From Clostridiales bacterium (lineage in GTDB: Bacteria > Bacillota > Proteinivoracia > UBA4975 > PWLI01), in assembly GCA_003559415.1 (NCBI GenBank), contig PWLI01000156.1, positions 1-39,617 of the forward strand: DNA of 39,617 bases, read 5' to 3'. How positions within the stretch are numbered: the first letter of the stretch is position 1; every line of letters begins with the position of its first letter. The notes under the pieces were generated by a model. That model worked only from the letters and a program-made list of their open reading frames with translations, searched no databases and had not been told where the DNA came from. Positions 1 through 39,617 of this stretch are shown here, one piece after another. The position numbers and the translations under genes were made by a program.

Positions 1-1
1 C

Positions 2-1045
2 AAACGCACCATTGCCCTGCCGGGCAAACGCCGGAAGGGCAGCGGCAATTGGCTGGAAGTTAAGGGAGCCCGGGAAAACAATCTCAAATCCATAGATGTG
101 GCCTTCCCCCTGGAAACATTCATCGGCATCACCGGCGTGTCCGGGTCCGGCAAAAGCACATTGGTCACCGAGGTGCTTTACAAGGGGCTGGCCCAAAAGC
201 TGGGCAGGGTCCGGGTCAGACCCGGAGCCCATGACCGGGTGGAAGGACTGGAACATGTGCACAAGGTAATAGAGATTGACCAATCGCCGATTGGGCGCAC
301 ACCCCGGTCAAACCCGGCAACCTATACAGGAGTGTTTGACTATATCCGTGCTTTGTATTCTGAAACATCAGAGGCCAAGGCCCGGGGGTACAAGCCGGGC
401 AGGTTCAGTTTCAATGTCCGGGGCGGCCGCTGTGAGGCCTGCCGGGGTGACGGGATAATCAGGATAGAAATGCATTTCCTGCCCGATGTCTATGTGCCCT
501 GCGAGGTTTGCAACGGCGCCCGCTACAACCGGGAAACGTTGCAGGTGACTTTTAAGGGAAAATCCATAGCTCAGGTGTTGGACATGCAGGTGGAAGAAGC
601 GCTGGAGTTTTTTGCCAATGTCCCCCGCATCCACCGCAAGCTCCAAACCATTTTTGACGTTGGGCTGGGGTATATTAAGCTGGGCCAGCCCGCCACAACG
701 CTGTCTGGCGGCGAGGCCCAGAGGGTCAAGCTGGCCAGCGAGCTCAGTCGCCGTTCCAACGGGGGATCGGTCTATATATTGGATGAGCCGACAACAGGCC
801 TGCACATCGATGATGTCAGCCGGTTGCTTAGGGTGTTGCACCGTCTGGTGGATGAAGGTGCAACAGTGGTGGTAATTGAGCACAACCTGGACGTGGTCAA
901 AAGTGCAGACTACCTGATTGACCTGGGCCCGGAAGGGGGCGATGCCGGTGGGCAGGTGGTGGCTACCGGGACACCGGAACAGGTGGCGGTCAACGCCGAT
1001 TCTTATACCGGCCACTACCTGGGGCCGGTGTTGGCCCGGCGATAA
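2..1045 (+). CDS. uvrA: Excinuclease ABC subunit A, C-terminal part (5' end outside the window)
   Basis: The frame is open from base 2 (KRTIALPG...[12 protein letters not shown]). Walker [10 protein letters not shown], Zn finger CEAC...[15 protein letters not shown] signature, Walker [12 protein letters not shown]. Confidence 0.98.
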
Positions 1046-1065
1046 CTGCGCCGCTGCGTTATTTG

Positions 1066-1074
1066 TGCTATACT
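1066..1074 (+). promoter_or_regulatory. Extended -10 promoter element (TGcTATACT) for the 1106 gene
   Basis: TGn plus TATACT about 20 nt upstream of a GGAGG RBS. Confidence 0.5.
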
Positions 1075-1105
1075 TAAAACAGTTCTGCCCTTGGGAGGTG
1101 TGGTC

Positions 1106-1552
1106 GTGAATCAAGAGTTGATGGTACTGTTGATTCCCGTGATTCGGACACTGATTATTGTCATGCTGGTAGTTTTAGTGGTGTTTGTGTTTGAGGGGTT
1201 TCGGGAGTTTCGCAAGTATGGCCCCCCAAGGGGGAAATTTCGCCTGAGCAACCTTTCATGGAATGATAAATCACTGACAAAACTTAACTCATTTCTTTAC
1301 AGCGGGTTGTTTTTTGTCGGCCTGGGCGGCGCCTACGGCATAACTGTCTGGGCTGCGTCTCTCAGTTATCTGGGGGAGTTGCAGGGAAGTCTGATTGCGG
1401 TCTGGTTCTTTAGCTTGGCTGCCAGTGCCGCTCTGTTGGTTTTCTCCTTTACCCGTGTGTTGGTGTTGGGAGGAGTGCTGGGTTACTGGTTGTCATGGCT
1501 GGTAAGCCAGAAGCTGGCGGCCAGGGCTGTCAACAGCGATCAGTGCCGATAG
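1106..1552 (+). CDS. Hypothetical integral membrane protein (3-4 TM helices)
   Basis: GGAGG at 1094-1098 precedes GTG 1106. Several hydrophobic segments; own -10 element and a downstream terminator. Confidence 0.75.
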   Translation: MNQELMVLLIPVIRTLIIVMLVVLVVFVFEGFREFRKYGPPRGKFRLSNLSWNDKSLTKLNSFLYSGLFFVGLGGAYGITVWAASLSYLGELQGSLIAVWFFSLAASAALLVFSFTRVLVLGGVLGYWLSWLVSQKLAARAVNSDQCR

Positions 1553-1575
1553 ATAGACAAAACAGGGAATTTGCC

Positions 1576-1601
1576 GGGGCCAGCGATGCTGCCCCCTTTT
1601 T
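1576..1601 (+). terminator. Rho-independent terminator
   Basis: GGGGC-CAGC gat GCTG-CCCC hairpin followed by a T run. Confidence 0.6.
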
Positions 1602-1616
1602 GTGTGCGCAACTCAG

Positions 1617-1625
1617 TGATATAAT
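1617..1625 (+). promoter_or_regulatory. Extended -10 promoter (TGaTATAAT) for uvrC
   Basis: Perfect TGnTATAAT 16 nt upstream of the uvrC ATG. Confidence 0.65.
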
Positions 1626-1641
1626 CTGATGGGGTGAAGAC

Positions 1642-3453
1642 ATGGAACTGAGCGAGAAGATAAAAACCATCCCCTCGGCCACGGGGGTATATGTGTTTAA
1701 AGATATTGAGGACCGGGTGCTCTATGTGGGCAAGGCCAAGAGCCTGCGCAGCCGGCTTAATTCATATTTCGGCAGCAATGCTCCGGACCCGAAAATACTG
1801 ATGTTGCGTCAGCAGGTTGCTGATGTGGACTATACAGTCACTGCCACCGAGGTGGAGGCGCTGCTGTTGGAGGGGCAGCTGATTAAAAAACACCGGCCCC
1901 GGTTTAATGTCATGCTTAAAGATGACAAGGACTATCCCTTTATCCGCCTCGATGTGACGGAAGAGTTCCCCCGCCTGGAAGTGGTGCGGAAGATGAAAAG
2001 GGACAAGGCCCGTTACTTCGGGCCCTATCCCAATGCCGGTGTGATAAATGAGACGCTGCGCCTGGCCAAAAAACTCTTTCCCCTGCGTTCCTGCAATGAC
2101 TGGCGGGGCAAGCGCCGGCCGTGCCTGAACTTTCATATCCGGCGCTGTGTGGCGCCCTGCAGCGGCAGGGTTTCGCCTGAAGATTACCGGCGCATTGTCG
2201 ACCAAGTCGTCCTCTTTCTTCAGGGCCGCCATCAACATCTGGAAAAACAGTTGCGCCAACAGATGGAAGATGCAGCCCGGAGCCAGCAATTTGAAGCCGC
2301 CGCGGAAATCCGCGACCAGCTGGATGCCCTGGGCAAGCTCACCGCCCGCCAGCGGATTGTTTCTGCCCAGACATGGAACCTGGATGTGTTGGCGGTGAGC
2401 ACCCAGGGGGAAATCGCTGCCGCCCAGCTGATGACTGTCAGAGGAGGCAAGGTGCTGGGCAATGAGTACTTCCGCTTTCGTTCCCAGCCTGCTGCTGACC
2501 CCCGGGAGATGGTAAGCGCCTTTGTCCGCGACCATTACCAGCGGGTGCCGGTGTTGCCCGGAGAAATACTGGTTGAAGCTATGCCCCCGGACAACCTGGC
2601 CCTGGAGTCATGGCTCAGCGAAAAACGGGGGGCTCCGGTTGTGTTGCGGATGCCCCAGCGGGGGCAGAAAAAGCAGTTGCTGGCGCTGGCCCGGGAAAAC
2701 CTGGTGGCCCACATGGACGCTGAGAACAAGGGGGAAGACTCCGCCGGCCCGGAACGCGAAACCCTGCTGGCCCAGGTTCAAGAGCTGCTGGGTCTGGAAG
2801 ATATCCCCTGGCGGATAGAGTGTTATGACATATCCCACATTCAGGGAAGTCAGACTGTAGCATCCATGGTGGTGTTTGAAAGGGGCCAGCCGCTGCGCAG
2901 GGCGTACCGCCGGTTTAAAATCAGGGAGCTCAATTCTCCCGATGATTTTGCAGCCATGGCCCAGGTTGTAAGCCGCCGGTTGGCTGCCCATTCTGAGGGA
3001 AGGGAAGGGTTTTCCACCCTGCCCCAGCTGATTGTCGTGGATGGCGGCAAGGGGCAGCTTTCAGCAGTTGCCGGCGTTCTTTCCCACAACAACTGTGGCG
3101 ATGTCGGCCTGGTTGCCCTGGCCAAACGAGATGAGGAGCTGTTTTTGCCCGGACACCAGCAGCCGCTGGTGTTGGAAAAAGGTGACCCTGCACTGCAGCT
3201 GCTGCAGAGAATCCGGGATGAGGCCCACCGCTTTGCGATTGCCTACCATCGCCGCCTGAGAGAAAAGGAAACTCTTGTGTCGGATCTGGACAGAGTCGCC
3301 GGTGTGGGCCCGGCCCGCCGCCGGGCGCTGCTGCAGGCTTTTGGCAGCATCGATCAGTTGCGGGAAAAGGATGCAGCAGAAATTGCTGCTGTACCGGGCA
3401 TACCCTGGTCTGTGGCAGAGGAAATATACCGCCACTTCCGCAAAAACAAGTGA
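1642..3453 (+). CDS. uvrC: Excinuclease ABC subunit C
   Basis: N-terminal GIY-YIG (GVYVFKD...YVGKAKSLRSRL), Cys cluster, UVR domain (FEAAAEIRDQ), RNaseH-like domain (IECYDISH, DGGKGQ, RDEAHRFAI), C-terminal HhH. Confidence 0.98.
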   Translation: MELSEKIKTIPSATGVYVFKDIEDRVLYVGKAKSLRSRLNSYFGSNAPDPKILMLRQQVADVDYTVTATEVEALLLEGQLIKKHRPRFNVMLKDDKDYPFIRLDVTEEFPRLEVVRKMKRDKARYFGPYPNAGVINETLRLAKKLFPLRSCNDWRGKRRPCLNFHIRRCVAPCSGRVSPEDYRRIVDQVVLFLQGRHQHLEKQLRQQMEDAARSQQFEAAAEIRDQLDALGKLTARQRIVSAQTWNLDVLAVSTQGEIAAAQLMTVRGGKVLGNEYFRFRSQPAADPREMVSAFVRDHYQRVPVLPGEILVEAMPPDNLALESWLSEKRGAPVVLRMPQRGQKKQLLALARENLVAHMDAENKGEDSAGPERETLLAQVQELLGLEDIPWRIECYDISHIQGSQTVASMVVFERGQPLRRAYRRFKIRELNSPDDFAAMAQVVSRRLAAHSEGREGFSTLPQLIVVDGGKGQLSAVAGVLSHNNCGDVGLVALAKRDEELFLPGHQQPLVLEKGDPALQLLQRIRDEAHRFAIAYHRRLREKETLVSDLDRVAGVGPARRRALLQAFGSIDQLREKDAAEIAAVPGIPWSVAEEIYRHFRKNK

Positions 3454-3478
3454 CACCGCTTTGGCGGTGTCATTTTTT
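3451..3478. terminator. Hairpin between convergent genes; probable terminator
   Basis: Perfect inverted repeat TGACACCGC-tttg-GCGGTGTCA followed by T6 on +. The two convergent TGA stop codons form the base of the stem. Confidence 0.8.
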
Positions 3479-4798
3479 AATAATGAAGTTTGGCAATGCG
3501 AAGCTTTCCACCACCGCCGCAATGGTGTTGTGGCGGCTGGCCCGGGTAAATATGCCTCGAAAGCGGTGATTATACATAAACAGCCCCAACATGAAATTGT
3601 AGTTCTCAAAATTCAGGGAACCGTCCTCCACTGTCAACATTTTTCGCCGGGGCAACAGACAGAATTGCTGAGCCAGGTATGATTCCCCGGTCCACCTGTT
3701 GACCAGCTGTTGCCACTGATCCTTGCTGCAGTCCTTGCCGATGAACACCCCGTGGGCGGCGAACTGGTCATCGGGTTTCAGCACCCAGCGGTCCTTTTCC
3801 TCAACCAGCCTGTCCAGAAATCCCTGGGGAGGAGAGTCGAGCATGACTGTATAGGGTATGTGACGGCCAATAAACGTTTTTTCTGCTTCTGTCAGGAAGG
3901 TCAGGTGTTGGGACATGTGCAATACAGCGAACAGTTTTTTGTTGTGTATAATCTGGGAAACCATGCCGCCGACAACGCAGACATATTGTTCCCGGTATGC
4001 TGTGATAAAGTCCGGTATTTCCTGGGCATAGTGAACAATCCTGGTGGTTGTGGCCCTGCGATAGACCAAGTCAATGGGGGTTGATTGATAATAGAGCTGC
4101 TTCCCCTTGAGTTTCAACTCCCGCAGGTCGCAAATCACTGTATGGTAGCCCCGGGCTTCAAAGCGGGAGCGAAAAACTTCAAATTCACTGGTTGTACCTT
4201 CGCCGGCAAAGTCCGCTATGGCGACGTTTGGTTGATCCGGGCCCCGCCCGCAGTTCCGGTAGTTGGCGATAATGGCCTCTATCCAGGTATCAAAGAGCTC
4301 AAAATCAGAGAAATCTTCCCGGCTTCCAAGTCCTGAAAGGGCCTGGGATGACCCAACTATGTTGTGCAGTTCCCGCACTTCGTTCATACCGGAAGAGCCG
4401 TCGGCGTTGAGCTCACAAAAACGGATATCCCTGTCATCCCGGTGGTAGAACAAGTCAAAACGGGCCATGGGAAAGGGCAGGGGGTAGCCGGGATCCATGA
4501 GCACCAGCTCTTCCATCAGCGGGGGAAATGCAAAGAGTTTGCGAAACTGGCTGTTCTGGCGGTACTGGGCCACAACTTTTTCCAGTATGCCGGCCAGGGT
4601 GTGGGCAATTCGCTCCAGCCGCTGGATGTCATCGGCGGCGAAGAACATGGGCTGGTAGAGAAAATCTATGGGCTTGTCTTTGTATATGGCTGTGGAGTTG
4701 GCAACGGCCTCCTTAACCCGGTGGTAATCATCAATGTACAAATCTGGGTTTGCCAGGACATTTTTTTCAAACTGATGGAAGTACTTGTTTGCCGGCAA
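3470..4798 (-). CDS. Circularly permuted ATP-grasp amide ligase (glutathionylspermidine synthase / eukaryotic glutathione synthetase-like fold)
   Basis: MARFDLF...FCELNADGSSG (RxD...ExN) lies N-terminal to IDLVYRR, HNKKLFAVL, WVLKP and YLAQQF. TTG start at 4798 follows AAAGGGGG, 4 nt after the upstream stop. Confidence 0.8.
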   Translation of the reverse strand: MPANKYFHQFEKNVLANPDLYIDDYHRVKEAVANSTAIYKDKPIDFLYQPMFFAADDIQRLERIAHTLAGILEKVVAQYRQNSQFRKLFAFPPLMEELVLMDPGYPLPFPMARFDLFYHRDDRDIRFCELNADGSSGMNEVRELHNIVGSSQALSGLGSREDFSDFELFDTWIEAIIANYRNCGRGPDQPNVAIADFAGEGTTSEFEVFRSRFEARGYHTVICDLRELKLKGKQLYYQSTPIDLVYRRATTTRIVHYAQEIPDFITAYREQYVCVVGGMVSQIIHNKKLFAVLHMSQHLTFLTEAEKTFIGRHIPYTVMLDSPPQGFLDRLVEEKDRWVLKPDDQFAAHGVFIGKDCSKDQWQQLVNRWTGESYLAQQFCLLPRRKMLTVEDGSLNFENYNFMLGLFMYNHRFRGIFTRASRHNTIAAVVESFALPNFIIKK

Positions 4799-4802
4799 TG
4801 GT

Positions 4803-6086
4803 TTACCCCCTTTCATTGTCCACCAGGCACCATTGCAGCGCTTCTGCATGTCCCAGGTGGAGCTGGTTCAGGGTGCGTTGCTTGGGCGTCATGCCCTGGT
4901 TGGCCAGCTCTTTCAATGGCGAGAGAAAGTGCTGTTCATCTGCCGGCAGCGCCCTCTCAGACATTTGCAGCATTTGTTTGAGGCTGTCCAGCACTGTTGC
5001 TCCGCCAACCACGGCATCCAGCCCGCCCTGGATTATTTGACGTTGCCGGTCCAACAGTGATTGCAAGTCATGGTGCTGAGCCTGGGAATAAAGCTCTTGC
5101 AAGTTGTGCTCATCGTAGAGCAACCCCTTCCACAAGGCGATGTAGCCCAGGCTGTGGGGCAAGGGCAGCGAGTCCCCCATGCGAATCTCCAGATAATTGC
5201 GCGCCCGCACATCCAAAAACTGCATGGACAAAACATGTTCCAGCTGTGCCTTATCCAGTTCATGCTGTGCCAGCAATTCTGCCATTGTTGCTTCCCCTGT
5301 GTATAAAAAGCCCTCCGGCGTGCGCAGAATGATGGGAGGGGTGTTGAGAACATGCCGGGCATAGTGTTCATAACTTTCAAGGGCAGTTATGCCGCACCTG
5401 TGGCAGTCACAATCGTTCCAAATCTTGTTGCGGATGCTGCCTCCCGGCCAGGGATTGGCTTCAAAGAAGGGGCTGTTGTCATAACAGGCATAGATCAGGG
5501 GGGTCAGGTAGTTGGCCACCTTCATCTTCTTCCCAAAATCCTCCTGGGTGTCAAAATCCATGCTGACCTGTATGGAAGCAGTTCCCTTCATCATGTTGTG
5601 GGCCAGCTTGCCCCGGCCAGCGAAATACCGGTACATGTACGTGTAGCGCTGCTTGGGCACCATGGGGATGTCGTCAATGGTGCTGCGGGGCTGGTAGCCC
5701 AGCGTTGCCAGCACCAGGCCGTTGTCTGCCAGGACACTATTGATTTCCTTTACAAAAATACGATAGAAATTTTCAATATCTGCCACCCGGGCCTGGGGGG
5801 TGAGACTTATTTCCACCTGGCCTCCCGGCTCCAGGGTTATGACGCCCCAGGGTTTGTGGAGCTGAACCAGGTGCTCGCCTTCGTATACCGGCTGCCAGCC
5901 CAGGGCCGTCATTTGTTTCAGACTGCTTTCCACACCTGGCGAGGCAAAGAAGGAAACTGCCTCCAGGCTGTGTTTTTTTAATATAAAGTGTTCTATTTCC
6001 ACACCCAGGGAAAATTGTTCCCGGGGTGTCTCTGCCTTTTGTATATAGCTTGCAATTGTCTCAACGGCCTGGGTGTAGGTGCTCAT
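4803..6086 (-). CDS. gshA: Glutamate-cysteine ligase, GCS2 family (plant/alphaproteobacterial GshA- or EgtA-like)
   Basis: GVEIEHF, ITLEPGGQVEIS, VPKQRY, MMKGTASIQVSMDF, NSPF and YLEIRMGDS motifs. ATG 6086 follows GGAGGGAG. Confidence 0.85.
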   Translation of the reverse strand: MSTYTQAVETIASYIQKAETPREQFSLGVEIEHFILKKHSLEAVSFFASPGVESSLKQMTALGWQPVYEGEHLVQLHKPWGVITLEPGGQVEISLTPQARVADIENFYRIFVKEINSVLADNGLVLATLGYQPRSTIDDIPMVPKQRYTYMYRYFAGRGKLAHNMMKGTASIQVSMDFDTQEDFGKKMKVANYLTPLIYACYDNSPFFEANPWPGGSIRNKIWNDCDCHRCGITALESYEHYARHVLNTPPIILRTPEGFLYTGEATMAELLAQHELDKAQLEHVLSMQFLDVRARNYLEIRMGDSLPLPHSLGYIALWKGLLYDEHNLQELYSQAQHHDLQSLLDRQRQIIQGGLDAVVGGATVLDSLKQMLQMSERALPADEQHFLSPLKELANQGMTPKQRTLNQLHLGHAEALQWCLVDNERG

Positions 6087-6113
6087 GTTGTCGCTCCCTC
6101 CTGTCATGACTAC

Positions 6114-6119
6114 ATTATA
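6114..6119 (-). promoter_or_regulatory. -10 element (TATAAT) for the gshA/ATP-grasp operon
   Basis: TATAAT on the minus strand about 12 nt upstream of the RBS; the -35 region is poor (ATGCAG). Confidence 0.55.
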
Positions 6120-6190
6120 CTGTAAGTCTGACTTTCCTGCATCCGAAATCTGCGGCGTACTAACTTATTTTTGTAGTAAATCAAGATGCC

Positions 6191-6230
6191 TTTCTTTAAG
6201 TTTATTAAGTTACAAGTAAATTTCTTTAAG
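6191..6230. repeat. Direct repeat TTTCTTTAAG x2 (30-bp period) with a TTTATTAAG variant between; candidate operator
   Basis: Exact 10-mer at 6191-6200 and 6221-6230, variant at 6201-6209, immediately upstream of the -35 at 6238. Confidence 0.45.
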
Positions 6231-6237
6231 CAAGAGG

Positions 6238-6266
6238 TTGCATTTAGCTGCAGGGGTGAGTATAAT
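6238..6266 (+). promoter_or_regulatory. sigmaA promoter for the DUF2089 operon
   Basis: TTGCAT-17 bp-TATAAT. Confidence 0.75.
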
Positions 6267-6316
6267 GGCACTAAAGAACACTATCTGATTTATTGACTTG
6301 GGAAAGGAGTGTAGAC

Positions 6317-6700
6317 ATGCGCAATCAAATGTTGGGCCGCTGCCCGGTGTGCAACTCCGGGTTGGAGGTAACCAAGCTTCATTGTCCCCATTGTGACACC
6401 GGCATCGAAGGCCGCTTTCAAATCTGCAAGTTTTGTCAGCTTCCCCCCGACCAGAAGGCTTTTGTAGAAGTTTTTATCAAGAGCCGGGGCAACATCAAAG
6501 AGGTGGAAAAAGAGCTGGGTATTTCCTACCCCACAGTAAGAAGCCGGCTGGAAGCAGTTATCGAATCCTTGGGCTATAAGCCTCAGCCAGTGCCCAAGGA
6601 TGATCCTGAGGCCAAGGAAAAACGCAAGACAATTTTGGAAGACCTGAACAGTGGCAAGATAAGCTCAGAAGAAGCCATTGCCAAGCTTCGTGATCTGTAG
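6317..6700 (+). CDS. DUF2089-family protein (Zn ribbon + HTH + C-terminal SHOCT-like motif); putative transcriptional regulator
   Basis: CPVC...CPHC...IEGRF; FIKSRGNIKEVEKELGISYPTVRSRL HTH; terminal ILEDLNSGKISSEEAIAKL. ATG 6317 follows AAAGGAG. Confidence 0.88.
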   Translation: MRNQMLGRCPVCNSGLEVTKLHCPHCDTGIEGRFQICKFCQLPPDQKAFVEVFIKSRGNIKEVEKELGISYPTVRSRLEAVIESLGYKPQPVPKDDPEAKEKRKTILEDLNSGKISSEEAIAKLRDL

Positions 6701-6729
6701 AAGGGGTTTCTGGGAAAGGAGGGTGTCTG

Positions 6730-7761
6730 ATGACTGACGAAAAGAAAATGATTCTTGATATGCTCAGCCAGGGGAAAATAACTGCCGAAGAAGCACAAAA
6801 CCTGCTGGAAGCCCTGCCTCAGCAGCCGGAAACCAGTCAGGACACTCAGCGCGATGCCACCGGCAAGACTAAGGAAGCACCCCAGTCAATCATGGGGGGT
6901 ATAATGGAATCCATTCGCAGCGGGTTTTCTGGAATCGACTTCTCAGATTTTTCTGTAGAGTTTTCCGACTCCAGCCGCATAACGCTGGAAGAAAGCCATA
7001 GCGGGCAATTTGACAGTCAGCAAGTGGAGCTGGATTTGCAAGCCCGCAACGGCAGCATCAGGGTGGAAAGCTGGGAACAGCCTGAGTATAAGCTGGATGT
7101 AATCAAGCGTGTCAAAGCTGCCACCCGGGAGCAGGCTGAAGATTTGGCTGCCCAGTATTCCTTTGCAAAAATTGCCGGTGACAAACTGCGTGCCGGTGAT
7201 CAGGAATCCAAGAAAAACGGCAAGCGCATCAACGTATCTCTGCGCCTGCGTCTGCCCAAGGGCCACAGCTACACTGGCCTGGTCAAGACAATGAATGGCA
7301 GCATTGACATTTCCGGTTTGGATGTAGACCAATTGGAGATCAGCTCCATGAATGGTTCTGTTAAGTTGGAAGATATCCGGGGCAATGACCTGCAGGCCAA
7401 GACAGTAAATGGCAGCCTGCGCTTGGAAGGCAGCCTGGATTCCGTTTCAGGAAACACCACCAACGGCAGTATTTCACTGTCAAACTTTGCCGAAGACAGC
7501 GAGAATCACTTGGGCACAGTTAACGGTAAAATTGTTGCCAGAGTCCCCGCCCGCAACGATGTGGGCATCAGCGTTCTGGCCAACACCACCTCGGGCTCCA
7601 TAAAAGTATATCACACAAAACTGGAAGGGCTGGAGTCTGAACGAAAGGTGGCATCCCGGAGGTTGGAAGGCCAATCCTCCAACTGGGACCGGGCGACCCA
7701 TCAGGTTGATTTACACCTGAAGTCGGTAAACGGCAGCATCAGAATTGACGATTTGGATTAA
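6730..7761 (+). CDS. YvlB/LiaX-like protein: N-terminal SHOCT-like motif + DUF4097 (toast-rack) beta-strand repeats
   Basis: EKKMILDMLSQGKITAEEAQNLLEAL at the N-terminus; eight xxxNGSIxL-type repeats; no signal peptide. AAGGAGGG RBS. Confidence 0.85.
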   Translation: MTDEKKMILDMLSQGKITAEEAQNLLEALPQQPETSQDTQRDATGKTKEAPQSIMGGIMESIRSGFSGIDFSDFSVEFSDSSRITLEESHSGQFDSQQVELDLQARNGSIRVESWEQPEYKLDVIKRVKAATREQAEDLAAQYSFAKIAGDKLRAGDQESKKNGKRINVSLRLRLPKGHSYTGLVKTMNGSIDISGLDVDQLEISSMNGSVKLEDIRGNDLQAKTVNGSLRLEGSLDSVSGNTTNGSISLSNFAEDSENHLGTVNGKIVARVPARNDVGISVLANTTSGSIKVYHTKLEGLESERKVASRRLEGQSSNWDRATHQVDLHLKSVNGSIRIDDLD

Positions 7762-7775
7762 AAGGAGGGCTTACA

Positions 7776-8129
7776 GTGGATTGGATTAAAGAGGTTGTCG
7801 TTACCCCTGGATTTGCGCTTGGTGTAGGAGCTTTATTTTTGGTGTTGATTATCAGCTACCATGTGCGACAAATGGCGCTGATCAAGACCGGCTTGATAAA
7901 GAAACCTCTGGCCCGGGTGTGGATGGTGGATTTTGACCGTTTGCGCAGCGGCCTGTGGCTGGCAGCCTTGGGTGGCGTAATTGCAGCAACCATTCGTTAT
8001 GACGATTTTGGCGGTTGGCTCGCCTTTTGGACCCTGGTTGGCCTGTTCGGTGTGGGACAGGTGTTGGCAAGCCTCCTGGGCCGTGACCGCTGGCGCACCA
8101 AGGTTCGCCGCGTCCGGCACTACGATTAG
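7776..8129 (+). CDS. Small 3-TM membrane protein (resembles DUF6249)
   Basis: AAGGAGGG RBS before GTG. TM helix, then RQMALIKTG, then LRSGLW and two more TM helices, with a basic C-terminal tail. Confidence 0.7.
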   Translation: MDWIKEVVVTPGFALGVGALFLVLIISYHVRQMALIKTGLIKKPLARVWMVDFDRLRSGLWLAALGGVIAATIRYDDFGGWLAFWTLVGLFGVGQVLASLLGRDRWRTKVRRVRHYD

Positions 8130-8138
8130 GTGGTTGCC

Positions 8139-9158
8139 ATGAGTCAGGCTTTTGAACAAACGCTGGCGTGCGGCTTTCATCCCCGGGTAAAGGTGGATGT
8201 GAACACAGGAAAGGTTTTTGTCCGCAGCTGGGAAGGTGACGATGTCAAAATATCTGCTGAGGGCGCAGAGCCTGATGTAAACAGCAGCGGCGACCGGATA
8301 GTGATTCGCACTGAACAGCATTGCCAGTTGTCACTGTACCTGCCGCGCAACTGTGACCTGACAGTTGACGGCGGCAACATGGAAATAGATGCGGCCGGCA
8401 TTTCCGGAACCTGCAACATAGACATATGCGATGGCTCGGTTTCCCTTTGCCAATGGCAGGGAAATGTGAATATCGACACCGCCCATGGAAATGTGCGTCT
8501 GGAACAGGTTGAAGGTAACCTGGAAGTTGATACTTCCGGCGGCTCTGTGGAGGCAACGGCCTGCCAGGGCAGCCTGAGCGCCGACACCGGTGCCGGCGCT
8601 GTGACGGTTACAGACTGTCGGCTGTCACTTTCGCTGGACACCGGCAGCGGCGATGTTTCCGTCTCCCGGCAGCAAGGAGCGGTTGCCATTGACTGTGCCA
8701 GCGGTGCTGTTGAAATCCTTTCCGTCAGCAGCCACAACCTCCTGGCGGAAAGCGGCACAGGTGATATTACCGCCCAGCTTCCCGGAGGCAATCTGGGACG
8801 GTGGCGGCTGCGGTCTGGCAACGACATAAAACTGGCCGTTCCGGCAAATATCTCGGCCCGCTTTACTTTGTCGGCGGGACATATTGATGCAGATTCCCTG
8901 GAGCTGGACAACCTTCATCAAAAGGGCAATCGCGTCAGTGGCACCCTCAGTGACGGCAACGGCCGGGTCGATGTCAGGGCCAGGGGCGGCATATTCGCCC
9001 AGCAAGCAGGGCCCGATGTCACCATCGACATCGCTCAACCGACGGAAACAGAAGAGGAAACCATCAAGATCTTAACCATGGTTGAACAGGGTACAATCAG
9101 CATTGAAGAGGCTGAAAAGCTGATAGACGCCCTGACTGGAGGTGGAATTGATGAGTGA
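8139..9158 (+). CDS. DUF4097 beta-strand repeat protein with C-terminal SHOCT-like motif
   Basis: Repeats of about 18 aa (DTAHGNV, DTSGGSV, DTGAGAV, DTGSGDV, DCASGAV, ESGTGDI); terminal ETIKILTMVEQGTISIEEAEKLIDAL. ATG 8139 follows AGGTGG. Confidence 0.82.
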   Translation: MSQAFEQTLACGFHPRVKVDVNTGKVFVRSWEGDDVKISAEGAEPDVNSSGDRIVIRTEQHCQLSLYLPRNCDLTVDGGNMEIDAAGISGTCNIDICDGSVSLCQWQGNVNIDTAHGNVRLEQVEGNLEVDTSGGSVEATACQGSLSADTGAGAVTVTDCRLSLSLDTGSGDVSVSRQQGAVAIDCASGAVEILSVSSHNLLAESGTGDITAQLPGGNLGRWRLRSGNDIKLAVPANISARFTLSAGHIDADSLELDNLHQKGNRVSGTLSDGNGRVDVRARGGIFAQQAGPDVTIDIAQPTETEEETIKILTMVEQGTISIEEAEKLIDALTGGGIDE

Positions 9159-9501
9159 TGAGCGGATTAAAATACTGAACATGATTGCCGAAGGCAAGAT
9201 ATCCCCGGAGGAAGGATCAAATCTCCTCAAAGCGCTGGAGCCCGATGAGCCACCCCGGCAAGGAGCAGTTCGCTGGTTGATAATCCGGGTCTACGAGCAG
9301 GGTTCCAATAAAGTACAAGCCAACATTCGTTTGCCTGTGCGCCTGGCTGGAAAACTGATGAAGTTTTCCAACCGGTTTGTGAATGAATCGGATATCGACT
9401 TGGAAGAAATCTATGCAGCCATTGCCCAAGGAGAACCGGGCAAGGTTATGGAAGTCTACACCGACGACGATACCCGGGTCGAAATATATTTGGAAGGGTG
9501 A
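9151..9501 (+). CDS. SHOCT-like domain protein (N-terminal motif + small alpha/beta domain)
   Basis: ERIKILNMIAEGKISPEEGSNLLKAL, then WLIIRV...VQANIRLP. GGAGG RBS; overlaps the upstream stop. Confidence 0.82.
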   Translation: MSDERIKILNMIAEGKISPEEGSNLLKALEPDEPPRQGAVRWLIIRVYEQGSNKVQANIRLPVRLAGKLMKFSNRFVNESDIDLEEIYAAIAQGEPGKVMEVYTDDDTRVEIYLEG

Positions 9502-9507
9502 TCTGCT

Positions 9508-9906
9508 GTGGAAGAACGGGTAAAGGTTTTGGAGATGGTTCGCGACGGCAAGGTCACTCCCCAAGAGGCTCAGGAATTGCTTTCACTGTTGGAAAACAGG
9601 GAACAAGCGCCTCAACGGATGCTGGAGAATTTCGTTGACCTGCACGATGACGACCAGCTGCCCGCCCGTAATTTGAAGATTACCAGTCTGTCTGAAAAAG
9701 ACGGCAAGCCTCGTAAAACTTCATTTAACCTGCCCCTGGGCATGCTGCGTTTTATCAATGGCCTTTTCCCCGGCTCAACGGTAATCGGAGTGAACAGCAA
9801 GTACCTGGACAGGGATCAACTTATGGATATGATTCACAAGGGTGAGAAGGGCGTTATCTACCGGGAAGAAACGGAAAAGGGCGGCGTGATAATTGAACTG
9901 ATATAG
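9508..9906 (+). CDS. SHOCT-like domain protein, paralogue of the 9151 gene
   Basis: ERVKVLEMVRDGKVTPQEAQELLSLL, then LKIT...SFNLPL...LDRDQLMDMIHKGEKG, the same architecture as the upstream gene. Confidence 0.8.
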   Translation: MEERVKVLEMVRDGKVTPQEAQELLSLLENREQAPQRMLENFVDLHDDDQLPARNLKITSLSEKDGKPRKTSFNLPLGMLRFINGLFPGSTVIGVNSKYLDRDQLMDMIHKGEKGVIYREETEKGGVIIELI

Positions 9907-9915
9907 GTTCGTTCG

Positions 9916-9940
9916 GGCTCCAGTTTGGCTGGAGCCTTTT
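9916..9940 (+). terminator. Rho-independent terminator closing the DUF2089 operon
   Basis: GGCTCCAG-tttgg-CTGGAGCC followed by TTTT. Confidence 0.7.
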
Positions 9941-9956
9941 GCTTGCTGAGATTTCG

Positions 9957-9984
9957 GCAGGTAAGAGGGTTGTTGGTGGCGAAT
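9957..9984 (+). promoter_or_regulatory. sigmaH-like promoter
   Basis: GCAGGT-18 bp-GAAT, directly after a terminator and before the RBS. Confidence 0.35.
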
Positions 9985-10006
9985 TTACTTTTCAGGGGTG
10001 AGGTTA

Positions 10007-10357
10007 ATGGTATTTATAATTCGCATGGCGCTAAATGGATTGGCGCTGTGGGCTGTTGCAACGTTGTTGAGAGGTATCACCCTGGCAACTGTCGAAGATA
10101 TTATACTGGCCACCCTGGTTTGGGGTGTGTTCAACGGCCTGTTGCGGCCGGTGCTGAGAGTACTGACATTGCCTGTAAACATTATGACACTGGGCCTCTT
10201 TGGCCTGGCATTAAACGGGATGTTGTTTTGGTCCGTTTCGGCACTGGTGCGCGGGTTTGTGATAGACAGCTTTCTTTGGGCCCTGGCAGGGGTTGTGCTG
10301 ACAACTTTTATTTCTTCGTTGTTGGCCATGTTGCTGGGTGTGAGAAGAAGGCGCTGA
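10007..10357 (+). CDS. YvlD/DUF360-type 4-TM phage-holin-family membrane protein
   Basis: NGLLRPVLRVLTLPVNIMTLGLFGLALNG...GFVIDSFLWAL signature. ATG 10007 follows GGTGAGG. Confidence 0.88.
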   Translation: MVFIIRMALNGLALWAVATLLRGITLATVEDIILATLVWGVFNGLLRPVLRVLTLPVNIMTLGLFGLALNGMLFWSVSALVRGFVIDSFLWALAGVVLTTFISSLLAMLLGVRRRR

Positions 10358-10390
10358 CAGTCAAGCAGCAACTGTGGCAGGTGTAGAACA

Positions 10391-10918
10391 ATGGATGAAA
10401 GTAAACAATTGCTGGAGTATACCCTGTGTTTTGTGTTTGATGAAAACAAACACTGTCTGATGCTTCAGCGTCGGCATCCTCCCCATCAGGGGCTTTGGAA
10501 CGCCCTGGGTGGCAAGCTGGCTGACGGAGAGTCGGCCGGGCAATGCTGTGTCCGGGAGGTGCAGGAGGAGGCAGGCCTGACAATTGTCCCCCGGCCCGGG
10601 GGAACAGTGGAGTGCCTGGATGAGCAACAACCGGGAGTGATCTATCGGTTGCATGTTTTCAGCGCCTGCCATGCCAGGGTGGAAGTTAAAGGCGGCAGAG
10701 AGGGAGAGCTGGCCTGGCTGGAGTTGGAAAAACTGACCAGCGGCCGGAGAATAGTGCACAATATACCTCTTTTTCTGCCTCTGGTGCTGACCAAATTTTG
10801 GTTTTCTGCCCGGTTCTTTTACCGGGGGGATTATCTGCGAAACTATGCCATCAACCTGGCAGAGAAAAGCGACGGCATGCCTTTGGACACTGGGGATAAC
10901 ACTTTGAGGGGTGATTAG
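10391..10918 (+). CDS. Nudix hydrolase (MutT/YvcI-like)
   Basis: Nudix box GKLADGESAGQCCVREVQEEAGL preceded by GLWNALGG; REGELAW motif. Confidence 0.9.
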   Translation: MDESKQLLEYTLCFVFDENKHCLMLQRRHPPHQGLWNALGGKLADGESAGQCCVREVQEEAGLTIVPRPGGTVECLDEQQPGVIYRLHVFSACHARVEVKGGREGELAWLELEKLTSGRRIVHNIPLFLPLVLTKFWFSARFFYRGDYLRNYAINLAEKSDGMPLDTGDNTLRGD

Positions 10919-13327
10919 ATGTTGCGGAAAGAATTAATGTTGAAAAAAGATGAGCTGCGAAGGGTTTGTGATGGTTCGGCCTTTGCCTTTGAGACCACGG
11001 AAGATGTCAAGGAGGCGGCCCATATACTGGGACAATCCCGGGCGGTGCGGGCCATGGAGTTTGGCCTGGAAATAGCCAGGCCGGGATACAATATTTTTAT
11101 GGTTGGCCACAGTGGCACCGGACGCACCACCTATGCCAAAAAAGCGGTTAGAAACAAGGCAAGGGACGAGCAAACTCCTGCCGACTGGTGCTATGTCTAC
11201 AACTTTGAAGATCCCAGCCAGCCCCGGGCGCTGACACTGGCAGGCGGCAAGGGCCGGGAATTCAAGTGTGATGTGGAAGAGCTGGAAAAAACGCTGAAAG
11301 AAGAAATACCCAAGGCCTTTGACGGTAACGAATACGAGCGGCAAAAGGCAGACATACTCAAAGAGTTCCAGGCCACACGGTCTCAATTGCTGGAGCAGTT
11401 GAACAAAAAGGCCGAAAAACGAGGTTTTGCCCTTAAAACAACCAACGCCGGATTCCTGACGGTGCCGATTGTTGACGGCAAGGAGCTGCCGCAAAAGGAG
11501 TTTGCCAAGCTGGACGCCAAAAAGCGGCAAAAAATCGAAGAGAGCTCCCGGGAATTGCGGGTGGAGGCGGCAGAGATAATGCGCAAGGTGGGCCAGCAGG
11601 AGCGCCAGGCCCGGGAAAAGATTCGGGAGTTGGACCAAAGCATCGGCCTGTCGGTTGTGGGACATTTGATTGAAGATTTACAGGAAAAGTACAAAGAAAA
11701 TACCGCAGTCGTCAAATACCTGACTGCTTTTAAAGAAGACATCCTGGACAACCTGCAGGAGTTCAAGTCCGCTGACAAAAAGGAGAAGCAACAAAACCCC
11801 TTGGCCATGCTGGCTGCCCGCCGCCGGCCCGACAACCGCTATGCGGTTAACCTGCTGGTGGACAATGGTGCTGCCGATGGGGCTCCTGTGGTGGTGGAGA
11901 CCAACCCGACCTGGTACAACTTGCTGGGCAGGGTTGAATATCAGAATCAAATGGGCAGTTTTGTCACCGACTTTACCCGGATAAAATCGGGGGCATTCCA
12001 TCGGGCCAATGGCGGTTACCTGATTATAAATGTCATGGACCTGCTGACCAACCCCCTGGCCTGGCACGCCCTTAAAAGAGTGCTGAAAAACCGGGAAGTA
12101 AGGGTGGAGAGCATCGGCGACCAACAATCTGCCTTGGCGCTGTCCACACTGCGCCCCCAACCCATCCCCCTTCGCGTCAAGGTTGTCCTCATCGGCAATC
12201 CCCAGATTTACCAGATGCTTTATCACATGGATGAGGATTTTAAAAAGCTGTTCAAGGTAAAGGTTGACTTCAACGACGATGTGGACCGCAACGCCGAAAC
12301 TGAAGAACAGCTGGCCTGGTTTATTGCCGGGCAATGCCGCAGAGAGGGGTTGCGCCACTTCCACCGCGATGCGGTGGCCCGGGCAGTGGAGTACAGTTCC
12401 CGCCTGGCTGACAGCCAACGCCGGTTGAGCACCCACTTCAATGAGCTGGGCGAGTTGGTATACGAAGCCGATGCCTGGGCCAAGTCCCGGGAATCTGATG
12501 TTGTGGAACAACAAGATGTGGACAAGGCGGTCACTGAAAAGGTGATGCGCTCCAACCGGCTGCAGGAGTACCGTCAACGGCTTGTAAAAGAGGGCAAGTT
12601 GCTGCTTACCACCCAGGGCGAAGCAGTAGGCCAGATAAACGGCCTCTCTGTGTTGTCCACCGGCGACTATCGATTTGGCATTCCCAGCCGGATTACTGCC
12701 AATACCTTCGCCGGCCGGGGTGGGATTATCAACATTGAACGGGAAATTCAACTGAGCGGACAGATTCACAGCAAGGGAGTGCTGACGTTGTCGGGCTACC
12801 TGGGCCAGATGTTTGCTCGCCGTCACCCCCTGGCGCTGTCGGCAAGCATTACCTTTGAACAGCTTTACAGCGGGGTGGAAGGGGACAGTGCATCCAGCGC
12901 CGAACTCTTCGCCCTGATATCCAGCCTCGCCTCTGTCCCCCTGGATCAGTCCGTTGCTGTTACCGGCTCGGTGAACCAAAAGGGAGAGATCCAGCCAGTG
13001 GGCGGTGTGAATGAAAAGATTGAAGGTTTTTTCGCCGCCTGCAAGCTCCAGGGCTTGACCGGCAACCAGGGCGTTATCATCCCTGACAGCAACAAGTGTG
13101 ACCTGATGCTTGACCAGGAAGTGGTGGATGCTGTAAAGGGTGGCACATTCCACGTTTACTCAATCAGCCGGGTGGAAGAGGGCCTGGAAATACTCTCGGG
13201 CATCGCTGCCGGCCAGGCAGATGATCAGGGGAAATTTGACGACGACAGCGTGTTTGGCAAAGTCCAGCAGCGGCTGGAGGAATTCCACCGCCAGCAGCAA
13301 CAACGCTCAGATGAAGATAAAAAATAG
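10919..13327 (+). CDS. Lon-like protease, LonC/YcbZ type (AAA-like module + coiled coil + S16 protease domain)
   Basis: GQSRAV, GHSGTGRTT, DWCYVYNFEDP, GAFHRANGGYL; Ser-Lys dyad in EGDSASSAE and GGVNEKIEGF. Confidence 0.92.
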   Translation: MLRKELMLKKDELRRVCDGSAFAFETTEDVKEAAHILGQSRAVRAMEFGLEIARPGYNIFMVGHSGTGRTTYAKKAVRNKARDEQTPADWCYVYNFEDPSQPRALTLAGGKGREFKCDVEELEKTLKEEIPKAFDGNEYERQKADILKEFQATRSQLLEQLNKKAEKRGFALKTTNAGFLTVPIVDGKELPQKEFAKLDAKKRQKIEESSRELRVEAAEIMRKVGQQERQAREKIRELDQSIGLSVVGHLIEDLQEKYKENTAVVKYLTAFKEDILDNLQEFKSADKKEKQQNPLAMLAARRRPDNRYAVNLLVDNGAADGAPVVVETNPTWYNLLGRVEYQNQMGSFVTDFTRIKSGAFHRANGGYLIINVMDLLTNPLAWHALKRVLKNREVRVESIGDQQSALALSTLRPQPIPLRVKVVLIGNPQIYQMLYHMDEDFKKLFKVKVDFNDDVDRNAETEEQLAWFIAGQCRREGLRHFHRDAVARAVEYSSRLADSQRRLSTHFNELGELVYEADAWAKSRESDVVEQQDVDKAVTEKVMRSNRLQEYRQRLVKEGKLLLTTQGEAVGQINGLSVLSTGDYRFGIPSRITANTFAGRGGIINIEREIQLSGQIHSKGVLTLSGYLGQMFARRHPLALSASITFEQLYSGVEGDSASSAELFALISSLASVPLDQSVAVTGSVNQKGEIQPVGGVNEKIEGFFAACKLQGLTGNQGVIIPDSNKCDLMLDQEVVDAVKGGTFHVYSISRVEEGLEILSGIAAGQADDQGKFDDDSVFGKVQQRLEEFHRQQQQRSDEDKK

Positions 13328-13348
13328 AACAATTTCAGGAGAGCAGCT

Positions 13349-14236
13349 ATGACGAAAAAACTGATTTTTGCCTGTGTAATTATTGCCCTTCTGGCTTGGT
13401 GGCCGACTGTTGCTGCCGATCAGGAGTGGGAAGAAGTATTTACCATGTGGGATCCCCAGGACGATGCTGATGGTCCCGGGGGGTATTTCATGCCCAGCGA
13501 CCAGTCCTTTCCCCGGGAACTGCCCCAAATGCTTGATTTGACCGGGTTTAGGGTTTTCAACACGCCCGATGCAGTTCGTTTTGAGTTTCACTTCGCCGAG
13601 CCTCCTGACCTGCATCAGCCCTGGGACGGCAAGGGGTTTAACTTCCATCGCATAGACCTTTACATCGTTACCGGGGGGCAGGGAAGTACCGAGACCTTCC
13701 GCCCTGGCGCCAGTGTGGAATTTGCTGTGCCGTGGCAATACTGCCTGCGTTTGCGGGACTGGGAGGGAACGTACCTGCTGCATTGGCAAAGGCATGATCC
13801 CCAGGACCCCCGGGCGGGTTTGTGGCAAAACCAAGTCCAGGGCTTTGATGTGTTTGTCCAGGGCAACATGATAGTCGCAGAAATTAACCATACGCTTTTG
13901 GGCACCGCCAACAGCAGCTGGCAGTACTACGTGCTGGTAGGGTTGCAGGACCCCCATGGGCCTGACCACTACCGGGAAGTTACCCGGGATGGTGGGGCCT
14001 GGACCGGCGGCGGTGGGTGTGACAGTGAGTTTAACCCCAATTTGTATGATATACTGGCAGAAACGGCCCAGGAGCAGTACAAACAGCTGGACTGGGATGT
14101 GGGGCAGCTGGCTGTCCTCAACCCCGTTGGGCCTGAGGCCAATGGAAACATGGTGTGGTCGATATTGCGTGGCGTCGGCGTGGCGGCCCTGGCAGCAGCA
14201 GCAGCCATCATTGTTTGGATTGTTGTGCGCAGATAG
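13349..14236 (+). CDS. Exported, C-terminally anchored glucodextranase-C (DOMON-like) domain protein
   Basis: Signal peptide (MTKKLIF...TVAA); DPQDDADGPGGY.MP...LDLTGF...PW...GFN..IDLYI pattern as in amylopullulanase/glucodextranase C-terminal domains; C-terminal TM followed by RR. Confidence 0.72.
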   Translation: MTKKLIFACVIIALLAWWPTVAADQEWEEVFTMWDPQDDADGPGGYFMPSDQSFPRELPQMLDLTGFRVFNTPDAVRFEFHFAEPPDLHQPWDGKGFNFHRIDLYIVTGGQGSTETFRPGASVEFAVPWQYCLRLRDWEGTYLLHWQRHDPQDPRAGLWQNQVQGFDVFVQGNMIVAEINHTLLGTANSSWQYYVLVGLQDPHGPDHYREVTRDGGAWTGGGGCDSEFNPNLYDILAETAQEQYKQLDWDVGQLAVLNPVGPEANGNMVWSILRGVGVAALAAAAAIIVWIVVRR

Positions 14237-14238
14237 TG

Positions 14239-14267
14239 TTGACAAGGAACTGTGCCGGTGTTATTAT
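14239..14267 (+). promoter_or_regulatory. sigmaA promoter for trxB-trxA
   Basis: TTGACA-17 bp-TATTAT with extended TG. Confidence 0.8.
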
Positions 14268-14285
14268 ATACCCCGTAGGGGTATA
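14267..14285. promoter_or_regulatory. CsoR/CstR-family operator-like palindrome
   Basis: TATACCCC-GTA-GGGGTATA: perfect 8-bp arms with C/G tracts flanked by AT, overlapping the predicted transcription start. Confidence 0.7.
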
Positions 14286-14301
14286 CCGGGGGGGGGGTTG
14301 A

Positions 14302-15234
14302 ATGGAAAAGGAAATTCGCGATGTTGTAATAATCGGTGGCGGCCCTGCGGGCATGGCTGCCGGGTTATACGCCAGCCGGGCATTGTTGGATACGGTAATC
14401 GTTGAATCCAAGGGGCCCGGTGGGCAAATGGCCCAGACTCATGAGATTGAAAACTATCCAGGGTTTGTCCAACCCGTTGCAGGGGCAGAGCTGGTTCAGG
14501 CTATGTTGGATCAGGCCAAGCGGTTTGGCCTGTCTGTGGAAACGGGCACCGTTGAGCAGTTGGATCTGTCGGGAGATATCAAGACAGTTCACACTTCTTC
14601 CGGTGTTGTTAAGGCAAAAGCGCTTATCCTGGCCACAGGCGTCGAACCCAAAAGGCTGGGAGTGCCCGGGGAGCAGGAGTATACAGGCAGGGGTGTTTCC
14701 TATTGCGCCACCTGTGATGGTGCCTTCTTCCGGGGCAAAAAAGTGGCCGTTGTCGGTGGTGGCGACACCGCCGTCAAGGAAGCGCTGTTCCTTACCCGTT
14801 TTGCCAGGGAAGTGGTGTTGATTCATCGTCGTGATCAGCTGCGGTCTGAACATATTCAGCGGCAACGGTTGCTGAACAGCAAAACCATTTCACCTCGCTG
14901 GTTTCACGTTGTTCATGAAATTAAGGGCGATGGCAAGCGTGTGGATGGTGTGATTGTGGAAAATATCCAGAGCGGCAGCATCAGCCCCCTTGCCTTGGAC
15001 GGTGTGTTTGTGTTTATCGGACGAACCCCCGTTGGCCCCCTGGCCGACAGCGGCCTGGAGCTGGACAAAGAGGGTTTTGTCATCACCGATGAGAGCATGG
15101 CCACCAATATCCCCGGAGTTTTTGCTGCCGGCGATGTTCGCAGCAAAAAATGGAGGCAGATTGTGACTGCTACTGCTGAGGGATCTGTGGCAGCGTTGGA
15201 AGCTGCTGAATACATTGAAAACTACAAGGAGTGA
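14302..15234 (+). CDS. trxB: Thioredoxin-disulfide reductase
   Basis: GGGPAG FAD motif, GRGVSYCATCDG, GGGDTA...HRRD NADPH motif, TNIPGVFAAGDV. Confidence 0.97.
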   Translation: MEKEIRDVVIIGGGPAGMAAGLYASRALLDTVIVESKGPGGQMAQTHEIENYPGFVQPVAGAELVQAMLDQAKRFGLSVETGTVEQLDLSGDIKTVHTSSGVVKAKALILATGVEPKRLGVPGEQEYTGRGVSYCATCDGAFFRGKKVAVVGGGDTAVKEALFLTRFAREVVLIHRRDQLRSEHIQRQRLLNSKTISPRWFHVVHEIKGDGKRVDGVIVENIQSGSISPLALDGVFVFIGRTPVGPLADSGLELDKEGFVITDESMATNIPGVFAAGDVRSKKWRQIVTATAEGSVAALEAAEYIENYKE

Positions 15235-15240
15235 TTAACA

Positions 15241-15558
15241 ATGGTTAAACAAGTTACTTCATCCCAGTTCAAGCAAGAGGTGTTGGATTCGGAACAACCG
15301 GTGCTGGTGGACTTTTGGGCAGAGTGGTGCGGCCCCTGCCGCATGGTGGCTCCGGTGCTGGAAGAGCTGTCCGGCGAGATGGAAGGCCAGTTGAAAGTGG
15401 TAAAAGTCAATGTGGATGAAGAATCTTCCCTGGCCGGGGAATATGGAATTATGAGCATCCCCACCATGATGTTGTTCAAAGATGGTGAAAGCGTTGCCAC
15501 AATGGTGGGCTTTTCGCCGAAACAAGAGCTGATTGAAAAACTTAAACCCCATCTCTAA
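15241..15558 (+). CDS. trxA: Thioredoxin
   Basis: [11 protein letters not shown] and SIPT motifs; 105 aa. Confidence 0.98.
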
Positions 15559-15581
15559 ACCGGGAGCATCCCGGTTTTTTT
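15557..15581 (+). terminator. Rho-independent terminator
   Basis: AAACCGGGA-gca-TCCCGGTTT continuing into a T run. Confidence 0.85.
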
Positions 15582-15610
15582 GACACTTTTTTGCACTGGA
15601 GAGCGTCTAA
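15581..15610 (+). promoter_or_regulatory. Possible ECF-sigma promoter for the DegV gene
   Basis: TGACAC-T tract, 17 bp-CGTCTAA, resembling the TGAAAC...CGTC pattern of Bacillus ECF promoters. Confidence 0.35.
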
Positions 15611-15638
15611 CCTACAGCAAGACAAAGGGGGGCTATCT

Positions 15639-16508
15639 GTGGCAAAAATTGCAGTTGTAGTTGATTCCGGTCTGGACATTCCGGCCCAGCTTTTGGAGCA
15701 ACACAAAATCGCCCAAGTTCCCGTGTTGGTTCACTGGCGGGGCAAACAGTACAGAGACAAAGTTGACCTTGGACTGGAGGAGTTGTTTGACGGCATTGCT
15801 GCCGGTGAACCATTTCCCACCACTTCCCAACCGTCTCCCGGTGAGTTCATTGAGGTGTATGAACCATTGCTGGACCAAATGGGGGATGAAGGGCTTATTT
15901 TGTCTTTCCACCTGGGTTCTTCCTTTAGCGGGACCTATGCCAGCGCCTGTTCCGCTGCGGCCATGATGCCGGCGGGCAGTGTTGAGGTTATAGACACCCA
16001 GTCGCTGAGCATGGGGGGAGGGTGGCAGGCACTGGCTGCAGCCAAGACATTGCAAGCCGGAGGAAGTGCTGTGGATGCAATCAGCATCGCCACTGAAATC
16101 AAAAAAAATACCGGTGTAAAACTGATATTGGACACTCTGGACTTTGTCCGCAGGGGAGGCAGAATCAGTTACCTGCAGGGCTTGCTGGGGTCGATGCTTA
16201 ACATTAAGCCCCTGCTGGAGGTAAGGGATGGAAAACTGTCCAGTGGCAAGAAGACAAGAAGCCGCAGGCAATCGCTGGACATGTTGCTGGATGAAGTTGT
16301 GGCAGATTGCCGGACAGAGGATGGCCGGGGCATGCACTTGGCCGTTGGCCATGCCCGGGCAGAAGAGGATCGGCAATGGCTGATGGAGCAGCTGACCCAA
16401 CGCCTGCCGGCTGCCCGGCAACTTCCCTTTGAGGTGGGCGTGGGCATTGGCACCCACGGTGGCCCGGGAGTGGTCGGCGTTTGCTATTACCAACAATCAG
16501 GGAACTAA
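15639..16508 (+). CDS. DegV/FakB-family fatty-acid-binding protein
   Basis: KIAVVVDS, PTTSQPSPGEF, SGTYASA, DTQSLS, RRGGRIS, LNIKPLL, HGGPG. GTG 15639 follows AAAGGGGG. Confidence 0.95.
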   Translation: MAKIAVVVDSGLDIPAQLLEQHKIAQVPVLVHWRGKQYRDKVDLGLEELFDGIAAGEPFPTTSQPSPGEFIEVYEPLLDQMGDEGLILSFHLGSSFSGTYASACSAAAMMPAGSVEVIDTQSLSMGGGWQALAAAKTLQAGGSAVDAISIATEIKKNTGVKLILDTLDFVRRGGRISYLQGLLGSMLNIKPLLEVRDGKLSSGKKTRSRRQSLDMLLDEVVADCRTEDGRGMHLAVGHARAEEDRQWLMEQLTQRLPAARQLPFEVGVGIGTHGGPGVVGVCYYQQSGN

Positions 16509-16529
16509 CCGCCTGCCGGCGGTTTTTTT
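16507..16529 (+). terminator. Rho-independent terminator
   Basis: AACCGCC-tgcc-GGCGGTT followed by a T run. Confidence 0.85.
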
Positions 16530-16531
16530 AT

Positions 16532-16559
16532 GCAGGAATAGCCCCGGCGGCAGAGAAAT
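16532..16559 (+). promoter_or_regulatory. sigmaH-like promoter
   Basis: GCAGGA-17 bp-GAAAT right after a terminator. Confidence 0.4.
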
Positions 16560-16589
16560 AAACTGTATAACCTAACCGAGGTGATGGAT

Positions 16590-17918
16590 GTGAAGTTTTT
16601 AATCGTCGGGGGCAACGCAGCAGGCATGTCTGCTGCCTCCAAAATAAGCCGCATGTTGCCAGAAGCGGACATAACGGTGCTGGAGCAAAGCAACGATATT
16701 TCCTATGGAAATTGTGGTTTCCCTTACTATTTTGGCGGCCTGGTGGAGAGCCTGGATGGCCTCTATGCCCGACGGCTGCCGCGGTTCAAAGAAATGGGTA
16801 TCAATGTGCTGCTCAGCCACAAAGCCAAGTCCATTGACAGAGATAAGCAACAGGTGCTTGCCGTCAACCCCCAGGGTGAAGTAACATTCAACTATGACCG
16901 TCTGATTTTGGCTACTGGTGCATCACCTGCCGTACCGCCAGTGCCGGGCATGGACCTGGGCAATGTTTTTGTTTTGCGCACCATGCAGGACGCCCGGGAC
17001 ATTGATGGTTCACTGTCGCGGGCGAAACAAATATGTGTGGTGGGTGGAGGATACATAGGCCTGGAAATGGCAGAAAACTTTTCCCTGCGGGGGTTGGATG
17101 TGACTGTGGTTCAGCGCAGCAACCTGTTGCCGGCCCTGGATGAATCCTTGTCCGCCCTGGTGGAAAAAGAGCTGGTCGACCATGGTGTGAAAGTAAAGAC
17201 CGGCCATCAATTGATGGGTATAGAAGGTCAAACAAGGGCTGAAAAGATTATCACCGACAAGGGCTCTTTTCCCGCTGACCTTGTGTTGGTGGCAACAGGA
17301 GTCAAGCCCAACTCCCAGCTGGCCGTTGAGGCTGGCCTGGAAACGACGGCAGAAGGTGCAATTGTTGTGGATGAGTTTCTTGCCACATCGGACAAAAACA
17401 TCTTTGCTGCCGGCGACTGTGCACGCAACTGGCACCGGGTGTCCCAAGGGTGGTCATGGTTGCCGCTGGGTGATACAGCCAACAAAATGGGCCGAACGGC
17501 GGCAGTCAATGCTGCTGGCGACAAACAGCCTTTCCCCGGTGTAGTTGGCACTGCCGCAGTTAAGGTCTTTGATCTCAATGTGGGCCACACCGGCTTTGGC
17601 CTTAGCCAGGCAAAGGAATTTTTCCCCGATGCCAGGGCAATCGAAATAACTGCCCCCGACCGTCCCGGGTACTACCCCGGCAGAGGCCGTGTCACGTGTC
17701 GCCTAATCTTTCTGCCTTCCGGCAAATTGGTCGGCGCCCAGGCGGCGGGCTCTCCGGCAGCGGTGGAAGCGGTGAATATCTGTTCCCTGGCTCTGGGCTT
17801 GGAGGCCGACGTAGAAGACCTGGCAGCAATGGATTTGGCATATGCGCCGCCCTACAGTCCGGTATGGCATTTGTTGTTAATTGCCGCCGGCAGGGCTGTG
17901 ACAGAGATGGAAAGCTAG
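16590..17918 (+). CDS. CoA-disulfide reductase / NADH oxidase-family flavoprotein
   Basis: GGNAAG FAD motif, single redox Cys in SYGNCG, GGGYIGLE, C-terminal DLAYAPPYS (CoADR-like). Start uncertain between 16581 and 16590. Confidence 0.88.
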   Translation: MKFLIVGGNAAGMSAASKISRMLPEADITVLEQSNDISYGNCGFPYYFGGLVESLDGLYARRLPRFKEMGINVLLSHKAKSIDRDKQQVLAVNPQGEVTFNYDRLILATGASPAVPPVPGMDLGNVFVLRTMQDARDIDGSLSRAKQICVVGGGYIGLEMAENFSLRGLDVTVVQRSNLLPALDESLSALVEKELVDHGVKVKTGHQLMGIEGQTRAEKIITDKGSFPADLVLVATGVKPNSQLAVEAGLETTAEGAIVVDEFLATSDKNIFAAGDCARNWHRVSQGWSWLPLGDTANKMGRTAAVNAAGDKQPFPGVVGTAAVKVFDLNVGHTGFGLSQAKEFFPDARAIEITAPDRPGYYPGRGRVTCRLIFLPSGKLVGAQAAGSPAAVEAVNICSLALGLEADVEDLAAMDLAYAPPYSPVWHLLLIAAGRAVTEMES

Positions 17919-17962
17919 TACATCAAATTGCACTATAACACAAGAAACGAGTGATGAATCAA

Positions 17963-18706
17963 ATGAAGCTGGTTGCAGACTTGCACACCCATACCATTGC
18001 CAGCGGCCATGCCTACAGCACTGTTCTGGAAAACACGCGAGTGGCGGCAGACCGCGGTTTGGAGATGATAGCGCTTACAGATCACGGCCCGGCACTGCCC
18101 GGGGGCACTTACAAGCATTTTTTTGCAAATTTGCGGGTGCTGCCGGTGAAAATTTTTGGCGTGGAAGTGCTGCGGGGAATCGAGGCCAACATCATGGATC
18201 AACAAGGCGGCCTGGACCTGGGGGACTATTTCCTGGAAAAACTGGATATTGTGCTGGCTGGCCTGCACCGTGATTGTTATGATCCCGGCAGTGTTGAAGC
18301 CAACACCCGGGCTTTGGTGGCGGCAATTGCCAGCGGAAAAGTGGATGTCATTGTCCATCCCGGCAACCCTGCCTTCCCCATCGATGCCAATCAAGTGGCA
18401 GAGGCCGCTGCCCGGCATGGCGTGCTGCTGGAAATAAACAACTCTTCGCTGACAGGCCTGGCCCGCAAAGGCAGTCGGGACAATTGTTTTAAGCTGGCAG
18501 AGCACGTGGCCCTTCACAAAGGCCAGGTTTGTCTGGGCAGCGATGCTCATTTCGCCGGTCATGTGGGGGAACTGGAGGTGGCGGCGGAGCTGGCCCGCAA
18601 GCATCTTAGTGATGAACAAATTATAAACACTTCCTGTGCCGCTGTTCATCAGTTTCTTGCCAGCCGCGGGCGCAGGCGGCAACCTGCCCGCCGTCCATTG
18701 ATATAG
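17963..18706 (+). CDS. PHP-domain phosphatase (YcdX-like)
   Basis: DLHTHTIASGHAYST, TDHGP, GIEANI, HPGNP, EINNSS, GSDAH. Start uncertain between 17951 and 17963. Confidence 0.92.
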   Translation: MKLVADLHTHTIASGHAYSTVLENTRVAADRGLEMIALTDHGPALPGGTYKHFFANLRVLPVKIFGVEVLRGIEANIMDQQGGLDLGDYFLEKLDIVLAGLHRDCYDPGSVEANTRALVAAIASGKVDVIVHPGNPAFPIDANQVAEAAARHGVLLEINNSSLTGLARKGSRDNCFKLAEHVALHKGQVCLGSDAHFAGHVGELEVAAELARKHLSDEQIINTSCAAVHQFLASRGRRRQPARRPLI

Positions 18707-18739
18707 CGGCAGCGGCAGAATACCACTCGGAGGTGTATC

Positions 18740-19585
18740 ATGATTTTAGTGCTGATAACTGGAATGTCCGGTGCTGGCAAGTCAGTTGCCACAAAGGCCT
18801 TTGAAGACATGGGATATTACTGTGTCGACAACCTGCCACCCCAATTGTTGCCCAAGTTCGTCGAGCTCTGTCAGCAATCAGACAAGATAACCCATGCTGC
18901 ACTGGTGGTTGATGTCCGGGGCGGAGAGTTTTTTGACTTGCTGGAACAGCATTTGGACCAGCTTCAATTGCCGGTGAAAATTCTTTTTCTTGAAGCCAGC
19001 AACGAGTCGCTGGTGCGCAGGTTTAAAGAGAGCCGTCGCACCCACCCACTGAGTCCCCAAAACAGCATCGAGCAGGGTATTGAGCTTGAACGACAGCGCC
19101 TTGCTCCGTTGCGGCAGAAGGCTGACGTGATTGTGGACACATCGGACGTGAAGCCTGCTGAACTGCGCCAACGGTTGTTGGACTCTTTTCCGCCTGCAGA
19201 CTCTGCAGCTGTTAAGATGAACATCTCAGTGGTTTCCTTTGGCTATAAACACGGATTGCCCTTGGACGCCGACTTGGTTTTCGATGTCCGTTTTTTGCCC
19301 AACCCCCATTATCAGCAGGAGCTTAAGGATTTAACCGGCAAACAGGAGGCGGTGCAGAATTATGTTCTGGCTTGGACTGTTACCCATCAATTTTTGGACA
19401 GGTTGCGCCGATTGCTGACTTTTTTGGTGCCTTGCTATGTCGAAGAAGGCAAGAGTCAGTTGGTAATTGCCGTGGGCTGTACAGCGGGCAAACATCGCTC
19501 GGTGGTTATAGCGGATAAGCTGGCGGCCTTTCTCATTCAGAGAGGATACAACGCCCTGTCAATTCATCGGGATGTGGAGAAATAA
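18740..19585 (+). CDS. rapZ: RNase adapter RapZ/YvcJ P-loop protein
   Basis: ITGMSGAGKS, CVDNLPP, SFGYKHGLPLDADLVFDVRFLPNP, GCTAGKHRSV. Confidence 0.96.
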   Translation: MILVLITGMSGAGKSVATKAFEDMGYYCVDNLPPQLLPKFVELCQQSDKITHAALVVDVRGGEFFDLLEQHLDQLQLPVKILFLEASNESLVRRFKESRRTHPLSPQNSIEQGIELERQRLAPLRQKADVIVDTSDVKPAELRQRLLDSFPPADSAAVKMNISVVSFGYKHGLPLDADLVFDVRFLPNPHYQQELKDLTGKQEAVQNYVLAWTVTHQFLDRLRRLLTFLVPCYVEEGKSQLVIAVGCTAGKHRSVVIADKLAAFLIQRGYNALSIHRDVEK

Positions 19586-19600
19586 CGGCAGGAGGTGTTG

Positions 19601-20944
19601 GTGTTGAAGGGATTTTGGAAGATCCTTTATCCCGGTCTGGGAGTGAAGCGCTGGGTGCTGGCCTTGTTACTTGGCCTGATTATGATAATGCTTGCTTTTA
19701 TGTCGGTGCTGTTGGGCGTCAGTGAAGTTGTGTCTCCATTGCGCAGTTTTGTCGCTGGCCTGGCAGGCTTGCGGGGTACCCCCCTGTACCTGGTTTTATT
19801 GCTTGTAGTAGGGTTGACCTTGACCATGCTTGCGGTTGAACGCCTGATGAATTCCATTACCGTGGCGCTGGCTCCCCGCAGCACTGAAAAAATAGTCGAT
19901 TCGCTTTACAGCTTTCGCTATCTGCACCGTGGCCCGAAAATAGTGGTCATTGGCGGCGGCACCGGCATGGCCATGCTGTTGCAGGGGCTCAAGGAATATA
20001 CCAGCAACCTCACAGCTGTGGTGACAGTTGCCGATGACGGTGGCAGCTCGGGAAGGTTGCGGGGGGATTTGTCAATGCCGGCGCCGGGAGACATTCGCAG
20101 CTGTGTAGTAGCGTTGGCTGACTCGGAGCTCCTGGGGCGCCTTATGCAGTACCGCTTTTCCCAGGGAGACGGGCTGGCAGGGCACAACTTCGGCAATCTG
20201 TTTTTGGGTGCCCTTACGCAAATGCTGGGTTTCCAGGAAGCGGTTAAACAGTTTAACAATGTACTGGCCATCCGCGGCAAGGTGCTGCCGGTCACAGATC
20301 AATCTGTATCCCTGGTGGCCACATATGATGATGATAGCGTGGTTAGGGGTGAATCCCTGATTGGCAAAGCCGGCAGGGCTATTACCCGTTTGGAAGTGGA
20401 CCCTGCCGATTGCCAGGCGCTGCCTGAGGTGCTGGACAGCATCGCCAAGGCCGATGCTGTTGTGGTGGGCCCGGGCAGTTTGTACACCAGCCTGTTGCCC
20501 AACCTGCTGGTTCCCGGTGTCCAGCAAGCTATACGTCGCTGTCGGGGGCCACGATTCTTTGTCTGCAACATAATGACCCAGCAGGGCGAAACTCCGGGTT
20601 TCTCCGCCAGCAGGCACTTGCAGGTTGTCAATGAACATGTCGGCCCAGGGCTTTTTAACTACTGTGTAGTCAACACTGAAAATGTGGCGGCAGAGCTTTT
20701 GGAAAAGTACAAAATTGAGGGTGCTGAACAGGTTTCAGTTGATTCGCAACAACTGCAGGATATGAAGGTTAAAGTGCTACGAGGCAATCTGCTTGGCTCT
20801 GACCAAGTTGCCCATCACGATTCAGCTGCGGTGGCCAGGCTTTTGCTTACTGAAATAGTTAAAACCTCTCAGCGGACCACCCGGTGGTTTGACCAATTTT
20901 TGCTGGATGCTCAACTCAGTGCGTCCGGGAAGGAGAAAAAGTGA
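19601..20944 (+). CDS. yvcK: YvcK/GlmR-family (UPF0052) protein with N-terminal membrane extension
   Basis: IGGGTG, TVADDGGSSGRLR, PGDIR, GHNFGNL, GPGSLYTS, NIMTQQGET; PGLGVKRW followed by two TM helices at the N-terminus. Confidence 0.93.
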   Translation: MLKGFWKILYPGLGVKRWVLALLLGLIMIMLAFMSVLLGVSEVVSPLRSFVAGLAGLRGTPLYLVLLLVVGLTLTMLAVERLMNSITVALAPRSTEKIVDSLYSFRYLHRGPKIVVIGGGTGMAMLLQGLKEYTSNLTAVVTVADDGGSSGRLRGDLSMPAPGDIRSCVVALADSELLGRLMQYRFSQGDGLAGHNFGNLFLGALTQMLGFQEAVKQFNNVLAIRGKVLPVTDQSVSLVATYDDDSVVRGESLIGKAGRAITRLEVDPADCQALPEVLDSIAKADAVVVGPGSLYTSLLPNLLVPGVQQAIRRCRGPRFFVCNIMTQQGETPGFSASRHLQVVNEHVGPGLFNYCVVNTENVAAELLEKYKIEGAEQVSVDSQQLQDMKVKVLRGNLLGSDQVAHHDSAAVARLLLTEIVKTSQRTTRWFDQFLLDAQLSASGKEKK

Positions 20945-21642
20945 GCAAGTGGCAGGAAATTCCCTGGGGTCTTAAGGACATTTTCTTGGCTGTAATTATG
21001 TTTGCCCTGCTTTTATTGGCAGCCAGCATGCTGCTGGGACTGCTGATAGATTCAGGTTGGGTTGTCGCCAACACAACAGCCATTGTCGTGGCAGCTCTGT
21101 TGCAGGCAGCAATCATGGTCGGCACAATGTGTGTTGTGATATTTGGTTTGCGCAAAGCCAAGTTGTTGCATTTGGGCATATCCCGTCCATTTTGGCGGCA
21201 TTGGCCCTGGGGCGCCCTGGGCGGTATTGCCATGGTGGTGCTGGCGTTGATTTTTGCTTTGGCAGTAACATGGTTTGTCAACGATTTGCCGGAGCAGGCA
21301 TTGACCGGTGAACTGGTGGACATTCAGGGCTGGCCGGGCTTTGTGGCGGTGGTGCTGGCGGTGGCTGTGGTGGCTCCTGCCGCCGAGGAAATGGTCTTTC
21401 GCGGCTTTGTTTACGGAGGGCTGAGAAAGAAAATCGGCCTGTGGCCGTCTGTGTTGCTTACCTCAATATGTTTTGCTGTTGTTCACCTGGAGTTTCACTG
21501 GGTTCACTTTTCCCAGATTTTGTTTTTCGGGGTTGTGCTGGCGTTGCTCTATGAACGCACTCAAAACTTATTGGTGCCCATTATCGCCCACAGCATTTAC
21601 AACCTGGCCATTTACCTGATGCTGCTGATTGTTGGTGTTTAG
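20941..21642 (+). CDS. CPBP/Abi (CAAX) family intramembrane metalloprotease
   Basis: APAAEEMVFRG, FAVVH and HSIYN motifs; multiple TM helices. Confidence 0.92.
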   Translation: MSKWQEIPWGLKDIFLAVIMFALLLLAASMLLGLLIDSGWVVANTTAIVVAALLQAAIMVGTMCVVIFGLRKAKLLHLGISRPFWRHWPWGALGGIAMVVLALIFALAVTWFVNDLPEQALTGELVDIQGWPGFVAVVLAVAVVAPAAEEMVFRGFVYGGLRKKIGLWPSVLLTSICFAVVHLEFHWVHFSQILFFGVVLALLYERTQNLLVPIIAHSIYNLAIYLMLLIVGV

Positions 21643-21654
21643 GAGGCGTTTGTA

Positions 21655-22587
21655 ATGTCTTTTACTGCAAATATTAAGGGAGAATTGTGCCGTCTTCCAG
21701 CCAAATCCCGTTGTTGCCCCCGGGCTGAGCTGGCAGGTTTTATTGTTACCAACGGCAATCTTATTTTATCTGCTGGCGGTGTTGTTCACCTTAACATCGT
21801 CACCGAACATGCCTTTGTGGCCAGGCACATCTATCGTTTAATCAAGGAACAGTTCGGGTTTGTGCCGGCAGTGTTGGCCAGAAAACGGGCGAGACTGAAG
21901 AAAAACGTCACTTACCTCGTCCAGGTGGCAGAATCGGATCAGGCCCGGCAAGTTGTTTCTGACCTGGGCATCCTGGATGGGCGCCATATTCCCGGTGCTC
22001 CCGGCCGGCAACTGCTGGATCGGAAATGCTGTCAACGCAGCTATCTGCGGGGATGTTTCCTGGCCGGCGGTTCGGTGAGCAGTCCGGCGAGCCATGGCTA
22101 CCATCTGGAAATTGCCACCGAGTACTTGGCCCACGCTCAATTTGTCCGGGAGTTGTTGTTGTCTTTGGGCATCAAAAGCGGCCAGGTTAAACGAAAGCAT
22201 CAACAGGTTGTTTATGTCAAGGACTCGGAACAGATCGCCCAGTTTCTGACAATTATTGGCACCAGCAAGGGGCGACTGGAGTTTGAAAATGCGCGGATTT
22301 ACAAGGAGATGCGAAACAGGGTTAACCGCATGGTGAACTGTGAGACTGCCAATGTGGGCAAAACAGTAAATGCATCCCAGCGGCAGGTGGCAGCCATCCG
22401 CCAGCTGCAGCAAAACCAGGTGCTGCAATCCCTTTCTCCGGGGTTGCGGGAGGTGGCCCATTTGCGGCTGGAAATGCCGGAAGCCACCCTGGAAGAACTG
22501 GGCCAACAGGCAGGGCTGAGCAAATCAGCGGCCAATTACCGTTTGCGCCGGCTGTTAAAAATTGCTGCAAGTTTGCGCAGAAACTGA
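21655..22587 (+). CDS. whiA: DNA-binding protein WhiA
   Basis: MSFTANIKGEL, YLRGCFLAGGSVSSP, YHLE, RNRVNRMVNCETAN, C-terminal HTH SKSAANYRLRRL. Confidence 0.96.
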   Translation: MSFTANIKGELCRLPAKSRCCPRAELAGFIVTNGNLILSAGGVVHLNIVTEHAFVARHIYRLIKEQFGFVPAVLARKRARLKKNVTYLVQVAESDQARQVVSDLGILDGRHIPGAPGRQLLDRKCCQRSYLRGCFLAGGSVSSPASHGYHLEIATEYLAHAQFVRELLLSLGIKSGQVKRKHQQVVYVKDSEQIAQFLTIIGTSKGRLEFENARIYKEMRNRVNRMVNCETANVGKTVNASQRQVAAIRQLQQNQVLQSLSPGLREVAHLRLEMPEATLEELGQQAGLSKSAANYRLRRLLKIAASLRRN

Positions 22588-22593
22588 TATAAT
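22585..22593 (+). promoter_or_regulatory. Extended -10 promoter (TGaTATAAT) for the HPr gene
   Basis: Perfect TGnTATAAT overlapping the whiA stop codon. Confidence 0.6.
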
Positions 22594-22625
22594 AAATGAT
22601 ATGTTAACTGAAAGGGGCATCTAAT

Positions 22626-22886
22626 ATGGTAGAAAGAGAAGTAACTGTTCAAAACAAAACCGGGCTCCACGCCCGTCCGGCGGCAATGTTTGTGCAGAAG
22701 GCCGGCAAGTTTGCCAGTACCATTACGGTCATAAAAGAAGAACGGGAAGCAAATGCCAAAAGCATAATGTCCGTCATGGCTTTGGGCGCCGGTCAGGGGT
22801 CCAAGGTAGTTATCAGGGCGGAAGGCTCGGATGAACAGCAAGCGGTAGATACCCTGGTGGAATTGGTGGAAAGTTTCAGCGAATAA
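22626..22886 (+). CDS. ptsH: Phosphocarrier protein HPr
   Basis: GLHARPA (His15 present, so not Crh) and NAKSIMS (Ser46). Confidence 0.93.
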   Translation: MVEREVTVQNKTGLHARPAAMFVQKAGKFASTITVIKEEREANAKSIMSVMALGAGQGSKVVIRAEGSDEQQAVDTLVELVESFSE

Positions 22887-22913
22887 AAAGGTGCCGGCAG
22901 AGCCGGCACCTTT
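22887..22913. terminator. Bidirectional terminator
   Basis: AAAGGTGCCGGC-aga-GCCGGCACCTTT between convergent genes. Confidence 0.85.
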
Positions 22914-22916
22914 AGA

Positions 22917-23156
22917 TTAGAACAGGTATAATTCCAGAACCAGATTAAAGGCGGAGAGACAAAGGCTGAGGAGTGAAAAAAAACCGCCAATTTTTGCCCC
23001 GTCGGGCCAGGGAGAATCCCAAGCCAGCACCGCACACAAAATCCCGCCAAAAGAGACAATGATTCCGATGATAGGGTAGATCCACAACCATAGACCTGCC
23101 AGCAAACCGCAGCCAATAGAAACAACAGCCAGAGCAGTGCCGAGATGGCGTGCCAT
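22917..23156 (-). CDS. Small hypothetical membrane protein (79 aa, about 3 TM)
   Basis: GGGAGGT RBS, own sigmaA promoter and terminator, strongly hydrophobic. Confidence 0.75.
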   Translation of the reverse strand: MARHLGTALAVVSIGCGLLAGLWLWIYPIIGIIVSFGGILCAVLAWDSPWPDGAKIGGFFSLLSLCLSAFNLVLELYLF

Positions 23157-23183
23157 ACCTACCTCCCTATATCCTTTGTTTTG

Positions 23184-23212
23184 AGAATATCTTTTAGAAC
23201 AACATTTGTCAA
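23184..23212 (-). promoter_or_regulatory. sigmaA promoter for the 79-aa membrane protein
   Basis: TTGACA-17 bp-TATTCT on the minus strand. Confidence 0.65.
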
Positions 23213-23232
23213 TTGTCTGTTGATGTTCTTTC

Positions 23233-23261
23233 TGGACTTATATCCGGCAAAGGGTTAAAAT
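23233..23261 (+). promoter_or_regulatory. Probable sigmaA promoter for the MscS gene
   Basis: TGGACT-17 bp-TAAAAT. Confidence 0.5.
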
Positions 23262-23290
23262 ATATGCAACAAGGTTGTGGGGGGTATTAT

Positions 23291-24409
23291 ATGGATTTTA
23301 CAGTTATTATTCAGTCGGTAGTGCAGTTTTTCACCGTCGATGTTGTCAACTTCTGGCACGAACATTTGCTTAATTACACAATAGCCATCGGTATCGTTGT
23401 TTTCTTTTATGTCCTGCGCCTATTGTTTTCCCGCTATGTTGTTACAGCGCTGTTGCGGCTGTCCCGGAAAACCGAGACTAGTTTTGACACCAAGACTGTT
23501 GAGGCCTTCCGCAAACCGGTAAGGCGCTTCATAGTGCTTTTGGGCATATACCTGGCGGTGCTTTATGTTTCACCTTATGACCTTGACTCTGTACAGCACC
23601 TGTTTGTAAATCGTGTGTTCCGCACAGTGGTAATTGTGCTGATATTTTCCGGGCTGTACAACCTTGCTGATTCGTCGTCAGATTTGCTGTTACAGGTGGG
23701 GCGCAAGTATGACTTTGACCGGATTGTGCTTTCATTTTTCTCCAAGGTTTTGCGCTTTATCATCATTGCCCTGAGCATCCCGATAATTGCCGACACCTGG
23801 GACATTGACATCAACGGCTTTGTGGCTGGTTTGGGTATTGGCGGTTTGGCCCTGGCCCTGGCCGCCCAGGATGCAATTTCCAATGTTGTTGGCGGCCTGG
23901 TGATAATAACAGAGCGGCCTTTCAGCATCGGGGACTGGATACTTACCTCCAACGTTGAAGGAACAGTGGAAGACATTTCCTTCCGCAGCACCAAGGTGCG
24001 CACCTTTGCCCAGGCACTGGTTACCGTTCCCAACTCTTCACTGGCCAAGCAACCCGTAACCAACTGGACGCGCATGGGCAGGCGGCAGATAAGTTTCCGG
24101 TTGGGAGTTACATATTCCACACCAAAAAAGAAACTGGAAGCATGTGTGCAGCGGATTCGTCAAATGCTTACCACTCACCAACATGTTCACCCTCAAACAA
24201 TTTTTGTGTTCTTTGACGGGTTCAATGACAGCAGCCTGGACATTTTCATCTACTTCTTTACCAAGACAACTGTATGGGCAGAGTTCCTTGCCGCTAAAGA
24301 AGAAATTCTCTACGGCATTATGGAAATATTGGAAGATGAAGGGGTTTCTGTGGCTTTCCCCTCCACCAGCGTTTATTTCGAAAACCCCATGCCGGAAAAA
24401 GCCAAGTAG
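23291..24409 (+). CDS. mscS: Small-conductance mechanosensitive channel (MscS family, extended N-terminal TM region)
   Basis: AGLGIGGLALALAAQD, RPFSIGDWI, EGTVEDISFRSTKVR, VPNS, VAFPS. ATG 23291 follows GGGGG. Confidence 0.92.
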   Translation: MDFTVIIQSVVQFFTVDVVNFWHEHLLNYTIAIGIVVFFYVLRLLFSRYVVTALLRLSRKTETSFDTKTVEAFRKPVRRFIVLLGIYLAVLYVSPYDLDSVQHLFVNRVFRTVVIVLIFSGLYNLADSSSDLLLQVGRKYDFDRIVLSFFSKVLRFIIIALSIPIIADTWDIDINGFVAGLGIGGLALALAAQDAISNVVGGLVIITERPFSIGDWILTSNVEGTVEDISFRSTKVRTFAQALVTVPNSSLAKQPVTNWTRMGRRQISFRLGVTYSTPKKKLEACVQRIRQMLTTHQHVHPQTIFVFFDGFNDSSLDIFIYFFTKTTVWAEFLAAKEEILYGIMEILEDEGVSVAFPSTSVYFENPMPEKAK

Positions 24410-24426
24410 CCAGGCAAAGATTAAAC

Positions 24427-24460
24427 AAAGAGCACATGGCCCATGACCATGTGCTCTTTT
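24427..24460. terminator. Terminator downstream of mscS
   Basis: AAAGAGCACATGG-cccatga-CCATGTGCTCTTT(T). Confidence 0.8.
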
Positions 24461-24465
24461 CTTGC

Positions 24466-24490
24466 AAAAAACAACGGCTTGGCCGTTGTT
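24466..24490 (-). terminator. Terminator of rpmE
   Basis: AACAACGGC/GCCGTTGTT inverted repeat with a T run on the minus strand. Confidence 0.75.
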
Positions 24491-24689
24491 AGTTTCGCTT
24501 GTACTTGCGGTTGAACTTTTCCACCCGTCCGGCGGCATCAACAATCTTTTGTACGCCTGTGAAGTAGGGATGGCACTTTGCGCATATATCAACGCGGATA
24601 TTTTCCTTGGTGGATCCGGTTTCATATTCTGCACCGCAGGCACATGTGGCGGTAACTTTGTAGTACTTGGGATGAGTATTTTCTTTCAC
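24489..24689 (-). CDS. rpmE: 50S ribosomal protein L31 (type A, Zn-binding)
   Basis: (M)KENTHPKY...CACG...[12 protein letters not shown]...[13 protein letters not shown] 24689 follows AAGGAGGT. Confidence 0.96.
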
Positions 24690-24708
24690 GGTGTTGACCT
24701 CCTTCCAA

Positions 24709-24750
24709 ACGGTAAAACCGCAATGGTTGGCAGGCGATGGCCTGCCCAAC
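24709..24750 (-). promoter_or_regulatory. Structured 5' leader of rpmE (candidate r-protein leader)
   Basis: Hairpin GGCAGGC-catc-GCCTGCC at the predicted 5' end, plus CGGT-ttt-ACCG before the RBS. Confidence 0.35.
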
Positions 24751-24751
24751 T

Positions 24752-24780
24752 ATTCTTGCAGATTACAGGAAAAAAGTCAA
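24752..24780 (-). promoter_or_regulatory. sigmaA promoter for rpmE
   Basis: TTGACT-17 bp-AAGAAT with extended TG on the minus strand. Confidence 0.55.
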
Positions 24781-24792
24781 GAGGAAAAAGTA

Positions 24793-24808
24793 TGGCACAT
24801 AAATTGCA
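24793..24808 (+). promoter_or_regulatory. sigma54 -24/-12 site upstream of rpoN
   Basis: TGGCAC-ataaa-TTGCA matches the TGGCAC-N5-TTGCW consensus exactly. Confidence 0.8.
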
Positions 24809-24833
24809 GGAAAACCACATCCTGTTGGCGAAG
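24806..24833 (+). promoter_or_regulatory. sigmaH-like promoter for rpoN overlapping the sigma54 site
   Basis: GCAGGA-18 bp-GAAG (GGCGAAGTA). Confidence 0.4.
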
Positions 24834-24860
24834 TAAACAATGGAGAAGGGAGGTGCGGCA

Positions 24861-26243
24861 ATGCGCCTGGAGTATAATATGGAAATGCGTCAGACACAAA
24901 AACTTTTGATGACCCCCCAGTTGCGTCAGGCGATTAAGTTGCTGCAGCTTCCGGTGATGGAATTGACCCAGTACCTGGATCAACAGTACATGGACAACCC
25001 AATGTTGGAGCTGGTGGAAACAGAAGAATCGGAGCAACCGGTCACGGATGAAGGCGCAGAAGAGGATGCCCCGGATTTTGACTGGGATCTTTGTTTTAGC
25101 GACATTCCGGAGTCCCGAGAACCAGTGAACCGGGAAGAGCAAGTGGGTTTTGAACAATATGTCAGCGACAGTGGAGATACTTTGCAGCAAAAGCTGCAAA
25201 AGCAGGTTAACATGCTTTGCTTGTCGCCAGAACAACGGAAGACGGCATCATATATAATTGACAGTTTGGATGAGTGTGGCTATCTCCAGCTCAGCTGCCC
25301 GGACATCTCCCAACAGTTGAATGTCAGCTTGGAGCAAGTGGAGCGGACGTTGAAAATGGTCCAGGGCCTGGAGCCTGCCGGTGTGGCGGCAAGAGATTTG
25401 AAAGAGTGTCTATTGCTTCAGCTCTGGCAGTTCAGTGATGTGCCTGCATATACTGAACAGATTGTGCGCGAACACCTGGATCTGCTGGCCAAGGGCAGGG
25501 TGCCGGTGCTGGCGGAAAAGCTGGGTGCGGAGATGACGGAAGTGCAAAGAGCCATAGACTTTGTCAGGGAATTGGAACCCCGGCCTGGCCTGGGTGTCGC
25601 CGATGTCAGTGATACCGTCTATGTATATCCGGATGTCAGTGTCTTGGATGTGGCTGGACAGTGGATAGTGTTGGTCAATGACAACTACTCGCCCCGGCTG
25701 CGTTTAAACCCTCTTTACCGACAATTGTTGGAAGCGGCCCAGAGCGAGGATACCCGGCAATTTCTGAAAGAAAAATACAGCGCTGCGTTATGGTTGTTGC
25801 GGGCAGTGGAGCAACGCCGTTCTACGCTGTACAAGATAACCGAGTTTCTGATTTCCTATCAAAAGGAATTCTTTCATCAGGGGGTTCATGCCTTGCGGCC
25901 GTTGCGCCTCAAAGACGTAGCCGATGCATTGGAAGTTCATGAGTCCACTGTCAGCAGGGCGGTCAACGGCAAATATGTTCAGACACCCCGGGGCATGTAT
26001 GAACTCAAGTACTTCTTTTCTGTCAACATTGAAACCAATGATGGCTGGGGGGTTTCCAGCACCTGCGTCAAGAAGCTGTTGCAGGACATGGTGGTGGCTG
26101 AAGATAAAGCTCAACCCTTCACCGACCAACAGATTGCTGAGTTGTTGCAGCAGAAGGGTGTGAAGATTTCCCGCCGCACCGTTGCCAAGTACCGTGAAGA
26201 ACTGGATATTGCCAGCTCTACCCTTCGCCGCCGCTGGGCATAG
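24861..26243 (+). CDS. rpoN: RNA polymerase sigma-54 factor (SigL)
   Basis: Region I QKLLMTPQLRQAIKLLQL, EPAGVAARDLKECLLLQL, HESTVSRAV HTH, RpoN box SRRTVAKYRE. ATG 24861 follows GGGAGGTG. Confidence 0.98.
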   Translation: MRLEYNMEMRQTQKLLMTPQLRQAIKLLQLPVMELTQYLDQQYMDNPMLELVETEESEQPVTDEGAEEDAPDFDWDLCFSDIPESREPVNREEQVGFEQYVSDSGDTLQQKLQKQVNMLCLSPEQRKTASYIIDSLDECGYLQLSCPDISQQLNVSLEQVERTLKMVQGLEPAGVAARDLKECLLLQLWQFSDVPAYTEQIVREHLDLLAKGRVPVLAEKLGAEMTEVQRAIDFVRELEPRPGLGVADVSDTVYVYPDVSVLDVAGQWIVLVNDNYSPRLRLNPLYRQLLEAAQSEDTRQFLKEKYSAALWLLRAVEQRRSTLYKITEFLISYQKEFFHQGVHALRPLRLKDVADALEVHESTVSRAVNGKYVQTPRGMYELKYFFSVNIETNDGWGVSSTCVKKLLQDMVVAEDKAQPFTDQQIAELLQQKGVKISRRTVAKYREELDIASSTLRRRWA

Positions 26244-26250
26244 GGTTGGC

Positions 26251-26279
26251 TTGCGCCCTGTCCCAGGGGTTGGTATAAT
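26251..26279 (+). promoter_or_regulatory. sigmaA promoter for the cggR-gap operon
   Basis: TTGCGC-17 bp-TATAAT with extended TG. Confidence 0.8.
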
Positions 26280-26310
26280 AAATAACAAACCTATATATTT
26301 TTACCCTGTG

Positions 26311-26346
26311 CGGGACATGTTCCATCCGTGCGGGACTAACTATGTC
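26311..26346 (+). promoter_or_regulatory. CggR operator
   Basis: CGGGAC-N6-CATC-N4-CGGGAC-N6-TGTC matches the B. subtilis CggR direct repeat CGGGAC-N6-TGTC-N4-CGGGAC-N6-TGTC; lies between promoter and RBS. Confidence 0.85.
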
Positions 26347-26360
26347 CCGGGAGGTGAGCC

Positions 26361-28428
<2,068 letters not shown>

Positions 28429-28443
28429 GCCGTAGTTTTGAGT

Positions 28444-28472
28444 CCGGCGGGCTTGCCCGCCGGTTAATCTTT
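28444..28472 (+). terminator. Strong hairpin between gap and pgk (partial terminator or mRNA stabiliser)
   Basis: CCGGCGGGC-tt-GCCCGCCGG followed by TTAATCTTT. Confidence 0.55.
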
Positions 28473-28484
28473 GGAGGTGATACA

Positions 28485-29672
28485 GTGGAGATTAAAACCC
28501 TCAAGGACGTACAACTTGATGGAAGAAGGGTATTGGTGCGGGCTGATTTCAATGTGCCCATGGACAATGGCCAAATCACCGATGATACCCGTATACGGAT
28601 GGTTCTTCCCACCATCAGCTACCTGATTGGCCGGGGAGCCCGGATTATTCTGGTGTCTCATCTGGGACGACCCAAGGGTGCGGTCAAAGAAGAGTTGCGC
28701 CTGGATCCCGTGGCACAGCACCTCAGCAATCTGTTGGGAGTGGAAGTGCTCAAGGCCGACAGCGCCGTCGGCTCGGAAGTGGCAGAGGCGGTGTCCCATT
28801 TGGGAAAGGGCTCCATACTGATGCTGGAGAATATTCGCTTTTACCCCGGAGAAGAATCCAATGATCCGGATTTCGCCCGGCAGTTGGCCAGCTTGGCAGA
28901 TATCTTTGTCAATGATGCCTTTGGCACGTCCCACCGGGCCCATGCCAGCACGGCAGGAGTGGCAGACTACCTGCCCACGGTGGCCGGCTTGCTGATGGCC
29001 AAGGAAATAGACATGCTGAGCCGTGTTATGGAAAAACCTGCCCGCCCCTTTGTGGCCATTATTGGCGGAGCCAAGGTGTCGGACAAAATTGGCGTCATCC
29101 GCAACCTGCTGGACAAGGTGGACAGCCTGGTAATAGGTGGCGGCATGGCCAACACCTTCCTGGCCGCCCAGGGAATTGAAATGGGACAATCGCTGGTTGA
29201 ACAGGACAAGTTGGAACTGGCCAGGGAGCTCATGAAATTGGCAGAGCAAAAGGATGTAGAACTGCTGCTGCCGGTGGATCTTGTGCTGGCAGAGGAGTTT
29301 TCCGCCTCGGCAAATTCCCGGACTGTCGATGCTGGCCAGGGAGTGCCCAGTGGTTGGCAGGCGCTGGACATCGGGCCCAAGAGTTGTCAGCTGTTCAGCA
29401 AAAAGATTGCAGATGCTGCAACAGTGGTATGGAACGGGCCCATGGGTGTTTTTGAGTTTGATGCCTTTGCCGCGGGAACCGATGCGGTGGCTGCCGCACT
29501 GGCTGAAAGTGAGTCTTTCTCCCTGGTGGGTGGTGGAGACTCGGTGGCTGCCCTGGAAAAACTGGGCAAGACCGGGGCCGTTGATCACATATCCACCGGC
29601 GGCGGTGCTTCCCTGGAGTACCTGGAAGGCAAAGAACTGCCGGGGATTTCCGTATTGAAGGGGGAAAAATGA
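28485..29672 (+). CDS. pgk: Phosphoglycerate kinase
   Basis: RADFNVP, SHLGRP, GGAKVSDKI, WNGPMGVFE, HISTGGGASLE. Confidence 0.98.
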   Translation: MEIKTLKDVQLDGRRVLVRADFNVPMDNGQITDDTRIRMVLPTISYLIGRGARIILVSHLGRPKGAVKEELRLDPVAQHLSNLLGVEVLKADSAVGSEVAEAVSHLGKGSILMLENIRFYPGEESNDPDFARQLASLADIFVNDAFGTSHRAHASTAGVADYLPTVAGLLMAKEIDMLSRVMEKPARPFVAIIGGAKVSDKIGVIRNLLDKVDSLVIGGGMANTFLAAQGIEMGQSLVEQDKLELARELMKLAEQKDVELLLPVDLVLAEEFSASANSRTVDAGQGVPSGWQALDIGPKSCQLFSKKIADAATVVWNGPMGVFEFDAFAAGTDAVAAALAESESFSLVGGGDSVAALEKLGKTGAVDHISTGGGASLEYLEGKELPGISVLKGEK

Positions 29673-30407
29673 TGCGTCGTCCCGTTATAGCAGGAAACTG
29701 GAAGATGAATATGACCAGTCAGCAAGCCAGAACATGGGTCAACCAGTTCAAGGCGCTGGTGGCTGATGTTTCATCGGCGGATATTGTGGTCTGCCCGCCC
29801 CACGTATTGTTGTCCCAGGTTTGCAATGACCTCCAGGGCACCGGCTTCAAGGTTGGCGCCCAGAACATGCACTGGGAGGATGAGGGGGCGTACACCGGTG
29901 AAACCTCGCCGGCTATGCTCAAGGATGTGGGCTGCAGCCACGTACTGCTTGGCCACTCCGAGCGCCGGGCGCTGTTTGGTGAAACTGACCAGCATGTGAA
30001 CAAAAAACTGCATGCTGCGCTCAACAACAATATTACTCCCGTTTTATGTGTTGGTGAAACGCTGGAGCAGCGTGAACAAGGTGAAACTGAACAGGTATGC
30101 AAAACCCAGGTCATGGCGGGCCTGGCCCAGGTGTCTGAACAATTGCCCCGGGTAGTAATTGCCTATGAGCCGGTCTGGGCCATTGGCACCGGGCGCACAG
30201 CCACACCGGAAGATGCCCAAGCCGTCATAGGCTTTATCCGGGGATTGCTGCGCGAGAATTGGGACACAGCTGATTCTGTTGCCATACTCTACGGCGGCAG
30301 CGTCAAACCCGACAACATCGATGGCCTTATGGCCCAGCAGGATATCGACGGAGTGTTGGTGGGCGGCGCCAGCCTGGACCCTCAGGGTTTTGCCAGGATA
30401 GTCAAGT

Positions 30408-30415
<8 letters not shown>
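29669..30415 (+). CDS. tpiA: Triosephosphate isomerase
   Basis: AGNWKMN, GHSERR, AYEPVWAIGTG, YGGSV, LVGGASL. Confidence 0.98.
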
Positions 30416-33223
<2,808 letters not shown>

Positions 33224-33233
33224 GTAAGCGCCA

Positions 33234-33268
33234 AACTGCGGGGGCAGTGGCCCCCGCGGTTGTTTTTT
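33234..33268 (+). terminator. Terminator after eno
   Basis: AACTGCGGGGGC-agtg-GCCCCCGCGGTT followed by GTTTTTT. Confidence 0.8.
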
Positions 33269-33279
33269 ATAACTTGTTG

Positions 33280-33288
33280 TGGTAGAAT
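33280..33288 (+). promoter_or_regulatory. Extended -10 promoter (TGgTAGAAT) for secG
   Basis: TGn plus TAGAAT between the terminator and the RBS. Confidence 0.55.
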
Positions 33289-33327
33289 CAGGGTTAGTTT
33301 GATGGGACTATATCGGAGGTGCCTAAT

Positions 33328-33561
33328 ATGAATACCGACCTTATACTTAAGCTGGTTCACGGCTTGCTGGCCCTGGCAGTTATCGCAGGAGTGCTGCTTC
33401 AGCCGGGGAAAAGCGCGGGCCTTGGTTCAATCGCCGGCGGTGCCGAAACATTCTTCGGCAAGCAGAAGGGGATGGAACAGAAACTGGCCCGGTTGACATC
33501 TGTGGCCGCCATTCTCTTCATGATCAGTTCGGTGGTGCTTGCCTTTTTCGTAGGCCGCTAA
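33328..33561 (+). CDS. secG: Preprotein translocase subunit SecG
   Basis: VLLQPGKSAGLGSIAGGAETFFGKQKG...LARLT; position after eno. Confidence 0.95.
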   Translation: MNTDLILKLVHGLLALAVIAGVLLQPGKSAGLGSIAGGAETFFGKQKGMEQKLARLTSVAAILFMISSVVLAFFVGR

Positions 33562-33595
33562 TGCCTTAACCCGTTCCGGGTTGGGGTATCTTTTT
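33561..33595 (+). terminator. GU-containing hairpin with T run between secG and hppA
   Basis: ATGCCTTAACCCG-ttc-CGGGTTGGGGTAT followed by CTTTTT. Confidence 0.5.
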
Positions 33596-33618
33596 GATTA
33601 GCATAAAGGAGGGTTTTC

Positions 33619-35655
33619 ATGGAACAACTTCTTTACTTCATTCCCGCCCTGGGTGTGATTGCCCTGATTTATGCCGGAGTGCTGACTCGCCGTGTTCGGG
33701 CAGCTGAGCCCGGCAACGAGAAAATGCAGGAATTGGGCAAGGCAATCAACGAGGGCGCCATGGCGTTTCTAAACCGGGAATATCGTTCACTAATACTATT
33801 TGTTATTTTGGTTGCCGTTGGCCTGGTCTTTGCCATTGGATTGTCCCAGGATGATTACACCGCCGGGGCCTTTACCGCCATTTCCTTCCTGGTCGGCGCA
33901 ATTTTCTCCGGCCTGGCTGGAAATGTGGGCATGCGCATTGCTACAATGGCCAACAACCGCACCGCCCAGGCTGCCCGCAGCGGCCTCAACCCTGCCCTGA
34001 ATGTGGCTTTTTCCGGGGGAGCGGTCATGGGCATGTCGGTGGTGGGCTTGGGCCTTATTGGCGTCAGCCTGCTCTACATGGTATTCAGGGAGCCGGCGAT
34101 AGTCAATGGCTTTGCCCTGGGAGCCAGTTCAATAGCCCTGTTCGGCCGTGTCGGCGGCGGCATCTATACCAAGGCCGCTGATGTTGGCGCTGACCTGGTG
34201 GGCAAGATAGAGGCTGGCATTCCGGAAGACGACCCCCGCAACCCTGCTGTAATTGCCGACAACGTTGGCGACAACGTCGGTGACGTGGCGGGAATGGGCG
34301 CCGACCTCTTTGAGTCATATGTTGGCTCGATTATTGCTGCCATGACATTGGGCCTGGTAACCTTCAGTGGCGAACTGCAGTTCAACGCTGTGCTGCTGCC
34401 CATGCTGATTGCCGGGTTTGGCATCCTTTCCTCAATAATTGGCACCTTCTTTGTCAAGACCAAGGAGGGGGGAAACCCCAGTGCTGCTCTGGAAAGGGGA
34501 ACCTGGGTAAGCGGCGGATTATTGCTGGTGGCAGCTTTCTTTCTAAATCGTTGGTTGCTGGGCAGCAATGGCTATTTTTACGCAATCATTGCCGGTTTGT
34601 TGGCTGGCCTTATCATCGGCCGCCTGACCGAGTACTATACATCTTCCCAGTACAAGCCGGTCAAGGGCATTGCTGACAGTTCCCAGACCGGCCCCGCCAC
34701 CAACATCATCAGTGGCCTGTCAGTGGGTATGCGCAGCACCATGTTCCCCATTCTGGTCATTGCCGTTGCCATACTGGCTGCATTCAACCTGGCAGCTGAC
34801 GGCAGCACCGCCCAGGGCCTTTATGGCATCGCCCTGGCAGCGGTGGGCATGTTGTCCATCGTAGGCACCATAGTATCTGTTGACGCCTATGGCCCCATTG
34901 CCGACAATGCCGGCGGCATTGCGGAAATGGCCCAGTTGCCCAAGGAAGTGCGCAGCATTACCGACAACCTGGATGCCGTTGGCAACACAACGGCAGCGAT
35001 AGGCAAGGGCGTGGCAATCGCTTCTGCTGCCCTTACAGCATTGGCGCTGTTTTCCGCCTACACCCAGACGGTGGGCCTGACAGTAATCGACTTGACCAGC
35101 GACCGGGTTATTGCCGGGCTGTTAATTGGCGGCATGCTGCCCTTCCTGTTTTCTGCCATAACCATGGAAGCGGTGGGCAAAGCTGCCTTCAAGATGATTG
35201 AAGAAGTGCGCCGCCAGTTCCGGGAAATCCCCGGCATTATGGAAGGCAAGGGCAAACCTGACTATGCCCGTTGTGTTTCCATAAGCACCGATGCGGCTAT
35301 TAAGGAAATGGTAGTCCCCGGTTTGTTGGCCGTTGTTGTCCCCTTGGCTGTAGGCAGCCTGTTGGGGCCTGAGGCACTGGGCGGCCTGTTGGCGGGAGCT
35401 TTGGTCACTGGTGTGCTGCTGGCGATTTTCATGGCCAACGCCGGTGGCGCCTGGGACAATGCCAAGAAGTATATTGAGGGTGGAGCCTACGGAGGGAAAG
35501 GGACCGAGACCCATGCTGCCTCTATTGTCGGTGACACCGTTGGCGACCCCTTCAAAGACACTTCCGGGCCGTCCATCAACATTCTTATCAAGTTGATGAC
35601 CATTGTTTCCCTGGTCTTTGCGCCCCTTTTCCGTTTTCTGGCGGATAAGTTTTAG
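33619..35655 (+). CDS. hppA: Membrane-integral pyrophosphatase, K+-dependent, likely Na+-translocating
   Basis: [44 protein letters not shown]; GNTTAA (K+-dependent type); DLFESY (helix-6 Glu). Confidence 0.96.
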
Positions 35656-35664
35656 ACATGTTTC

Positions 35665-35691
35665 CAGGCCCGGCAATGCCGGGCCTGTTTT
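35665..35691 (+). terminator. Terminator after hppA
   Basis: CAGGCCCGGC-aat-GCCGGGCCTG followed by TTTT. Confidence 0.85.
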
Positions 35692-35701
35692 AATGTCAGA
35701 G

Positions 35702-35729
35702 GAAGGAATCGGCAACTGGCACCGAGAAT
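35702..35729 (+). promoter_or_regulatory. sigmaH-like promoter for the MFS gene
   Basis: GAAGGA-18 bp-GAAT right after a terminator. Confidence 0.45.
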
Positions 35730-35784
35730 ATGTTTAGTGAATCTAAATATCAGGCAACAGAAGGCCTGTGTGGAGGTTTTTCGT

Positions 35785-37032
35785 TTGGCTCAAGCTGACA
35801 GCAATTCAAATTCCCAACGCCTTGATTATGGGAAACTGATGATTATTTCCATGGCCTACATTGCCCTGGGGCTCAATGTCCAGGGGTTCAAGGCCATGCT
35901 GCCCCTGGTGCGCAGCGACCTGCTGTTGTCTGGCACCCAGGCGGGGCTTTACACAACTTTTTTCTTCCTCAGTGCCACAATTATCGCTGTGTTCAGCGGC
36001 CGGGTGGTGGACACGTTGGGCTCCAAGCGGGGCCTTGTGCTGGGCGCCTTTATCGTCGGCGCGGTGATGTTGCTTCACTCCTTTGTTCCTGCCCTTTCGC
36101 TGCTGTTGGCGCTGGCCTTTTTCACCGGCATAGGGTTCAGCATTATTACCCCTTCGGTTAACAAGGGGGTAATGGAAATTGTGCCAGCCCGCCGTCGCGC
36201 CCTTTCCCTGGGTATAACCCAGGCCGGCGGAGGTATAGGCGCAATTCTCGGCGCCAGCCTGTTGCCGCTCTTTGGCCAGATCTATGGATGGCGGACCGCA
36301 ATTTTTGTGGCAGGGCTGGTGGCCATCGGTTTCAGCCTGCTGTTGTTGGTGGCTTACAAGCCGCCGCGTCCGGACAGCACTGCTTCTCCGTCATCTTCGA
36401 GTTTTTGGCAAGATGTAAAGCTTTTGCTGGGCAACAAAGCCCTGCTGTGTGTGGCCATGATGGGGTTTCTGTTTGGATTTACCCTCAGCACAGTCACCAC
36501 CCATCTGGCGATTTTTTTGAACTATGAAATCGGCCTGACGCCGGCTCTCGCGGGCTTTGCCCTGGCTGTTTTCCAGATTGGCGGCGTGTTTGGCAAGACA
36601 GGGTGGGGTTATATTAACGACACATACCTATGGGGCAACCGGCGAATGGGTTTCTTGCTTATCGGTGTTTTGGCTGCCAGTGCCACTCTTTTGTTGGGCA
36701 CATTGGTGCCAATGGGCGTAATCAGTGGTGTGGGCGTATTTGTGGTGGTTTTCTATTTTGGCGCCACCGGCATGGGCATACCGGGTTTGTTCTTTGCTGC
36801 GGTGGGTGACATTGTGTCGGATAAACTCATGGGCACCGCCACCGGACTGTCGCTGGTTTTTATCCGGGTTGGCGTGGTTACCGGGCCGCCGCTCTTCGGG
36901 CTTATTGCCGACTGGCAGGGCAGCTATCGTCCCAGCTGGATTATGTTGGGAGTGATAATGTTGACACTGACAACCTTGTTCTACATATTGGCCGGGCGGT
37001 TTCTCCCTGCTCCATCCAGTCAGCAAAGGTGA
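35785..37032 (+). CDS. MFS transporter (about 12 TM)
   Basis: Motif A GRVVDTLGSKR, second-half GYINDTYLWGNRR, GPPLFGLIAD. TTG 35785 follows GGAGG. Confidence 0.92.
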   Translation: MAQADSNSNSQRLDYGKLMIISMAYIALGLNVQGFKAMLPLVRSDLLLSGTQAGLYTTFFFLSATIIAVFSGRVVDTLGSKRGLVLGAFIVGAVMLLHSFVPALSLLLALAFFTGIGFSIITPSVNKGVMEIVPARRRALSLGITQAGGGIGAILGASLLPLFGQIYGWRTAIFVAGLVAIGFSLLLLVAYKPPRPDSTASPSSSSFWQDVKLLLGNKALLCVAMMGFLFGFTLSTVTTHLAIFLNYEIGLTPALAGFALAVFQIGGVFGKTGWGYINDTYLWGNRRMGFLLIGVLAASATLLLGTLVPMGVISGVGVFVVVFYFGATGMGIPGLFFAAVGDIVSDKLMGTATGLSLVFIRVGVVTGPPLFGLIADWQGSYRPSWIMLGVIMLTLTTLFYILAGRFLPAPSSQQR

Positions 37033-37052
37033 CTGTAACCGGTGACAATTTA

Positions 37053-37061
37053 TGATATAAT
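37053..37061 (+). promoter_or_regulatory. Extended -10 promoter (TGaTATAAT)
   Basis: Perfect TGnTATAAT upstream of the 37100 gene. Confidence 0.65.
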
Positions 37062-37099
37062 CAGGAAAATGACTACTTTTGCATGCGGAGGGAATTGCC

Positions 37100-37651
37100 T
37101 TGACATTTAGATTTCCCCCCTGGTTCAAGACGGTTATGTACATATTTTTTGTCATCAGTGCGGTAACATTGCTTGCCCTGCTGCTGTTGGCCTTTGACGT
37201 GGCTCCCGCCCTGGATGTGGAACCGCTGACGGACCTGCAGCCAGCCAGGATGTTGGGCATTGTGGTGTTTTTCGCAGTGCTGTACGCACTTTCTGAAAAA
37301 ATGCTCGTAAAACTGATTTCGGCGCTGGGAGCTGTGCTGTCAGGGGCTGCTTCGGTTTTTTCTTTTGTCACCGTTGCAGACAACGTCCATGTGGGCACCC
37401 TTATAGCTTTGATGCTGGTGGGGATGACGCTTTTCTACCTCCACCGCAAGACATCGATGGGGCACGCTGCGTTGCAATTGCAACTGGTGGCGTTCCTTTC
37501 TGTAATCTACTTGATGTTTTACCAGTATGACGAATCAATGAAGCTGTTTATGCAGGCAATCGTCAGCGTTCCCTATGTGCTGTTCTACTGGGTAGTGATG
37601 TCTGCAGCCAAACAAGCGCTGTACCAACGACCAACTGAGCCAACTGAGTAA
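37100..37651 (+). CDS. Hypothetical polytopic membrane protein (about 6 TM)
   Basis: GGAGGG RBS before TTG 37100; alternating hydrophobic helices. Confidence 0.75.
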   Translation: MTFRFPPWFKTVMYIFFVISAVTLLALLLLAFDVAPALDVEPLTDLQPARMLGIVVFFAVLYALSEKMLVKLISALGAVLSGAASVFSFVTVADNVHVGTLIALMLVGMTLFYLHRKTSMGHAALQLQLVAFLSVIYLMFYQYDESMKLFMQAIVSVPYVLFYWVVMSAAKQALYQRPTEPTE

Positions 37652-37679
37652 CACCCCGGTGTCGGCAGGAGGTGGGTTA

Positions 37680-38432
37680 TTGAACATCGATGCTCAGCTT
37701 TTGCAACCATATACCGCCTGGGGCGGCCGGACCGGCTGCCTGTTGGTGCACGGATTCACCAGCGCACCGCCGGATGTTCTGCCGCTGGCCCGCCATCTTC
37801 ATGGTGCCATGGGCATGTCTGTCCATTGCCCGGTGCTGCCGGGCCACAGCCGCACCCCGGAAGATATGGCCCGCTACAATGAACAGCACTGGCTGGAAGC
37901 GGTGGACCGGGGCGTGGAGTTGCTGGGAGAAAAATGTTCAAGAGTATGGCTGGTTGGGTTTTCCATGGGCGGTGTGTTATGCATTGTTACCGCTGCCCGT
38001 CGGCCGGTTGAGGGGGTCATCAGCCTGGCTGCCCCGGTTTGGCCTCGGCCGTTTATCAGCCGATTTTCCCGGGTGTTGGAGCGCACACGGCCGTGGTTGC
38101 CCATGGCCCAACGCCCGCCAATGGAAGAACCTTCCTGGCGCTATGACCGGGTGGCTGCCAAAAACGTCACCGACCTGTATCGTTTGATAAACATGATGCG
38201 GCAATGCTTGCCCAGCATCGACAAGCCCGTGTTGGTGGTGCAGGGCGGCCGGGACAAGACGGTGCGGCCAGCCAGCGGGAAATATATATATATAAAACTG
38301 GCAAGCCAAGACAAGGAGTTGGAGTGGATTGACGACAGCGGACATTTGCTGTTGTTGGGTAAAAACCGCCAGCGGGTAATCAACAGCTGTGCCCGGTTTA
38401 TTGAACAAAGGTTGGGGGGATCGGAATGGTAG
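37680..38432 (+). CDS. Alpha/beta hydrolase, carboxylesterase/monoacylglycerol lipase (YvaK/Est-like)
   Basis: LVHGFT oxyanion motif, GFSMGG nucleophile, RDKTV Asp, SGHLL His. TTG 37680 follows AGGAGGTG. Confidence 0.9.
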   Translation: MNIDAQLLQPYTAWGGRTGCLLVHGFTSAPPDVLPLARHLHGAMGMSVHCPVLPGHSRTPEDMARYNEQHWLEAVDRGVELLGEKCSRVWLVGFSMGGVLCIVTAARRPVEGVISLAAPVWPRPFISRFSRVLERTRPWLPMAQRPPMEEPSWRYDRVAAKNVTDLYRLINMMRQCLPSIDKPVLVVQGGRDKTVRPASGKYIYIKLASQDKELEWIDDSGHLLLLGKNRQRVINSCARFIEQRLGGSEW

Positions 38433-39295
38433 TGATAAGGAAAGCCGGCGGCCAGGACTGTGAATTGCTGGCCCGCATTAATGAAGATGAAAATGCAGAT
38501 TTTCTTTGCCATGTCTACACTTCCTGGCAAAAACAGGGTGGGCTTTTTTTGGCAGAGAGGGAAGGTGAACTGGTGGGCTTTTGCGGGCTGACCTTTCCCG
38601 CCCCCACTGAGGCCCAGATTTTAGGCATACGTTTGCTGCCGGATTATCAAAAAGAAAACATCGGCAGGGACTTTGTTATCGCCCTTATCCAAGAGGCCCA
38701 ACAGGCGGGATGCAACATCGTCCGCATGCTTACTTCTACCGAGAACTATGAAACCCAGGCTGCACTCCAGCGGAATTTGAGTTTTGAACGGCGGGGGACA
38801 TGGGTGGTCGGCTACAGGGAGCCGCTTGTTTCATCGATCACCTCAGCGCCGCCGCTGAAACCCTTTACTCCCGACGGGCTGGAAGAGGTTTGGCAATTTC
38901 TGCAGTACAGCCTCACATATCGCCACAGCGAAGGGTTGCTGTTTAAGCCCGAGTATACTTACCGCAGCTTTTCCAAGGCCCACTTGGGCCGCTTGATGGA
39001 CGCAGGCCAGGTTTATGGCGCCTATGAGGGAGACATGCTGGCCGGTGTGGCGGTGGCCCAGGTTTGTGACGATGTGATGGTTATCAGGTATATCGATGCC
39101 CGCATGCCGGTTGTGCCGGAGCTTTTGCATGGTTTGCTGGCTGACAAGGATGTTTCGCTGCTGACCTCGGCGGTGCCCACCAGCTGTTACCGGGACGTAA
39201 AGCCTGTGTTGGAAAAACTGGTAGAAAAACACCAGCCGGATCACTGGCTGGTGATGGAAAAAGAAGTTTCGCCATTGGCCATGCCCCGGGACTGA
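38426..39295 (+). CDS. GNAT-family N-acetyltransferase with additional C-terminal domain
   Basis: FLAEREGELVGF...GIRLLPDYQKENIGR (motif A-like)...TENYETQAAL...FERRG; overlaps the esterase stop. Confidence 0.75.
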   Translation: MVVIRKAGGQDCELLARINEDENADFLCHVYTSWQKQGGLFLAEREGELVGFCGLTFPAPTEAQILGIRLLPDYQKENIGRDFVIALIQEAQQAGCNIVRMLTSTENYETQAALQRNLSFERRGTWVVGYREPLVSSITSAPPLKPFTPDGLEEVWQFLQYSLTYRHSEGLLFKPEYTYRSFSKAHLGRLMDAGQVYGAYEGDMLAGVAVAQVCDDVMVIRYIDARMPVVPELLHGLLADKDVSLLTSAVPTSCYRDVKPVLEKLVEKHQPDHWLVMEKEVSPLAMPRD

Positions 39296-39306
39296 CCCGG
39301 GGTTTT
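39283..39306. terminator. Hairpin between convergent genes
   Basis: GCCCCGGG-actga-CCCGGGGT followed by TTT. Confidence 0.55.
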
Positions 39307-39616
39307 ATATTGCCAACATCTTTGTTTGTCGGCCACCCAGGTAACAGATGGTGCTGTTGGAAAAGGCCACAGTCTGTTCCAGCGCCACCATCAGTTTTTG
39401 ACCCGACCACATTTCCAGGGGATGCATGACGTTGAGCTCCAGTGCGTAACAGGTGTCAGGTTTTATGGTGTGCTCGCCGCCGCCCGGTATGTCGTGCTGC
39501 TTCTCAAACAGCCCTATGGTCGGGCCGGTGCCGTGACCGTGAAACCCAATGGGGTGAGTGTATACCTTTGCTTCCAGGCCTGCCGCCGCCGCTTGCTCCA
39601 GACTGGCGGCCAGCAC
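39305..39616 (-). CDS. M24-family metallopeptidase (Xaa-Pro aminopeptidase-like), C-terminal part (5' end outside the window)
   Basis: YTHPIGFHGHGTGP, YALELN and ALEQ positions of the pita-bread fold metal ligands. Confidence 0.8.
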   Translation of the reverse strand: MLAASLEQAAAAGLEAKVYTHPIGFHGHGTGPTIGLFEKQHDIPGGGEHTIKPDTCYALELNVMHPLEMWSGQKLMVALEQTVAFSNSTICYLGGRQTKMLAI

Positions 39617-39617
39617 C

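Follow-up and report, generated by a model that had tools for sequence, protein, structure and literature searches.

Two genes on the minus strand of the window (the whole 39,617-nt stretch of Clostridiales DNA analysed here) lie opposite to uvrA and uvrC, which are on the plus strand, as are the genes from position 6293 on. The first (4803..6086, minus strand) encodes a 427-aa plant-type-like glutamate-cysteine ligase, assigned from Pfam GCS2 and alignment to TIGR01436, and the second (3470..4798, minus strand) a 442-aa protein predicted from its ORF and AlphaFold fold matches to be a circularly permuted ATP-grasp ligase. We placed the GCS2 start at ATG 6086-6084, 9 nt downstream of a Shine-Dalgarno sequence read as GGAGGG (6096..6101, minus strand); an alternative, longer ORF from ATG 6107 has no comparable ribosome-binding site. 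The GCS2 stop codon, TAA, occupies 4805-4803, leaving an intergenic distance of 4 nt to the ATP-grasp gene. The latter starts at TTG 4798-4796, in agreement with a database protein (P0001, 442 aa) and with the N-termini of homologues. Its Shine-Dalgarno sequence, read as AAGGGGG (4806..4812, minus strand), is located within the 3´ end of GCS2 with a 7-nt spacer to the TTG, which implies translational coupling. The ORFs and their start and stop codons agree with the original prediction of a gene pair 4 nt apart on the strand opposite to uvrC.

The pair had also been credited with its own -10 element and its own terminator, and each of these claims stood in part. Upstream of GCS2 there is a perfect TATAAT hexamer (6114..6119, minus strand), read from the sequence; no -35 hexamer matches it, and since a two-hexamer promoter scan gave no site at this position (2 found in the region versus 2.0 expected), the candidate -10 element is a hexamer match only. 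At the other end, the terminator scan and sequence reading revealed a terminator-like hairpin and T-run after the ATP-grasp gene (3441..3472, minus strand), with a GC-rich stem of 9 bp that overlaps the ATP-grasp stop codon; stem and T-run were read at 3472-3451. The hairpin stands between the operon and the convergent uvrC (end 3453), and it is this position that is informative, because the scan gave 5 terminator-like sites in the region versus 4.5 expected. Neither the window nor 11 scanned loci of the 80 described below had an Rfam element upstream of the pair.

A GCS2 protein related to plant-type ligases

Membership of the first protein in the GCS2 family, as originally predicted, was borne out by a Pfam GCS2 (PF04107) score of 105.4 bits against a gathering threshold of 21. 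The protein also aligned to positions 6-438 of the 446 in the model for plant-type glutamate-cysteine ligase (TIGR01436), with a score of 211 bits that falls short of the equivalog cut-off of 463, and its score for EgtA (TIGR03444) was 106 bits, below the cut-off of 370.8. Its nearest solved relatives are the plant GCL structures 2gwc, 6gmo and 9ufc (E 1e-35). The alignments to the plant-type/alphaproteobacterial ligase (GSH1; TIGR01436) and to EgtA are full-length with all motif blocks conserved, at roughly 25-30% identity (by eye) to the plant-type ligase. Unlike for EgtA, no egtB or egtD gene is found near the pair, and Pfam annotation of the window gave no EgtB- or EgtD-like gene at all, as had been noted from the sequence. 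Judged by these alignments, the GCS2 protein is related to plant-type glutamate-cysteine ligase along its full length, though distantly. Because it scores below both the plant GCL and the EgtA equivalog cut-offs, we regard its specificity for Cys as putative.

A circularly permuted ATP-grasp fold

For the second protein, an RxD...ExN motif had been proposed to precede the WVLKP/YLAQQF motifs. This order is evident in the sequence, where, in the 442-aa numbering, R113-F-D115 and E129-L-N131 come before WVLKP (338-342) and YLAQQF (374-379). Across 34 homologues, no variation is seen at R113, D115, E129, N131, K341, Y374 or Q377, and P342 is conserved in at least 90%; the residues expected to bind ATP and Mg (R113, D115, E129, N131, K287, K341 and D344) are all invariant. 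The protein is above no curated family threshold. Its best Pfam match, GSP_synth (PF03738), a domain precomputed on many of its homologues, scored 26.5 bits (E 4.5e-6; gathering threshold 29.3), and CP_ATPgrasp_2 (PF14403) scored 19.2 bits (gathering threshold 32). No NCBIfam model matched, TIGR01380 included, nor did the eukaryotic glutathione synthetase families PF03917 and PF03199 in a Pfam search at E up to 0.1. A CHAP amidase domain, already reported as missing, was likewise not found by Pfam.

In a PDB profile search, the matches of the protein were weak and local, the best being to the fungal ligase Cp1B (9cjn; E 1.4e-5), with YgiC at 0.025. The AlphaFold model of the protein is confident (pLDDT 91). 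In Foldseek, the top-ranked structures for this model were the glutathione synthetases of human, potato and yeast, with TM 0.69-0.73 and E about 1e-18. With VIA, the model gave Z scores of 26-31 for YgiC, GspS, 3n6x, glutathione synthetase-like proteins and Cp1B, with YgiC the best (Z 31.3), versus a Z score of 9.2 for bacterial GshB that reflects the ATP-grasp core only. The modelled fold, together with the position of the RxD and ExN motifs before the K-P nucleotide loop, places the protein in the circularly permuted ATP-grasp superfamily, and the difference in Z scores upholds the earlier assignment to the eukaryotic glutathione synthetase/GspS type rather than to the GshB type. In the model, eukaryotic glutathione synthetase, GspS/YgiC and related ligases are roughly equal in their likeness to the window protein.

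Each of these relatives resembles the window protein in a different way. Eukaryotic glutathione synthetase (human 2hgs, yeast 1m0w and potato 5oes; Z 26-28) has the same predicted fold and the same proposed place, after a glutamate-cysteine ligase, but is 12-15% identical to it in sequence. In the window protein, KPxDxxAxxGV would take the place of the Gly-rich GGGNN loop found in eukaryotes. GspS, trypanothione synthetase and the orphan YgiC/YjfC proteins match in fold (Z 26.7-31.3) and in the RxD and ExNAD(S/G)xS motifs. In a full-length hhalign comparison (probability 10%), however, residues 217-605 alone of E. coli GspS align to the window protein, GspS has the CHAP amidase domain, and the GspS gene stands alone, whereas the window's gene adjoins one for a glutamate-cysteine ligase. 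Cp1B (Z 27) has in common with the window protein the loop LKPxxxxxxxG(I/V)xxGxDxxxxEW but is without a glutamate-cysteine ligase partner. Bacterial GshB shares ATP-grasp chemistry and the pathway step but is not circularly permuted. YgiC, GspS and Cp1B do not synthesise glutathione, though they are as near in fold as the glutathione synthetases. One report describes the E-64 pathway, to which Cp1B belongs, as joining epoxysuccinate and an amino acid (PMC12568646).

Linkage, fusion and replacement across genomes

A search with an ATP-grasp profile retrieved 80 loci, where a prior single-protein locus search had retrieved none. At 69 of the 80, the gene immediately upstream is a GCS2 gene in the same orientation, at a distance of -8 to 225 nt; the contig offers no upstream DNA for 2 of the other 11. 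We also used an evenly drawn sample of the phylum (401 genomes), in which the relatives counted are kin and not independent samples. The ATP-grasp gene was present in 28 of these genomes, GCS2 in 34 and both in 24, and in all 24 the two were adjacent in the order GCS2 then ATP-grasp. The co-occurrence survey proposed with the original prediction found that the linkage holds in other genomes. Some glutamate-cysteine ligase was detected in 27/28 ATP-grasp-positive versus 16/373 ATP-grasp-negative genomes, and GshA/GshF-type genes were found in 9/401 sampled genomes versus 24/401 for the pair. Overall, the ATP-grasp gene is carried by at least 574 species-level genomes of several phyla, with carriers among the Halanaerobiales, the Tissierellales, other Clostridia and MAGs labelled Bipolaricaulota, Cloacimonadota and Thermotogae. 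Cultured carriers include Halothermothrix orenii, Tissierella praeacuta and Clostridium aceticum. Judged by record titles, carriers often come from saline or alkaline habitats.

In some cases the two genes are fused. One fusion protein (P0122, 867 aa, 5 member sequences) begins with GCS2 sequence and ends with ATP-grasp sequence, which are 30% and 33% identical, respectively, to the window proteins; in another (P0121, 839 aa), Pfam GCS2 is N-terminal and 94% of the ATP-grasp protein is matched at 37% identity. E. coli-type GshA stands in for GCS2 in three genomes, being nearby, unlinked or fused. Formimonas (L047), which is without GCS2, has a GshA gene two genes from the ATP-grasp gene (TIGR01434, 405 bits versus a cut-off of 393). 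A second genome, G282, has the ATP-grasp gene and an unlinked GshA-type gene, with GCS2 absent. The third, G100, encodes an 841-aa fusion whose N-terminal domain is of the GshA/GshF type (PF04262, 172 bits; NF002688, 212 bits) and whose ATP-grasp part is of the same family as the window protein (27% identity, E 6e-48), and has a second, stand-alone ATP-grasp paralogue immediately after the fusion gene.

No third gene was conserved with the pair across the 80 loci, for which the most frequent neighbour family was an ABC ATPase (15 loci). Other neighbours were limited to particular lineages: TrkAH (10 loci), CDF cation efflux (7, directly upstream), AI-2E transporter (5), a small GloB-like MBL hydrolase (4; 92-98 bits versus a cut-off of 200.8) and acylphosphatase (3). 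The CDF and TrkAH ion transporters, together with the saline or alkaline record titles of many carriers and the GCS2 scores below equivalog cut-offs, would be in keeping with a pathway without a thiol, in which GCS2 joins glutamate or another carboxylate to a non-Cys amine and the ATP-grasp enzyme extends the product to give a gamma-glutamyl peptide or compatible solute. We consider this improbable, as GshA-type ligases replace GCS2 or are fused instead of it, with one of them scoring as a TIGR01434 equivalog, and as plant GCL and EgtA, the nearest characterised relatives of GCS2, both yield gamma-Glu-Cys. Nor do the neighbouring genes include a peptidase partner.

Glutathione-related enzymes in carriers

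GshB (TIGR01380) was above cut-off in 0/50 carrier genomes, and the window's genome gave no PF02955, PF03917 or PF04262 match. Similarly, neither glutathione reductase (TIGR01421) nor GloB (TIGR03413) was above cut-off in any of 54 carriers, and in the window's genome, which is 94.75% complete, searches for glutaredoxin, GSHPx and gamma-glutamyl transpeptidase had no match.

Several further candidates were discarded. Glutaredoxin-domain ORFs were detected in 52/54 carriers, yet also in 13/14 controls whatever thiol these use, and so are no marker for the thiol. Matches to GST_N_3 turned out not to be GSTs and were instead the same ~80-aa glutaredoxin-like ORFs. One candidate for the reductase of the product, a MerA-like FAD disulfide reductase (contig C85), was set aside, given that no close orthologue tracks the pair; every match to it in 40 relatives was at most 40% identical.

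Adjacency, the fusions, GshA replacement and the lack of a canonical GshB in the carriers make the ATP-grasp enzyme most likely the second step of a pathway, acting on gamma-Glu-Cys. In a different arrangement, gamma-Glu-Cys itself, which is the final thiol in haloarchaea, would be the end product, the ATP-grasp enzyme would catalyse something else, such as protein or peptide modification or a YgiC/YjfC-like reaction, and the linkage would reflect co-regulation only. YgiC as the top VIA match and the glutathione-specific enzymes not found in the carriers are both compatible with this arrangement. Nevertheless, we regard it as very unlikely, since the ATP-grasp gene occurs without any glutamate-cysteine ligase in just 1/28 genomes, and its fusions to two glutamate-cysteine ligase families point to successive reactions on a single metabolite.

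If the ATP-grasp enzyme does act on gamma-Glu-Cys, the identity of the acceptor has to be considered. Neither canonical glutathione reductase nor canonical GloB turned up in the carriers, so that a novel thiol stays plausible and, with it, the uncharacterised thiol that the original prediction named as a product. Specifically, the same pathway with a non-glycine acceptor, another amino acid or an amine, would give a new low-molecular-weight thiol of anaerobes, many of them halophilic or alkaliphilic. The linkage, the fusions and the GshA replacement fit such an acceptor equally well, as does the negative outcome of the glutaredoxin, GSHPx and gamma-glutamyl transpeptidase searches of the window's genome. 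In addition, the ATP-grasp family, which is in no curated family, is as near to GspS, YgiC or Cp1B as it is to true glutathione synthetases, and the stand-alone paralogue after the G100 fusion gene hints at different specificities. On the other hand, classical glutathione-using enzymes may simply be missing from anaerobes, and, to our knowledge, glycine is the acceptor for every characterised enzyme that follows a glutamate-cysteine ligase or is joined to one in a fusion (GshB, GshF and eukaryotic glutathione synthetase). We hold a non-glycine acceptor to be rather unlikely. Likewise, it is doubtful that the ATP-grasp protein founds an enzyme class that makes an undescribed gamma-Glu-Cys-X thiol, and not glutathione, in strict anaerobes.

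The original prediction also allowed for a polyamine acceptor. A report on GspS describes a spermidine pocket lined by an acidic cluster, D387/D389/E391/E392 (PMC6272389). In the hhalign comparison (probability 10%), these residues align to a non-conserved loop that is two residues shorter and has only a variable Glu. A polyamine acceptor is weakly disfavoured because the acidic pocket is not conserved in this low-probability alignment.

Discussion

Many anaerobic bacteria keep the GCS2 and ATP-grasp genes side by side, in some cases as a fusion, and the probable product of the pair is therefore glutathione or a closely related thiol, made by a bacterial route that has not been described before. 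In the scheme that we favour, the GCS2 enzyme would couple Glu and Cys to gamma-Glu-Cys, and the ATP-grasp enzyme would phosphorylate the Cys carboxylate of gamma-Glu-Cys and pass the acyl group to an amine acceptor, most likely glycine. We infer the Cys substrate of the first step, the gamma-Glu-Cys substrate of the second and the identity of the acceptor. A general gamma-Glu-Cys-X pathway is likely for the pair, in line with the original, hedged proposal that gamma-Glu-Cys is ligated to Gly, another amino acid or a polyamine; adjacency, the fusions, GshA replacement, the lack of GshB and the fold all lend support to that proposal. For the operon as a two-step, ATP-dependent system for gamma-Glu-Cys-based thiol synthesis with glycine as the favoured acceptor, we put the chances at a little below even. 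Only tentatively do we take X to be glycine, which would make the ATP-grasp protein an uncharacterised class of bacterial glutathione synthetase.

The arrangement recalls GshF (GshAB), found in Streptococcus, Listeria and others, in which a glutamate-cysteine ligase is followed by or fused to an ATP-grasp domain, as in P0121, P0122 and G100. The window differs from GshF in that the genes are separate, 4 nt apart, and the ligase is of the GCS2 rather than the GshA type; moreover, the ATP-grasp domain of GshF is conventional, whereas that of the window is predicted to be circularly permuted.

By the usual account, strictly anaerobic Firmicutes are without glutathione, and little is known of which low-molecular-weight thiol predominates in them. 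Our literature search found no paper on the GCS2/ATP-grasp pair or on the biochemistry of its members, though such neighbourhoods may be covered by Iyer et al. (2009). On the thiol-ligase reading, the name "glutathionylspermidine synthase family protein", which is widespread in annotations, would need correcting. If the ATP-grasp protein is a glutathione synthetase, it would represent a further independent recruitment of a ligase to that step and, as bacterial kin of the eukaryotic enzyme, would bear on the origin of eukaryotic glutathione synthetase. If the product differs from glutathione, it would be a new redox cofactor and one more major cellular thiol, of which few are known, and a novel thiol of this kind would provide a thiol system for anaerobes in which none is known.

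Layout of the GCS2/ATP-grasp locus

The two ORFs of the pair lie on the minus strand, flanked by uvrA/uvrC on one side and by a block of genes from 6293 onward on the other, both on the plus strand. For the GCS2 gene (4803-6086, 427 aa), the best reading begins at ATG 6086, with GGAGGG at 9-nt spacing; no ribosome-binding site was found in the sequence ahead of ATG 6107, the start of a longer ORF. The ATP-grasp gene (3470-4798, 442 aa) has a TTG start with AAGGGGG at 7-nt spacing, in agreement with the database protein and the N-termini of homologues. Given the GCS2 stop codon at 4805-4803, the genes are separated by 4 nt, as originally predicted, and they are probably translationally coupled. 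The pair had also been credited with its own -10 element and terminator. A perfect TATAAT is indeed present at 6119-6114 on the minus strand, and a GC-rich hairpin with a T-run (3472-3451, minus strand) overlaps the ATP-grasp stop codon, between the operon and convergent uvrC. However, the TATAAT is without a convincing -35 element and was not among the sites reported by a two-hexamer promoter scan.

Opposite the promoter region of the operon begins a row of five plus-strand genes (6293-9906) encoding a DUF2089 zinc-ribbon/HTH protein, two DUF4097 'toastrack' proteins and two small proteins, with a SHOCT-like DUF2089-C domain in four of the five. A holin-like 4-TMS protein is encoded after this row (9998-10357), and the gene for an 802-aa LonC/LonB-like AAA protease (10919-13327) is preceded by a NUDIX hydrolase gene.

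Family and fold of the two proteins

The upstream protein is a member of Pfam GCS2 (105 bits). It aligned end to end with TIGR01436, the plant-type glutamate-cysteine ligase model, at 211 bits (cut-off 463), while the EgtA model gave a weaker score of 106 bits. Among solved structures, plant glutamate-cysteine ligases come closest (E 1e-35), and every conserved block is common to both in the alignment.

The ATP-grasp protein stayed below every curated cut-off, scoring 26.5 bits on GSP_synth and 19.2 bits on CP_ATPgrasp_2, and an NCBIfam search returned no match; its homologues are publicly annotated as 'glutathionylspermidine synthase family protein' or 'circularly permuted type 2 ATP-grasp protein'. 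All protein motifs named in the original prediction were found, and the protein has no detectable CHAP domain, as had been stated. A structure predicted with 34 homologues as input was confident (pLDDT 91, pTM 0.92). Foldseek ranked human, potato, soybean and yeast glutathione/homoglutathione synthetases at the top (E about 1e-18 to 1e-16, TM 0.6-0.73), with 3n6x, YgiC, GspS, Cp1B and trypanothione synthetase close behind. An independent all-against-representatives alignment gave Z scores of 31.3 for YgiC, 28.9 for GspS, 28.5 for 3n6x, 27.1 for Cp1B and 26-28 for glutathione synthetase (GS)-type proteins, against 9.2 for bacterial GshB. These scores, similar for GS, GspS, YgiC and Cp1B and low for GshB, place the modelled protein in the circularly permuted ATP-grasp superfamily with eukaryotic GS and GspS, matching the predicted fold type, at roughly equal distance from the characterised branches.

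The pair is linked across genomes

In a set of contigs with one genome per species, relatives of the ATP-grasp family number at least 574; judging by their record titles, they belong to Halanaerobiales, Tissierellales, other Clostridia and Peptococcaceae and to MAGs labelled Cloacimonadota, Bipolaricaulota and Thermotogae. Of the 80 best loci, 69 have a GCS2 homologue as immediate upstream neighbour in the same orientation. Among the 11 that do not, two end without upstream sequence and six come from genomes with GCS2 elsewhere; Formimonas has a GshA-type gene instead, and in the last two, Bipolaricaulota MAGs, no glutamate-cysteine ligase was found. Linkage was also checked free of retrieval bias in 401 genomes sampled evenly across the phylum. 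The ATP-grasp gene was present in 28, a GCS2 match in 34 and both in 24, and in all 24 the genes were adjacent with GCS2 first. Apart from one fragmented copy, the GCS2 matches without ATP-grasp belonged to a separate subfamily, 23-28% identical, found in nine genomes from a single family. The pairing is therefore real and general, and the linkage on which the original prediction depended holds. No third gene kept with the pair was found among the neighbours of these loci.

The separate GCS2-like subfamily occurs, without an ATP-grasp partner, in 9/9 sampled genomes of its family. Proteins of the type encoded at L096:3539-4780 (about 415 aa; contig C9 of genome G020) had no Pfam match at E 0.01, and at this locus, the only one examined, the gene adjoins the housekeeping genes NFACT, der, plsY and gpsA.

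Fusions and ligase replacement

In two database proteins the modules are fused: P0122 (867 aa) combines GCS2 (residues 17-416) with ATP-grasp (444-854), and in P0121 (839 aa) a Pfam GCS2 domain occupies residues 51-311 and the match to the ATP-grasp protein covers 94% of the latter. Elsewhere the ligase is replaced. A GCS2 search of the Formimonas genome found none, and a GshA (405 bits; TIGR01434 equivalog cut-off 393) is encoded two genes from the ATP-grasp gene. Genome G282 lacks GCS2, and its GshA-type gene is not linked to the ATP-grasp gene. In genome G100, an 841-aa protein has a GshA/GshF-type domain at its N-terminus and a domain of the ATP-grasp family at its C-terminus (E 6e-48 at 27% identity; 242 bits on the family profile). 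In the 401-genome sample, an ATP-grasp match was accompanied by some glutamate-cysteine ligase in 27/28 genomes, the lone exception being a contig-edge fragment, and 16 of the 373 genomes without a match had such a ligase. The strongest argument for function is that two unrelated gamma-Glu-Cys ligase families precede or fuse to one ATP-grasp family, which suggests that GCS2 makes gamma-Glu-Cys and the ATP-grasp enzyme uses it. GshB was over its cut-off in none of 50 genomes carrying the ATP-grasp family (best score 51 bits vs 299), and the source genome had no GshB, PF03917 or GshA-type match.

Directly after the G100 fusion gene lies a gene for a stand-alone 454-aa ATP-grasp paralogue, the two genes together spanning L093:1573-5425 on contig C107; two such modules behind one ligase may reflect two different additions. 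In genome G178, two circularly permuted ATP-grasp/GSP_synth modules stand in tandem in one 826-aa protein (L094:1626-4106, contig C15), encoded near a class-V aminotransferase; this genome additionally has a 775-aa GshF-like ORF.

The acceptor of the proposed second step and its redox context

That glycine is added, giving glutathione, is a reading we hold tentatively. At equivalog level, both glutathione reductase and GloB were absent from 54 carriers, and the source genome (1.5 Mb, 94.75% complete) had no glutaredoxin, GSHPx, GGT or BshC match, which counts against a classical glutathione system. Glutaredoxin-like ORFs, an unspecific marker, occur in 52/54 carriers. Addition of an acceptor other than glycine to gamma-Glu-Cys is only somewhat less likely. 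As to a polyamine, acidic residues D387, D389, E391 and E392 of E. coli GspS lie near the spermidine pocket (PMC6272389). In a full-length hhalign alignment of only 10% probability, which makes this evidence weak, the corresponding loop of the ATP-grasp family is two residues shorter and offers only a variable Glu. Because these acidic residues are not kept, and R247, R248, R419 and E205 are invariant in the homologue alignment, an amino-acid acceptor is weakly favoured over a polyamine.

In several carriers, many of the glutaredoxin-domain ORFs (about 80-120 aa) have a single in-frame TGA and probably encode glutaredoxin-like selenoproteins. About 8 kb from the pair, a redox cluster (14302-17918) encodes thioredoxin reductase (TIGR01292, 371 bits), thioredoxin, DegV and a CoA-disulfide-reductase-like flavoprotein (389 bits, under the 579 cut-off). 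A MerA-like FAD disulfide oxidoreductase without a metal-binding domain (L090:4079-5437, contig C85 of G000; MerA 447 bits, barely below the 454 cut-off) lies within a glycine-betaine ABC transporter cluster; it was rejected as a reductase of the thiol product, as no orthologue tracked the pair in 40 relatives. In four loci (L057:3953-4624, L069:3983-4621, L080:4035-4670 and L083:4033-4665), the gene immediately upstream of GCS2 encodes a protein with a metallo-beta-lactamase fold (about 210 aa), with hydroxyacylglutathione hydrolase GloB as best NCBIfam model (92-98 bits vs a 200.8 cut-off, core domain only). In seven Tissierellales-type loci (L079, L081, L085, L061, L086, L087 and one more; for example L081:3491-4717), that position is taken by a cation-diffusion-facilitator efflux gene, overlapping or at most 40 nt away, which hints that the thiol product may be linked to metal handling. 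Three Halanaerobiales loci (L013:7302-7592, L016:7320-7613 and L018:7341-7631) have an acylphosphatase gene 6-24 nt after the ATP-grasp gene, a curious neighbour since ATP-grasp enzymes act via acylphosphate intermediates.

Full-text searching of the literature found no study of the pair. Its pathway logic is that of GshA plus GshB, GshF and the eukaryotic pathway, but its second enzyme is outside GshB and the eukaryotic GS Pfam families and, by threshold, outside GSP_synth and CP_ATPgrasp_2 as well. The GCS2/ATP-grasp pair is widespread and conserved and, as the fusions, ligase replacement, co-occurrence and lack of GshB in carriers argue in line with the original prediction, it likely represents a general gamma-Glu-Cys-X pathway.
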